Assembly: GCA_964016885.1 (NCBI GenBank) | Contig: OZ024743.1 | Coordinates: forward strand, 215,326,001 to 215,390,000 | Direction: 5' to 3' | Source: Eledone cirrhosa | Lineage: Eukaryota | Length of the DNA: 64,000 bases | In this document: piece by piece, positions 1 through 64,000 of the stretch | How the letters are laid out: the number at the start of each line of letters is the position of its first letter | How positions within the stretch are numbered: position 1 is the stretch's first letter | Notes under the pieces: model-generated | The model's input: only the letters and a program-made list of their open reading frames with translations | Told to the model about the DNA's origin: nothing | The model's database searches: none | Translations under genes and position numbers: made by a program

Positions 1-419
1 CCACTAACACTATAGAGTGGGACGTTCCAAGAAAGGTCTCCAGACGCCGGAAGAAATCAGGCCGCCCTGCTCCTGTCGGGGCATAGAGGGCCACTAGCCT
101 GAGAGCTTGCCCTTCTCCTCTGATCACGTCTAGCACCACCAACTTACCTTCTTGGGGCAGGAAGATCGCCCGTATGGCGAAATCCAAACCTCTCCGAAAA
201 AGCACGGCAACTCCATCCACCCGATCCCGGACGGCTGGGAGATGCGTACACATCGTAGCCGCCTAAGATCGGTGCGAAGGCCCGTGATTCGGAGATTCTG
301 GTCTCGCTGATAGCCACTACATCTATGTTTAGTGATCTGAGGTCGTTGAGCAGGTGGCCCTGCTTCCATGACGACCCCAAGCCACGCGCACTTATGCTGC
401 ATATCCTGAGTGAAGTCAT
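1..419 (-). pseudogene. ORF2 N-terminal apurinic-like endonuclease (frameshifted)
   Basis: LRICSISARGL...DVVAISETR...GGVAVLF...LVALYAP motifs typical of LINE APE domains. Confidence 0.85.
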
Positions 420-453
420 GTTGAAATGGAGTGGAAAAGATGGAAAAGACCAC

Positions 454-2399
454 TTACCTTACTTCTCGTAGAGGAAGGATGGTTTCTCCATCCTTTTCAC
501 TGCTTGTGGCCTCCTCCGGAAGGATGTCCTTATAAATCGTCCTGGAGAGTGTTTGTCGAAAGTCTCCGATGTATTTGGGGTATATTTGTTTTACTGTCGT
601 GTACGTTTTCTGTGTGATGCGAGTGATTTGTATGTGTGGAGGTGGTGTGAACTTTTGGGTTGTTGTGTAGTCTTTTTCTGTGATGCTGGTGTTGTGTTGG
701 ATGTAGTGTAATAATTGGTTGTTGTTCAAATTTAATGCTGTGTAGTGTGTATCGTTTTGGTTGTTTTGTTTTGTTTGCGTTTGTTGAGTGTTTGCTTCTG
801 TTACGCTTTTTGGTGACTTTTGTGGTGTTAGTGATGGTGGTGTTGGGGTTAATGATGGTGATGGTGTTATGTTTGTGGTGATGGGGTTGGTGATGCGGGT
901 GTGGATGGTAGCATATATGTCTTAACTTTCTTGTTCGATAATTTATTTGTTTCCCTCTGTATTTTGTTTATTGAGGGGGAAGGAAGAGATTTTTTTTCTT
1001 TTTTGGTTTCTTTTTTTTTTCTTTTTTCCTGATACCGTTTCCCACTCCTCGTCGTCACAATCTGTCTCCAGTTGCGAAAATCCGGGGAGTGGAAAATCCT
1101 CCACAGGCGTTGGTTTTGATTGTGGCGTGGTGGATGGTGTAGGCGCTGGTGCTAGTTCTGGGGCGTTGGGTGGTGGTGGTGTTGGTTTTGCTACTGTTGC
1201 TGGGGTTGTTGCTGTTACAGTTGCTTCTGTTGTTGCTGCTACAGTTGTTGCTGCTATTTCTGCTGCTGGTGGTGTTAATGATTGAGTCACTGGGGTGGGT
1301 AAGAGAGGTGTCCTCAACCTTTTAGCCTGAGGGCAGAAAGCCCTTAGGTGGGTTCCTTCACCACAAACGACACACCTAGGTCTTCTGCCCTCGACGATTA
1401 CGGTGAAGTGGCTGCCGTCAGTGAGGTCTATTACTTCTGGAATCTCCTCAATGCTTTTATGGTCCGCTTAGATCAGGAGCTACATTCCAGATCCGGACCA
1501 GTTCTCCTGCTTTTCTTTTGCTATTTCTATTATTTTGGTGTTGGCCTCGATGCCGGCGAGGACGGCAGCCATTAGCCAGGGAATTTCGATGGCCGGTGGA
1601 ACGTGGGTCACCCTGAATTTCACAAGTCTCTGGCCACAATAGCTTGGGATGAGTGTGAAGTCCTCACTTGTTAATGGAGTGTTCTCTGGCCTCCTGTGGT
1701 GTTTCAAAGAACACGTCCACGGTTCCATACTTCTGCCCACGTCTGATGTGGGGTTTTTTTGCCCACACATGTCCGAAAGCTTTTTGGATTTGGAACTCAG
1801 ATACCCGTTCCACTCGGCGCGATTTTATGTTTATTGTTCGATAAGACACGGTGCATAGGCGACGTTGCTCCATTTTATTAGGTGTGTGTGTGGGGGGGGG
1901 GGGGGGCTGACCTTGTACCCATCTTTCATTACCATTCCTTTGGCTTCGTCTAATTCTTCCTGAGTTACCTGGATCGCATCGCTCGTTTTTGCTACTCTGG
2001 CAAAACCCAGGGTAGTTTTCTTAATTTCATGGTTGCTGTTGTTATTAACGTTATTTTTGCTATTGTTAATTTTAGTTTCAGTTGTGGTGGTGGTGGCATC
2101 AGTGGTGTTCGGTGTGGAAGAGTTCATTTTGGTTGAATTCATTTCGATATCATGAGTTAATTTATTTTTTTCTTTTGCTTCTGTTGTCGCTGTGGTGGTG
2201 GTGGTGGGGTGGGGGTTGTCGCGGTGGTGGTGGTGGTGGTGGCGGCTTTAACACCTGCAGTCATTGGTAATGACGGGAAATGAACGTCTGCCTGAGATAA
2301 ATTTAGAATATTGCTACTGCTTACAATTCCAGTGTTTACAATGGTGGTGTCGGTGTGAGGTGTTGGATTGTGAGGAAGGAGTTACTCTGAGTAATCCAT
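454..2399 (-). pseudogene. LINE ORF1 nucleic-acid-binding protein with CCHC zinc knuckle, multiple frameshifts
   Basis: ATG at ~2399; CX2CX4HX4C knuckle; Pro/Thr-rich and Lys-rich C-terminal segments; lies directly upstream of the APE ORF. Confidence 0.75.
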
Positions 2400-2614
2400 T
2401 ATTTTTCAAATAAAAATGTTTGTTTGATAATTATAAAAAGTTTAAATTTTGGGCTCAAGGCCTCAATATATTTGAGTGTGCTTTTCAGAAATCAATGTAT
2501 GTGCACTTATATAGAGTTAACAATAAAAATGTTCCATGAATGGCAATTTTAAATAACTGAAACTAACAAACATTTGCGGAGCTCACGATGATTCAATTTA
2601 CTACGTAGGTCGCC

Positions 2615-4072
2615 AATAATAACGATAATAATAATGATTTCTTTATTAAACACAAGGGTTTAAATAAGGTAGACATTAAAGACAGTGCAGGACAGTACAG
2701 GATGGTACAAATGGGCATTTCTGCGTGTAAAAAAACAGAGGATGTAATAAAAAAAATAACAATGAAAAATTCCCCAATAGGGGGGAGACTTCCGAGGGAC
2801 ATTTGTGGAGAAAGCCCATTAAAAAGGCCACAGTGACCCTGACCACCAGGGCAAGTGCCCTCTCCCAGTTTTTCACCTAGGCCTTCTGCCCTCGACGATT
2901 ACGGTGAGGTGGCTGCCGTCAGTGAGGTCTATTACCTCTGGGATCTCCTCAATTCTTTTTTGGTCCGCTTGGATCAAGAGCTCCATCCCAGATCCGGACC
3001 AGTTCTCCTGCTTGTCTTTCGTTATTTCGATTATCTTGGTGTTGGCTTCGATGCCAGCGCGGACGGCAGCTATTAGCCAGGGAATTTCGATGGCCGGTGG
3101 AACGTGGGGCACCCTGATCTTCACGAGTCTCTGGCCACAATATCTTGGGACGAGTGTGAAGTTGTCACTTCTTAATGGGGCCATGGAGTGTTCTCTGGCC
3201 TCCTGTGGTGTTTCAAAGCACACGCCTGATGTGGGTTTTTTAGCCCACACATGTCCTAAAGCTTTTTGGATTTGGGACTCGGATGCCCGTTCCACTCGGC
3301 GCGATTCTATGTTAATCGTCCGATAAGACACGGTGCATAGGCGCCGATGCTCCATTTTATTAGGTGGGGTGGATGAGGCTGACCCTGTACCCATCTATCT
3401 TTACCATTTCTTTGGCTTCTTCAAATTCTTCCTGATTTACCTGGAATGCTTCGCAATGTTTTGCTACTCTGGCAAGACTCAGGATGGTTTTCTTAATTTC
3501 ATTGTTGTTGTTGTTGTTATCGTTATCTTTGTTATTGTTAATTTTTGTTTCAGTTGTTGTGGTGGTGGCGTCAGTGGTGTTCGGTGTGGAAGAGTTCATT
3601 TTGGTTGAATTCATTTCCATATCACGAGTTAATTTATTTTTTTCTTTTGTTTCTGTTGTCGCTGTGGTGGTGGTGGGGGTGGTGGCTTTAACACCTGCAG
3701 TCATTGGTAATAGCGGGAAATGAATGTCTGCATGAGACAAATAAAAAATATTGGTACTGCTTATATTTTTTATGTTGGCAAACGTAGTAATATTTACAAT
3801 GGTGGTGTCGGTGTGAGGTGTTAGTTTGTGAGGAAGCTGTGACTGTGAGTCAGCCATGATTTTTTTCAAATACATTTGTGTTTGATAATTATAAAAGTTT
3901 AAATTTTGGGCTCAAGGTCCCAATCTTTTTGATTGTCCTTTTCAGAAAACAATGTATGTGCACTTATATACAGTTAACAATAAAAATGTTACCATAAATG
4001 GCAATTTTACACAATTGAAAGCAACAAACCTTTGCGGAGCTCACGATGATACGATTTACTACGTAGGTCGCC
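2615..4072 (-). mobile_element. Internally deleted second Tx1 copy: 5'UTR and ORF1 N-half fused to a 3'UTR with AATAAA and (ATT)n tail
   Basis: 2875-4072 aligns with 1375-2614; 2615-2874 read on minus ends ...tttAATAAAgaaatcattattattatcg. Confidence 0.8.
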
Positions 4073-4099
4073 AATAATAATAATAATAATAATAATTAG

Positions 4100-6540
4100 A
4101 CGAAACGAGAGGAGATTCAGACAGATGAGACAGAACCGCATGTTTGACAACAAACTAAGACATTCTGGAGAGGAATATGGGAGCAGGATGTTAAACATAA
4201 TGACCAGGCACTGTGGATTGAGTCAGTAGAAAAGGAGATTAGTGGACAGGCACACCAACAAACTGATTTGAGTATCACAGTTGAAACTCTTAAGGGGCAG
4301 GCCAATAAATAACCAACTGGAAATCACCAAGCCCAGATTGTGTGCAGGGGTATTGGATTAAACATATAACATCCCTTCACCCGAAACTGACAACCATGTT
4401 CAATGACTGCTTGATGTCAGGTGAGGTACCAGAGTGGTTGACAAAAGGTACCACAGTTCTGGTAATGAAAGACCAAATCAAGGGTAATGATGTTACCAAC
4501 TATAGACCTATCACATGTCTGTCCGTAATGTGGAAACTGTTGACAAACATTGTGTCTGAGGAAATCTACCATCACCTCCACAAAAACAACTTGTTACCGG
4601 ACGAACAGAAAGGATGCCGAAAGAAGTCCCCTGGTACAAAGGACCAGCTACTTATTGATAAGATGGTAATGAGGAATTACCAGAGGAGACACACTGGCCT
4701 TGCCATGGGATGGATAGACTACAAAAAGGCATTTGACATGGTGACTCATTCTTGGATCACCAAAAGCCTAGAGTTCTTCAAGGTGGCAGATAACATCAGA
4801 CAGTTGTTGGAGAAAAGTATGAAGTCCTGGAAAACAGAGTTACCATCAGCTGGAGAATCCTTGGGAGGCGTGAAGATCAAGAGAGGTATCTTCCAGAGAG
4901 ATAGTCTGTCCCCTCTGTTGTCTGTCCTTGCCCTGATGGCCCTGACCATTATACTGCGAAAAGTGAGAGCAGGATACAAATTGGGAAAGGGAGAGCTTAC
5001 CAACAATCTCCTCCTCTTCACGGAGATCTTAAGCTCTTCGGGAAGAGTGAGAAGGAGTTGGATGTGCTTGTTGACACTGTCCGTATTTTGAGAAATGATA
5101 TATGTATGCAATTTGGTATTAGTAAGTGTGGAGTCCTTGTGATGAAGAGGAGTAAATTGAGCAGAAGCAACGGAATCCAGGTGAGATGACAAAGCAAATT
5201 GACACTGAAGACGGATACAAGTATTTGGGTGTTCTGGAGGTTGATGACATCAAGAACAAAAAAATAAAGGAATTGATAAGATCTGAATACATTCGGAGAG
5301 TAAAGAGCGTATTAAAGTCACATCTGAACAGTAGGGATGCAATAAGTGCAGTAAATTCCCGAGCTGTGTCTATTATTAGGTACAGTGCGGGAATTCTGAG
5401 ATGGAATGTTGCTGAACAAAAAGAAATGGATATCAAGACGCGGAAGGTTTTGACTATCTACAACATGTTCCACAGGTGGAGTGATGTCGATAGACTTTAC
5501 TTAAGGAGATCTGAAGGTGGAAGAGGTCTTATCAGCATTGAGGACTGTGTTCAAATGGAGAAAAACAACCTACACAAATACGTGACTGATAGTAAGGTGC
5601 CAATGCTCATAATTGTACTGAAGGAGAGGTCAATAGACCAGGGGATATCCAAGGAGGAAATAACAAGAAGAAAGAGCAGCCTTCATGAAAAAATCCCTTC
5701 ATAGTACCTTCTTTGAGAAAACTGAATTCAGAAATCCACAGACATGGAACTGGTTGAAAAGAAGAGACCTTAAAAAGGCTGCAGAAGGAATGCTAATGGC
5801 TGCGCAAGAGCAGGCCCTCAAAACGAAGTGGTTGAAACACCATATTTACAAGGAGGAGGCTAGCCCACTGTGCAGGATCTGTGGAGAGAGAGAGGATACT
5901 GTGGCTCACATTGTGTCCGAGTGTAAACACCTAGCCCAGACTCACTATAAAGGCTGGAGACATGATGTGATGGGCAGGGTGATCCACTGGCACCTATTCA
6001 AAGTAAACAATCTACCACATTCTGAGAAGTGGTATGAACATAAGCCAGAGTCGGTGATAGAAAACGATCAGGTGAAGGTGTTGTTGGATTTTAGGATACA
6101 GACGGACAAGAAACTGGAACACAATAGACCTGACCTTGTGGTTTTGGATAAGGAAAAAGATCGTACCTGATTGTGGATGTGGACTGCCCATTCGACCCGA
6201 GAGTGCAAGAGAAGTAGAGGGAGAGAATTAACCGATACCAGGACTTAAATTGGGAGGTAAAAAGGATTTGGAACTGCCATGAATTCAAAGTGGTCCCGAT
6301 TGTCATAGGCGCACTAGGTATTACCTCAAAAAGTTTCCAGGGATGGTTAAAGAAAATTGGCCCCGCACCGCTTTTTGGAACGCTTCAAAAGGCATGTCCT
6401 GAATATCTGAGGCTGCAGGTAGTGGCTTGATATTCATTTCAACAATCTTTCCAGTTAACTAACATCAATGACTGAGACTCAAAGAAAAATAATAATAATA
6501 ATAATAATAATATTAATAATAATAATAAAAAAATAATAAA
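4100..6540 (+). mobile_element. R4/Dong-clade RLE non-LTR retrotransposon, 5'-truncated, degenerate
   Basis: RT fragments 4342..5091 and 5186..5704 (NYRPITCL, WIDYKKAFD, GIFQ.DSLSP); CCHC and RHD, PD-LV RLE motifs in 5685..6170; (TAA)n at both ends; highly similar to 53890-56350. Confidence 0.92.
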
Positions 6541-7107
6541 CATAGCGTGAGAGCCCGTGCATAATATCTAGGCGGATGTATCTGTCACATACTCTCTCCT
6601 CAGTTATGAGTTCAAAATTGATGTTAGTGTTTTGTCATTTGGAGAACAACATTAACCAGATGACTTCGAATAATCATCATCACAATCTTCATGATCGATC
6701 TCCCATAACTAAAACAACCGAGAAACACAATATAATGTCGTTGGTTTAAAGGCCAGAAACACGTGTTTGTGAAAACTGTAAGATGGTGTATTAGGCATTA
6801 TACCACATCTTCCTATGAACTCTCTACAATTGAACAATCAATGAAATTCTCACGATGCTAATATGTTTGCTTTAGGAATTTATACTCTTGCTTAGAAACA
6901 TGTCATAATCTGCCTATCCTGAAACATAGCTTAGACGTTACCACTCTAAATGCAAATGAAAATTAACCCATATTTACTTTCTGACATATAACGGCCAACT
7001 ACGAATTCAAAACCAACGGTCCTATATTATCTAGCATGTCAACCATCCATATAATTGACATATACACTCTGTTTTGTATAAACTGCGGATTCTACTTAAT
7101 CGCCATT

Positions 7108-7361
7108 TAATGCACTGGGATAATTGCTGGCCTTGTGCCAAGCGTAGAAACAATTATTTAAATAGCGGTGAATTGGCAGTATCGGTAGAGTGTTGGACGT
7201 CATGCTTAATAGCATAGTTACGTCCCTTTATGGTCTGAGTTCAAATGCCGTCGAGGTTAACTTTACCTTTCATCCTTACGGGGTTGATAAAATAAAGTAC
7301 CAGTAATATACTGGGTAATTTCTGGCCTTGTGCCTAAAGTAGAAACAATTATTTAAATAGC
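7108..7361 (+). mobile_element. tRNA-derived SINE (7165-7350) preceded by a 3' fragment of the same family
   Basis: A-box-like tggcagtatcgg, B-box gagttcaaatgcc; shared tail gataaaataaagtaccagt...ggccttgtgcc.aaagtagaaacaatt; TSD attatttaaatagc. Confidence 0.8.
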
Positions 7362-8460
7362 ATTATATAAATATATTTTAAATATTGTAAGGCAAGAAAC
7401 AGGATTCACAATATATGAAACCACGGAGCTCGAGATAAATTGGCTAATTTTATTAATATACATTTTCTAATGGCTAGGATATGTGTCGTAGTTACTGACA
7501 CTGTTATTACCAGTAGGTAATGCTATAAGTGCATGTAAGATGTTATCTGGTATGCGGTGCATAATGGACTGAGGAGCTATTTGTCTTCCGGGTTTTCTAG
7601 TGGAATGCAATAATGATATTCTCTACCTGGAGTGTATTGAATAGATTGAACACGAGGCAAGGACAACTTTCCTGTTTTCACATTTTTAATTCCCGTGGAC
7701 TATGGAAATTTGGGTTGTTCGAGCTCATGATTAGGCCACACTAGTGTATTTTTCACCATAACCTAAACATAATATGAACCCATAAATCTACAGAAGAATA
7801 GGTTTCTTAAACAGTTACTTTCATTTGTAAGTAATTGTTTACTTATTAAATGACTACCTACGTTATAATTATAACCATTTACTTTTATATCTCTTTATAA
7901 CTTTCTTTACTTTTTATTGTTTTATTTATCCATTATATCTATTTTTACGATTATTTACCGCTGGTTTCATTTATTTATAATCCTTATAATCACAAGAAGA
8001 TCCCATTTTAGGTCATTTACCGTGTCAATAACATTGTTTACGGTCAGGGATTTTCACAGCTATAACACATTATGGCGTTCCCCTGTTAAATATAAAGGAT
8101 CACTATGAGACCACATTGCATAGTATTGTCGAATGTGAAGTATACGGAGCTAATCTATCACTGAAGACGCAATGACAGATGGACTACATCCGTATACATT
8201 TTTTATTTATATTTTGCAGTAATCCAGTAATTGTTTACATAAACATTAACTCATTTAGGTTAATTACACCTGATGATGTTGTCATTTTTTTACGACAACA
8301 TTTGATGACGTGGACCAGTTGGCTACAGACATACATATCGTAATTTTGCAAAACTAAAAGAATATTTATTTGAAAAGCCAAAAAATCAGAACAAAATATA
8401 TATATATTTTTTTGTTTTTTTTTGCAAAACTAAAGGAAAAAAAAGACAATATATATATAA

Positions 8461-8596
<136 letters not shown>

Positions 8597-9124
8597 TGCA
8601 TTGTGTATATATTTATATATAATATGTTAACCTTAAGCCAAAATCTGAATTTGCGGAGGATATGAGCTTTGCAGGTGCATATGTTTATTGAGAGGTGAAT
8701 GTCCTGAAAGTGAATGTTTTACCAGCAGATTATTAAAATAAATCAGTGTATTCTGATTCCTGTAGAAATCCTTACGGACAGTAATCAAATTGATTATATT
8801 GATTAAACACACACACACACTCACACACACACACATATATATATATATATGGTGGGTACATGTGTGTGTGTTAAGAATGTTAGAAAAAATCATGCAAATA
8901 TCAGAAATTGAATTTGAAGTATTGATTTGTAATAATTTATATAAAATATCGTGAAGGGCAATTCAAGTTATATTTGACATCATGATTAACATTTGAGTGC
9001 TTGTTGAATAATAAGCACGCAAATACACAAGCGTGGAATCACAAACACACACATACACACTCAAACACAAACACACACATACATACACACACCCATACGC
9101 ACACACGCGCACACATCAACACCA

Positions 9125-9948
9125 TATATATATGTATATATATAACATTAAGTATGTGTGTGTGTGTGCGTGTCTGTGTGTCTGTGTATTACCTATAGGG
9201 GCCTACATCTTACGACCGATTTTCCTGAAACTTTGCAGGCTCATAGATTAGTCATCGGGGAGTGTTTTCTATATATCAGCGTATCGTTTCTTTTATTCCG
9301 GGGTCATTCTGCAGATAAAAATCAATAGGGGCGTCACCTCTTTTTAGGTTTCGAAAAATAAGATTTCTGGCTCTAGCTCCCACATTTTGCCACCGATTTC
9401 GTTCAAATTTTAAAGTAAAATAGAATTTATCATTGGCCATCCTGTAATACTTTACATTTAGCATTTGTTCTTCAGGTACGGCGTGGCAGACGCTTAAATA
9501 TTCAAAAATACCACTTTTAGACTCAAATTTCCACTTTTTCGGCTCTAGCTCCCACATTAATCAACCTACCTTTTCAAATTTTACAGTACGCTAGATCTGA
9601 TTATTTCACGTCTTAAAGTGGCTTTACGTTTTGGATTTTTTGTTCAGGAACGGCGTGGCAGCCGCTTAAATATTCGAAAATACCACCTTTTCGCTCATAT
9701 TTCAGTCTTTTCGGTTCTAGCTCCCATATTTTTCAACCGATTTCGTTCAAATTCGAAACTCCCTCCCCCAGCATGCCCCTTCGTCAGTCACCAGCGTTTC
9801 TGAGTGATAGAGGTCATCACCACCCTTCCCGCATGGCCTATGTTGGACCATAGATGAGTCACCGAGAAGCAGTCGCTAAGATCAACACCTTTTCATCAAA
9901 GCAGATATTATTTTACCTACCCAGGCAACGCTGGGTACTGCTGCTAGT
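9125..9948 (+). mobile_element. Non-autonomous Helitron-like element
   Basis: 3' end has hairpin acccag-gcaacg-ctgggt (9919-9936) followed after 7 nt by CTAG|T; internal diverged direct repeats (ctctagctcccacat, ggcgtggcag..gcttaaatattc); 5' boundary uncertain. Confidence 0.7.
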
Positions 9949-10629
9949 ATATATATATATATATAGCGTGTATACATGTATGTGGTTGTTTCAACTTACG
10001 CATGCGTATATTTTTTCTACATGAACTCAGATTTTAGTTATGATATCAAATGTATCTAGAATTTATCTTAACTACATTCTTTTTATAAATTGTTGCTAAT
10101 CAATATTTTAAATTGACTTTCTTTTATTTACATGACATTTTCTGATGCTCCGTAACAGAAAACTGTTTATCTAGTGTTGCCAGTAAATGATGTACATTGG
10201 TATGATTTATTATAAGCATACTTCTAATGTTTTAACAATACGTTTCTTATAATTTACGACGATGCCATTCTTATCAAATGTTGTTTTAAAAATTAATATC
10301 GATGGTACGAAGTGGTGCTGAAAAAATAGGAAAATTGTTGTAGGCTACTGCCATATGTTACGAAATATTTTGCCGGCAAAGAATTCATGTATGCACAATA
10401 TCTAGTGTTATATTATAAACATTATCATTTCGTCTAATGTATAATATAATGACAACCTTTCACATTGCATGCAATTATTAGAAATGACATGAAATAATCA
10501 TACCAATTCATAGTACAATGAACCCTGTTCTAGCCTCTGAGTATGGACCATTACTGAACAGCAGGTGAAGAGTTTATGCATTACATAATATATTGAATTA
10601 GTTTGTTTATTATTATATACGTTACACAA

Positions 10630-10812
10630 GGGTGGAGCATTGCTAGTATTGATAGAGCGTCGAATAACACGCATTGCATCATATAGTTACAGGCCTTTAC
10701 GCTCCGAGGTCAAATTCTATCGATGTTAGCTTACGTCATCTATGAAATAATGTACTCGTAACGAATTGCGTTCGATATAATCGACTTTCCCTTCCGTTTA
10801 AATCGTAGGCTC
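10630..10812 (+). mobile_element. Old diverged SINE related to the 7165 family
   Basis: similar head (gatagagcgtcgaa...ctttacgctccgaggtcaaatt) and body (gatataatcgact...ccc). Confidence 0.5.
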
Positions 10813-11835
10813 TTAGCCGTTTCTTTATATTCCGCGTAAATCCCGCCTACGCCACCTGGGGATACCATCGTTCCGAGATCAAGTAAAGTACTTGCTTGAT
10901 ATATTCGAATTTCCACTTCACCTTAATAGGTATATTTATATATATAATGAAAGAGAGAGAGCGAGAGGGGGTGGGGTGATACGTTTTTGTATATATATAT
11001 ATGTGTGTGCGAGGGTAGTTATTAATTCTATCTGTGTTGTTATTAATGGATATATATAATTAGGAAATACAAGAAAAAAAAACCATTTACCAGTTTATAT
11101 GTGATAATAAATGCAAGAATTTAAGTGTTCACAGGAATATGAGTGTTTATATGCACATATGTATTATACACCACCAGTAATCTTGAATAAGTATATTGCA
11201 TTTGCATAGATTATATAGGGTAAATGAGTAAATGCCTAACACGTTCAATGGTAATCCGGATGAATTGTGACCTTTTTATGGAAATAAGAATAAAGTCCAT
11301 TAGGTGACAGCCATTTACAGCTTCCTATATAATTTTGACGGTTACTGTGAAATATTACGGAATATTCATTCATTGAATTTCAAAAGGATTATTTCAATCG
11401 TAACAAAAGTTTATTTCCTGCTGTCAGCACCTTTTCTCAAAATAACCACGTATGAAATGTAAGGTTTTAAGACTGATATACAGTCGGCGTAAATATGAAG
11501 AAGCTGGCAAGATGTGTTTCTTAACATACAATTCAAATGATACTCCAATGCTTTCAAAATAGCATATGTTACAATTAAAGAAATCTTGACAACCGGAGGA
11601 TACTTATAATCTTACTATATTACCCTTCTACGGTTAGGCACGCAAACAATCATTCACGCGAACACACATATTACAAACACTCCAAACACATATATACACA
11701 TTAAGGTATAGAATACATGTGTATTTGTCTCTCTGTGCGAACATATATGGATGCATATACAATTGTGTTATCACACAAGCACACATATCCATATGTATAT
11801 ATGCGTATGCATGTATATACGATTATGCATCTTTG

Positions 11836-11867
<32 letters not shown>

Positions 11868-12174
11868 TTAATATAGTAATGGCTTTTAGAGGACTAGTGA
11901 TATTTTATTGAGAAGATTTCATCTGGAAATGTATTGAGTACCTTACTAACTGTTGTTAACTTCGATATGGAGAAGCCACTTCGTAACCCTGACTCTGAGC
12001 TTTCTCCACATATGACCCTATGAAGTAACCATGTTAAAGAATTTACATTCTGTTTGTTTATATTTCATTATATTCTCTCTTTCTTACAAATCTGAGCACG
12101 AGAGGAAACAGAATATGTTTATTTAGAATAAGTGCTTTTATTAACGGTAAGACATGTCAGAACAAATCTGACTG

Positions 12175-12619
12175 TCAACTATATTTTTTCAATATGTTAT
12201 TGCTATTACGACTATCAACAATTATTAGTATCCAACTCTGGAATTGATCTCTGACTGGATTGTAAACAATAGATAACAATATGTTCATCGTATCAAGTTA
12301 ATTTGCTGTAGCCATTTACGTCCAATTGTTTAGTTTCCAAAAGTAAATTAGCCTGGTTATGCGAATATTATTTAGTGTTATCAACTATTATTCTTTATCA
12401 GAGTGATAGTTGATAACTCTAAATAATATTCGCATAACCAGGCTAATTTACTTTTGGAAACTAAACAATTGGACGTAAATGGCTACAGCAAATTAACTTG
12501 ATACGATGAACATATTGTTATCTATTGTTTACAATCCAGTCAGAGATCAATTCCAGAGTTGGATACTAATAATTGTTGATAGTCGTAATAGCAATAACAT
12601 ATTGAAAAAATATAGTTGA
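12175..12619. repeat. ~213-bp near-perfect inverted repeat with ~17-bp spacer
   Basis: 12175-12388 is the reverse complement of 12406-12619 with about one mismatch. Confidence 0.97.
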
Positions 12620-12700
12620 TAAAATAAAGTACCAGTAATACACTGATAATTGCTGGCCTTGTGCCAAAAGTAGAAACAATTATTCTTTATCAGAGTGATA
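12615..12700 (+). mobile_element. 5'-truncated SINE tail with 22-bp TSD
   Basis: gttgataaaataaagtaccagt...gtagaaaca; TSD attattctttatcagagtgata at 12387-12408 and 12679-12700. Confidence 0.9.
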
Positions 12701-14061
12701 TAGGCTTATCACTAAAGATAAGTTGCTAATTTTAGTGTTTCCTAGATATTTCGTATATTAAGCAAATGTTTGGCCATTAAGTTCAAAGATTAAAGTTTCA
12801 AAAATACATTAATTAGCTGCCAGTTGTGCGTTAGTGAGAGAGGTAATCACGATCGACTGACATACGGCAGATGCTGGATTTGAATTATTCGTACCTTTAT
12901 ATAAGACATCTTTTGTTCTAGATTATTCTGCTATTATTTATAGATAATTACATTCTGCTATTTTGTAAATGAGTTAATGTATTGTCAAATTCCGAATTTT
13001 CGCAAATGTTTCTTGAATGTTATATACACATGTATATAAACAATGTGTGCTTTGCATATATAAACATGGATATATGACGAGTTGTGATACAGTGTCGAGA
13101 AATGGCTATCCTAATCGCATCTTAACCTGATCGATATCGAAGTATGTTAATTAACTAAATAAATTGTATACTTGATGCAAGCTTCAAATTGTTCCTGCTG
13201 CGTTAGGTCTTAGATATACGGAAGTATATAACTTACACGTAACATACACACATACATGTACACATACACACATACATATACATATATGTATGTATATTTA
13301 TACATATATATAGCTTTTTTGTGTAACCATATATGTACTTTTCTGAAGAAATCTATGCTTCAGTTACTCTTGAAATCAGGAACAGTTATGATGCGAGTAA
13401 TTCCTTTCGCAGTACAAAATAACCAATTATCAGATTGTTGCTTATAATTGGCGATGTTATTAGAGTTCACAAGATCTTTATTGAAATAGTTATATTTCAA
13501 AGTATTTATTCTCGTTATGTTTCATCAATCCTTTGCTTCACTGATTTTAAGATAGAATATATAGCATGTTTCAATGCACAAGTATTGTCTTGTATCTTCC
13601 TTAAATACTTCATTGTATTTTGTTTTATATATTTTCAAGTAACAAGTCAATCTTTTCTTTCAAGTTAGCACTAGATTGGAAACGAAAATTTCATATTTTC
13701 ATATCTTATTTTCTATATTTTTCTGTTTTATTTTAATAATTTTCTCTTTAATAAATTATCAGATTTATTATTCCTGATTTAGATCTTGACTTTCTTCTCT
13801 ACTTTCCATTTCTACCCACCAACAAATATTCTAAAGGAATTCATAGTTCTTAGTTATTTATGTGGATGTTATTTTTTCTGTGACCTCGAGATTACCTATC
13901 GTTTTTGTCGGTATTATCAATAATATTATTCTTCATGTAACAGGTTTTGTTTATGTTGGTGTCATATATTTTTTATTGCTTTCATTGCTGTTATAGTTAT
14001 TACATGAACGACGAAAATAATAATAATGATAATGAAAAAATAGTATTGTAATTATTATTAT

Positions 14062-14975
14062 GCGTCAGTCATAACTTGCACCCGCTTCCCCTAATTAAAA
14101 CGGGTCTACTTCAGCTGCTTGTGGAGGAGACTGGTTCTGTTGATAAGGCGGTCCAACTGCTATCAGCACCCTCTACTTGTGGAGCTAATGATGCACAAAC
14201 ACGCGTTGAGTCTGAAGCATCTCCAGATAGTCTGCCTAAAATTGAAAAGGTGTGGTCACAGTTTGTGAGGCATGTCTTTCCGCGGGTAGTTTCTTTCACT
14301 GAGCTCCAGTGCAAGATAAAGAAGAGATTAAGCCTGAACACCTGGTTTCTGGAATGTTACGAGGCGCCCAATGTTCTCCACCGGCCGGGAAATGCGATCA
14401 GTGGAACTTCTACTCTCGAGTTCTATAGAGGACTAGTGGTAGGCAAATGCGACGTCGCATTCGAGCCGCGGACTAAGGATAACTTCCAGAAATCCCTCAC
14501 GTGTCAGTGTGAAAGGGGGTGTGGGCTGCAGGTTCAAGATACTCTCTTACAGGCACGGAAGTGCTGTCAGATTGATCTACGTGAGGTGCGCGCAGAGGGA
14601 CGAAACTGTCCTGCACGAACTCGTTCAGTGTCCGTGCATTACTGATTTGTCGAGTATTGTCATACGGTTGTTGTCACGAGTATAGTCGCCCCACCGTCTT
14701 TTTTAGCCAGGAAGAGCATATATTTAGCCAGGAAGAGCATATATATTCGTCTGTCTTGTGGTCGTAGCGAAATAGTTTGTGTGGTTGACCAGGTTAAAAG
14801 GACTGGAGACAGACACTTTTCTCTTCAATCTCTCATCAACGTTTTCAAGTTTCACTAGGAAAAGAAGGTCAGGGTGGAGAAACGTGTTTTGCCCCAGTAA
14901 ATTTGCAAAAATGTGGGTGAATGCGAGGAGGGTGGCCCATGGGAATGAGCCTACTTGAAGCATGCGCATTTGAGG
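14062..14975 (+). mobile_element. Degenerate 3' fragment of a Tx1/L1-clade ORF2
   Basis: FQKSLT...RCAQRDETVLHELVQCP (C-terminal CCHC remnant) and KRKVRVEK motif; follows an (ATT)n tract. Confidence 0.7.
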
Positions 14976-15642
14976 AGCTAATTAAATATGTTAAAGATAT
15001 AAAATGCGATTGACGTAACTGCGGAGTATGTAACTATATATTAAACGTTCAAACATAATAACGGATATGGTCCTCTTCAGCCAGCCGAAGTAAAATAAAT
15101 TACCAATTTATAGAATTAACCTTTTCAATATTTGAATGTCGAATACTATTTAAAAAACAACATATTTATTTATTACAATGTTTTCTATAAAACTTTTCTG
15201 TCTGGCATATTTAGCGTACAGTGTACATAATCAAAATATCTGGTTCGTATAAAATATTTAGCCTTAACGTGGGTAACTTTAACAATAGACTAAAAGGAAC
15301 ATCTTTCAGTTAATATCCACGTTTTGAAGAAGGTGAACTCTGTTAATTAATCTTTCTTGACATAAGCTACGAGAATGAGGTGTAATGCAATTTAGAGTAA
15401 TGCTTTCATATACAGGCAATATTACTTGTTAAGGAATTTTGAATTTACTTTTTCTAAAATCACTGACATTTCTATATACATATTACTATCACATTTCCTA
15501 TAGAAAATACTAAATTAACAACAGTAATGTCAACATAACTACAAAGGTACTTTGCAAAAGGTGTATTTCATTCATATGAAACATAGATTATATCTGTACA
15601 GAATATGGTTAGGTACTCACGAATCATTATTTTCTAGTGAAA

Positions 15643-15745
15643 GCCGAGGTTAACTTTGCCTTTCATCCTTACGGGGTCGATAAAATAAAGTAACAGTAAT
15701 ACAGTGGCGTAATGGCTGGCCTTGTGCCAAAAGTAGAAACAATTA
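15643..15745 (+). mobile_element. 5'-truncated SINE
   Basis: gccgaggttaactttgcctttcatcc...gtagaaacaatt; imperfect TSD attat..t.tagtgaaagc. Confidence 0.85.
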
Positions 15746-16350
15746 TATTATAGTGAAAGCTGTTCAAAAGTCGCTGGAACAATTAAAGCTGTATTCAATG
15801 GCTATGAGTACAACAATTTATATTCGCAAATTTAGTAATGTTAAAATGCTTGGAAAAGAATAGATCTCTTAAAAAGTAGAAAATAATTCATGTTACATTT
15901 TAATGTACTTTGCCTATAACATACCTGTGAAATCTACCCGTCTGATGGAAAGATCTACCGACCACTTATGTGAGTGAGAGATGTCTTCTCTTGTGAAAAT
16001 GATATAGTTTTCATTTTATAAAATCTCCCCATTTTACAACTTTTTTTCATTGTGCTCTCCGTTTGGCTTTTAGAAGTTGGCATGTCTGCAGTCCAATAGC
16101 TGGGTTTGACTTGCCTCATTCTCTCTTCGGTTGCTTACATACATGTGATTTTCCTGTTTCCTTCTTCGGTATGTTTTCTTTTCCTTTTTTTTCCTTTTTC
16201 CCTACTGTTATGTTTTTTTCTATCTCTTCTTTTTCCCTAATAACTTACTATAATTATTGACTCACTGGAACTAGACATATTGTCTTTAAAGCGTAGAAAT
16301 GTCCATAAAGACAACTTATGATGGGAAATATCCCTCGTTTGTGCTTTCCT

Positions 16351-16400
<50 letters not shown>

Positions 16401-16414
16401 GGTATATAATAATA

Positions 16415-16521
16415 ATAATTGTTTCTACTTTTTTGGCACAAGGCCAGCAATTATCCAGTGCATTACTGGTACTATATTTTATTGACCCCGTAGGGATGAA
16501 AGATAAAGTTAACCTCGGCGA
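16415..16521 (-). mobile_element. 5'-truncated SINE
   Basis: reverse complement of the same SINE 3' half with (ATT)n tail. Confidence 0.85.
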
Positions 16522-16930
16522 CCCAGAAAGAACTAACAATCCTGATGATGACAAAACTTTAAATCATCAGTGGCTGGCATCCTCTGGAATGAAATCGGAG
16601 ACTGAAGGACTGATTATATCACCACAAGATCAGTGTCTGCCAACAAAATACATCAAGCCAAAATTAATAAAACATGGATGCAACCCATTATGCTCTGTAT
16701 GTAAAAACACAACCAGAGACCATTAACCATATAATTTCAATGCGCAGCCCTATGGCACCAGCCGAATACCTAAACAGGCACGGCAGATCTCCACAATACA
16801 TACATTGGGCAATGTGTAAGCATTTTGACCGGCCCCATTAAAAGAATTAGTGGAGCATCAATCACCTCCGTATTTAAAAAGGTTGCACCTCAATGTTCTG
16901 GAACTTCAGCATCCAAACAGACCGAAAATC
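16522..16930 (+). mobile_element. Fragment of a second R4/Dong-like family (CCHC/RLE region)
   Basis: QWL..GMKSETEGLII.PQDQ.L.TK...CSVCK..ETINHIIS...YLNRH...YIHWAMCK. Confidence 0.8.
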
Positions 16931-19900
16931 ATTCACTATTCCCTTTGTCCTTTAAATTTCATTCTAATACTTGATAATCTCGCGAGACATAAGATAAGGA
17001 AACATATGACTCCAGTCCACTTTGTCAATAATGAATCTTTATTCAGAAATGCCAGGAGACTAAGCATTCAGACACGATGAGGACAACGGAAAATAACGTA
17101 TGACCGACGCGCATCAGGCGCTCCCCTTACTAGGAATCTTTCATCAGAGTAAGTGGTGCGTATTGTAACCCTCATACAGATCGTGTCGTCGAACTCGATG
17201 CAAACATCCAACATTGTGTCGAACTATTCTGCAATGTTTGCCTCAACAGAGCCGGGTTGCAACAGGTGAAACTCCCTGTGCCATTGTGTGGCCACGGCCT
17301 CCCATCCAAACTTGACACTTTCTCCTCAATTTCCCCCAGCTGCACTCTCATCAATTAGAACCCCCTTGTTGATCAGACCGATGAAAGCCTTGATTTTTCT
17401 CTGTGTAGCAAGGTAACTGGTCAACGTCATGTCTATGTTCTATTTGAGGCGTGTAACAAGCCATTATGTCCATAATCCGGGGCGCGGATGATGCACCGCT
17501 AAGAGTGGGGTATAGTGACTACATCCCACTCACCCTTGCTTTCGCTGTTCTATCCTTTTTCCTTTTTCTACTACAAATGTTCGACCATTTTAGCGGGGAT
17601 TGATTTTACATTATATTGCTTGCCTTTAACGTATCCTATTTGTAACATTAATATGGTATTGATAATTCTGGTTGTTACTTATCGTGTTTTTTTTTGTTTT
17701 TTTCTGCCGAGTTATATAAATGTTGTTTAGCAAATGTAGATCACCTTCGAAAACCAGGGCTTTATTAGTGTGTTTCGCCTGGCTATCTTTGAAATGTGTT
17801 TACTGCTGTTTATCATTCAGTATTCCATATTATATCTAGTTAACATCAAACGAATGGTATAACAATGCTAAGTGATCCGAGTATTATATTGTATTTCATA
17901 TGGCAGTAAATAAATAATTTTATGTAATAATGCACGAGATTAATCTCACTGAATAATAGGTAATTATCTCATAACTCACCGTATTAACATTATTTCCAAA
18001 GGTAAGACAAATCATGTTTCTGCTTATAATCTAGAATGATTTAAATAGAATAAAGAAGCAGGATTAATGGCAGAGACATTTCTAATCATGAAAGAGTCAC
18101 ATTTAATATATTAATAAATATTATGTGGAATATGTTTATCGTAATATTTCTATCAATGATTAACTTTCAGCATATAATAGAGCATAAGGGCTATACTGTA
18201 ATGGATAATTTAGCTATCGAGGTTAGAGTTATAAATCATCCCTCACAAAGTAGAACTAATTTTATCATTGTCCATATTTCGCCCAACGCGTTCAAATGTC
18301 CACATAAACCGATGTTATTCGTATATGTTCAAGGTTATGAACATAGTATGCATTGCAGATATACGAGTATCCTCCCTGATAAATGTGGCATGAAATATTT
18401 GACGGTGCCTTCACTTGATTACTGTGATTTTGTCTTAGTCTACATTCTCTAGCAAATAACTTTTACTTTTCAAAGTTGAGCTCAAATTCCTTCATTTCAC
18501 AAGGACGGAAGAACACATCCGTTAATTCTGTAATATCCCACTTCAGTTCGCACACTAAAATAACATATTAAACATTTTAGGTTCGTGATTATAATACAAC
18601 ATTATAATTGAATCAGGCGCGAACTTTAACATGACTGAAATTTGTGGCTTTTAATATATTCAGTTTCAAGTTTTCTTTTGCGTTTACTAACTAAAGTCGA
18701 AAATTATGCTCAACTTTATAGAAACACTTCATTGAAAAACAATCTTGGGGCAAACACAATAATATTATGTGATGACTAAATGAATATTCTATTTGAGAAA
18801 ATGTCCAGAATGGTTATCGTTTGAATAGATTAGACAAACAGTGGTTATTTTAAAAGAGACGAGTCCAAGAGAATTAGCTTCTGAACCAAAATTGAGTGTG
18901 TCATCTCCAATGAAACGCAAGTAAAATATCGACCGTTGGCTACAAGATAATCACTCTTTAATTCATAATGAAATATCTTAAGAGTGCGACCAATAAAATA
19001 CAATAAATGATAATAGTGAACAAAAACAAAATAAAATATCTCAACAATTGTGTCTGACTGGATTTTATTGATCTTCAGCGCTGTGATAATGAGGTTTTCA
19101 AAATGGTTGGATAGCATTGCATCTTAAAAGAAAATATGTTAATGGAGACAATCGTCTTATTGTATCCGATTACTTTTGATCTGTCGTACATTATCATTAA
19201 ATAGTGTCCTATTCCAACTGGTAACAATCGATAACATTGTTAGCTCTATCCGATTTTTTTGTTTGTAGTTCTGATTTTAATTTATTTTATAAGGTGGTGA
19301 TTTATTTAGAAACAAAACACATTGAAGTGTCTTCGAAGTTACAACTCAGTTGTGCGATAAAACTATTTTGTGTATGAAACATGAAATAAACCATTTCCAA
19401 ACTTAAGCTTGTAGGGCAACAGCGTTTTGAGCTCCTGAGTTCAATTTGCGATTTAGCATACTTCTAGAAATATAATATTTGCATACATTCCAAAAATGGT
19501 AAAATAATATTGATAGAGAGTGAATTTCAAAGCTTTTAAGTTCTTAGAAGAAACAGATAACATGGTTGTGAAGATAATTTAATTAATAATTGAAGACGTG
19601 ACGTGTGGATTGGAAGTGTCTCAGCAAAACCAACCTGTTACCTATCATATCCGAGGAGGTGGTGTCAGTGTAGTGAATTTCAAAAGCTAATGAGCTGAAC
19701 AAGTAGCATGTACATGCTTCATACTAATATTAAACTTAAGAAAATTAACAAAAAATGAACAAGACAATGAACGGGAAAAATAACTAAACGAAAAACATTT
19801 TTTTAAGTGAAAACCTTCATAAGTTTTTTTTTATTTTCAAATATACAAACGAAGGGCACATAACACCATGGTCATCGGTCGTTTATTTTGGCCTACGCAG

Positions 19901-20274
19901 TTTCGACCCCTCGCAATGGTACTGCTGGTCATTCCGGAGTCAAAGCATCTGACATAAGCCAGAGGCTGTCCAGAGGAGTAAGAGATGAAATACAAAACAT
20001 TATGTTCTAGTCGTTAAGCTACAACCACACACAATTTGGAGTGACATTAGGGAAATTGTCTGGTGTCTCTCAGAGCACGTAAAGCATGAATGAAATAAAG
20101 GAAACAAATGCAGCAAAAAGCAAGCAGATTAAAGTAAGAGATCGTGTTAAAAAGTTTTAACCATTACAATAAATGGAGGAGATGAGATAAAAACGTCCGC
20201 CATATTGTTAATACACTTCAGAAAATTGACAAAGAAAGGACAAAAGAACGAACGGAAACAAAACAATATATTCA

Positions 20275-21895
20275 TACATGATGGCTGCAAACTCTGCTTG
20301 TCAGATTCAGATATGTGACGCTCGGATATGGTTTTTCAAGCCTGCTAGAGATTTGCACTGCTTCACACACTGACGACAACTATGGATCTCCCTGGCTTGA
20401 GGTCCCGCATCAGGTTGCCCGTGAACCCTCACAACACCGTGGAGATCATAGCTCACTGGTTCTCTTTGAACATGGCTGCGACTGTGGCTCCTGAGACCAG
20501 ATTTACTCAAGCAAATTGTTCCACACTCAGGGCACTTCAATTCAATGGAGACACCGATCGTTTCGAGAGATACACCAGGGCATTGTTTACGCACATCCCG
20601 TTTGAACTTCCCGTGCTTTATGCGTCTGTCCTCAAAATTATGGACCCCATCATTCACCATTCCACGCCAAGTTTCTCTTTCAAGAGCTTCTATTTCACAG
20701 TCAGCCATCATCAAACTAGTTTTTTTCAATGAGTCCTTTACACAATCTTTGAATCAGAGCTTTGGTTTGTGAGGTTGTCTCTTACCATCACAAGGCTCGC
20801 CATACAAGAGTTGTTTTGGGATTCGATCATCCTCTATTCTGCAGATGTGTCAAGTCCATCGAAAACGTGTTGGTGGATGATACTCTCAATGCTCCGACAC
20901 TCACTTCTCTCAAGGACCTCAACATCACTCATGCATCTGCCACTTGATACCGAGAATCTTTCTGAGACACTGCTGGTGAAACCGTTCCAGTCTGTGGATA
21001 TGCCGTTTGTAGGCAACCCATATTTCACATGCATACAGCAAATCTGACAGTACAAATGCAGCATACACTCTCATCTTGGTCCTCATTGTGATTCCTCGCC
21101 TGCACCAAAGACGGTCGTTAAGCCTTCCAAATGACTCACTTGCCTTACTAACACGTAGACCAACTTCTGCATCCAGAGAGCAGGTCACACTCATGGTACT
21201 CCCCAAATACACAGATGTGTCAGAAACTCCAGCTTTTGACCATATATGTGTATGGAGGGTTCATTGAAAACTTTATCCGAAGCAGGTTGGTACATGATGA
21301 CAGTCTTCTTCAGACTGATTGTCAGTCCCAAAGCACTGCACGCATTGGAAAAAGAATCCATGAGGTATTGCATGTCACTCTGGGAGTGTGCAAAGAGATC
21401 ATAATCATCTGCATATAAAAATTCTCTGATCAAGGTAACTCAGTACCTTAGTGTTGGCAGTGAGACGCCTAAGGTTAAACAGCTTGCCGGAAGTGTGATA
21501 TCTGAGATAGATACCGTGTTGACAACCTTGAATGCCATGAAGAACACCATCGCGAAATACAAAGTTGGTTTAGGTATATCACCCTGCTTGACACCATTTT
21601 CAACCAAGGTTGGCTCAGACAGTTTACCTCCAACATTCACCCATGCCTGCATGTCATCATCGTTGAAGAGTTTCAGAATGTTCACAAACTTTTCAGGACA
21701 GCCCAATCTCTCCAAAACAACCCACAAAGCCTTCCGATTAACGGTGTCAAATGCCTTGGTCAGATCGACAAAAATGTGGTATAAGTCCATGCTCTGTTCA
21801 ATGCATTTCTCCTGAAGTTTTTTGGCCGAGAATATCATGTCAACAGTGCCTCTGCCATTCCTAAAGCCACATTGGGACCCAGGAAGTACCTCAAC
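20275..21895 (-). mobile_element. RTE-clade LINE, 5'-truncated, with two C-terminal C2H2-like fingers
   Basis: QCGFR.GRGT.DMIF, FVDLTKAFD, GVKQG, FLYADD, YLGS, RFHQQCLRKIL motifs; CPECG..H..SH and CRQC..H..SH in 20307..20729; (ATGT)-type tail. Confidence 0.92.
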
Positions 21896-21939
21896 AGCAA
21901 TGTACATACATACATACATACAACAGCAATGTACATACA

Positions 21940-22540
21940 TACATGGTGGCTGCCAACTCGTTTTCGAGTACGGCCACTACTTTATATCCATGTAGGAGAA
22001 CTCCTACCGATGCGCTGAACGAGTGTGACTTTTTAGTCCAGCCAGCGACTTGAAAACTCTGGTACAAACACTACACTTGTGACAATTATTGACACATAGT
22101 GCTGGGCCCATGGTACCATGTGACGACAAGTGAAGAGAGATCTCCAGATAGAAAGCAATGCCTGTGCCGTGAAGCTTTTATAGCGAGCAAATGCACTGCA
22201 CAAAGCCAGTCCCACTCTCTTAACCAAGATGATATTTACCAAAAAGAAAAGTAAGTCAACATCATTGGATACCATCAGAGTTGCAGGTGTTATATCAGAG
22301 TTGTTCTTCTCCTAGAATTCTACCTTGACAAAGGCTAAGGGGCCATCTCTCCCGATGATTTTGGATGGCCATTGACTCTTAAGAGCTCCTTTGCCCTTTG
22401 AAAGGTTTTGTTTTTAGTCCTGCAGGATGTCCAAAGTCACCCTCCTCACCAAGAAACCATGGTGGGGTTGCCAGTTTAGTTGCCAACGACCCTACCATGA
22501 GACAAGTTGTACTGGGATACATGTAACCAGTAACTCCAAC
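21940..22540 (-). mobile_element. Short non-autonomous RTE-derived element (5'UTR plus 3' end)
   Basis: RTE-type 5'UTR motif ggagaagaacaactctga; 3' end ggcagccaccatgtatg resembles the adjacent RTE end tgcagccatcatgtatg; (CATA)n on both sides. Confidence 0.65.
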
Positions 22541-22571
22541 ATACATACATACATACACACACACACCCACG

Positions 22572-22639
<68 letters not shown>

Positions 22640-23135
22640 CACACACACACACACACAAAAATCACATATCGAATAAGTGTTCTCAACAGTTGTGTTAAAA
22701 TAAACAAGAGCTATTCATCAGTCAATAAGATCAACTAAAAAATCAATAAAATTAACTGGTCAATAGCTTAAGCCTGGAGATTAATACAAGTAAATAATCG
22801 AGAATCAGAATTTCGGCCCACGAAATAACGATAAACAATCTTCGACATGTGTGGCAGAGGGCTCAATAGTTTGGATAAACCAGAGCTATAACTATCGTTA
22901 AAATACCAACACATAGAGACGATGCCTAAAATCATTCGCACAGCCGAAAAAAACGACCAGGAAAATTCGGGTCACTCAAATAATAAATTAATAAATTAAT
23001 AAATTAATAAATTAATAATATATATATATTGTTATACTTTGGGAGGGTCATGTTGCCAATAAGAAACACACGCACCCGATACTTTCACTCCAATTTATTA
23101 TAAATTGAAGACATTCACATAATCAAAATATATGT

Positions 23136-23195
23136 TTTATTATATATATTTCGAAGGTACTGTGTTGTCTTTTCAGTACGTCCTCGTCAGATAAA
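23136..23195 (-). ncRNA. Type I hammerhead ribozyme (candidate)
   Basis: minus: tttat CTGACGA g..gtactg-loop-cagtac.. GAAA tatatat A ataaa; stem I tttat/ataaa, AT-palindromic stem III. Confidence 0.7.
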
Positions 23196-23363
23196 ATACA
23201 TGAATTGATGTATGACATACCTCAACGGTCTTGATAGTTCATTTCATTTATTAATATTCTGAATAATATTAATAACTCCAGAAGACCTTCTTGTAGAGTG
23301 CTTCTAATCTATTGTTAAACTACATTTATTGAGTAATCAATGAACCATACTAATCTTTGGTTT

Positions 23364-23427
<64 letters not shown>

Positions 23428-23436
23428 TGTGTGTGT

Positions 23437-23489
<53 letters not shown>

Positions 23490-23490
<1 letters not shown>

Positions 23491-26084
23491 AGGGAGAAAA
23501 AGACGATTATTAGGAAGAAAAATACATGTTTTCTTTTTAATTTTCTCTCTATATTCTGGGTTAGAAATTGTTTAAAACAAAATATTTTACTTTGTGTGAA
23601 GTGTTAAGGTATTAGTTAATTTATTAATTAACAATACATTTATTTATTTATTTATTCATTTATATATTTAATACCGGTTTCAGCATGTTATGCATTATCA
23701 CAGGGGGGAATTCGTATTGGTATAAAATGTTGGAGAGAAGATAATGTGATGTTGAACATGTTAAGGAAATGGGAAAGAAAGAATAATATTATTTACAAAC
23801 AAGGTTTTTGAAGTAAAAAGAAAAAAAGAAAAAAAGGGGATGATGTGCAACATAATAAGGTAATGGGAAAAAAAGAATAATATTATTTACAAGCATAGTT
23901 CTTTAGGGTAAGCAGTTCAAAATGTGTTATTATGGCAATAACGCTTGGTTAGTCCATGATGGAGACAAATGGTAATCTCGGGTTTAATATGATTTCCCTT
24001 TTTAGAGAGTTAATATGCATGGGGAGTTATTTCAGTGTGGTCGGGTAGGGTAGAGAGATGGATGAGAGGGTGTAGTTCATTTATATAAGAAAAAGCATTA
24101 GTTAGGATGTGAGGGAGGTAACTCTTTAGATAACATAGGAATTGGGGCTTTGGCTCATTGTTCGTTCCAGTTTTAGTTTAGTCCGAAGTTTAGTCCATTA
24201 AGTAGAGGTTAGAATTCGTTAATGATGTACGTTTCCTTATTGGTACGATGGATGAAAGACACTTTGTCTATGAATTAGTAAATGGGGAAAATTTTAAGGT
24301 TTGGATGTTGGTTAGGTGCACAATTGGTGATATGTTTACGAAAAGCAATCCTTCTGTATTCCTGTATTTTGATTTGTCATCTATGGACGGTCATACGTTT
24401 TCGGAGGCTGTGTTTTGTCTGTTTTAAGTAGTGCTCTTGACAACGTGAGCAGGTCAAAACAGAGAATAGGTCTTCAGATGCAGATGTAAAGTTGTATTTA
24501 ACTGTGAAATGTTGTCCTTGTTTAAAATGGAATGTTGAACCTTCTATTAGATTTATGCTTATACCACAGTTGAGCATTCCGGATTTTTTTACTGTAGGGT
24601 TTATTGTGAGGGTTAGTTAGATGTTGGCTTGTGTGAAGATGTTTGTTTATGGATTTAGGTTGTCTTTTGCTCTTTATGATGTTGTGTGTTTGGAGGATTT
24701 TGTTCATTCTTGGGTCTCGTTTTCGTAAAGGAATGTTCTGGAGGATGGTGTCGAATGGCTCATTGTTGAGGGGGTTGTGTGTGGAGAAGTATTGTAGAGT
24801 TTTCTGTTTCGGTTCATTCCTGGGTTTGGGTTGTCTGAGTTCATGGATGTTGAGTTTTATGGCACGTTGGAATCCATTGTTGATTAGGGATGATGGGTAG
24901 TTTCTGCTGATAAGTGTGTTCTTTAATTCTTCTAGTCGTGTGTAGCATGTTTATTTATCTGAAACTGTTGTGCAGATTCTTCTGGCAAGGTTATAAGGAA
25001 TTGCCATTTTGCTATGGCGAGGGTGGCACGAGTTAAATGGAAGATATTGTTTGGAGTCTGTGGGTTTGTAGTATATGTCTGTTTCTATTTCGTTGTTTGT
25101 TTCCTCGATGAGGTTGTCGAGGAAAAGGAGTTGTTCATGGCTGTATTCCATTGTAAATTGTAAATTTGTGTTGAGTCCATTTAGAATGGTTTTAAAGTCA
25201 ATCAGACTTTCTATACCTTCAGGCCAGAGGATGAAGCAGTCGTCCAGACATCTCTTCCAGTTTTTGTCTATGTGTAGGTACAAGTGCTTAGCGTATTTGT
25301 CTAGAACTTTGCGGTAGAGAGTGGTTTCCAAATATCCCATGACAAGGTTGGAGTATGAAGGGGCTACTTTCGTGCCCATGGCAGTCCCAGCTTTCTGTCT
25401 GTAGTATTTGGCATCGAATTCAAAGAAGTTGTTTTCAAAGATGAATTTGAGGCCCTCCAACCCAAATTCTTTAGGGATGCGCTGTGGAAGTTCACTAGGT
25501 AAATTTTCAAGCCAGAATTGTATAACCTCTATACCTACGTTGTATGGGACATTGGAATATAGATTGATGACATCAAAGGTTACTAGTAGGGTATGTTCAT
25601 TATTAAGTGTTGTTGGGAGGTGGTTGAATATGTCAACGTCGTCCCTTATGAATCTTTTTATGTGTTTTAGGAAAGGTTTCAATCATAATAACTAGGAAGT
25701 TGCTTAGACGGTGGGTTTCACATGTAGTACCTGCTATTATGGGTCTTAAATTAAGGTCATCTGGAGGGGGAATATTGATGTAAATGCCTGTGGCCACTTG
25801 CAGGCCCTGCCTATTACTTCACTTTTGTGTGTCTTTGGACGTCGTAGAAAAGGCTTCTTCTGCTTTTGAAATTGGTGTTGTAGTTGTATTCCTTGTCGGT
25901 AAGGCCTTCTTTGTAAAGGGTTGTTAGGGATTTTAGGTTTCTCATTATTTTCTGTTGTGTGTAGTGTTGGGCCTTTTCGTATTATGTTTGGTTTTCTAGA
26001 GTTGAGAGTACTAGAGTCATGTAGTTATCTATCTTCATAAGGACTACTACACTCCCTTTATCCGCCTCTTTGATTGTTAGGTTT
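23490..26084 (-). mobile_element. Penelope-like element family A (RT + GIY-YIG), 5'-truncated, degenerate
   Basis: ADKG motif at ~26060; TFDVINLYSN, GTAMGTKVAP, RCLDDCF, DIYYKPTD in 24951..25682; VLTCSRCQEHYLKQT..LRKRM GIY-YIG remnant in 24377..24577. Confidence 0.92.
23669..23706 (-). ncRNA. Degenerate minimal hammerhead in the family A 3'UTR
   Basis: minus: gTGATAA t gcat-aac-atgc t GAAA ccgg TA; same strand as the ORF; stem I poor. Confidence 0.5.
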
Positions 26085-26312
26085 TTGTTTTTCACCGCTC
26101 CTATTAATGACGTATTATATTCGTTTTTCCCGTTCTTTGCCAGGGAACGTTTCCACCAACCAAAGTATCGTCTTCCTGTCTTCCTCCGGTTGCAAGATTT
26201 TTTGAAATATCCCCTTCTGCGTTTACAGATTGACTTTGTTAGTTTCAGAAGATCCCGTTAAGGGTGAAAGCAGCGATTCTTTGCTTAAACTTTAATCTGT
26301 TATTTTAATAAA
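26085..26312 (+). mobile_element. 3' terminal (pLTR) segment of Penelope family B
   Basis: near-identical to 45463-45690 and 35640-35868; ends in (TA)n. Confidence 0.92.
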
Positions 26313-27758
26313 TATATATATATATAAGCAAAAATGGAGGGGAAGGCAATACATTTAAAAACAAAATTCACTCCTTGCACAATGTTTCATCAGGATATAT
26401 TAGCAATATACAGATCTATCTATCTATATATATATGTGCGCATATGTTATGCATATATATTATAATAATGATTATGTACTTAGAATCTTCATAGAAGACA
26501 CATTAATGTATTTTATGATGCTGGAGGGCAGTCCAATTTATACAACAGCAAACGAATTTTACTATTACTGGAATAATTATTCTTTCACAGTGATACTTAG
26601 AGGCGTTCATACGTCGGAGTTCGTACCTTAATCCGAATAATTTTAAATGAGTAATAACTTATAAATTTAAAATGGCGGATACAACGGGGCATAATTATCT
26701 AATGGAAGTAAATATGGTGCATTTAAAAAGGATGTGATTATAACAAGCCAAAGTTAAGTGAGATTAATAGAGTAGATGTTAAGGGGGTGTTGTGGGTAAA
26801 GGTGTTATACACATAGGTTTCTACTTCACCTACTTATTTTCTATTTCCTCAAAATATTACACAAATTTGTACGATGACAAATATTAGCACTCATAGAGAA
26901 TGATATGATATTCATTGGAAATAAATGTGAAATAACATTTATTTCCCCTCGTTCTATGAAACGAAAACGGCTTACTAAATGCTATTTCCCCCTAACTAAT
27001 CGCTAGTTTTCTCTTAGTTTCAAATGTAAAACTTTGAAAATTGAAGCGATTTTAATTGCGTCTGCAACACTACTAGGACCGTTGCAAATTAAGTATACAT
27101 ATATTGAATGAAGAATTTCAATCTATGGACTTTACTTCTTGACCTAATATTGCCTGCAGAAAAAAGATTAAGCACGAATATTACAAGAATGTATGGCTTC
27201 TTATACATTGGATTATAAAACGTCATATATCAGACAGAGAACAATGGAATAAAGTATTAATTCACCCTTCAAATATGACTGTTTACAAGCAAGTAAAGAA
27301 AGCAATAAACGATTTCATGATATATGACACTGAAGGTTTTACTGCGGACAGAAGAATATTCGGATATTTTGTCACAGAAAAGAGGTACATCGTTTAAAAA
27401 CAACACCTGGTTTAAACGATTGTGATTTCCTTTCAGAGAATCATTTATAACAAAGTTTCCTATACACATTTTATTTGAAGCCTTGATTAGATAGAGGAAT
27501 ATAAAATCTCTTCATGCATATATATATAAACGGTTATAGTGACACTAACAAACCTGTTGTTTCCCAAGATTTTTGTTCGTTTCTGCTACTGCTCATTTTC
27601 TTCTATCTCTCCGTTTCTTCTTTACTTTCTCATTGTATTTGATAATGCAGGTTAAGCGTTCGAAATTTAAAATAAACCCCTATTACATCAAGCGCAAAGC
27701 TAATACATTTCGTCATCATACGATGTAGTTTGATTTGTTATGTCTTGTTTATGTCGTT

Positions 27759-27841
<83 letters not shown>

Positions 27842-27844
27842 ATA

Positions 27845-27940
27845 CATTTTTGCTCCACGGTTCTTATATATTCGATATATATTTATCCTTATCGAGCCCT
27901 CTTTGTATTTTAGTCTTCAAATTTATTATTATTACTATAT
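27845..27940 (+). repeat. Diverged copy of the family B 3' extension
   Basis: matches 45690-45780 (gctc.acggttcttatata...ttatcgagccctct). Confidence 0.8.
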
Positions 27941-28827
27941 ATATATATATGTATATACATCAACATTATGCATGCAAACTAATGAATGAGGAGAGATAAG
28001 AGATCAGTTATGAGGATTATATGCCAGTAATGAAGGAGGTAATGTGCTCAATGCATATATGTTGCAAGTAAGGCAAACAATGCAAGTAAGACGGAGAAAA
28101 AATTGTCAACTAAAAAGAGTATAATCCCCGCTACAATTCATAAATTAAATATCAGAGTAAACAACATCAGATTTCTGAATAAATATATTTGATGGCTGAC
28201 AAATTATTTCGGAAAGCAAATCAGCAATTTGTACATAGAGGTAATTATCGATCCTAAAACCGATAATTGTACAATAAAAAGAAATATTTGATATGGTCAC
28301 CTCATCAGAGCCGAAAATTAAATAAAAACTAAATATAAAAATTCCAAAAATAAACACCAACATATCACTGAAAAATAAGGCCTACAATAAATGAAATACT
28401 TGGATAGGGCCTGTCCACTTATTAGTGATGTGGGTATACAGTTGATCGGTTAAAAATTTAAGGATCATGACTGTTTGAAAACCAAATGGAGAAATTTGAA
28501 TGCAAGCGGAAGGGTGTATAACAAGGGGCATAACTAAGATTAAAGGGAGATAAATGAGTAGAAATGTATATTTTATGTCCAATTTAAGATTCATCAAGAA
28601 AAATGTTAAAAAGGAAAAAAATAGGAGGATTATAGAAACATTTAATATTAACGATTTAAAAGAAAATGTATATAACAAAATGTAGTTAAATAGTATAGAA
28701 AGGGAGGAAATAGGTCAAAGCAATAGAGGTTCCCTCGAAGAAAAAATATAATATAAATTGAAGCTATAAAAAGTGAATTAAAATAACTGAAAATAATTAA
28801 ACAAGATTAAATAGTCTGCTAATATGC

Positions 28828-29243
28828 AAATCAGGCTGATCAGTCACTGTATATTTCAGAAAATGTATATTTTCATTGGCTCTGACATTTGGCAGGTGAA
28901 CAGTAAACTGCACTTATGAAGTGTAGCTGACATTACATTTATTGTATTAAGCCATGTAGAGCTATAACTATTTGTTAGTTATTTGGATATAGCAAAGCCG
29001 ACTATTAATCGCTCGTGTACATGAAACTGATTAGCCTATATTCTGATATCCAAATCTGGCTGAACGGTGGATCTGCTAATACGAAGATCTAACTGATGAG
29101 TCAGTCTGATAATATACAAATCAGGCCAATCAGTTAATGTATATTTCAGAAAATGTATGTTTACACTGGCTCTGACAGTTGGCAGATGAGCAGTAAACTG
29201 CACTGATGAAGAGTAATCACCCAGAAACATTAGTGTGTGTGCA
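28828..29243 (+). repeat. ~95-bp diverged direct repeat (28828-28921, 29118-29211); the second unit runs into a degenerate hammerhead
   Basis: aaatcaggc..atcagt...cagtaaactgcact.atgaag twice; tgca CTGATGA..GAAAC at 29199-29228. Confidence 0.7.
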
Positions 29244-29382
29244 TATCTGTTTACATGCAAACAAAATGGCAAGAGTGAAGGGCTCATTCTACTGACATGG
29301 CTTAAAAGAGGTTGTTTGCGTAATTGCAAACGAATCGAATATTATTATTAATATTCTAAAAAAATCAGATTACATTTATATA

Positions 29383-29459
<77 letters not shown>

Positions 29460-29585
29460 CAGTATTTATAGTTATGTATATAGTATAAACAACCATGAAC
29501 AGTAGGGTCAGTAATTTCTTAATTACCTTATTACCAGTAAGAAAAATAGCGCAAGAAATAGCTCAATGTAGCACGAAAATAAATA

Positions 29586-30537
29586 AATTATACAATTATC
29601 AAAGTTGTGGTCAAATCATTTAATAGATGACAATCGTTTCTTCCAAACTCTCGTTTGGAGTGATCGGAGCATTATCAATGTTTGCACATATAATTAAAAT
29701 CCTATTCAACTGAACAATAATATATATATACATATAAATTGATGTTGTGAGCAAATGTTTCGTATTTACGGGGTGGATTGGACGTGACATATATTTTACC
29801 TGAATTGTACAAAAATTGCACAAACATTCAAGTTCAAATTCAAATTCAAATTTAAATTAAATTCAAATCAAAAGCACGGAATGGAATACATGCAACAGTT
29901 AAAACAAGGGAATAGTCCAAATATTAAAGAGGCATTGAGGAAGTACTTTTGAGAAAGCAAGAGTGCAATAACAATTCATATGCAGGCCTATGGATAGTGC
30001 GACTGCGTAAGTCATATACATGAGAAGGAGAGAAGCAAAGCTATTATGCATATATAGATGAATAAATACTGCACTTAAAGCAATTATGTTAATGTATTAG
30101 AGTCTATGGTGGATGTTGAATGGTGATGGTGTTCGAATTAGTGTGTGTTGAGATACATAAAGTTTTTGCAGACTTTTCCATGACATATGACGAATTAAAT
30201 GTTAGTTGATGTTTATATTGAATGTTATAAGTTAGTTAGAGCAATGGATTGTAAATTAGTGTTAATGACTTCATATTCATAGACTATATTTGATCAACCG
30301 TTAAATTTTCAATCGTTAATTTCCGTAAAATATATGTCACATACATTCCACCCTGTAAATACGAAACTGTTACTCACAACATCAATATATATGTAACTAT
30401 ATTATTGTTCAGTTGAATAGGAGGTTAATTATATGTGCAAACATTGATAATGCTCCGATGATTGAAAACGAGAGTTTGGAAGAAACGATTGTCAGCTATT
30501 AAATGATCTGAACACAACTTTGATAATTGTATAATTT
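29586..30537. mobile_element. Non-coding element with ~215-bp inverted arms, each with a TTGATAA...GAAAC..GTC hammerhead-like motif
   Basis: 29586-29800 is the reverse complement of 30325-30537 (diverged); TA-rich flanks. Confidence 0.8.
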
Positions 30538-30559
30538 TTATATATATATATATATATAT

Positions 30560-31965
30560 ACAGTAGTCCACTACGATGATAAAAAGGTAAGGAGCCAATG
30601 TATCTCGTTGGAGCACTCCAGCCAGCATCTCAAAGAACTCTGTCATCCCATCAGGTGTAATGACTTGGGCTTTGGTGTTGGTGTAGAGCAGTGATATCAG
30701 GTCCACTATTATGTTGGGGATTCCATAAACCTGTAAGATCTTCATCAGGCAGTGACGGTCCACAGAATCAAAGGCCTTCCTAAAGTCAATGAAAACCATG
30801 ACAACAGGAAGGCACTTCTAGCTACCTCTAATATCCTCCTCAGCGTCAGGATGTGACAGGTGGTTGATCTTCCTTCTCTGAAGCCGTTCTGGTTGTCCCT
30901 GAGGCGCTTATCCATCTCAGGCTGGATCCTGTTAAGAATCATCCTGTTGAGGGTCTTTGCCACAAGTGATGTCAGTGAGATCCCCCTGTAGTTGTTGGTG
31001 TTAGAGAGATCTCCCTTCTTTGGCACTGGGACGGTGTCACTGATCATGCACTGATTCGGGCTAACTCCTTTCTCCAGTGCCTGGTTACAGAATCCCAGCA
31101 TGATATCATCAAAATCACACCTCTTCATCACTTCTTCGCCACTCCACCTTCTCAATGAGCCTTGCACTGGAGAAACACCATGATTCTCGCTTTACTGTAG
31201 CACCGACTCAGAGCAAGAGAGTTAAGGCGAAAAGGATATCGGATGCTGAATCATTTGGTGACAAATACAGTGAAGGAGGCAGAGGATTTGATGCAGGAGG
31301 TTGAGACTGTGTCGATGAGTGTGGGGCTGAGAATGAATGAGACTAAAACAAAATATCTGGTAGAGAATGTTGAAATGCCAGATGGGTTCGCTAATGTAGG
31401 CGGGAAGTCGCGAGAATTCGTTGAGGACTTCCTATATTTTGGTGCAAAGATTGGGAATACGGAAGATGTGGTTGAGAGGAAAAGTAAAGCCTGGGCGGCG
31501 TGCCACAGCTTGAGATTGGTGTGGAAGTCGGACATTTGTAAAGACCTGAAAATCCGTCTCTTCATTGCTGTAGTCTGAGATTTCGACACTGACCAAGAAA
31601 CTCACACAGATGGTGGATGGGTGCTACACGAGAATGCTGAGGATGGCTCTGAACATTAATCAGTATACACTGAGGATGAAAAACACAGAGCTGTATCGGA
31701 GCCTCCCAAATGTCAGCTCAAATGTGATACAGAGGAGAGTCAGTTTAGCTGGACATGCTCACCGACATCCAGAGTTGACATTGCACTCAGTGCACCCGTG
31801 GGAGCCCCTATATGGACACACTGGAAGAAGAAGACCAAGGTTAACGTATGTTGATGCCCTAAGGACAGACACTGGTCTGTTGGAGACACAAGACATGGCA
31901 GCGATAATGAGGGACAGTGACCGCTGAAGAGAACTCGTCCGTGGATCTCGGGAATGTTACCCGCC

Positions 31966-31968
<3 letters not shown>
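30560..31968. mobile_element. RTE-clade LINE with 5' inversion (minus 30560-31167, plus 31168-31968)
   Basis: minus: NYRGISLTS, QNGFREGRST, FIDFRKAFD, GVLQ.DTLAPYLF; plus: VGLRMNETKTKY, DFLYFG, YTRMLRMALN, GRRRPRLTYVD; (TA)n at both ends. Confidence 0.92.
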
Positions 31969-32049
<81 letters not shown>

Positions 32050-32387
32050 ATGAAAAATCAGTGATGCATCTGAACTCAATTTATTGTGTGTTACAATTGT
32101 TTCGCCGGCAGACAGCTCGAAACACGATCATCGTATGGATCTGTCTGATTTTGGAACTGCAGGTTCGTTGGACACTACTAATAATATCGGAACAAATTTT
32201 CTCACTGGAGTGTTAGCGTAAAAAAAACCTCATCTTCGCTCGTCCTGCTATTGGCTGTTGTTTTGCTACGTCATCATAAAATTTGACCAACATGTACTGT
32301 CAAAACTGACCATCAGCTGTCCTTCTTCCTACCACACTTCAATGAATCCCTGGTGGGTTTGGTAGTTCACACTTCTACGCGGGCATT

Positions 32388-32423
<36 letters not shown>

Positions 32424-32739
32424 CATTCACACACACGCACACAATCATATAAATAACATCCGCACGCATATACTCCCGCTCTGCATACGCACCAAAGAGA
32501 AACCATAAAACTATAGACATATGCGTCCACAGATGCCGCCCTACATGCCCACGTACATCAACTCACACATTCACACACGCACACAGATGCATACGCGTAT
32601 ATCTACTCGTATACACAAACAGGTAGAGACGTATACAATGACACGCACACGCACATACACACATGTGTCCATATATACAGGCACAAAAACAGACTCGCTC
32701 GCAAACACACACACGTATATATATATATATATATATATA

Positions 32740-33123
32740 TTAATAAGAGGAATTCCAACTTTTTCTGATTTACTCGTTTTATTTACAATCCTCTAAAATA
32801 TATAATGGTATTATAATGAAATAGTATGATAGAATATTAAATTCTAAGTGTTAATTGAACAAGTACGTTCATGCTTTCGCAATCTTCAGGTTCATAATAT
32901 GTGGTGACAGTCGAGTTTTCAATTTTCAACTGTTGAAAATTGCAAACTCGACTGTCACCACATATTATGAACCTGAAGATTGCGAAAGCATGAAAGTACT
33001 TGTTCAATTAACACTTAGAATTTAATATTCTATCATACTATTTCATTATAATACCATTATATATTTTAAAGGATTGTAAATAAAACGAGTAAATCAGACA
33101 AAGTTGGAATTCCTCTTATTAAT
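32740..33123. repeat. ~380-bp zero-spacer palindrome between (TA)n tracts
   Basis: arms of ~190 bp, apex ttttcaac-t-gttgaaaa at ~32931, few mismatches. Confidence 0.97.
32968..33006 (+). ncRNA. Minimal type I hammerhead ribozyme, intact core
   Basis: tgaac CTGAAGA t tgc-gaaa-gca t GAAA gtacT T gttca: stem I tgaac/gttca, GNRA-capped stem II, palindromic stem III AGTACT. Confidence 0.85.
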
Positions 33124-33172
33124 ATTATCTTCTATACACAATCATACATACCCGTGTATATCTACCTATCTA

Positions 33173-33237
<65 letters not shown>

Positions 33238-33239
33238 AG

Positions 33240-35868
33240 TAATAATAATAAAATTGAAGACTAAAATTCAAAGAGGGCTCGATAAGGAAAATATATATCA
33301 AATATATAAGAACCGTAGAGCAAATATTTATTAAAATAACAGATTAAAGTTTAAGCAAAGAATCGCTGCTTTCACCCTTAACGGGATCTTCTGAAACTAA
33401 CAAAGTCAATCTGTAAACGCAGAACTGGATATTTCAAAAAACTTTGCAGCCGGAGGAAGACAGGAAGACGATACTTTGGTTCGTGGTAACGTTCGCTGGC
33501 AAAGAACGGGAAAAAACGAATAATACGTCATTAATAGGAGCGGTGAAAAACATTTACGCGCAAAGACAGAACCACGTTTATGGTATAAAAGAGGTCGTAG
33601 ACTAATGTTCTCTTAGGTGGTGCATAGAGACGTTCTCTGGCAATGAACGAAAAAACGAAGATAATAAGTCATATGTGGATCGTTAAGAACAATAGCACGC
33701 GAAGACAAAACCACGTAAATGGTATAGCAGAAGCTGTAGACTAAAATTCTAACTAGGGGACCAAATGAATCTCCGCTACAGAGTAAAGAACAAAGTAAAT
33801 AAATACAATACAGAAGTAATGGAAACAAATAAATACATACACGCAAACAGATACGTACATAGACAAGCATACGCAAAACCTTACAATAGGTAAACAAAAC
33901 CACGCACATATAAATATGTGTGTGTGTGTATGCTTGTGTACAAATAAATAAATAATTATATAAACGTATATAAGTAAATAAATACGTATATAACAAGCGC
34001 ACACACATACCTACAAATAAATACACGAATGTTCGGAGACGTAAGTCAACTAAAACAAGAAGTACACATATACACACACCCACCATACGTACGAACCTGC
34101 ATACTCACGCAGACGCAAAATTCCCGTATACACATAGCCAAACCCTAAATACCAGAATATGTAAAAAGTATACGACATAACAGTCAAATATACGTACGAG
34201 AAGGTATACATTCACAAAACATACGGGTAATATATACATACCTATGCAAATAAATAAAGGAATAAACAAAACATATACTTAGCTCCCACATGAAGACGTA
34301 AAATATCCACGTATAGATCATATTTCTTACTCTACGACTCCTAACCTTGCACATAACATCACAGCTTCAAATTTAACTAACTACGTAGCCGTAGGAACAC
34401 GTGCAACCCTGTAGTTAGTACTAACTGTAATTGTAGGAATCGGGCTGATTGCCCCCTATCCGGGAAATGCCTCTCTAGTAACATTGTCTACAAATGTAAG
34501 GTTGTAACACCCATGTAACTTAGGGCCTACATAGGGTTAACTGCCAATAGTTTCAAGCAGCGTCTTTACATGCATACCCATTCTTTTCGTTACCCTCTAA
34601 GAAGGAATATGACGTCACTTTCAGCTTATATCTGGAGTCTAAAAGACAACCACGCCCAATATAATTTACACTGGGAGATCCTAGGTAGAGCTAGATCGTA
34701 TAACGGAAATAAAAGACCTTGTGACCTCTGCGCCGCTGAGGCCCTGGAAATACTCTACGCCAGAGACCACATCTTAAACAAAAAATCTGAGGCAATTTCG
34801 GCTTGTAAACCTAAATTGCACAAAACTTTCCTGTATTACAGCCCCACGTTATACCCTAACGGATAGCACGATCTATACGTGGATATTTTACGTCTTGATG
34901 TGGGAGCTAAGTATATGTTTTGTTTATTCCTTTACTTATTTGCATAGGTATGTATATATTACCCGCATGTGTTGTGAAGGTATGTATACCTTCTCGTACT
35001 TATATTTGACTGTTATGGCGTATAATTTTTACATATTCTGGTATTTAGGGTTTGGCTATGTGTATACGGGAGTTTTACGTCTGCGTGAGTATGCAGGTTC
35101 GTACGTATGGTGGGTGTGTGTATATGTGTACTTCTTGTTTTAGTTGACTTACGTCTCCGAACATTCGTGTATTTATTTGTAGGTATGTGTGTGCGCTTGT
35201 TATATACGTTTGTATTTACTTATATACGTTTATATAATTATTTATTTATTTGTACACAAGCATACACACACACACATATTTATATGTGCGTGGTTTTGTT
35301 TACCTATGGTAAGGTTTTGCGTATGCTTGTGTATGTACGTATCTGTTTGCGTGTATGTATTTATTTGTTTCTATTACTTCTGTATTGTATTTATTTACTT
35401 TGTTCTTAACTCTGTAGCGGAGATTCATTTGGTCCCCTAGTTAGAATTTTAGTCTACAACTTCTGCCATACCATTTACGTGGTTTTGTCTTTGCGTGCTA
35501 TTGTTCTCCACGCTCCACATATGACTTATTATCTTCGTTTTTTCGTTCATTGCCAGATAACGTATCTATGCACCAATTAAGAGAACATTAGTCTACGACC
35601 TCTTTTATACCATAAACGTGGTTCTGTCTTTGCGCGTAATTGTTTTTCTCCGCTCCTATTAATGACGTATTATTCGTTTTTTCCCGTTCTTTGCCAGCGA
35701 ACGTTTCCACGAACCAAAGTATCGTCTTCCTGTCTTCCTCCGGTTGCAAAGTTTTTTGAAATATCCAGTTCTGCGTTTACAGATTGACTTTGTTAATTTC
35801 AGAAGATCCCGTTAAAGGTGAAAGCAGCGATTCTTTGCTTAAACTTTAATCTGTTATTTTAATAAATA
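33240..35868 (+). mobile_element. Penelope family B copy 1: inverted 3'UTR (33240-34319) + GIY-YIG fragment + direct 3'UTR
   Basis: 34322-34866 matches the 3' end of ORF 43385..44689; ~1-kb inverted repeat; (TA)n flanks. Confidence 0.95.
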
Positions 35869-36182
35869 TATATATATATGTATATATACATATATATGCA
35901 GACAAACAAGCCCTTACCCTACAGTGGGTGCACCGTACACACACACACACTGGCTCATATACACGCTTATAAATATGCGCTTATTACCTACAGGGTCACG
36001 CACGTCTACAAATATACATACATAGATATATCTGTCTTTACACAAATATGATATACACACAAAGTCATATAAAGCTACGCAATTGGTCATACAAGGGTCA
36101 TACATGAAAGGATTCATCTTGTTATACACATGCACACATATAAACAATATACATACATCCATACACATACATACACATACGT

Positions 36183-36239
<57 letters not shown>

Positions 36240-36306
36240 CATATATATAGCGGCGAGGAATTAGTTTAGCGAGGTTTTTTATATGAAATCGTGTGTCGAA
36301 ACAAAT

Positions 36307-36456
36307 ATTGTTATAGTTGGGGAGGGTCATATTTGTGTAATATTGCCAGAATTAATAACAGAACACACTCACTGTTTGGTTGGTTTTCGCTTCTCGCTGA
36401 GTGTGTTCTGTTATTAATTCTGGCAATATTACACAAATATGACCCTCCCCAAGTAT

Positions 36457-36462
<6 letters not shown>
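36307..36462. repeat. Short foldback element, ~64-bp arms
   Basis: ttgttata.ttggggagggtcat...cacactca / tgagtgtg...atgaccctccccaagtataacaa; a related end occurs at 23029-23070. Confidence 0.9.
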
Positions 36463-36522
<60 letters not shown>

Positions 36523-36525
<3 letters not shown>

Positions 36526-37325
36526 TGGCAGGACATTGGCCTGTCCACCCTTGCCTTCTGCCTTTACACACGGCACTAGACAGAATTGATCCCTTCCTCA
36601 TTCACCCTCATTTGGGAACAATTTTGTATGGCGCCAGTTTGTGATTTGAAAACGGGAATTTTATAACTCCGAACGAGAGGAACCTTCTGACGAGAATCCC
36701 TTTCTCAATGGGGATCCGCCTGGATTATCCATTTATTTTGAGATTTGAAACCGCGCGGTAAGGGTACGTATAGTAAGTACAGCGAACTTTTTAAAATTTA
36801 TTTAAAAACTTCTTCTCTATTTGCTAAACCTTGATTCGATATGTTCTGTCTCGTTAATCTATTAACCTGTCATAGGACAACATTGGCATACGGTTGGATA
36901 ATACTTGTATCCCTATATGTACTTTTTACACGTAGGAACATATACTTTATTATTATTAATCTCCCCTAAGGTAGAGATAACATTTTGGTCGTTTGAACTG
37001 CTGTTATTTCCAGTGGCAGGACATTGACCTGTCCACCCTTGCCTTCTGCCTTTACACATGGCACTAGACAGAATTGGTCCCTTCCTCATTCACCCTCATC
37101 TGGGAATAGATTTGTATGGCGCCAGTTTATGATTTGAACTCGGTTATTTTATATTCTCCAAACTAGAAGAACCTTCATGCGAGAATCGCCTTCTCAATGG
37201 GGATCCGCCTGGATCATCCATTTATTTTGGGATTTGAAACTGCGCGGTGAGGGTACATATAGTAATTATAGCGAACTTTTGAAAATTTATTTAAAAAATG
37301 TTCTCTAGTTGCTAAACCTTGATTT
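36523..37325 (+). repeat. ~315-bp diverged direct duplication (36523-36838, 37012-37325)
   Basis: agtggcaggacattg...ttgctaaaccttgatt twice, period ~489 bp. Confidence 0.92.
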
Positions 37326-38044
37326 TATATATATACATATATATATATACACATACACACCCACACGCATATGTACATATACACACATACATACACATAT
37401 AAAAAACCTACAATATACTAAAATATACATATAACGTCACATAAAGAAATATAAAAAAGAAGAAGGGACGTGTATACGTATGAGATAGTATTTAGGAGGA
37501 GTAGGAGATGTACACTTGGGCCTGTATACGGAACAAATAATATGTTATCTGAAATGTAATACGTGGAGAGTATGGATTCTCGATTGAAAAGGTACACATG
37601 CATGGGGTGCGTGAACCGGCCATATAGGAATGTGTCCCTGTGGTTGAGGTATGTTGCCCTATGGGTGTAATGTATTTGACTGAAAGTTAGTGGAATCCGG
37701 GTCAACCTGTCCCAGCTCAGGCGATGTTCTTCTCTAAGGTGACGTGCAGAGTCGGTTATGCATCTTGGGTTATTTTGGTTTACCCCACGGGGCATATACT
37801 GTCATCAGGGTATGGTGTCTGATCCCTTGAACCCGTTTCGCCGCTTTGGTCGGCGTGCTCTCCGACGCATGCTTTTAGTCTGGGCTTCCCGGTATTAGGT
37901 ATTCGGTTCACGGTTGTGAGTGGTGGGTTGTGACTTTTTGTTTCATATTATATCACACACTGCTCTGTAAGAACATAGAGTGCTCAACCGGCATACCGCC
38001 TATGAAAGCATCATAACTACAATCAGACACCAATATATATATAT

Positions 38045-38303
38045 ATTAAAATAACAGATTAAAGTTTAAGCAAAGAATCGCTGTTTTCAACCTTGACGGA
38101 ATATTCTGAAACAAAAAAGAATCAATCTGTGCACGCAGAAGTAAATATTTCGAAAAACATTGCAACCGAAGGAAAAGAGGAAGACGATACTTTGGTTCGC
38201 GAAGACGTTCCCTAGCAATGAACAAAAAAAAGCGAAGATAATAGTCGTTATGTGGAAACGATGAGAACAATTACACGCAAAGACAATACCACGTTTGTGG
38301 TAT
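38045..38303 (-). mobile_element. Diverged Penelope family B pLTR end
   Basis: reverse complement of the 45460-45690 segment (with part of 45300-45380), starts at (TA)n. Confidence 0.85.
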
Positions 38304-38599
38304 AGTCAGTATTCTATTTAGGAAACCGAATGATTCTCGGCTTCGGAGTTAAGAATAATGTAAATATATTAGTTGAACGAAAATCACAGATGTTATTAAA
38401 ATCATAAAAGTAATAATAATTAAATATATACATACGCACATCTATATACGTGCATACACGTGCATACGCGAAAACACAGGTCATGCATATAGATGCACGT
38501 ACACATAAACATATATCGGAAAAGTAAAAAACAACAAAAAGGAGTACAGTTACAAGAGGTGTTACGTATTAGGTTTACGGTTGAGTGTGTGTGTGTTTT

Positions 38600-38635
38600 G
38601 TGACTTTTCGGGCATAATCCCTTTATCAGGAGAAT
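38600..38635 (-). ncRNA. Degenerate minimal hammerhead
   Basis: minus: cCTGATAA a ggg-attatg-ccc GAAA a GTC; stem I not supported. Confidence 0.4.
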
Positions 38636-38874
38636 GGTGGGAAGGAGAGGGGTTGCGAGAGGGTGTGTGGAGGGAGTGGTGAAAAAACATTAAAATAAAA
38701 GGAAAAGAATTGAACTAAAGGAAAAAAAAATAGAAATAAAATAACACATGAGTGGGACAATAATTTGAAAACAAGTGGTGAACGGATGTGTGGTGTGTAG
38801 CGGTGGTGGTGGGTGGATGGAGGGGGAGAGTGTGGGATAAATATCTATTTATATATATATATATCTATATACAC

Positions 38875-38906
<32 letters not shown>

Positions 38907-40503
38907 ATTTGTATGGGTGGGTGTGTGTATGTGTGTGTGTGTGTGTATTGGTGGTAACCACAGTAAGGTACTCAATATATAAGTAGTCTGTATGCAACAT
39001 ATTTATATAGAAATTGCTTCTACAGGATTAAAACACTTTTATTCGAAGGAAATAACCAGGAAAGCACTGATAATTTCGTTCAAATGAATTCGTTCTTGTA
39101 TATAATGTCAGTTATGTACTCGTGTACATTGAAAGGCCAACACTTAACTGAATAACAATTCAATATTTGAGAACAGCAAATACATCTGTGGTTTACATAT
39201 TTTGTGATGGAGCCTCTTAAATGCGAATTTTGCCTCAATGTGATATTTTCCTTGACAATGCCATCTAATATCTGATTTACCTTTCGAGCATCATACACAT
39301 ATTTTTGACTATTTGGCTTGATATATGCCTAGCTAAGTGAAAATATGAGCGTTTGGTAATCCGGATGATGGATGATGAGATGAGAACATTTCTATTTGAG
39401 ATTGCGCATCTTGTCATTTAATATATTAATTTGTGCAGAAAATCACTTGTTATAATACTTTCTATTTCATTTATATTGGTATTAGCACATAAAGTGATAA
39501 CTATTTCAAACAATACTTTAGAATGTATTGGCCTATGCTTTACATATACTTGCAAACATGCATCCATGCATGTATACATATATAAACGCATTTATTCATG
39601 CTTAGATACTTATATTGTTCAATCCTGTTTTCTCCAAATATATAGACGAATATTCCTGCTATTTTATGTTATAAAGCAGACATATGTTATATATTACTTA
39701 TTATAAGTACCAATATGAGAAAACTTTAATATTCTGTCACTTTCCTTATATATATATATATATTGTGTGTATGTGAGAGTGTATGTGTATGTATATATGT
39801 GTGTATGTCTGTATGTACATATGTATGTTTTTATTTGTGTATGCTTGTATGTATATAAGTATGTATGTATGCATGTCTGGAAGCATGTATGTGTATCTTT
39901 TATTGAAAGTATTGTCCGTTCTAATGCTCGCGTAATTGCATTAAGGATAATCAATAGATGTAATAAAACTTATAGAGAGTTGAAGGGGTCGGATTGCCTA
40001 TCATTATGCATACGATGCGATAGTATATTCCAAAATTTAGTTTTTGGTGCATTTAATAACCACAAAATGTATATCCATTTCTTCAGCGATATATTTTCTG
40101 CCTTCCATGCAGGACAGCGATCTTAATGTACATAATGATAAGAATTGAATTCCTAATGGAAACTGATTATACAAAAGCGATAGCAATTTCGTGATAGCTA
40201 CTGCTCCAAAATATAAATAAATCTTAGCATTATCATATACCAAAAATAACTGCTCAGTGCAGTATACTATCATATTGCCTTTTTAAAATATTGTAATCCT
40301 CTGCTAAAGGCCAATCTGATTCTGCTGCTATTTACAGCACTGGATATTTCGAACAAAGATGTGATGAAAGATAGTGTATCCCCTTTAAGATGACTTACGA
40401 ATTTCAGCTGAAAAGTCAGTAGGCTGACTTTGAAGCATTCATGCTACAGCTGTGTCCAATAGTATCAACTTTTCCTACCAATAACTACATAATTTTCTTT
40501 CAG

Positions 40504-40594
40504 GGACTTTGTCGAAAAATATACCTCCATTTTTCAATCCATGAAAGTACCTTGGTCAGTCTACGACCTTTTCAGGCGTCCATCTTATAACAGG
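40504..40594 (+). CDS. Possible isolated host exon (DFVEKYTSIFQSMKVPWSVYDLFRRPSYNR)
   Basis: acceptor ttttctttcag, donor gtacgt, only one open frame, non-repetitive context; no homology recognised. Confidence 0.3.
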
Positions 40595-41179
40595 GTACGT
40601 TCTTCAAATAAATTAACGTTATATGATGTTCTATGAAATTATCTGTATTTAAATCTTATTTATATATTTCATAATGCTCTTGCTGAAATTTATATCTTGA
40701 GCAGCCTACCGTTAATTTAAATAAACCTTGATTAGGAATACGAAATGGTATTTCAAGGTCAGCATTATTTTGAACTAGAGAAACATTATTTTCTCAATAT
40801 TAGAAATACTGTTGCACGCATAAACATCCATGCTTACTATTATAACATAATTGAAAATCTATAGTAAGAGTGATTATTCATATCCCTGAAGTTAATGATC
40901 TTTAATTGAAGTAAGGTAGAGATTAAAAAGATTGTAACTGAAAATATAAAGTCGGTCGCTAAAATATATTCTCTCATATCATCAAAAGCAGCAGAACAAT
41001 AGTGGCAAATATGGATTAGGATTTATTGGAAGTCAAATATTTCCCAGAGTTCAGTTCGCTGAGCCTAATCTGAAAATATTAGAATTTAGGGCAATGACAA
41101 TAAGGAGTGGCAAAATGTATTGGTCGGGAAACCAAAAAATGATAATAGATATTAATAAGGAACTAGTGAAGAGACTATT

Positions 41180-41560
41180 GCTAATGATGATGATGGTGAT
41201 GATGATGATGATGATGATGACGATGATGATGATGATGACAATGTTGATGATGTTGATGTTCATTGTGATGATTATATTGATGTTAATAACATTGGGATGA
41301 TGTGTACAAATATGATATGATGATGAATGGCATGTTGATTGTGATGCTGCTATTGACAAGAGTGATACTGATGATTACTTTGAAAGCTGTGGTGACGAAT
41401 ATGAAGGTGATGAGGAAGATCCAGTGATAATGAGGATGACTTCAATGACGAACTTGATTAAAATGTTGCTGCTGATGTTGATGATCATGACGATGGCAGT
41501 AGTGATTTTGTTGATAAGGTGCTGTTGATGGTCATGATAATGGTGATGGTAATGAAGCTG
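41180..41560. repeat. (GAT)n microsatellite with long degenerate extension
   Basis: direct inspection. Confidence 0.9.
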
Positions 41561-42660
41561 GCATTACTGAAATTAATAACGATAACCTCAGTAATGACAG
41601 TGATTCATCAGAGCCAGCGCTCCTAAATAATAATAACGATCATCCTTATCGGAATTATATTTTTTAAACATCACCATAATTATGAACATCAATATATTCC
41701 ATATATAATATGTGATCATTAAAAAAACATCTCCACCTTTAATAATTTCCTGCAGAAATCTGGTTACCTCACTTGCTGCTGATGTCATTTTCGAATAAAT
41801 TTCAAAAGAGATACAACACAATTATAATGACAGATTCCAGCCGTTGCCAAACCCTATCTTTCCACTAAATTCCGCTGTTTTATTCGATTACTCCCATATC
41901 TTATTACTATAAATCCTGATCGCTTGACTTGGCATCATTTTCACATTAATTACAACTAGATACAACTGCTATTTTCAAATACTGATTCACTTTCCATTAT
42001 TTTCATCCATTCCATTTTGATAACACTGACCTAGCACAGAATATATCATAAATGCCTCTAAGAAGAGCATGTTAATATATTCCTAAAGATGCAGGAGATA
42101 TCATCCCCATGGTTATTCAAACATAAAAGAAGGAGATAAAAGAAGCGTCACGAAGGAATATTGATGACTACAACACATCTTTCTTCATACATACAAATGT
42201 GTTTGGGTTTTCTCTCATATAAGTTATTAATTACGTGATCGCTACATGTATGCAAAATATGATAAATAATTTCTCTCAAACTCTCTTTTATAAAAGCAAA
42301 TCCAATGAAAGCAATTATTAAAGAACACGTATATAAACATCATCGTTGATAAATAACATATTATCAATTTAGAATGTTCAGATAGGAAGTTGCGTTTGAG
42401 AGCGTTTACGATAATGAAAATCTATGATGGAAATATCGTTTATGTGTACACAGCCACAGACATTGTCCCAGACACACAGACATAGACGCACCCTAGACAT
42501 ATTCATATATGTCTATATATACATACATACATATATATATACATATATATACATAGATACATATATATACATACAAACATATATATACATAATTACATAC
42601 ATATATATATATATATATATAAGAGGGTGTTAAAGTTTGCTTGAAGCATTGTGAAATGTG

Positions 42661-43110
42661 TAAAATACGTAGTTTAGAAAGCCACAACAATGCAGAGGGA
42701 AATCTAGAAATAGGAAGTGAATGATAGATAGGAGAAACAGGAGAAAGTGAAAATTGAGAGAGACAAAGATGAAAACAAAACAAAGGTAGAAGGGTTACCG
42801 TAGTGGAGATTTAATCCCAATATTTCGGGCTAATATACAGGAATGCCGTTATAACGGCATTCCTGTCTTAACGACATCACAACTTTCTCCGCTTAGCCTG
42901 TTCCCCCCCTTTTGGAACTTTCCCCCGTTGATGGGCGTGAGCCCGAAATATTGGGATTAAATCTCCACTACGGTAACCCTTCTACCTTTGTTTTGTTTTC
43001 ATCTTTGTCTCTCTCAATTTTCACTTTCTCCTGTTTCTCCTATCTATCATTCACTTCCTACCTCGAGATTTCCCTCTGCATTGTTGTGGCTTTCTAAACT
43101 ACGTGTTTTA
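42661..43110. mobile_element. Non-coding inverted-arm element (~170-bp arms) with degenerate hammerhead at 42921-42956
   Basis: 42661-42831 is the reverse complement of 42940-43110; ccc CCGTTGA t gggc-gtga-gccc GAAA taTT ggga; (TA)n flanks. Confidence 0.85.
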
Positions 43111-43384
43111 TATATATATATATTTATTAAAATAACAGATTAAAGTTTAAGCAAATAATCGCTGCTTTCACCCTTAACGGGATCTTCTGAAACTAACAGA
43201 GTCAATCTGTAAACGCAGAACTGGATATTTCAAAAAACGTTGCAACCGGAGGAAGACAGGAAGACGATACTTTGGTTCGTGGTAACGTTCGCTGGCAAAG
43301 AACGGGAAAAAACGAATAATACGTCATTAAAAGGAGCGGTGAAAAACAATTACGCGCAAAGACAATTTCGCTAAAACACTCACA

Positions 43385-44689
43385 GTGGTTAAGGATTTTG
43401 AAGTTGATGTCATCCTTAATGCCCGAAAGTCGATGATTAATTTCGACGACACTATTTGGATTAAAAAATCCAATAGTACCCCACCATTCGGCGTGAGTAT
43501 GGGCGCCAGTGACTCTGCGGAGGTTACTGATCTTATTGGCCTTTTCCTTCTTTTCTCTATCAAGGACGAATTCCCCAACGCGGGCGGTGGTTTGTACCGT
43601 GACGACGGTCTTTTGACCATGACTAAGTGCGGACCTCGTGCTTGCGACAGGTTCAGAAAAGAACTCACAGCCTTCTTTAAAGGCTTCAATCAATCTATAC
43701 AGGTTGAGGCCAATCTCTCGGTCGTTAATTACCTCGACGTTACCCTCAATTTATTGAATGGGTTGTATTACCCGTATAGAAAGCCGAATGATACGCTTAA
43801 TTACATAAGTAAGCATTCCAAACATCCTGCCAGCATAACCAAGAACCTGTTAAGAAACGTTTCAATGAGGCTTTCCCGTCTTTCCACCAACAAGCGCATT
43901 TTCAACGACCATTCCACTTATTACAATGAAGCTCTTGCTCGAAGTGGATTTGTCGATAAGGTAGCATATACAGTGTACGAAAATAGACCTAGAAGAAATA
44001 GATCCCGCCGCATTTGTTGGTTTAACCCACCATATAATATGGAGGTGGCCACACCATTAGCTAAGATCTTTCTTTCCCTTATTACGAAGCATTTTCCCCC
44101 TACACATAAATATAGTAAAATTTTTAATAGAAATACTATTAAAATTTCTTACTCTACAACTCCTAACCTTGCACATAACATCACAGCTTCAAATTTAGCT
44201 AAACTACATAGCCGTAGGAACACGTGCAACCCTGTAGGTAGTACTAACTGTAATTGTAGGAAACGGGCTGATTGCCCCCTATCCGGGAAATGCCTCTCTA
44301 GTAACATTGTCTACAAATGTAAGGTTGTAACACCCACGTCCCGTAGGGCCTACATAGGGTTAACCGCCAATAGTTTCAAGCAGCGTCTTTATATGCATAC
44401 CCATTCTTTTCGTTACCCTCTAAGAAGGAATATGACGTCACTTTCAGCTTATATCTGGAGTCTAAAAGACAACCATACCCAATATAAGTTACACTGGGAG
44501 ATCCTAGCTTGGGCTAGATCGTATAACGGAAATAGAAGACCATGTGACCTCTGCGCCGCTGAGGCCCTGGAAATACTCTACGCTACAGACCTCATCTTAA
44601 ACAAAAAATCTGAGCCAATTTCGGCTTGTAAACATAAATTGCACAAAACGTTCCTGTATTACAGCCCCACGTTATACCTTAACGGATAG
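43385..44689 (+). CDS. Penelope-like RT (C-terminal half) + GIY-YIG endonuclease, 434 aa uninterrupted, N-terminally truncated
   Basis: FGVSMGA, GLYRDDGL, NYLDVTL, YRKPND, WFNPPY, CNCR..CPL.G.CL linker, NIVYKC...AYIGLT...FKQRL..H, CDLC..E. Confidence 0.95.
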   Translation: MVKDFEVDVILNARKSMINFDDTIWIKKSNSTPPFGVSMGASDSAEVTDLIGLFLLFSIKDEFPNAGGGLYRDDGLLTMTKCGPRACDRFRKELTAFFKGFNQSIQVEANLSVVNYLDVTLNLLNGLYYPYRKPNDTLNYISKHSKHPASITKNLLRNVSMRLSRLSTNKRIFNDHSTYYNEALARSGFVDKVAYTVYENRPRRNRSRRICWFNPPYNMEVATPLAKIFLSLITKHFPPTHKYSKIFNRNTIKISYSTTPNLAHNITASNLAKLHSRRNTCNPVGSTNCNCRKRADCPLSGKCLSSNIVYKCKVVTPTSRRAYIGLTANSFKQRLYMHTHSFRYPLRRNMTSLSAYIWSLKDNHTQYKLHWEILAWARSYNGNRRPCDLCAAEALEILYATDLILNKKSEPISACKHKLHKTFLYYSPTLYLNG

Positions 44690-45617
44690 CACGATCTATA
44701 CGTGGATATTTTACGTCTTCATGTAGGAGCTAATTATATGTTTTGTTTATTCCTTTACGTATTTGCATAGGTAAGTATATATTACCCGTATGTTTTGTGA
44801 AGGTATGTATACCTTCTCGTACGTATATTTGACTGTTATAGCGTATACTTTTTACATATTCTGGTATTTAGGGTTTGGCTATGTGTATACGGGAGTTTTG
44901 CGTCCGCGTGAGTTTGCAGGTTCGTACGTATGGTGGGTGTGCGTATATGTGTACTTCTTGTTTTAGTTGACTTACGTCTCCGAACATTCGTGTATTTATA
45001 TGTAGGTATGCGTGTGCGCTTGTTATATACGTATTTATTTACTTATATACGTTTATATAATTATTTATTTATTTGTACACAAGCATACACACACACACAT
45101 ATTTATATGTGCGTCGTTTTGTATACCCATGGTAAGGTTTTGCGTATGCTTGTGTATGTACGTATCTGTTTGCGTGTATGTATTTATTTGTTCCTATTAC
45201 TTCTGTATTGTATTTATTTACTTTGTTCTTAACTCTGTAGCGAAGATTCATTTGGTCTCCTAGTTAGAATTTTAGTCTACGATTTCTGCTATACCATTTA
45301 CGTGGTTTTGTCTTTGCGTGCTATTGTTCTCCACGCTCCACATATGACTTATTATCTTCGTTTTTTCGTTCATTGCCAGAGAACGTCTCTATGCACCACC
45401 TAAGAGAACATTAGTCTACGACCTCTTTTATACCATAAACGTGGTTTTGTCTTTGCGCGTAATTGTTTTTCACCGCTCCTATTAATGACGTATCATTCGT
45501 TTTTTCCCGTTCTTTGCCAGCGAACGTTACCACGAAACAAAGTATCGTCTTCCTGTCTTCCTCCGGTTGCAACGCTTTTTGAAATATCCAGTTCTGCGTT
45601 TACAGATTGACTTTGTT

Positions 45618-45668
45618 AGTTTCAGAAGATCCCGTTAAGGGAGAAAGCAGCGATTCTTTGCTTAAACA
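45618..45668 (+). ncRNA. Hammerhead-like motif with variant core CAGAAGA in the family B pLTR
   Basis: agttt CAGAAGA tccc-gttaa-ggga GAAA gca-gcgattctt-tgcT T aaac; same motif at 26241, 35795 and on minus at ~33350, ~38070, ~43145. Confidence 0.65.
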
Positions 45669-45777
45669 TTAATCCGTTATTTTAATAAATATTTGCTCTA
45701 CGGTTCTTATATATTTGATATATATTTTCCTTATCGAGCCCTCTTTGGATTTTAGTCTTCAATTTTATTATTATTAC

Positions 45778-45885
<108 letters not shown>

Positions 45886-45958
45886 AAGGAGTTATGGTAA
45901 GGAACCAGATGGGCCATAACGCACCAGAGTACTCAATAGCTAGGGTAGTAGAGTGGAT

Positions 45959-46072
45959 AATAGGAACAAGTATGACCCCGACGGCAGAGCTAAAGCCGTA
46001 TCGACGGCTATTTCTGGACTAAAATAGCCGTCGAAACGGCTTGAGCTCTACCGTAGTGGTCATACTTTTTCC

Positions 46073-46075
<3 letters not shown>
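45959..46075. repeat. Imperfect ~115-bp palindrome containing the 3' half of a hammerhead
   Basis: ataggaa.aagtatgacc...gacggctatt-loop-aatagccgtc GAAAcgg...ccGTA...ggtcatactt.ttcctat. Confidence 0.8.
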
Positions 46076-46132
<57 letters not shown>

Positions 46133-46496
46133 CGCGCGTATGCGCGCGTGTGTGTGTGTGTGTGTGTGTGTCTGTGCGTATTGTTGTTTGTGTGCGCATG
46201 TGTTTCACAATCAAGAATAAATGTCTGGGTAATTGTTTGTTCGTTTTAAAAAAAGTATACGTTGGTGCACTAAATATACACTGGTTAACGGACGTAAACG
46301 TTATAGAATAAAGAAAAATAATATATATGAGTCTGTTCCTGGATGATTCTTTGATGCTATCTTCGTAAAGCAAGCTCTTAAGAAAAAATGGGAGGTAAAC
46401 ATGTAGTAAAGAATCAATATTAATGAGAACATTATATAATATCTATGAATTTATCTAACAATCTTCCTCTCACCTCACGCCCTCGCTCTCTCACAC

Positions 46497-46602
<106 letters not shown>

Positions 46603-46893
46603 GCATACATATATATGAATATGTGTTGTGTGTGTTTGTGCGTAGTAACATATTCGTGGATATGGAAAAGGAAATTTTACATCTGTGCTCAATCCGGAAT
46701 GTGAGCTGATATAATATATATATATACATATTAGAAAGTGAGTTTTTTTTTTACAAAATGAAAAATAACCGAAGTCTCCTACACGAGTGAAAGTATAAAC
46801 AAAAAAAGATGAAATCGAAAATGCAACTGGAGTCTTATTTATTAAAAAAATATATATATTTATTTGGTCCCTTTCCCGGTTTCGCAGCTCTTC

Positions 46894-47049
46894 TGCTTTT
46901 CAAAAGTAGAGTTGAGATGGAGGGTTTGTGGTTTTTCTCACATCTGGTTGGTCTTTGAATGTTACTTGTTTAAAATGGAAAAAAGTGGCTCGAAAGGGTC
47001 TGTGGCTTTTGTCAGATATGACCCTCCATCTCATCTCTACTTTTGAAAA

Positions 47050-47052
<3 letters not shown>
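46894..47052. repeat. MITE-like unit with ~32-bp terminal inverted repeats
   Basis: tgcttttcaaaagtagag.tgagatggagggt ... accctccatctcatctctacttttgaaaagca. Confidence 0.7.
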
Positions 47053-47087
<35 letters not shown>

Positions 47088-47123
47088 CAAAGGAGTTGTG
47101 GTAAGGAACCAGATGCGACATAA

Positions 47124-47161
<38 letters not shown>

Positions 47162-47247
47162 CAAAGAGATATTTAATTTGTTGGTTATTCAACAAATTTA
47201 TTTATAACAGGTTCGAAGCACTCTACGTGTTTTATTATATATATTTA

Positions 47248-47304
47248 TTTTATTATATATATTTCAAAGGTACTAAAAGTTCGGTACGCCCTCATCAGAT
47301 TAAA
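47248..47304 (-). ncRNA. Type I hammerhead candidate (same family as 23136-23195)
   Basis: minus: tttaat CTGATGA gggcgtac-loop-gtaccttt GAAA tatatat A ataaaa. Confidence 0.65.
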
Positions 47305-47378
47305 TGCAAAATGCGTTTTATAAATGTTGAAATACCCAAGAAACCAGATATTATCTGTTCAGGTTCATTTTGTATATA

Positions 47379-47451
<73 letters not shown>

Positions 47452-47872
47452 GAATATATAAGCGTTTATATTTATATATATATATTTATATATATATATA
47501 TACATTTAGGATTGTTGGTTCAACACTGGATAGAACTGGTCATTCTGTATGGTCAACCTCGATGTAATATTAGGGAGTGCACTCGACGTAATGCAACTCA
47601 GCCGACTTCGTTCGTGTTGTTGGCGGTGCGAGTACAGAGTTAATTATTATAAAATAACAGGAGGCTGGACTGGTGTAATTCCTTAAAGGTTTATTAGAAC
47701 ATGAACAAAACAAGATATATATATATAACAAAGAGGGCTTGGTAAGATACAAGGTGGAACATAACGCAACAAAGAACTCAATACTTAGAATAGTAGATGC
47801 GATCGAGCTGTCGAAACGACAGGAAGTCAGCCGTCGTGTTCCTGACATTTTCTTACATGCACACACACACAT

Positions 47873-47907
<35 letters not shown>

Positions 47908-47994
47908 ACGTAGGAGGTAAGTTTTATTGTAGCATAATAAAGCAATGCAAATATCGGATAAGTAGGACTCAACAGTTCATAAGACTGGATTATA

Positions 47995-48344
47995 AATAAT
48001 ATAAGATCAAAAGATGGTTAAAATAGTTCCATGTATTTTGTTATGCGCATTTCAAAAACAAATATCATCATGGGATGATATTTGCGTTCTCATCAGAAAA
48101 AATAGGGAGACATGATATGAAGCTAAAAAAAACACTTGCGAGCAGTGAATTATTAAATCAACATGATGAAGTGTTAAATCAATATGATTATTTAATACTT
48201 CACTGCTCGCAAGCGTTTTTTAAGCTTCATATCATGTCTCCCTATTTTATCTGATGAGAACGTAAATATCATCCCATGATGATATTGGTTTTTGAAATGC
48301 GCATAATAAAATACATGGAACTCTTTTAACCATCTTTTGATCTT

Positions 48345-48352
<8 letters not shown>
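47995..48352. repeat. Foldback element, ~160-bp arms with ~40-bp spacer, a hammerhead in each arm
   Basis: 47995-48155 is the reverse complement of 48192-48352. Confidence 0.95.
48243..48313 (+). ncRNA. Type I hammerhead ribozyme, intact core
   Basis: tattttat CTGATGA gaac..aatatcat-ccc-atgatgatatt..ttt GAAA tgcgc ATA ataaaata; stem I tattttat/ataaaata, palindromic stem III ATGCGCAT. Confidence 0.85.
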
Positions 48353-48926
<574 letters not shown>

Positions 48927-48928
<2 letters not shown>

Positions 48929-49528
48929 CACTAAAGGACTCAAACATCAGCTTCTCCACGCACTGGCAGATTGTCGGCAGGGCTGCACCGTACAACTTCA
49001 AGAGGAAATGCGATATTTGCCTCATGGAGCTCTACCACATCATAACTGCAACCCACGAGCTCATCAACAGCAGAGCTGAAACAGCGATAAGTTGAACACA
49101 TCGCTTAAAAATTTCCTTCTTTAGATGGGTTAAGGATGAAGAGTGAAATAGTACACTGGATCTCCCTGCAACAAATCTTAACACCCCGGCGGGCAGGCGC
49201 TGCAAAATACCACCCAGAAAACAATCCTTGCATACCATACCCAGCCTCAGACAAACGGATGCGGCAAAAAAAAAAAAAATATCCGGGAAAGACTGCCCTA
49301 ACACCGGCCAGAGTTACCTGCCTTGACCTGCTGCAAAATCAAAACAAGATATTTTTGCGAGCAATGAATCTTGATGTAGATTTAACCCCCAAAACTCTTT
49401 CCGAACTATATATGGAACACTTGTGATTATTTATTCCCTTGAGAACCCCAACTGGGCGAAACGTACGTAGGTGATATTTTAAATAAACATGTTTTAACGG
49501 TCTATTCTCCGATTTTCTACTTTCCCAC

Positions 49529-49530
<2 letters not shown>
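48927..49530 (+). mobile_element. Penelope family C 3' fragment (GIY-YIG C-terminus + 3'UTR)
   Basis: [45 protein letters not shown] aligns with the end of ORF 43385..44689; (TA)n flanks. Confidence 0.85.
49432..49476 (+). ncRNA. Minimal hammerhead with U3:A8 core variant
   Basis: tattccc TTGAGAA c ccca-ac-tggg c GAAA cgtac GTA ggtgata; palindromic stem III ACGTACGT. Confidence 0.7.
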
Positions 49531-49587
<57 letters not shown>

Positions 49588-49588
49588 A

Positions 49589-49954
<366 letters not shown>

Positions 49955-50240
49955 TTTAATTATACGCTGCTCTATTATTGATGTTATTGTTTCGTTTTAC
50001 GCTACTCCTCTACATATATCTTGCCTCGAATGAATTATTTTGATATCTATGTGCTGTGATGTGTTGACAAGTGGTAAACATTGTATTGGAGATCGATTGA
50101 GACATCCTCAAGCGATTAGACAAATCTAGGCTCCTGATCAACGAAACAATTGTCAGTGCTTTAAATAAAGCCCATATTGTACAGCCAACTATGTTACTCT
50201 TCTTTATTTAACTTACATATATATATATATATATTTATAA

Positions 50241-50275
<35 letters not shown>

Positions 50276-50553
50276 TGTATGTATGTATGTATGTATGTAT
50301 GTATGTATGTATGTATGTATCTATGTATGTATGCATATATATATTTATTTATATGAAGTGACGATAAGAATCTCAGCTTTGTAAACTTCCATATTACAAT
50401 CTCTATGGCGGGTAAAATTATATTATATAAATTTCGTAAGACCTGATGATGTCACTGGCTTCCTACAGAACCCGAACTTTGCAATGTGCATAGTGTTTAT
50501 AATAAATCTTTACGGAAATTCACCACTTCAGCCTCCTGTCATTTTACTCATTA

Positions 50554-50589
<36 letters not shown>

Positions 50590-50700
50590 ATGTGTGTGGT
50601 TTTTTTTTGGTATATACATATATCAATAATCATTTACTCAACCGGATGTAAACCAATTTTTGTATTGTATCTGATGAGCGCGTACCAAAATATTGGTATC

Positions 50701-51200
50701 GAAGGTGCTATGGTATTTTAGGATACAGACAGACAAGAAATTAGAACTCAATAGGCCTGGCCTGGTGGTTTTGAACAAGGAAAAATGGTCGTGCCTGATT
50801 GTAGATGTAGCCTGCCCATTTGACACAAGATTGGAAGAAAAGGAGAGGGAGAAAATTAATCGATACCAGGAATTAAATTGGGAGGTAAAAAAGATTTGGA
50901 ACGACCATAAAATCAAGGTCGTGCCGATTGTCATAGGTGCACTAGGTACTATCTCAAAGAGTTTACAAGGATAGTTAAAGTAGATTAGTCCAGCCCCGCT
51001 TTTTTGAACACTTCAAAAGGCATGCTTGCTGGGAACAGCAAGAACCCTCTGATACGCCCTGAATATCTGAGGCTACAGGTAGCGGCTTGATATTCATTTC
51101 AACAAACTTTCGAGTTAAATTACATGAATGACTCAGACTCAAAGAACAATAATAATAATAATAAGAAGAAGAAGAAGAAGAAGAATAATAATAATAATAA
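50701..51200 (+). mobile_element. R4/Dong 3' fragment (RLE domain, 3'UTR, (AAT)/(AAG) tail)
   Basis: ORF 50693..50974 matches 55920-56200; 3'UTR shared with 6400-6490. Confidence 0.92.
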
Positions 51201-51620
51201 GAGGGAGAAGACGCACGTGGTGGATAGAAGGTCGTGAAATCGCTCCCGTAAGTTTTGAATTTTTAACAAATTTAAATCATTTGTGAATTAACAATTCTTA
51301 GTACAAATGTTACGTAAAGCATCCGGCTTGAGCCCCAAAAAAATTCGGACCCCAAATATATTGTTATAAGGCTCAAATATTCAACTTTGTATTGTACATT
51401 GTATATTCAAAAGAGAAAATGGCTATAAATGGAAGAAGAACCCCCCCCCTCCTCTGTCTACACTAACAACAGTCAAACAACAGCAATTTCACCAACACCA
51501 GAAACTAGATACACCACCTACCCCATCACCCTCTGTGTACACTAAACACAACAGCCAGATAACGGCAATTTCACCACCACCACAACCAATCTCAACATAA
51601 TAATGATAATAATAATTACT
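51200..51620 (+). mobile_element. Possible 5' end of another Tx1-like family
   Basis: starts right after (AAT)n; ttgagccccaaaa motif and Pro/Thr-rich start resemble the Tx1 5' region at 2340-2614. Confidence 0.3.
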
Positions 51621-51961
51621 ATTATTATTGTCCCAAGTTTTAACAAAATGTTTAATTCCAACATTAAGGGAATTTATGTCAACACATGTACGCGACTAAC
51701 CCCATAGATTCACCGAACGGACATCAGTAACGACAACGCCATCACTACAGTCACCGCCGCCGCCGCCCATCCATCATTACGACCACTATCCCATCACCGC
51801 CGCCGCCACCACTCCTCCATTGATACCACCGCTACCCTACCCCCCACTACCTTCTGTTAACTTTCGAAAGGGGAGGATGGCGATATCACTAGACAATATT
51901 GATAAACAAGATTAATATTTAATTTTGGATCAGGAATGTTGGAGTCGAAAATGGCAAAATG

Positions 51962-52465
51962 ACTAAACGACTACAGATTATTATTTCACCACCAATACCA
52001 CCACCACTGCCACGATGAAAACTCTGGTCGAATTGACTCAAATTTATACCCCAACTACAACACCATCACTACAGTAATACGACCACATCACCACCACTAC
52101 TAAACGACTACAGATTATTATTTCACCACCAATAACACCACCACTACCACGATGAACACTCTGGTCAAATCGACTCAAATTTATACCCCAACTACAACAC
52201 CATCACTACAGTAAACCGATCACATCACCACCACCACTGCCTCAGTATCGCTACCGCCGCTATTCTCTCCCACTGCCTCCTACTAGTTGCTGCTAGCACA
52301 GCACCACCACCAGATTGTAGAATTCCTACTAAAAGAGGACACCATCACTACAGTATTACTACCACATCACCACCACCACTGTCTCAGTATCGCTACCGCC
52401 ACTATTCTCTCCCATTGCCTCCTGCTAGTTGCTGCTAGCACAGCACCGCCACCACATTGTAGAAT
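51962..52465 (+). repeat. Overlapping ~137-140-bp tandem duplications in (CAC)-rich low-complexity DNA
   Basis: actaaacgactacagattatt at 51962 and 52099; ctcagtatcgctaccgcc at 52240 and 52384. Confidence 0.85.
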
Positions 52466-52773
52466 GACTGCTAAAAAAGAGGAAGGCATCAAAATATATA
52501 GATAGACTCAAAAGAAAAAACAAAAATCAAAATCAAAGCAGCACAGCAACAACAACAAAAAACAAAAAAAACAAAAAACAAAAACAAAAAAAAGGTAAAG
52601 AAAATAAGTATGAAGAGAGAAACAAACGGACGGACAGAGAAAGGAAGGGAAAAACGAAGTCAGACATTCGATCACTACATTACAATGAAAATTATGCTTA
52701 TTCGTTTTTGGGTTTTTCCCTGCCTGTTTGTTTGTTTATTTGTGTTCGTCTACAGCGTGATAATGCAACACAA

Positions 52774-52850
52774 GAGCCACGTCGAGCGACGCAAACACCG
52801 GGGACGGTGAATCCACCGGTGGTTATGTAACCATACATTCGCCAATCCTC
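52774..52850 (+). ncRNA. Candidate HDV-like ribozyme at the R4/Dong 5' end
   Basis: P1 agccac/gtggtt, P2 gggga/tcctc, P3 cgg/ccg, P4 atgta/tacat, J4/2 gccaa in nested-pseudoknot order; L3/P1.1 non-canonical. Confidence 0.45.
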
Positions 52851-55800
52851 GATAAGAGTGTTTAAATGTCGAACCTAAACAGTTCGAATAACGGTGAAAT
52901 GGAGACTAGAACGTCATGTGACAGACTCTCACCAAACAGGTGCTCCCTGGCTCAGCAGCAGGGACCTGGCTGTCAACCAAATACTGCTGGTGTCGGAGGA
53001 AGAAGAAGAAGGAAAGGGACCAGAACCAACTGGACGAAAGAATTGAATAGAACTGTTATGCAATGTTACCTGAAAAGTAACCCCAAGGAGAGGGGCTATA
53101 GGAAACGGATGCATAACATCTGGCACGAGATTGGTCTATTTAAATTAGATGAACAACAATTGGCCGGGCAGGCTCGGTTAATAAGAACTAATGGGTGGAT
53201 AAGCGAGCTGGAACTGGAGGAACTGAGCAGAGAGATTAGCTTGGAGATGGAGGGTGGATATGCCAGGCAAACGAGCCAGTGGGAAATGAAGGTGAAGAGG
53301 TCGAGAGAACGGAGGAACCACCCGAAGCAGACAATGATCTGAATACTGAGATAAATAATACCTGGAACAGAGATACGGCCACTGAGGAGATGAATGCTGA
53401 CGGGCTAGGACAAGATTTGGTTGACATCCTAAATTTAGTGGTAGATGAATTGAACAATGATAGTGGGAGACCTATGAACCTAAGATTTGTAGACAGGAAA
53501 AAGTTAAAAGAAACAACAGCTAAGGTAAATAAAATCATCGCATACCTTGAGGCGAGGAGCCTTCACCAGTGCAACAATATCCTCAAAGCAACAGTAAATA
53601 CGGAGAGGAAACTACTTGGTATAAAAGCGAGAGGAAACAACAGACAAGAAAGAGGAGAGCCTTGGTGGAAGAAACGACTGAGTGGTCAAATCAGGGAAAT
53701 GAGAAATGACATAGGAAAGCTTGAGTCCCTACTGAATGGGACACTGAAAAACATAGACACTAAAAATAGACTGAAAATAAAGTACCATACTGGGAGCAAA
53801 AGGCTAAATATTATCATAGAGGGACTGAAGCAATGCATTGTAGCAAAGAGTGCAACAATCAGGTGATACAAGAACAGAGTCAGTCAGTATAAACAGAACC
53901 GCATGTTCGACAACAACCAGAAGATGCTGTTTGGACAGCTTGAGGGGAAAGAAAGTGGCAACGACTTGATCCCTGAGGCGGAACAAACTAAAACATTCTG
54001 GAGGGGAATATGGGAGCAGGATGTTAGACATAATGACCAGGCAGAGTGGATTGAGACAGTACAGAAGGAGATCGGTGAACAGGCACACCAACAAACTGAT
54101 TTGAGTATCATAGTTGAAACTCTTAATCTTAAGGGGCAGGTAAAAAAACTAACCAACTGGAAATCACCAGGCCCAGATGGTGTGCAGGGGTATTGGATTA
54201 AAAATATAACATCCCTCCACCCGAAAATGACAACCATGTTCAATGACTGCTTGATGTCAGGTGAGGTACCAGAGTGGTTGACAAAAGGTACAACAGTTCT
54301 GATAATGAAACACCGAATCAAGGGTAATGATGTTACCAACTATAGACCTATCACATGTCTGTCCGTAATGTGGAAACTGTTGACGAGCATTGTGTCTGAG
54401 GAAATCTACCATCACCTCCACACAAACAACTTGTTACCGGACGAACAGAAAGGATGCCGAAAGAAGTCACGTGGTACAAAGGACCAGTTACTTATTGATA
54501 AGATGGTAATGGGGAATTGCAGGAGGAGACACACTGATCTTGCCATGGGATGGATAGACTACAGAAAGGCATTTGACATGGTGCCTCATTCTTGGATCAC
54601 CAAAAGCCTGGAGATCTTCAAGGTGGCAGATAACATCAGACAGTTGTTGGGCAAAAGTATGAGGTCCTGGGAAACAGAGTTGACATCAACTGGAGAATCC
54701 TTGGAAAGCGTGAAGATCAAGAGAGGTATCTTCCAGGGAGATAGCCTGTCCCCTCTGTTGTTTGTCCTTGCCCTGATGCCCCTGACCAATGTACTGCGAA
54801 AAGTGAGAGCAGGATACAGGTTGGGAAAGGGAGGGCTTACCATCAACCACCTCCTCTTCATGGACGATCTTAAGCTCTTCGGGAAGAGTGAGAATGAGTT
54901 GGATGTGCTTGTTGACACTGTCCGTATTTTCAGCAGTGATATATGTATGCAGTCTGGTATTAGTAAGTGTGGAGTCATTGTGATGAGGAGGGGTAGGTTG
55001 AGCAGAATTAACGGAATCCAGATACCAACAGGTGAGATGGTAAAGGAAATTGACTCTGAGGAAGGATACAAGTATTTGGGCGTTCTGGAGGCTGATGGCA
55101 TAAAGAACAAAAACATGAAGGAATTGTTAAGAACTGAATACATTCGGAGAGTAAGGAGCGTGTTGAAGTCACATCTGAACAGCAGAAATGCCATAAGCGC
55201 AGTAAATTCCCGAGCTGTGTCTATTATTAGGCACAGTGCGGGAAATCTGAGATGGAATGTTGCTGAACAAAAAGAACTGGATAGGAAGACTAGGAAGCTA
55301 TTGACTATCTACAACATGTTCCACAAGAGGAGTGATGTCGATAGACTCTACTTAAGGAGATCTGAGGGTGGAAGAGGTCTTATCAGCATAGAGGACTGTG
55401 TTCAGATGGAGAAAAACAACCTACACAAATACGTGACTGATAGTAAGGAGCCAATGCTTAGAGCTGTACTGAAGGAGGGGACAATAGGCTAGGGGATGTC
55501 CAAGGAGGAAATATCATCAAGGAGAAAGAGCAGCCTCCAGGAAAAATCCCTTCATAGAGAAAACTGAATTTAGAGATCCACAGACATGGAACTGGTTCGG
55601 AAGAGGAGACCTTAAAAAGGCTACAGAAGGAATGTTAATAGCTGCGCAAGAGCAGGCCCTCAAAACGAAGTGGTTGAAACACCATATTTACAAGGAGGAG
55701 GCTAGCCCACTGTGCAGGATCTGTGGAGAGAGAGAGGAGACTGTGGCTCACATTGTATCCGAGTGTAAACACCTAGCCCAGACCCACTATAAGGGCTGGA

Positions 55801-56355
55801 GATATGATGTGATGGGCAGGGTGATCCACTGGCACCTGTGCAAAGTAAACAATTTACCACATTCTAAGAAGTGGTATGAGCATAAGTCAGAGGCGGTGAT
55901 AGAGAACAATCAGGTGAAGGTGCTGTGGGATTTTAGGATACAGACGGACAAGAAACTGGAACACAATAGACCTGACCTGGTGGTTGTGGACAAAGAAAAA
56001 AGATCGTGCCTGATTGTGGATGTGGCCTGCCCATTCGACACGAGAGTGCAAGAGAAGGAGAGGGAGAAAATTAACCGATACCAGGACTTAAAGTGGGAGG
56101 TAAAAAGGATTTGGAACTGCCATGAATTCAAAGTGATCCCGATTGTCATAGGCGCACTATGGAGTATCTCAAAAAGTTTCCAGGGATGGTTAAAGAAAAA
56201 ACAGCAAGAACCCTCCGATACGTCCTGAATATCTGAGGCTGCAGGTAGTGGCTTGATATTCATTTCAACAAACTTTCCAGTTAACTAACATCAATGACTG
56301 AGACTCAAAGAGTAATAACAATAATAATAATAATAATAATAATAATAGTAATAAA
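52774..56355 (+). mobile_element. Near full-length R4/Dong-clade RLE LINE, inactivated
   Basis: single ORF from 52866 broken into 52866..53342, 53279..53866, 53903..55492 (RT, LFMDDLKL), 55632..56228 (CCHC, PDL..IVDVACP RLE); N-terminal WTKE.N...CY...GYRKRM..IW motif; (TAA)n tail. Confidence 0.95.
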
Positions 56356-56747
56356 TGGAAAATATTTCACAATAGCATCATACTTCATTATATATATTTC
56401 CAGGTTACTAATTTATAGTATGCTTTCATAAGATAAAATACAATAGTTGTTGTATAAGATAGTTACATACTCCCAAAATAGACCCCATACAGTCAAATTA
56501 AAATAGGCATGTCACTATCTTATACATCAAATATTGTATTTTATCTATTGAAAGCATACAATGAATTCGTATCCTAGAAATATATACAAGGAAATAAATA
56601 TGATTCTATAGTGATATATTTTCCATTTATCCCTAGTATTATTATTGTAATAGTCCAGATAAAATTTTACTGTAGAGTGATTCATATCTGTTATAAACAT
56701 AATTCTGTTGAATACTTATTAACTTATCAAGAAAGAATATAAATCAA

Positions 56748-56779
<32 letters not shown>

Positions 56780-56781
56780 CA

Positions 56782-56820
<39 letters not shown>

Positions 56821-57014
56821 TATGTGGGTGTGGTGTGTGTTTGTGTGTGTGTGTGTTTGTGTGTGGGTGGGTGTATTTGTGTGCGTGTGTGTGTTTGTGT
56901 GTGTGTGTATAGGAAAAGAATCATGGTCCTGACGGCTGAGCTCGAGCTTTTTTTCCTATTACCCACTGTACTAACCTAAGTATCGAGTACTCTGGTACAT
57001 TATGGTCCACCTAG

Positions 57015-57053
<39 letters not shown>

Positions 57054-57239
57054 TTCTCTCTCTCTCTCCATATATATATATATGTATACAAGCAAGCTTC
57101 TAATGAGCACTGGTGGCAGCAGTTTAATACTTAATTGATCGATATAGATTTAAATATATAAGGGTATATAGAAACTTGCTGGTCATGCTATATGTAAAAT
57201 AATTACGGAAACAAAGATATTACTTTTCAATACATGTGT

Positions 57240-57742
57240 GACTAGTACTCATTTTCAGCTGAGTATAGTAGAGCAATGTGAAATGAAGTGTTTTGCTCAA
57301 GAACACAATACGCAACCCAGGAATCGACCGTAAGACATTACGATCGTAAGTCCAACACCCTTACCACTAGGTCGCATGACTCCCGTCCCCCATATATATA
57401 TATATATATAGGGCACTGGCAGCGACCCCGTTCGGTCACGAATAACCCTAGCGTTTACGCCTAGGTATTTCCTCTCCAAAGCACATGGGTGATCTCCAGC
57501 AATCACCCATGCATACCTGTCTCCCCTTCTGCACGCCAATGTTGTTGTCCAAGGGTAAAGTAAAGACCTATATACCTTGGCACTATTGACGTCGCATCTT
57601 ATTTCTACAACTGGGTGAACTGGATCAAGGTGAAATATAATATCTTGTTCAGGAAAACAGGGGAAATCCCGTTCCGAGATTCGAACTCACAACCTCACGA
57701 TTGTTATCCCCGCGCTCTAATTACTGAGCCATGAACCTTCAC
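57240..57742 (-). mobile_element. Two fragments of tRNA-head SINEs (57240-57385, 57490-57742)
   Basis: reverse tRNA heads (ggctcagtaattagagcgc...gagttcgaatctcgg; cctagtggtaagggtgttg...ggtcgattcctgg) plus shared core gtgaaat.aa.t.t.ttg.tca.ga.aca. Confidence 0.7.
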
Positions 57743-58095
57743 ATATATATGTATATGCATTTTGGTGCGTGTGTTGTTATAAGTAAACGTCTATTAAAAT
57801 AGCAGAACATTACGTCGAACATTAAAATAGCAGAACATTTATAACATCCTAATTATATTTTAAATTTTCATTTCATATTCAACCATCATTGGAAATTCAT
57901 TGACATGATTGTTTTATGTTTGTTATTTTATAACTGTAAATGAGTAGTATCTAAATTATACAGCCTATTCTATTGATAGTTACTTCAACTTACTATTATT
58001 TTTTAAGATTTTAACTGAAGATATTAAAGGATGTATATTAACGAACATTATATTGTCCGATCAATTAGTGTTTGGGCCAATATTATTAATCCTTT

Positions 58096-58157
58096 GTAAT
58101 ACACTGGGATAATTGCTGGCCTTGTGCCAAATGTAGAAACAATTATTAATCCTTTGT
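58096..58157 (+). mobile_element. Very short SINE 3' fragment with TSD attattaatcctttgt
   Basis: TSD at 58082-58097 and 58142-58157. Confidence 0.85.
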
Positions 58158-60199
58158 TCATAATTATGTAACTTAAAAGTATATAGAATATTTTATACTT
58201 GAATGTGTACTGATATAATGCCATATGACATTGATCGATGACATCAGAGATTAGAGCGTAGAAACACTATTGAAGTGTATGATGGTAGCAAGAGAGTGAA
58301 GGGCATTGGTTTAATTTTGCATGGTTTCTGACTCTTACTAATGAGGATGGGAATAGAGGAAAACATTGAATACGGCACTTTGAACCCAAGCCAATGGATA
58401 GCTCATTTTAATTTCCTGTAAAAAAGATGAAACATGCGGTATTTCTCCAACAACAGAATCGGCCTACGGTGATGCGAATTACAAAAATACTCGTGATTGT
58501 TGACTATAATGTACTGTTTACTTTATTTCACTTTCCCTCAAGTCAAAGAAAACCCCAACCAACGACGGTAGTTACGGTATACCCTTCTTAAACTTTATTA
58601 GAGAATTACACTGCAATGCCTGTTGAAAAATGTGGATATGTTTCTAAGTAGGAAATCGATATTCGCTGTTCGGTAAAAATGCATTCACATTCTGCACTAA
58701 AAGTCTACGAATGTGTAAAAAAGATTATATCCTAGATAATCCGCACAGCTTAAGTGCTAATGCAATATATTAAGGCTTACGTCAAGTCAAAAAATATATA
58801 CGTTCTAATCCGTTTCGAAAATCCAAAATGAAATGTGTGTCTCTTTCTTCACACTAATCTTTATTTCTAGAAATAAGAGTATCTACAGGTGTAGAATAAA
58901 CGTTTTGCTTTTAGCACAAAAGAAATGTTCACAACTTCCAAACTAATTTGCTTTCTCCGTTTTCATTTATTTTATCTATGTTAGTTTTATTATTACATTA
59001 ACATCCTACTGCATATAATCTGATTTTCGATATACACGAAGTAAGATGCTAATCTTAAATGAATAAGATATTGTTTATTTTATTTCCTAGTGATAAACTA
59101 TACATATTTATTACAAAAGAATATAAAAAAATTCTTTGAAAATCGTATCCCTGAACATTCATAATAAATGAAAATTATAATACAGCTGAGTATATAAACT
59201 ATCTTATCTAAAATGCATCATACCTCGTGGAAACACAAATAAACACAGAGGTAACACGCACACATTCCTATATATGCGTGCGCGCACGCAAACTCGCATA
59301 TACAAAAACAGAAACGCACACAAATATACATATACATGTGTGTGAGTGGATATGCTCTATATATGTGTGTATATATATATATACATTTGTGTGTCTGAGA
59401 GAAGATAGATACAGAGTTAGAGAGATTTGTTATTTGACAGCAACTTGTTAATCACAATGCCACGAATGGTCTACCACTTGGGTTTGTTGAGTTAATCCAC
59501 TGCTGAATATCAGAATAATATTTAAGCCCCAGGTTCTTCTATTTATTTGCGATATTTAGAAATAGATCAACAGTAAGTGTGCTGGTTTATGATATAAGGG
59601 AATCCGGTCATGATCATCCCTCTCATTCTCGAGAAATGCATATCTAGGACTATATTATTTAATTAATTCTTTTAGAGAGATATAAATATTTGCGAGATAC
59701 CGACATAGGAAATAGCATGGCAATGAACGTCCAAATAGAACACACATTTGGATGTGTTTAGTGAGATAACAATGTCACTTAAACTGCTAAAAATAGAGGC
59801 CAAATTTTTCTCAAACCATACAACACTTTTCTAAATACGGTTGGACATGTTTTATAATGTAGTCCTATATATGCAATGACGAAATACAAGAAGGGATGAT
59901 CAATACTGTAAATCCTTATAGAATATGCCTACAGAGTTTGGTATTTTCAGGAGTTGGAAATATAAACCCATTTCATAATATATATCTTAATTGCCATTCA
60001 TTAAAATCAATTCTGATGTTCAAAAGGGTACAAACTCCACTTCAGATATTAGCACATTTGAATAGGCAGAAGACAATGACATTGAAGAGAGTGTGTTTCC
60101 GATTAAGGCATCCTTGTGAATTTTAGTAATACATTATTTTATCGCTCATGGAATAATGTAATGCCAAATTGTGCTAAATTTAGATTTGAATGAACATTT

Positions 60200-60385
60200 A
60201 GAAATGTATAGTGACAATTATAAAAACTAAAGTACCTGGATAGATGCAATAGTCATGACAACGGGAAAGGCGATGAAATATAGTTCAGGTAGGCCGAAAA
60301 CAGTAAGAACTATTAGATTTTACCAAGAAGTAATCAAAATAATTAAGGTCGGTAGAAAAATACCCCAAAATGAAGTCATCTATAT
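60200..60385 (+). pseudogene. Possible Tc1/mariner transposase N-terminal relic
   Basis: SSGRPKTVRT motif at ~60285-60315; otherwise heavily decayed. Confidence 0.3.
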
Positions 60386-60517
60386 GTGGGATTAACATAT
60401 TTAGAATTAGGTAGATACTTGTGTGTATAGTAAATTATATTTTCCTCTTTCTGGGTGATATAACGGTTTGATTGTTTTACACACACACAAAGACATATAT
60501 ATATTTATATATATATT

Positions 60518-60550
<33 letters not shown>

Positions 60551-60595
60551 ATATATATATGAATATATTTATATATATAGAGAGAGAGATATAAA

Positions 60596-60649
<54 letters not shown>

Positions 60650-60756
60650 CATTATATTATATGTGTCGATACTAATATGCATATATATATTCAAATATAT
60701 ATGTATATATATATATAATATACATATATATATATATACTGTATATATATATACTG

Positions 60757-60801
<45 letters not shown>

Positions 60802-60907
60802 AAATATAAGATCAAAAGCAGTAAGAACGAAATAGACGGTCACAGCGGGGGAAAATATATGTGTAAATATGATAATAAACGTGATGCGTAGTTGCAAATG
60901 GGTTACA

Positions 60908-63243
<2,336 letters not shown>

Positions 63244-63302
63244 ATATATATATATATATATATTGTTATACTTTGTATATATGTATATATATATGTATAT
63301 AC

Positions 63303-63440
<138 letters not shown>

Positions 63441-63492
63441 ACATATATATATATATATATATATATATCTACATATATATATATATATATAC

Positions 63493-63571
<79 letters not shown>

Positions 63572-63586
63572 CATATATATATATAC

Positions 63587-63619
<33 letters not shown>

Positions 63620-64000
63620 CATTAGCTAAGATCTTTCTTTCCCTTATTACGAAGCATTTTCCCCCTACACATAAACATATTAAAATGTTTAATAGAAATA
63701 CTATTACACTTTTTTACTCTACGACTCCTAACCTACGACATAACATCACAGCTTCAAATTTAGCTAAACTTCCTAGCCGTAGGAACACGTGCAACCCTGT
63801 AGTTAGTACTAACTCTAATTGTAGGAATCGGGCTGATTGCCCCCTATCCGGGAAATGCCTCTCTAGTAACATTGTCTACACATGTAAGGTTGTAACACCC
63901 ACTTCCCGTAGGGCCTACATAGGGTTAACCGCCAATAGTTTCAAGCAGCGTCTTTACATGCATACCCATTCTTTTCGTTACCCTCTAAGAAGGAATATAA
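63620..64000 (+). mobile_element. Penelope family B copy 3, fragment running off the window end
   Basis: matches 44055-44433; preceded by (TA)n. Confidence 0.95.

Follow-up and report, generated by a model that had tools for sequence, protein, structure and literature searches.

A SINE insertion in Eledone cirrhosa with an inverted copy of its upstream flank inside the TSDs

Introduction

How does the insertion of a short retroelement come to hold, between its two direct repeats, a long inverted copy of the host DNA beside it? The question is raised by a locus in Eledone cirrhosa, an animal with a genome of 3.0 Gb. The locus lies in a stretch of 64,000 nucleotides, called the window throughout (contig OZ024743.1 of assembly GCA_964016885.1, positions 215,326,001 to 215,390,000, forward strand); positions are those of the window. 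A sequence-only reading had described the locus as a SINE insertion that built a palindrome from its own flank by folding back the top strand, and had implied that this was new.

The novelty does not hold, as both the structure and the mechanism are already in print for human L1, in the passages covered of PMC10191854 and of bioRxiv 10.1101/2024.12.14.628481. The former describes the “foldback inversion” 5' of the target site in three cases, with a further one combined with twin priming (0.3% and 0.1%), and reports 52–220 bp of extra synthesis. The preprint of that paper (10.1101/2022.05.18.492429) proposes, in the part covered, that the cDNA primes copying of the bottom strand. The second study shows an L1 insertion accompanied by an inverted duplication on the reciprocal end (Fig. 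4A, D, E) and, in the passages covered, explains it by resection, self-annealing in a small hairpin that has 2 bp of homology, and primed synthesis, with the TSD kept. The locus is a clean new example, not a new mechanism.

Results

Anatomy of the locus

The locus is set in AT-rich, non-coding DNA (GC 0.29), and a coding reading was rejected, the longest stop-free frame in 11001–14000 having just 81 codons. The palindrome that had been described is real, except that the inverted repeat is 214 bp long instead of 213 and has a single mismatch (12376/12418), with 12175–12388 pairing with 12406–12619. The stem extends for another 6 bp into the TSD, with two G.T pairs, and ends in a 5-nt loop (12395–12399); folded as RNA, the palindrome has a z of −53. 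A known miRNA or structured RNA family was rejected as well, as none of 21 Rfam matches reaches its cut-off (best match 47 bits against a cut-off of 95).

The inverted flank copy and the SINE tail are enclosed by an exact 22-bp direct repeat, as had been claimed; its left copy forms the palindrome centre and its right copy follows the SINE tail (Table 1). For the 16 TSD bases beyond the tail-like ATTATT, a chance repeat within 1500 positions has a probability of about 1e-6. The proposed microhomology at the TSD end is also there, in that ATA (12406–12408) belongs to both the left TSD and the inverted copy. The 65-bp SINE tail of the earlier reading corresponds to 12620–12684; alternative bounds are 12615–12678, or 12615–12684 if the ATTATT shared with the TSD is counted (64–70 bp). 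Relative to the predicted empty site, the insertion amounts to 292 bp, made up of 211 bp of inverted flank, 59 bp of further SINE sequence and one TSD copy.

Table 1. Features of the locus, in window positions
Feature	Positions	Strand	Evidence or remark
Candidate polymerase-stop ssDNA hairpin (10-bp stem, one bulge, 5-nt loop)	12151–12176		3' foot is the outer end of the copied arm; folding energy
Left arm: unique flank upstream, the original that served as template	12175–12386	+	Genome match only to the two arms
Left TSD, 22 bp, palindrome centre; last 3 bases (ATA) also in the inverted copy	12387–12408	+	Crossed by short-read contigs 12346–12448 (X1–X3)
Inserted inverted copy of 12175–12385, 211 new bases, one mismatch at 12418	12409–12619	−	Reverse-complement match
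GTTGA overlap of the inverted-copy end and the SINE 5' truncation point	12615–12619	+	5 nt only if the donor was a minor variant
3' tail of 5'-truncated, abundant ~190-bp SINE; its final ATTATT (6 bases) is shared with the right TSD	12615–12684	+	Genomic copies
Right TSD, 22 bp, same sequence as the left one	12679–12700	+	Contig 12663–13220 in X1–X3

The arm is single-copy host DNA

It is scarcely credible that the palindrome is a MITE, a Penelope-type fold-back element, or a fold-back artefact of assembly or long reads. Multicopy fold-back elements are common in this genome, and the word search used here gives nothing for very common words (four common SINE tails had no return), both of which speak for an element of this kind. 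Against it, the arm yielded one candidate with two matches, namely the two arms themselves, and no match was found in 1.78 Mb of random stretches. That a candidate was returned at all, by a tool blind to very common words, argues for low copy. These two genomic matches dispose of the multicopy MITE that had been named in advance as what would refute the reading, and the outer ends, which have no TSD, led to rejection of a MITE or TIR element in general. Rejected too was twin-priming 5' inversion, as the inverted segment is flank DNA and not derived from element RNA.

Further evidence came from three short-read contig sets (X1–X3), which derive from one sample, possibly the assembly's own. In all three, a 103-bp contig (12346–12448) crosses the palindrome centre without differences, at a depth of 10, 12 and 7 compared to 10.1, 10.7 and 7.5 in the right flank of X1, X2 and X3, that is, at the single-copy level. 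The arm contig is 1.3–1.5 times deeper, where 1.4 is calculated for a doubled arm with 31-mers, and this depth corresponds to two copies of the arm. In addition, the centre is found in short-read contigs in which the mismatch occurs in both its versions. The crossing of the centre at single-copy depth argues against a long-read fold-back artefact. Among the contigs listed none spans the joint of arm and SINE, and neither an empty-site joint nor a loose end appears; since contigs can drop variants, the missing empty-site joint no more than suggests that both chromosomes carry the insertion. Two read sets from RAD sequencing (X4, X5) have no coverage here.

Short-spacer palindromes as such are abundant, with 299 having arms of at least 15 bp in the random sample of 1.78 Mb. 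Seventeen are long and near-perfect, and 16 of the 17 are ends of multicopy elements; the single-copy arm is unlike these, and a Penelope-like inverted pLTR insertion was rejected on this ground. The long near-perfect palindromes are mostly found beside (TA)n runs, and the window is also palindromic at 32737–33125. At another locus (L169, about 767–1030), an 18-bp direct repeat, an adjoining 18-bp inverted copy and a perfect palindrome with 103-bp arms are nested in a multicopy element.

The SINE and its relatives

The element is a 5'-truncated SINE with an ATT tail and a preserved exact TSD, hence a non-LTR insertion. With 12612–12686 as query, 40 genomic copies, these being the ones scored among 982 candidates, are 96–100% identical, and for the tail the identity to them is 97–100%. 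It is part of a repeat of roughly 190 bp, whose TSDs typically begin with ATT repeats (30 loci, window included). High copy number, TSDs and the simple-repeat tail make it a candidate tRNA-derived SINE. A/B-box-like motifs were judged by eye against the consensus, and ARAGORN found no tRNA in locus L031. In 178 random ten-kb stretches there were 219 copies with their 3' end, a density of about 123 copies per Mb, which extrapolates to about 370,000 copies genome-wide.

GTCGA is the usual sequence of the SINE copies at the 5' joint; GTTGA is the variant present in 7 of the 29 close relatives and in 13 of the 154 copies sampled at random. The proposed sharing of GTTGA between inverted copy and SINE is therefore correct only if the donor was of this minor variant; otherwise 4 of the 5 bases agree, with 2 exact terminal bases.

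Several other arrangements were seen around this family. Two tails that do not belong to the SINE have a similar loop (L187, L223). The window contains two LINE copies (4309–6540 and 52866–56354), which have reverse transcriptase and zinc-finger matches and end in (TAA)n/(AAT)n runs; the RT-coding LINEs of the window were rejected as the partner of the SINE, their 3' ends being unlike its tail. Two related ORFs on the minus strand (943–1467 and 2873–3911), one with a CCHC-like knuckle and both without a Pfam match, are possibly remnants of LINE ORF1. In L004, L026, L027 and at 7100–7370 of the window, SINE copies form head-to-tail piles in which they sit in one another's ATT tails and TSDs. 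In L187 and L237 (random) and in L027 (targeted), the 5' end of the SINE is adjoined by an inverted piece of that element's body. These pieces repeat the sequence of the forward part, as snap-back of the cDNA would give, and amount to 2 events in 193 random copies. L016 resembles ordinary twin priming, and L025 (about 1690–1870) has a nested inverted duplication with a perfect palindrome of 25-bp arms between two oppositely oriented SINE heads.

The event recurs but is rare

The sequence-only reading had proposed counting the SINE tails that follow an inverted flank inside their TSDs. This was done on a sample, by a TSD-anchored screen that allows one mismatch and recovers the index locus. There were no cases among 201 random SINE copies or among 96 copies in targeted loci, which for the random set places the 95% upper bound on the rate at 1.5%. 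Controls gave one reverse-only and no complement-only match. Copies too near a stretch end were left out (219 reduced to 201), 97 of the 201 had an upstream exact repeat of at least 10 bp, and the screen is blind to old copies whose TSDs have decayed. An arm-anchored screen agrees, with none in 95 targeted copies and one in 193 random copies (L161), the latter rejected as a microsatellite palindrome outside its TSD. Three candidates from a 1-Mb screen (L116, L041, L153) were likewise rejected, their inverted repeat lying outside the TSD or running past the SINE. A family-independent screen gave 106 raw matches; apart from the index locus, none of the 45 listed once length filters had been applied combined a SINE tail with a flank copy.

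A second, short case was found among similarly truncated copies, for which there were 545 pattern matches. From the 100 listed, 20 loci were picked by hand so as to avoid ATT repeats and were viewed over 400 bp each, at least 4 of them turning out to lack the truncation. The second case is one of these 20 (L244; G000:C1:112353142-112353541, minus strand). Its 21-bp TSD, made of a TA run, is self-complementary and is followed by an inverted flank copy of 12 bases, another, partial round of copying and then the SINE tail, which is joined through a 4-base overlap. From none in 201 random copies and one case in L244, the event recurs but is rare.

A probable single event, and three routes to it

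The inverted duplication and the SINE insertion were very probably one coupled event. The copy begins within the final 3 bases of the left TSD, which is where the 3' end of the top strand would lie, and this ties it to the insertion. Alternatively, an ordinary SINE insertion could have come first, with a later template switch or break repair swapping its 5' part for an inverted copy of the flank. The abundance of short-spacer palindromes speaks for such a two-step origin, but the switch must then have landed by chance in the last 3 TSD bases, and the arm is unique where the long near-perfect background palindromes are nearly all multicopy; we regard the two-step origin as highly improbable.

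For a single event, three routes yield the same sequence: fold-back synthesis, copying of the bottom strand primed by the cDNA, and a ligated hairpin opened at 12175. We lean towards the first, in which the free end of the top strand folds back and copies its own strand. Of the fold-back during TPRT that had been proposed, the coupling is well supported by a copy that lies inside the TSDs and starts in their last 3 bases; the direction is preferred here and unproven.

Under fold-back, a LINE enzyme would nick the bottom strand at ATTATT, and reverse-transcribe about 65 nt of SINE RNA. The cut in the top strand would fall about 22 nt further on, and the bottom strand on the left would be resected. 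The resulting 22-nt 3' overhang would then pair weakly with itself, ATA on TAT at 12386–12388, aided by an imperfect 9-bp stem, and a repair polymerase would copy the single-stranded top strand leftwards until stopped by the template hairpin at 12151–12176. Finally, the new end would be released, pair with the cDNA over GTTGA or GA, and be filled in.

In favor of fold-back, the inverted copy runs from the last 3 TSD bases to the truncation point of the SINE, and the TSD overhang can pair in the observed register (a 9-bp stem, 2 of its pairs being G.T, closed by a 5-nt loop). Consistent with this, the TSD of L244 is self-complementary and its flank shows repeated rounds of copying. Against fold-back, the observed register has an energy of +0.6 kcal/mol at 37 °C versus −1.2 for another hairpin of the same TSD, and a 5-nt overlap with the SINE requires the minor donor variant.

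A hairpin at the outer end of the copy

No ssDNA hairpin in the 460-bp flank (11930–12390) is stronger than the one at 12151–12176 (−6.6 kcal/mol), whose 3' foot coincides with the outer arm end. Of 600 matched sites drawn at random, 1 had an equally stable hairpin at 37 °C, as did 3 of 600 at 15 °C; the link was spotted by eye, post hoc, and then tested, and concerns one case only. A polymerase going left on the single-stranded top strand would meet this hairpin exactly where the copy ends, which favors fold-back over the published cDNA-primed model. The hairpin is also compatible with a structure-specific nick, and could postdate the event or stem from it.

In the cDNA-primed route, the 3' end of the cDNA would pair with the bottom strand at 12175–12179, copy rightwards to the first nick and join the overhang through ATA. 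This direction is that of the model in 10.1101/2022.05.18.492429, as far as that preprint was covered; if synthesis ran off at the nick, the match between the inner end of the arm and the left edge of the TSD would be accounted for, and no weak hairpin is needed. The route requires duplex invasion 211 bp away on 2–5 matching bases and offers no simple reason for a hairpin just outside the copied tract, and we consider it unlikely, though the strongest of the rivals.

In the ligated-hairpin route, the folded overhang would be ligated to the bottom strand and the hairpin cap nicked at 12175, such that the old bottom strand becomes the arm and the gap is filled. A loss-free join is allowed by the ambiguity of the junctions (TSD end 12405–12408, nick 12385–12389), a nick at the base of the 12151–12176 structure is plausible, and hairpin cleavage forms part of the published L1 model in the passages covered of bioRxiv 10.1101/2024.12.14.628481. 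The same passages ascribe inverted duplications to priming and inversions to cleavage, and the two successive inverted-copy rounds in L244 suggest synthesis, leaving ligation decidedly improbable.

Discussion

The locus has the features of a foldback inversion: a non-LTR tail with its TSD kept, inverted host flank between the left TSD and the element, and short homology at the inversion junction, where there are 3 exact bases and an energetically weak stem. As in the L1 cases covered in PMC10191854, a TSD is combined with an inverted duplication of upstream host DNA at the 5' end (211 bp here), and the rarity is alike (0.3–0.4% in human L1, none in 201 random SINE copies here). The difference is that those cases are somatic and human, whereas the present one is a SINE copy, apparently inherited and homozygous, in an invertebrate. 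The L1 model in 10.1101/2024.12.14.628481 is the same mechanism as the top-strand fold-back of the sequence-only reading; the passages covered describe two examples, from cultured cells and tumours, and contain no rule for where the copy stops. All published foldback cases, in the parts covered, were made by L1 ORF2p, while the element here is a SINE.

Related events occur elsewhere. Yeast double-strand breaks give local foldback inversions (PMC11724301), which in the passages covered share hairpin-primed synthesis, release of the nascent strand and end joining with a 0–5 bp overlap. Unlike the present locus, they arise without a retroelement or TSD and are mostly 5–34 bp long, some exceeding 150 bp. 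The 5' extra nucleotides of the zebrafish ZfL2 LINE (PMC4245944, PMC4760211) are likewise flank-templated bases at a non-LTR 5' junction; they comprise several nucleotides, and no long inverted arm is described in the passages covered. A literature search, made mostly without subscription papers or supplements, found no instance of the same layout in SINEs or the germline, and the term “foldback” is absent from PMC12016303.

What is new is the SINE as host element, the apparent inheritance, the invertebrate setting, L244 as another, smaller case, and the hairpin where the copy stops. The locus shows that a side reaction described for a few somatic human L1 insertions occurs with a SINE in a distant animal too, apparently in heritable form. 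This bears on how the second strand and the 5' end of non-LTR insertions are resolved, where the two papers that describe the structure propose, in the parts covered, opposite directions of copying. The locus keeps clues to this at the level of single bases, in the self-pairing TSD end and the template hairpin at the stop point, and the roughly 370,000 copies of the SINE could yield enough cases to decide the direction.

The structure itself is likely a by-product of how the insertion was repaired, with nothing that points to a function, and the single locus is non-coding without any sign of one. It is a tentative and rather doubtful extension that SINE insertions seed heritable palindromes of host DNA, with the arm length set by hairpins in the resected flank. 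If this were true, the human rate would predict about a thousand palindromes among the SINE copies, and the upper bound as many as about 5,000. Where transcribed, they would supply long and perfect double-stranded RNA, and they would form a large natural data set for deciding between the two published models of 5'-end joining.

What the first reader, a model, noticed from the sequence alone, without database searches (positions are those of the whole stretch)
32740..33123. Self-contained palindromic mini-element carrying two opposed hammerhead ribozymes
Seen: a ~380-bp zero-spacer palindrome between (TA)n tracts. The right arm has an intact minimal type I hammerhead (32968-33006); the left arm has its mirror with GAAA changed to GAAC. 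Established: minimal hammerheads mark Penelope pLTRs and retrozymes, and animal retrozymes are described as direct tandem repeats. Inference: this is either a coding-free foldback retrozyme or the extreme product of two 3' ends integrating back-to-back. A transcript from either strand would give long dsRNA with an embedded cleavage site.
Basis: partly seen in the sequence, partly recalled or inferred. Interest (0 to 1): 0.8.

Follow-up and report, generated by a model that had tools for sequence, protein, structure and literature searches.

The report
Back-to-back stumps of a Penelope retrotransposon
This 390-base palindrome is two head-to-head copies of the ribozyme-bearing end of a common Penelope-like jumping gene, one of roughly 1,300 such pairs in the genome; they were likely built afresh at each insertion from a short RNA, so it is a known kind of structure rather than a new mobile ribozyme.

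Summary
The palindrome (194-nt arms, 4 mismatches, 1-nt apex) and the hammerhead motifs are real. The element runs about 45 nt further right than reported. Each arm is the pLTR of a 4.1-kb Penelope-like element with many intact RT + GIY-YIG copies. The extra piece is the known PLE 'tail'.

About 1,300 palindromes have their apex at the same pLTR start; control windows gave 14 and 1, and the ribozyme cut site gave 16. That start lies 31 nt below a conserved TATA-like box, so it is likely the RNA 5' end. In 86 of 88 head-to-head pairs exactly one arm carries the tail. The two arms nearly always share a subfamily allele (34 of 35), but apex junctions do not follow subfamily. The palindromes are therefore likely made anew at each insertion, not copied as a unit.

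The retrozyme reading is not supported. A read-through RNA is predicted to bury the ribozyme in a hairpin. Inverted 5'-truncated PLE copies with a one-sided tail are in print, and this scan noted similar stumps in another genome. What is added is the strict one-tail rule, which suggests two primings on one RNA.

The parts
32716..32740 (.). (TA)n target tract at the untailed end
   Evidence: untailed arms mostly run into (TA)n in other copies
32737..32931 (-). Untailed pLTR copy, read outward from the apex; it supplies the apex base
   Evidence: reference positions -2 to +196, no tail
32856..32894 (-). Minimal type I hammerhead motif with GAAA changed to GAAC (A15.1 to C); predicted inactive
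   Evidence: 78 exact copies of this variant in the genome
32920..32942 (.). Apex junction at the inferred RNA 5' end, with a 2-nt microhomology
   Evidence: 642 exact genomic copies; about 1,300 apices in this window of the pLTR
32932..33125 (+). Tailed pLTR copy (+1 to +196 of the parent's pLTR)
   Evidence: 0 substitutions over the compared columns to 7 other genomic arms
32968..33006 (+). Minimal type I hammerhead motif, intact core, palindromic stem III, predicted cut after 33001
   Evidence: 3,375 exact copies of the 41-mer
33126..33172 (+).
33167..33238 (.). (TA)n target tract at the tailed end, shared with the next PLE insertion (33212-35869)

Best explanation
This is an extremely short head-to-head insertion of a Penelope-like retrotransposon's pLTR, likely made when the element's enzyme cut both strands of a (TA)n tract and copied a short pLTR RNA outward from each cut end. 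Shown: each arm is the parent's pLTR; only one arm has the tail; 5' ends pile up at one position with a TATA-like box 31 nt upstream in longer copies; arms share subfamily alleles while junctions vary. Inferred steps: (1) Copies that keep the upstream promoter make an RNA of about 240 nt (start, hammerhead, tail). (2) The RT/GIY-YIG protein, made in trans by intact copies, nicks both target strands. (3) One cDNA starts at the distal site (tail included) and the other at the proximal TA-rich site about 40 nt inside, most likely on the same RNA molecule. (4) Both run to the RNA 5' end, and their 3' ends anneal through the 2-nt GT/AC microhomology, which gives the modal apex. The hammerhead is a passenger: mostly uncut in inserted copies, and predicted to be masked in any read-through hairpin. 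The locus is probably an inert, promoterless relic.
For: Parent: the arm lies downstream of a GIY-YIG ORF. Many 775-aa ORFs exist among the 150 scored matches; the ORF matches Pfam RVT_1 (E 2.9e-06, below the curated cut-off) and GIY-YIG (above it). The tandem unit is 4,138 nt with the pLTR at both ends. Tail: exactly one tail in 86 of 88 pairs, and 45 of 45 for apices at +1. Start: 57 of 90 arms picked only by a distal 38-mer begin at -10 to +10. Apex counts are 1,298 matches against 14, 1 and 16 in other windows. A full-length copy, L078, also starts there. TATAAAAG or TATATAAG sits at the same spacing in young and old subfamilies. Same template: 34 of 35 pairs agree at a dinucleotide marker that splits the family 108:102; diagnostic-site difference is 0.097 within pairs vs 0.387 between loci. 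Two cDNAs, not one fold-back: the untailed arm is the longer one in 11 of 28 unequal pairs, and the apex base comes from either arm (10 vs 7). Papers: PMC11167929 (a PLE cuts and extends both strands, starts RT at two sites bounding the tail, and does not need hammerhead cleavage in vitro); PMC8557442 (inverted 5'-truncated copies, tail often at one end).
Against: No transcript, cap or cleavage data were obtained; the start site and the short RNA are inferred from DNA ends. In 2 of 44 palindromes the arms carry different common multi-base alleles, which needs two RNAs or later conversion. Two of 88 pairs have two tails. [quoted passage not shown] Loci were chosen by exact patterns, mostly from the start of contig C1, so old copies are under-sampled, and one segmental duplicate is counted twice in the 88.
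Confidence: 0.8

Rival explanations
1. Same PLE origin, but one cDNA made from the tail end folds back at its 3' end and copies itself; the second strand, or an endonuclease trim, stops at the TA-rich site and so lacks the tail.
For: Explains identical arms and a single tail. PMC3846280 interprets palindromes at inverted PLE junctions as self-priming; PMC8557442 ascribes the tail to endonuclease resolution.
Against: The untailed arm is longer in 11 of 28 unequal pairs. The apex base comes from the untailed arm in 10 of 17 modal junctions, including this locus. The modal apex would need a 1-nt loop. Several junctions keep the extreme 5' bases on both arms.
Confidence: 0.1
2. A coding-free foldback retrozyme: the whole palindrome is transcribed and reinserted as one unit, with a master copy passing on its apex.
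For: 642 loci share the exact 23-nt apex. Five palindromes carry the GAAC variant on both arms.
Against: Same-junction palindromes are no closer in haplotype than others (0.376 vs 0.397, P=0.21). The seven palindromes sharing this locus's main alleles have seven different junctions. Every common short-copy haplotype also has long, promoter-bearing members. Solo and long copies start or continue at the same point. The palindrome has no direct tandem, and the TATA-like box is absent.
Confidence: 0.05
3. Assembly fold-back artefact at this locus.
For: No long read spanning this locus could be examined.
Against: The arms differ at 4 sites and in the tail. One of the differences is a variant found at 77 other places. 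Raw Illumina reads of a 2026 run with the same species label cover the apex base (14 reads, both apex letters); they may come from any of the many loci.
Confidence: 0.02
4. A MITE or foldback DNA transposon that happens to contain a hammerhead-like motif.
For: It is palindromic, short, high-copy and sits in TA tracts.
Against: The ends are asymmetric (tail on one arm), the arms are the 3' end of an RT-encoding element, and 5' truncations form a continuum.
Confidence: 0.01

Closest known systems
Endonuclease-positive Penelope-like elements with an inverted 5'-truncated copy and tail (PMC8557442, PMC3846280; passages read)
   Same: Head-to-head inverted copies, palindrome at the junction, a 30-40-bp-class tail at one end, (TA)n targets, hammerhead in the pLTR, TATA- and initiator-like motifs, CX4CxxC motif before GIY-YIG.
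   Different: Here the majority product is pLTR-only, with both arms starting at one nucleotide window (about 1,300 loci), and the one-tail rule is nearly absolute (86 of 88). The passages I read give this only qualitatively.
Dual minimal hammerheads on opposite strands 100-700 bp apart in Schistosoma mansoni Cercyon PLEs (PMC4209133; first part and passages read)
   Same: Two opposed minimal type I hammerheads from truncated PLEs; palindromic helix III; a single motif showed no cleavage in vitro.
   Different: That paper does not describe the apex, tail or start-site focus in the parts I read.
PAc (Poseidon, Anolis) in vitro mechanism (PMC11167929; parts 1-2 of 4 read)
   Same: Both strands cut and extended, two RT start sites bounding the tail, AT-rich targets, hammerhead cleavage dispensable.
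   Different: Different clade with a single ORF; no coupling of the two start sites across the two strands was reported.
Non-LTR retrozymes (bioRxiv 10.64898/2026.07.22.740005; part 1 of 5 read)
   Same: Non-coding, type I hammerhead, derived from PLE pLTRs; the solo short copies here resemble their 'monomers'.
   Different: Defined as direct tandem repeats with a hammerhead in each unit; this locus is inverted and the two motifs are on opposite strands.

Membership tests
EN+ Penelope-like element (parent family) | RT followed by C-terminal GIY-YIG endonuclease | tested here: met
   775-aa ORF: RVT_1 E 2.9e-06 (27.6 bits, under the 29.6 cut-off), GIY-YIG E 3.3e-06; relatives with both domains at 45-65% identity, several named from bivalves. 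Absent from the locus itself.
EN+ Penelope-like element (parent family) | Partial tandems forming pLTRs | tested here: met
   L084, L080, L077-L079; unit 4,138 nt
EN+ Penelope-like element (parent family) | Hammerhead motif in the pLTR | tested here: met
   Descriptor match at +37 to +75; Rfam models did not report it
EN+ Penelope-like element (parent family) | Inverted 5'-truncated copy and one-sided tail | tested here: met
   95 head-to-head pairs; 86 of 88 scorable pairs with exactly one tail
Neptune/Nematis-type PLE | CX2-5CxxC motif between RT and endonuclease | tested here: met
   CNDSRCGTC in the ORF; feature taken from PMC8557442
Neptune clade specifically | RT phylogeny with named references | not tested
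   No named Neptune or Nematis reference was fetched; the label 'Neptune-like' is from motifs and recall
Non-LTR retrozyme | Direct tandem units each with a type I hammerhead | tested here: not met
   Inverted, not tandem
Non-LTR retrozyme | Self-cleavage and circular RNA | not testable with these tools
   No bench or RNA data; only 4 of 90 arms start at the predicted cut
MITE / foldback DNA transposon | Symmetric termini, no link to an RT | tested here: not met
   Tail asymmetry and continuity with the RT ORF

The most novel reading that the evidence does not exclude
Penelope-like elements copy one RNA twice: two reverse transcriptase sites start about 40 nt apart on the same molecule, one from each cut target strand, so every two-armed insertion has one tailed and one untailed arm of the same sequence. 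Here the main substrate is a short, promoter-driven pLTR RNA that behaves like a built-in SINE and has seeded over a thousand 390-bp hairpins in the genome.
Probability: 0.4. Interest if true: 0.6.

Novelty: new member of a known kind. Interest (0 to 1): 0.35.

Why it matters
The locus alone is a routine PLE relic. The family statistics matter more, because how PLEs make inverted repeats and the one-sided tail is stated as unresolved (PMC8557442, PMC11167929). A young, high-copy family with intact ORFs, a near-absolute one-tail rule, same-haplotype arms and a single start point gives a sharp, testable prediction for the insertion mechanism. Over a thousand near-perfect hairpins are also a possible source of dsRNA and of assembly or MITE mis-annotation.

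Tried and rejected
- Rfam scan: no hammerhead hit; only weak miRNA-model matches to the hairpin, far below the gathering score.
- DNA search of the genome with one arm returned nothing, not even itself, probably because very common words are skipped; I switched to patterns.
- Ribozyme cut site as apex hot spot: rejected for palindromes, 16 vs 14 in a control window, though the patterns differ in length. Among host-joined copies, 5 of 25 loci, read by eye from the 100 listed matches with two duplicates collapsed, start at the cut base, and 4 of 90 arms start at +70 to +72. That is a weak hint of occasional cleavage only.
- Link between the GAAC variant and the untailed arm: not significant (Fisher P=0.24).
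- Hammerhead core more conserved than the rest among copies: no (1.09% vs 1.05%, 156 arms); uninformative, as copies decay neutrally.
- Cap-derived extra G at junctions: could not be told apart from templated insertions.
- Separate lineage of short copies: not seen.
- Sequencing runs: no RNA holder listed. Contig depth rises about tenfold at the pLTR start, but the tool warns it is no copy number, so I did not use it.
- ended in a script error.
- Paper searches found no report quantifying a start-site-focused apex or the one-tail rule. The library lacks most subscription journals, figures were not visible, and I read no supplements.

Full report
Observation. The inverted repeat has 194-nt arms at 32737-32930 and 32932-33125 with four mismatches and a single apex base. 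A descriptor scan finds a minimal type I hammerhead on the right arm and its mirror with GAAC on the left. Rfam reported no hammerhead in the window, and the monomer folds no better than shuffles. PMC4209133 describes minimal PLE hammerheads as having a weak, palindromic helix III, and a single motif showed no cleavage in vitro. The left arm ends in (TA)n. The right arm continues about 45 nt before its (TA)n.

Family. The window lies in a 3.0-Gb genome. An exact 41-mer over the hammerhead occurs 3,375 times and a distal 38-mer 6,258 times, with 0 for the reversed controls. Longer copies continue upstream through a 3' UTR into a GIY-YIG ORF. A protein search returned many intact 775-aa frames among the 150 matches scored. 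I fetched 20 such regions. They show a 4,138-nt tandem unit: pLTR, tail, an ORF1 of 476 codons stop-to-stop, an overlapping RT + GIY-YIG ORF2, a 3' UTR, and the pLTR again. ORF2 has a CX4CxxC motif before the endonuclease, the Neptune/Nematis feature given in PMC8557442; the clade was not tested by phylogeny. Named relatives include bivalve proteins. The 45-nt right extension is the sequence that follows the 5' pLTR in full-length copies, that is, the PLE tail.

Tail rule. I merged 220 fetched loci plus the window into 184 stretches with 295 arms. Of 95 head-to-head pairs, 88 had both arms reaching the pLTR end without running into ORF1; the other 7 were left out. Of the 88, 86 have a tail on exactly one arm, 2 on both and none on neither; for apices at the pLTR start it is 45 of 45 (binomial P 2.5e-23 against one half). 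In unequal pairs the tailed arm is longer in 17 and the untailed in 11. Of 145 tails, 133 end at +230 or beyond, in TA/TC-rich sequence. The sample was selected by exact patterns and is not random.

One start point. Among the 90 arms on the first 62.6 Mb of C1 that carry the distal 38-mer, 57 begin at -10 to +10. The matched starts reach no further than -5, which chance matches to flanking sequence can explain. Palindromic apices number 1,298 matches in this window of the pLTR (a few loci counted twice). There are 14 near +130, 1 near -100 and 16 at the ribozyme cut (longer pattern). The exact 23-nt apex of this locus occurs 642 times. A full-length copy, L078, begins at the same point on host (TA)n. 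Longer copies carry TATAAAAG (young) or TATATAAG (older) 31 nt upstream of the modal start, with CCAAT motifs further up. I infer a transcription start; no RNA data test it.

Made anew or copied as a unit? In 44 complete palindromes the two arms differ at 0.097 of diagnostic sites, against 0.387 between loci. They agree at a 108:102 dinucleotide marker in 34 of 35 scorable cases; 2 of 44 carry different multi-base alleles. Junction class does not track haplotype (P=0.21). The modal apex occurs in both orientations to the tail (10 and 7), and 22 of 44 junctions are other forms. The seven palindromes sharing this locus's main alleles show seven junctions. All common short-copy haplotypes have long members. 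So the arms come from one source per event, but the join is new each time. The GAAC variant occurs 78 times, on several backgrounds, and on both arms of five palindromes. This suggests that an intact core is not needed for the RNA to be copied, in line with PMC11167929.

Mechanism (inferred). PMC11167929 shows a PLE protein cutting and extending both target strands from two RT start sites that bound the tail. If both sites are used on one RNA, one from each target end, then every two-armed insertion has one tail and matching arms, either arm may be longer, and either may supply the apex base. All four fit the counts above. Two cDNA ends that reach the RNA 5' end can anneal through GT/AC, giving the modal apex. 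Simple fold-back of a tailed cDNA fits the first two points but not the last two. Endonuclease trimming (PMC8557442) is not excluded. A read-through transcript is predicted to form a full hairpin that pairs the hammerhead strands, and each strand encodes only one motif, so cleavage from this locus is unlikely.

Artefact check. Differing arms and a one-sided tail argue against a fold-back read. Raw Illumina reads from a 2026 run with the same species label cover the apex base with both letters (14 reads), but they cannot be assigned to this locus. No long read was available.

Comparison with what is known. Inverted 5'-truncated copies with a tail often at one end (PMC8557442, passages), palindromes at head-to-head junctions (PMC3846280, passages) and opposed minimal hammerheads 100-700 bp apart (PMC4209133, first part and passages) are in print. 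Retrozymes are defined as direct tandems (bioRxiv 10.64898/2026.07.22.740005, part 1 of 5), which this is not. Five paper searches showed no quantification of the start-site apex or the one-tail rule; coverage is limited and I saw no supplements or figures. Two unchecked notes from this scan describe similar stumps in another genome, read after my own analysis; none exists for this genome.

Verdict. A real structure and a new member of a known kind. It works like, and is, an extreme PLE inverted insertion. Interest is modest for the locus, with a worthwhile mechanistic lead from the family.

Noticed in passing
L076:5200-8861 (+); also L077-L080: The parent has an ORF1 overlapping the RT ORF in the -1 frame with an in-phase U-UUU-UUA heptamer, present in 25 of 25 copies covering it. 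No strong downstream structure was predicted, and a CAG splice-acceptor-like site follows, so splicing is a rival. PMC8557442 Fig. 1 legend mentions frameshifted ORF1 in some PLE types (figure not seen). ORF1 has no Pfam match above cut-off.
   Followed up: partly
window 33212-35869, 43110-45804, 63620-64000: A second PLE family: an inverted pair with a one-sided extension directly beside the finding, and a 448-aa frame with RT C-terminal and GIY-YIG-like motifs at 43343-44686 (read by eye; no Pfam hit).
   Followed up: partly
window 36305-36464, 42661-43110, 45957-46079, 47991-48354, 49588-49955: Five more palindromes of unrelated sequence, each with one end in (TA)n and extra non-TA sequence at the other end; 47991-48354 holds a hammerhead motif at 48251. 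The same insertion pattern probably applies to several families.
   Followed up: partly
window 23190 (-), 47298 (-): Further minimal hammerhead motifs; the one at 23190 lies downstream of a broken PLE-like RT frame at 24525-25682 (-).
   Followed up: no
window 12175-12619: 445-bp palindrome, 98% identical arms, without flanking (TA)n; origin not determined.
   Followed up: no
L076 (G000:C1:21871300-21881200): Palindromic dimer of two near-full-length elements with intact ORFs whose apex lies close to the predicted hammerhead cut.
   Followed up: partly
window 52866-56355 and 4149-6529: Two copies of a non-LTR retrotransposon with an RVT_1 domain (E 5.8e-25 for 53867-55489).
   Followed up: no
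one search hits P0006, P0010, P0070, P0092, P0116: Close relatives of this eukaryotic PLE protein are filed under bacterial symbionts of bivalves, probably host contamination of those assemblies.
   Followed up: no
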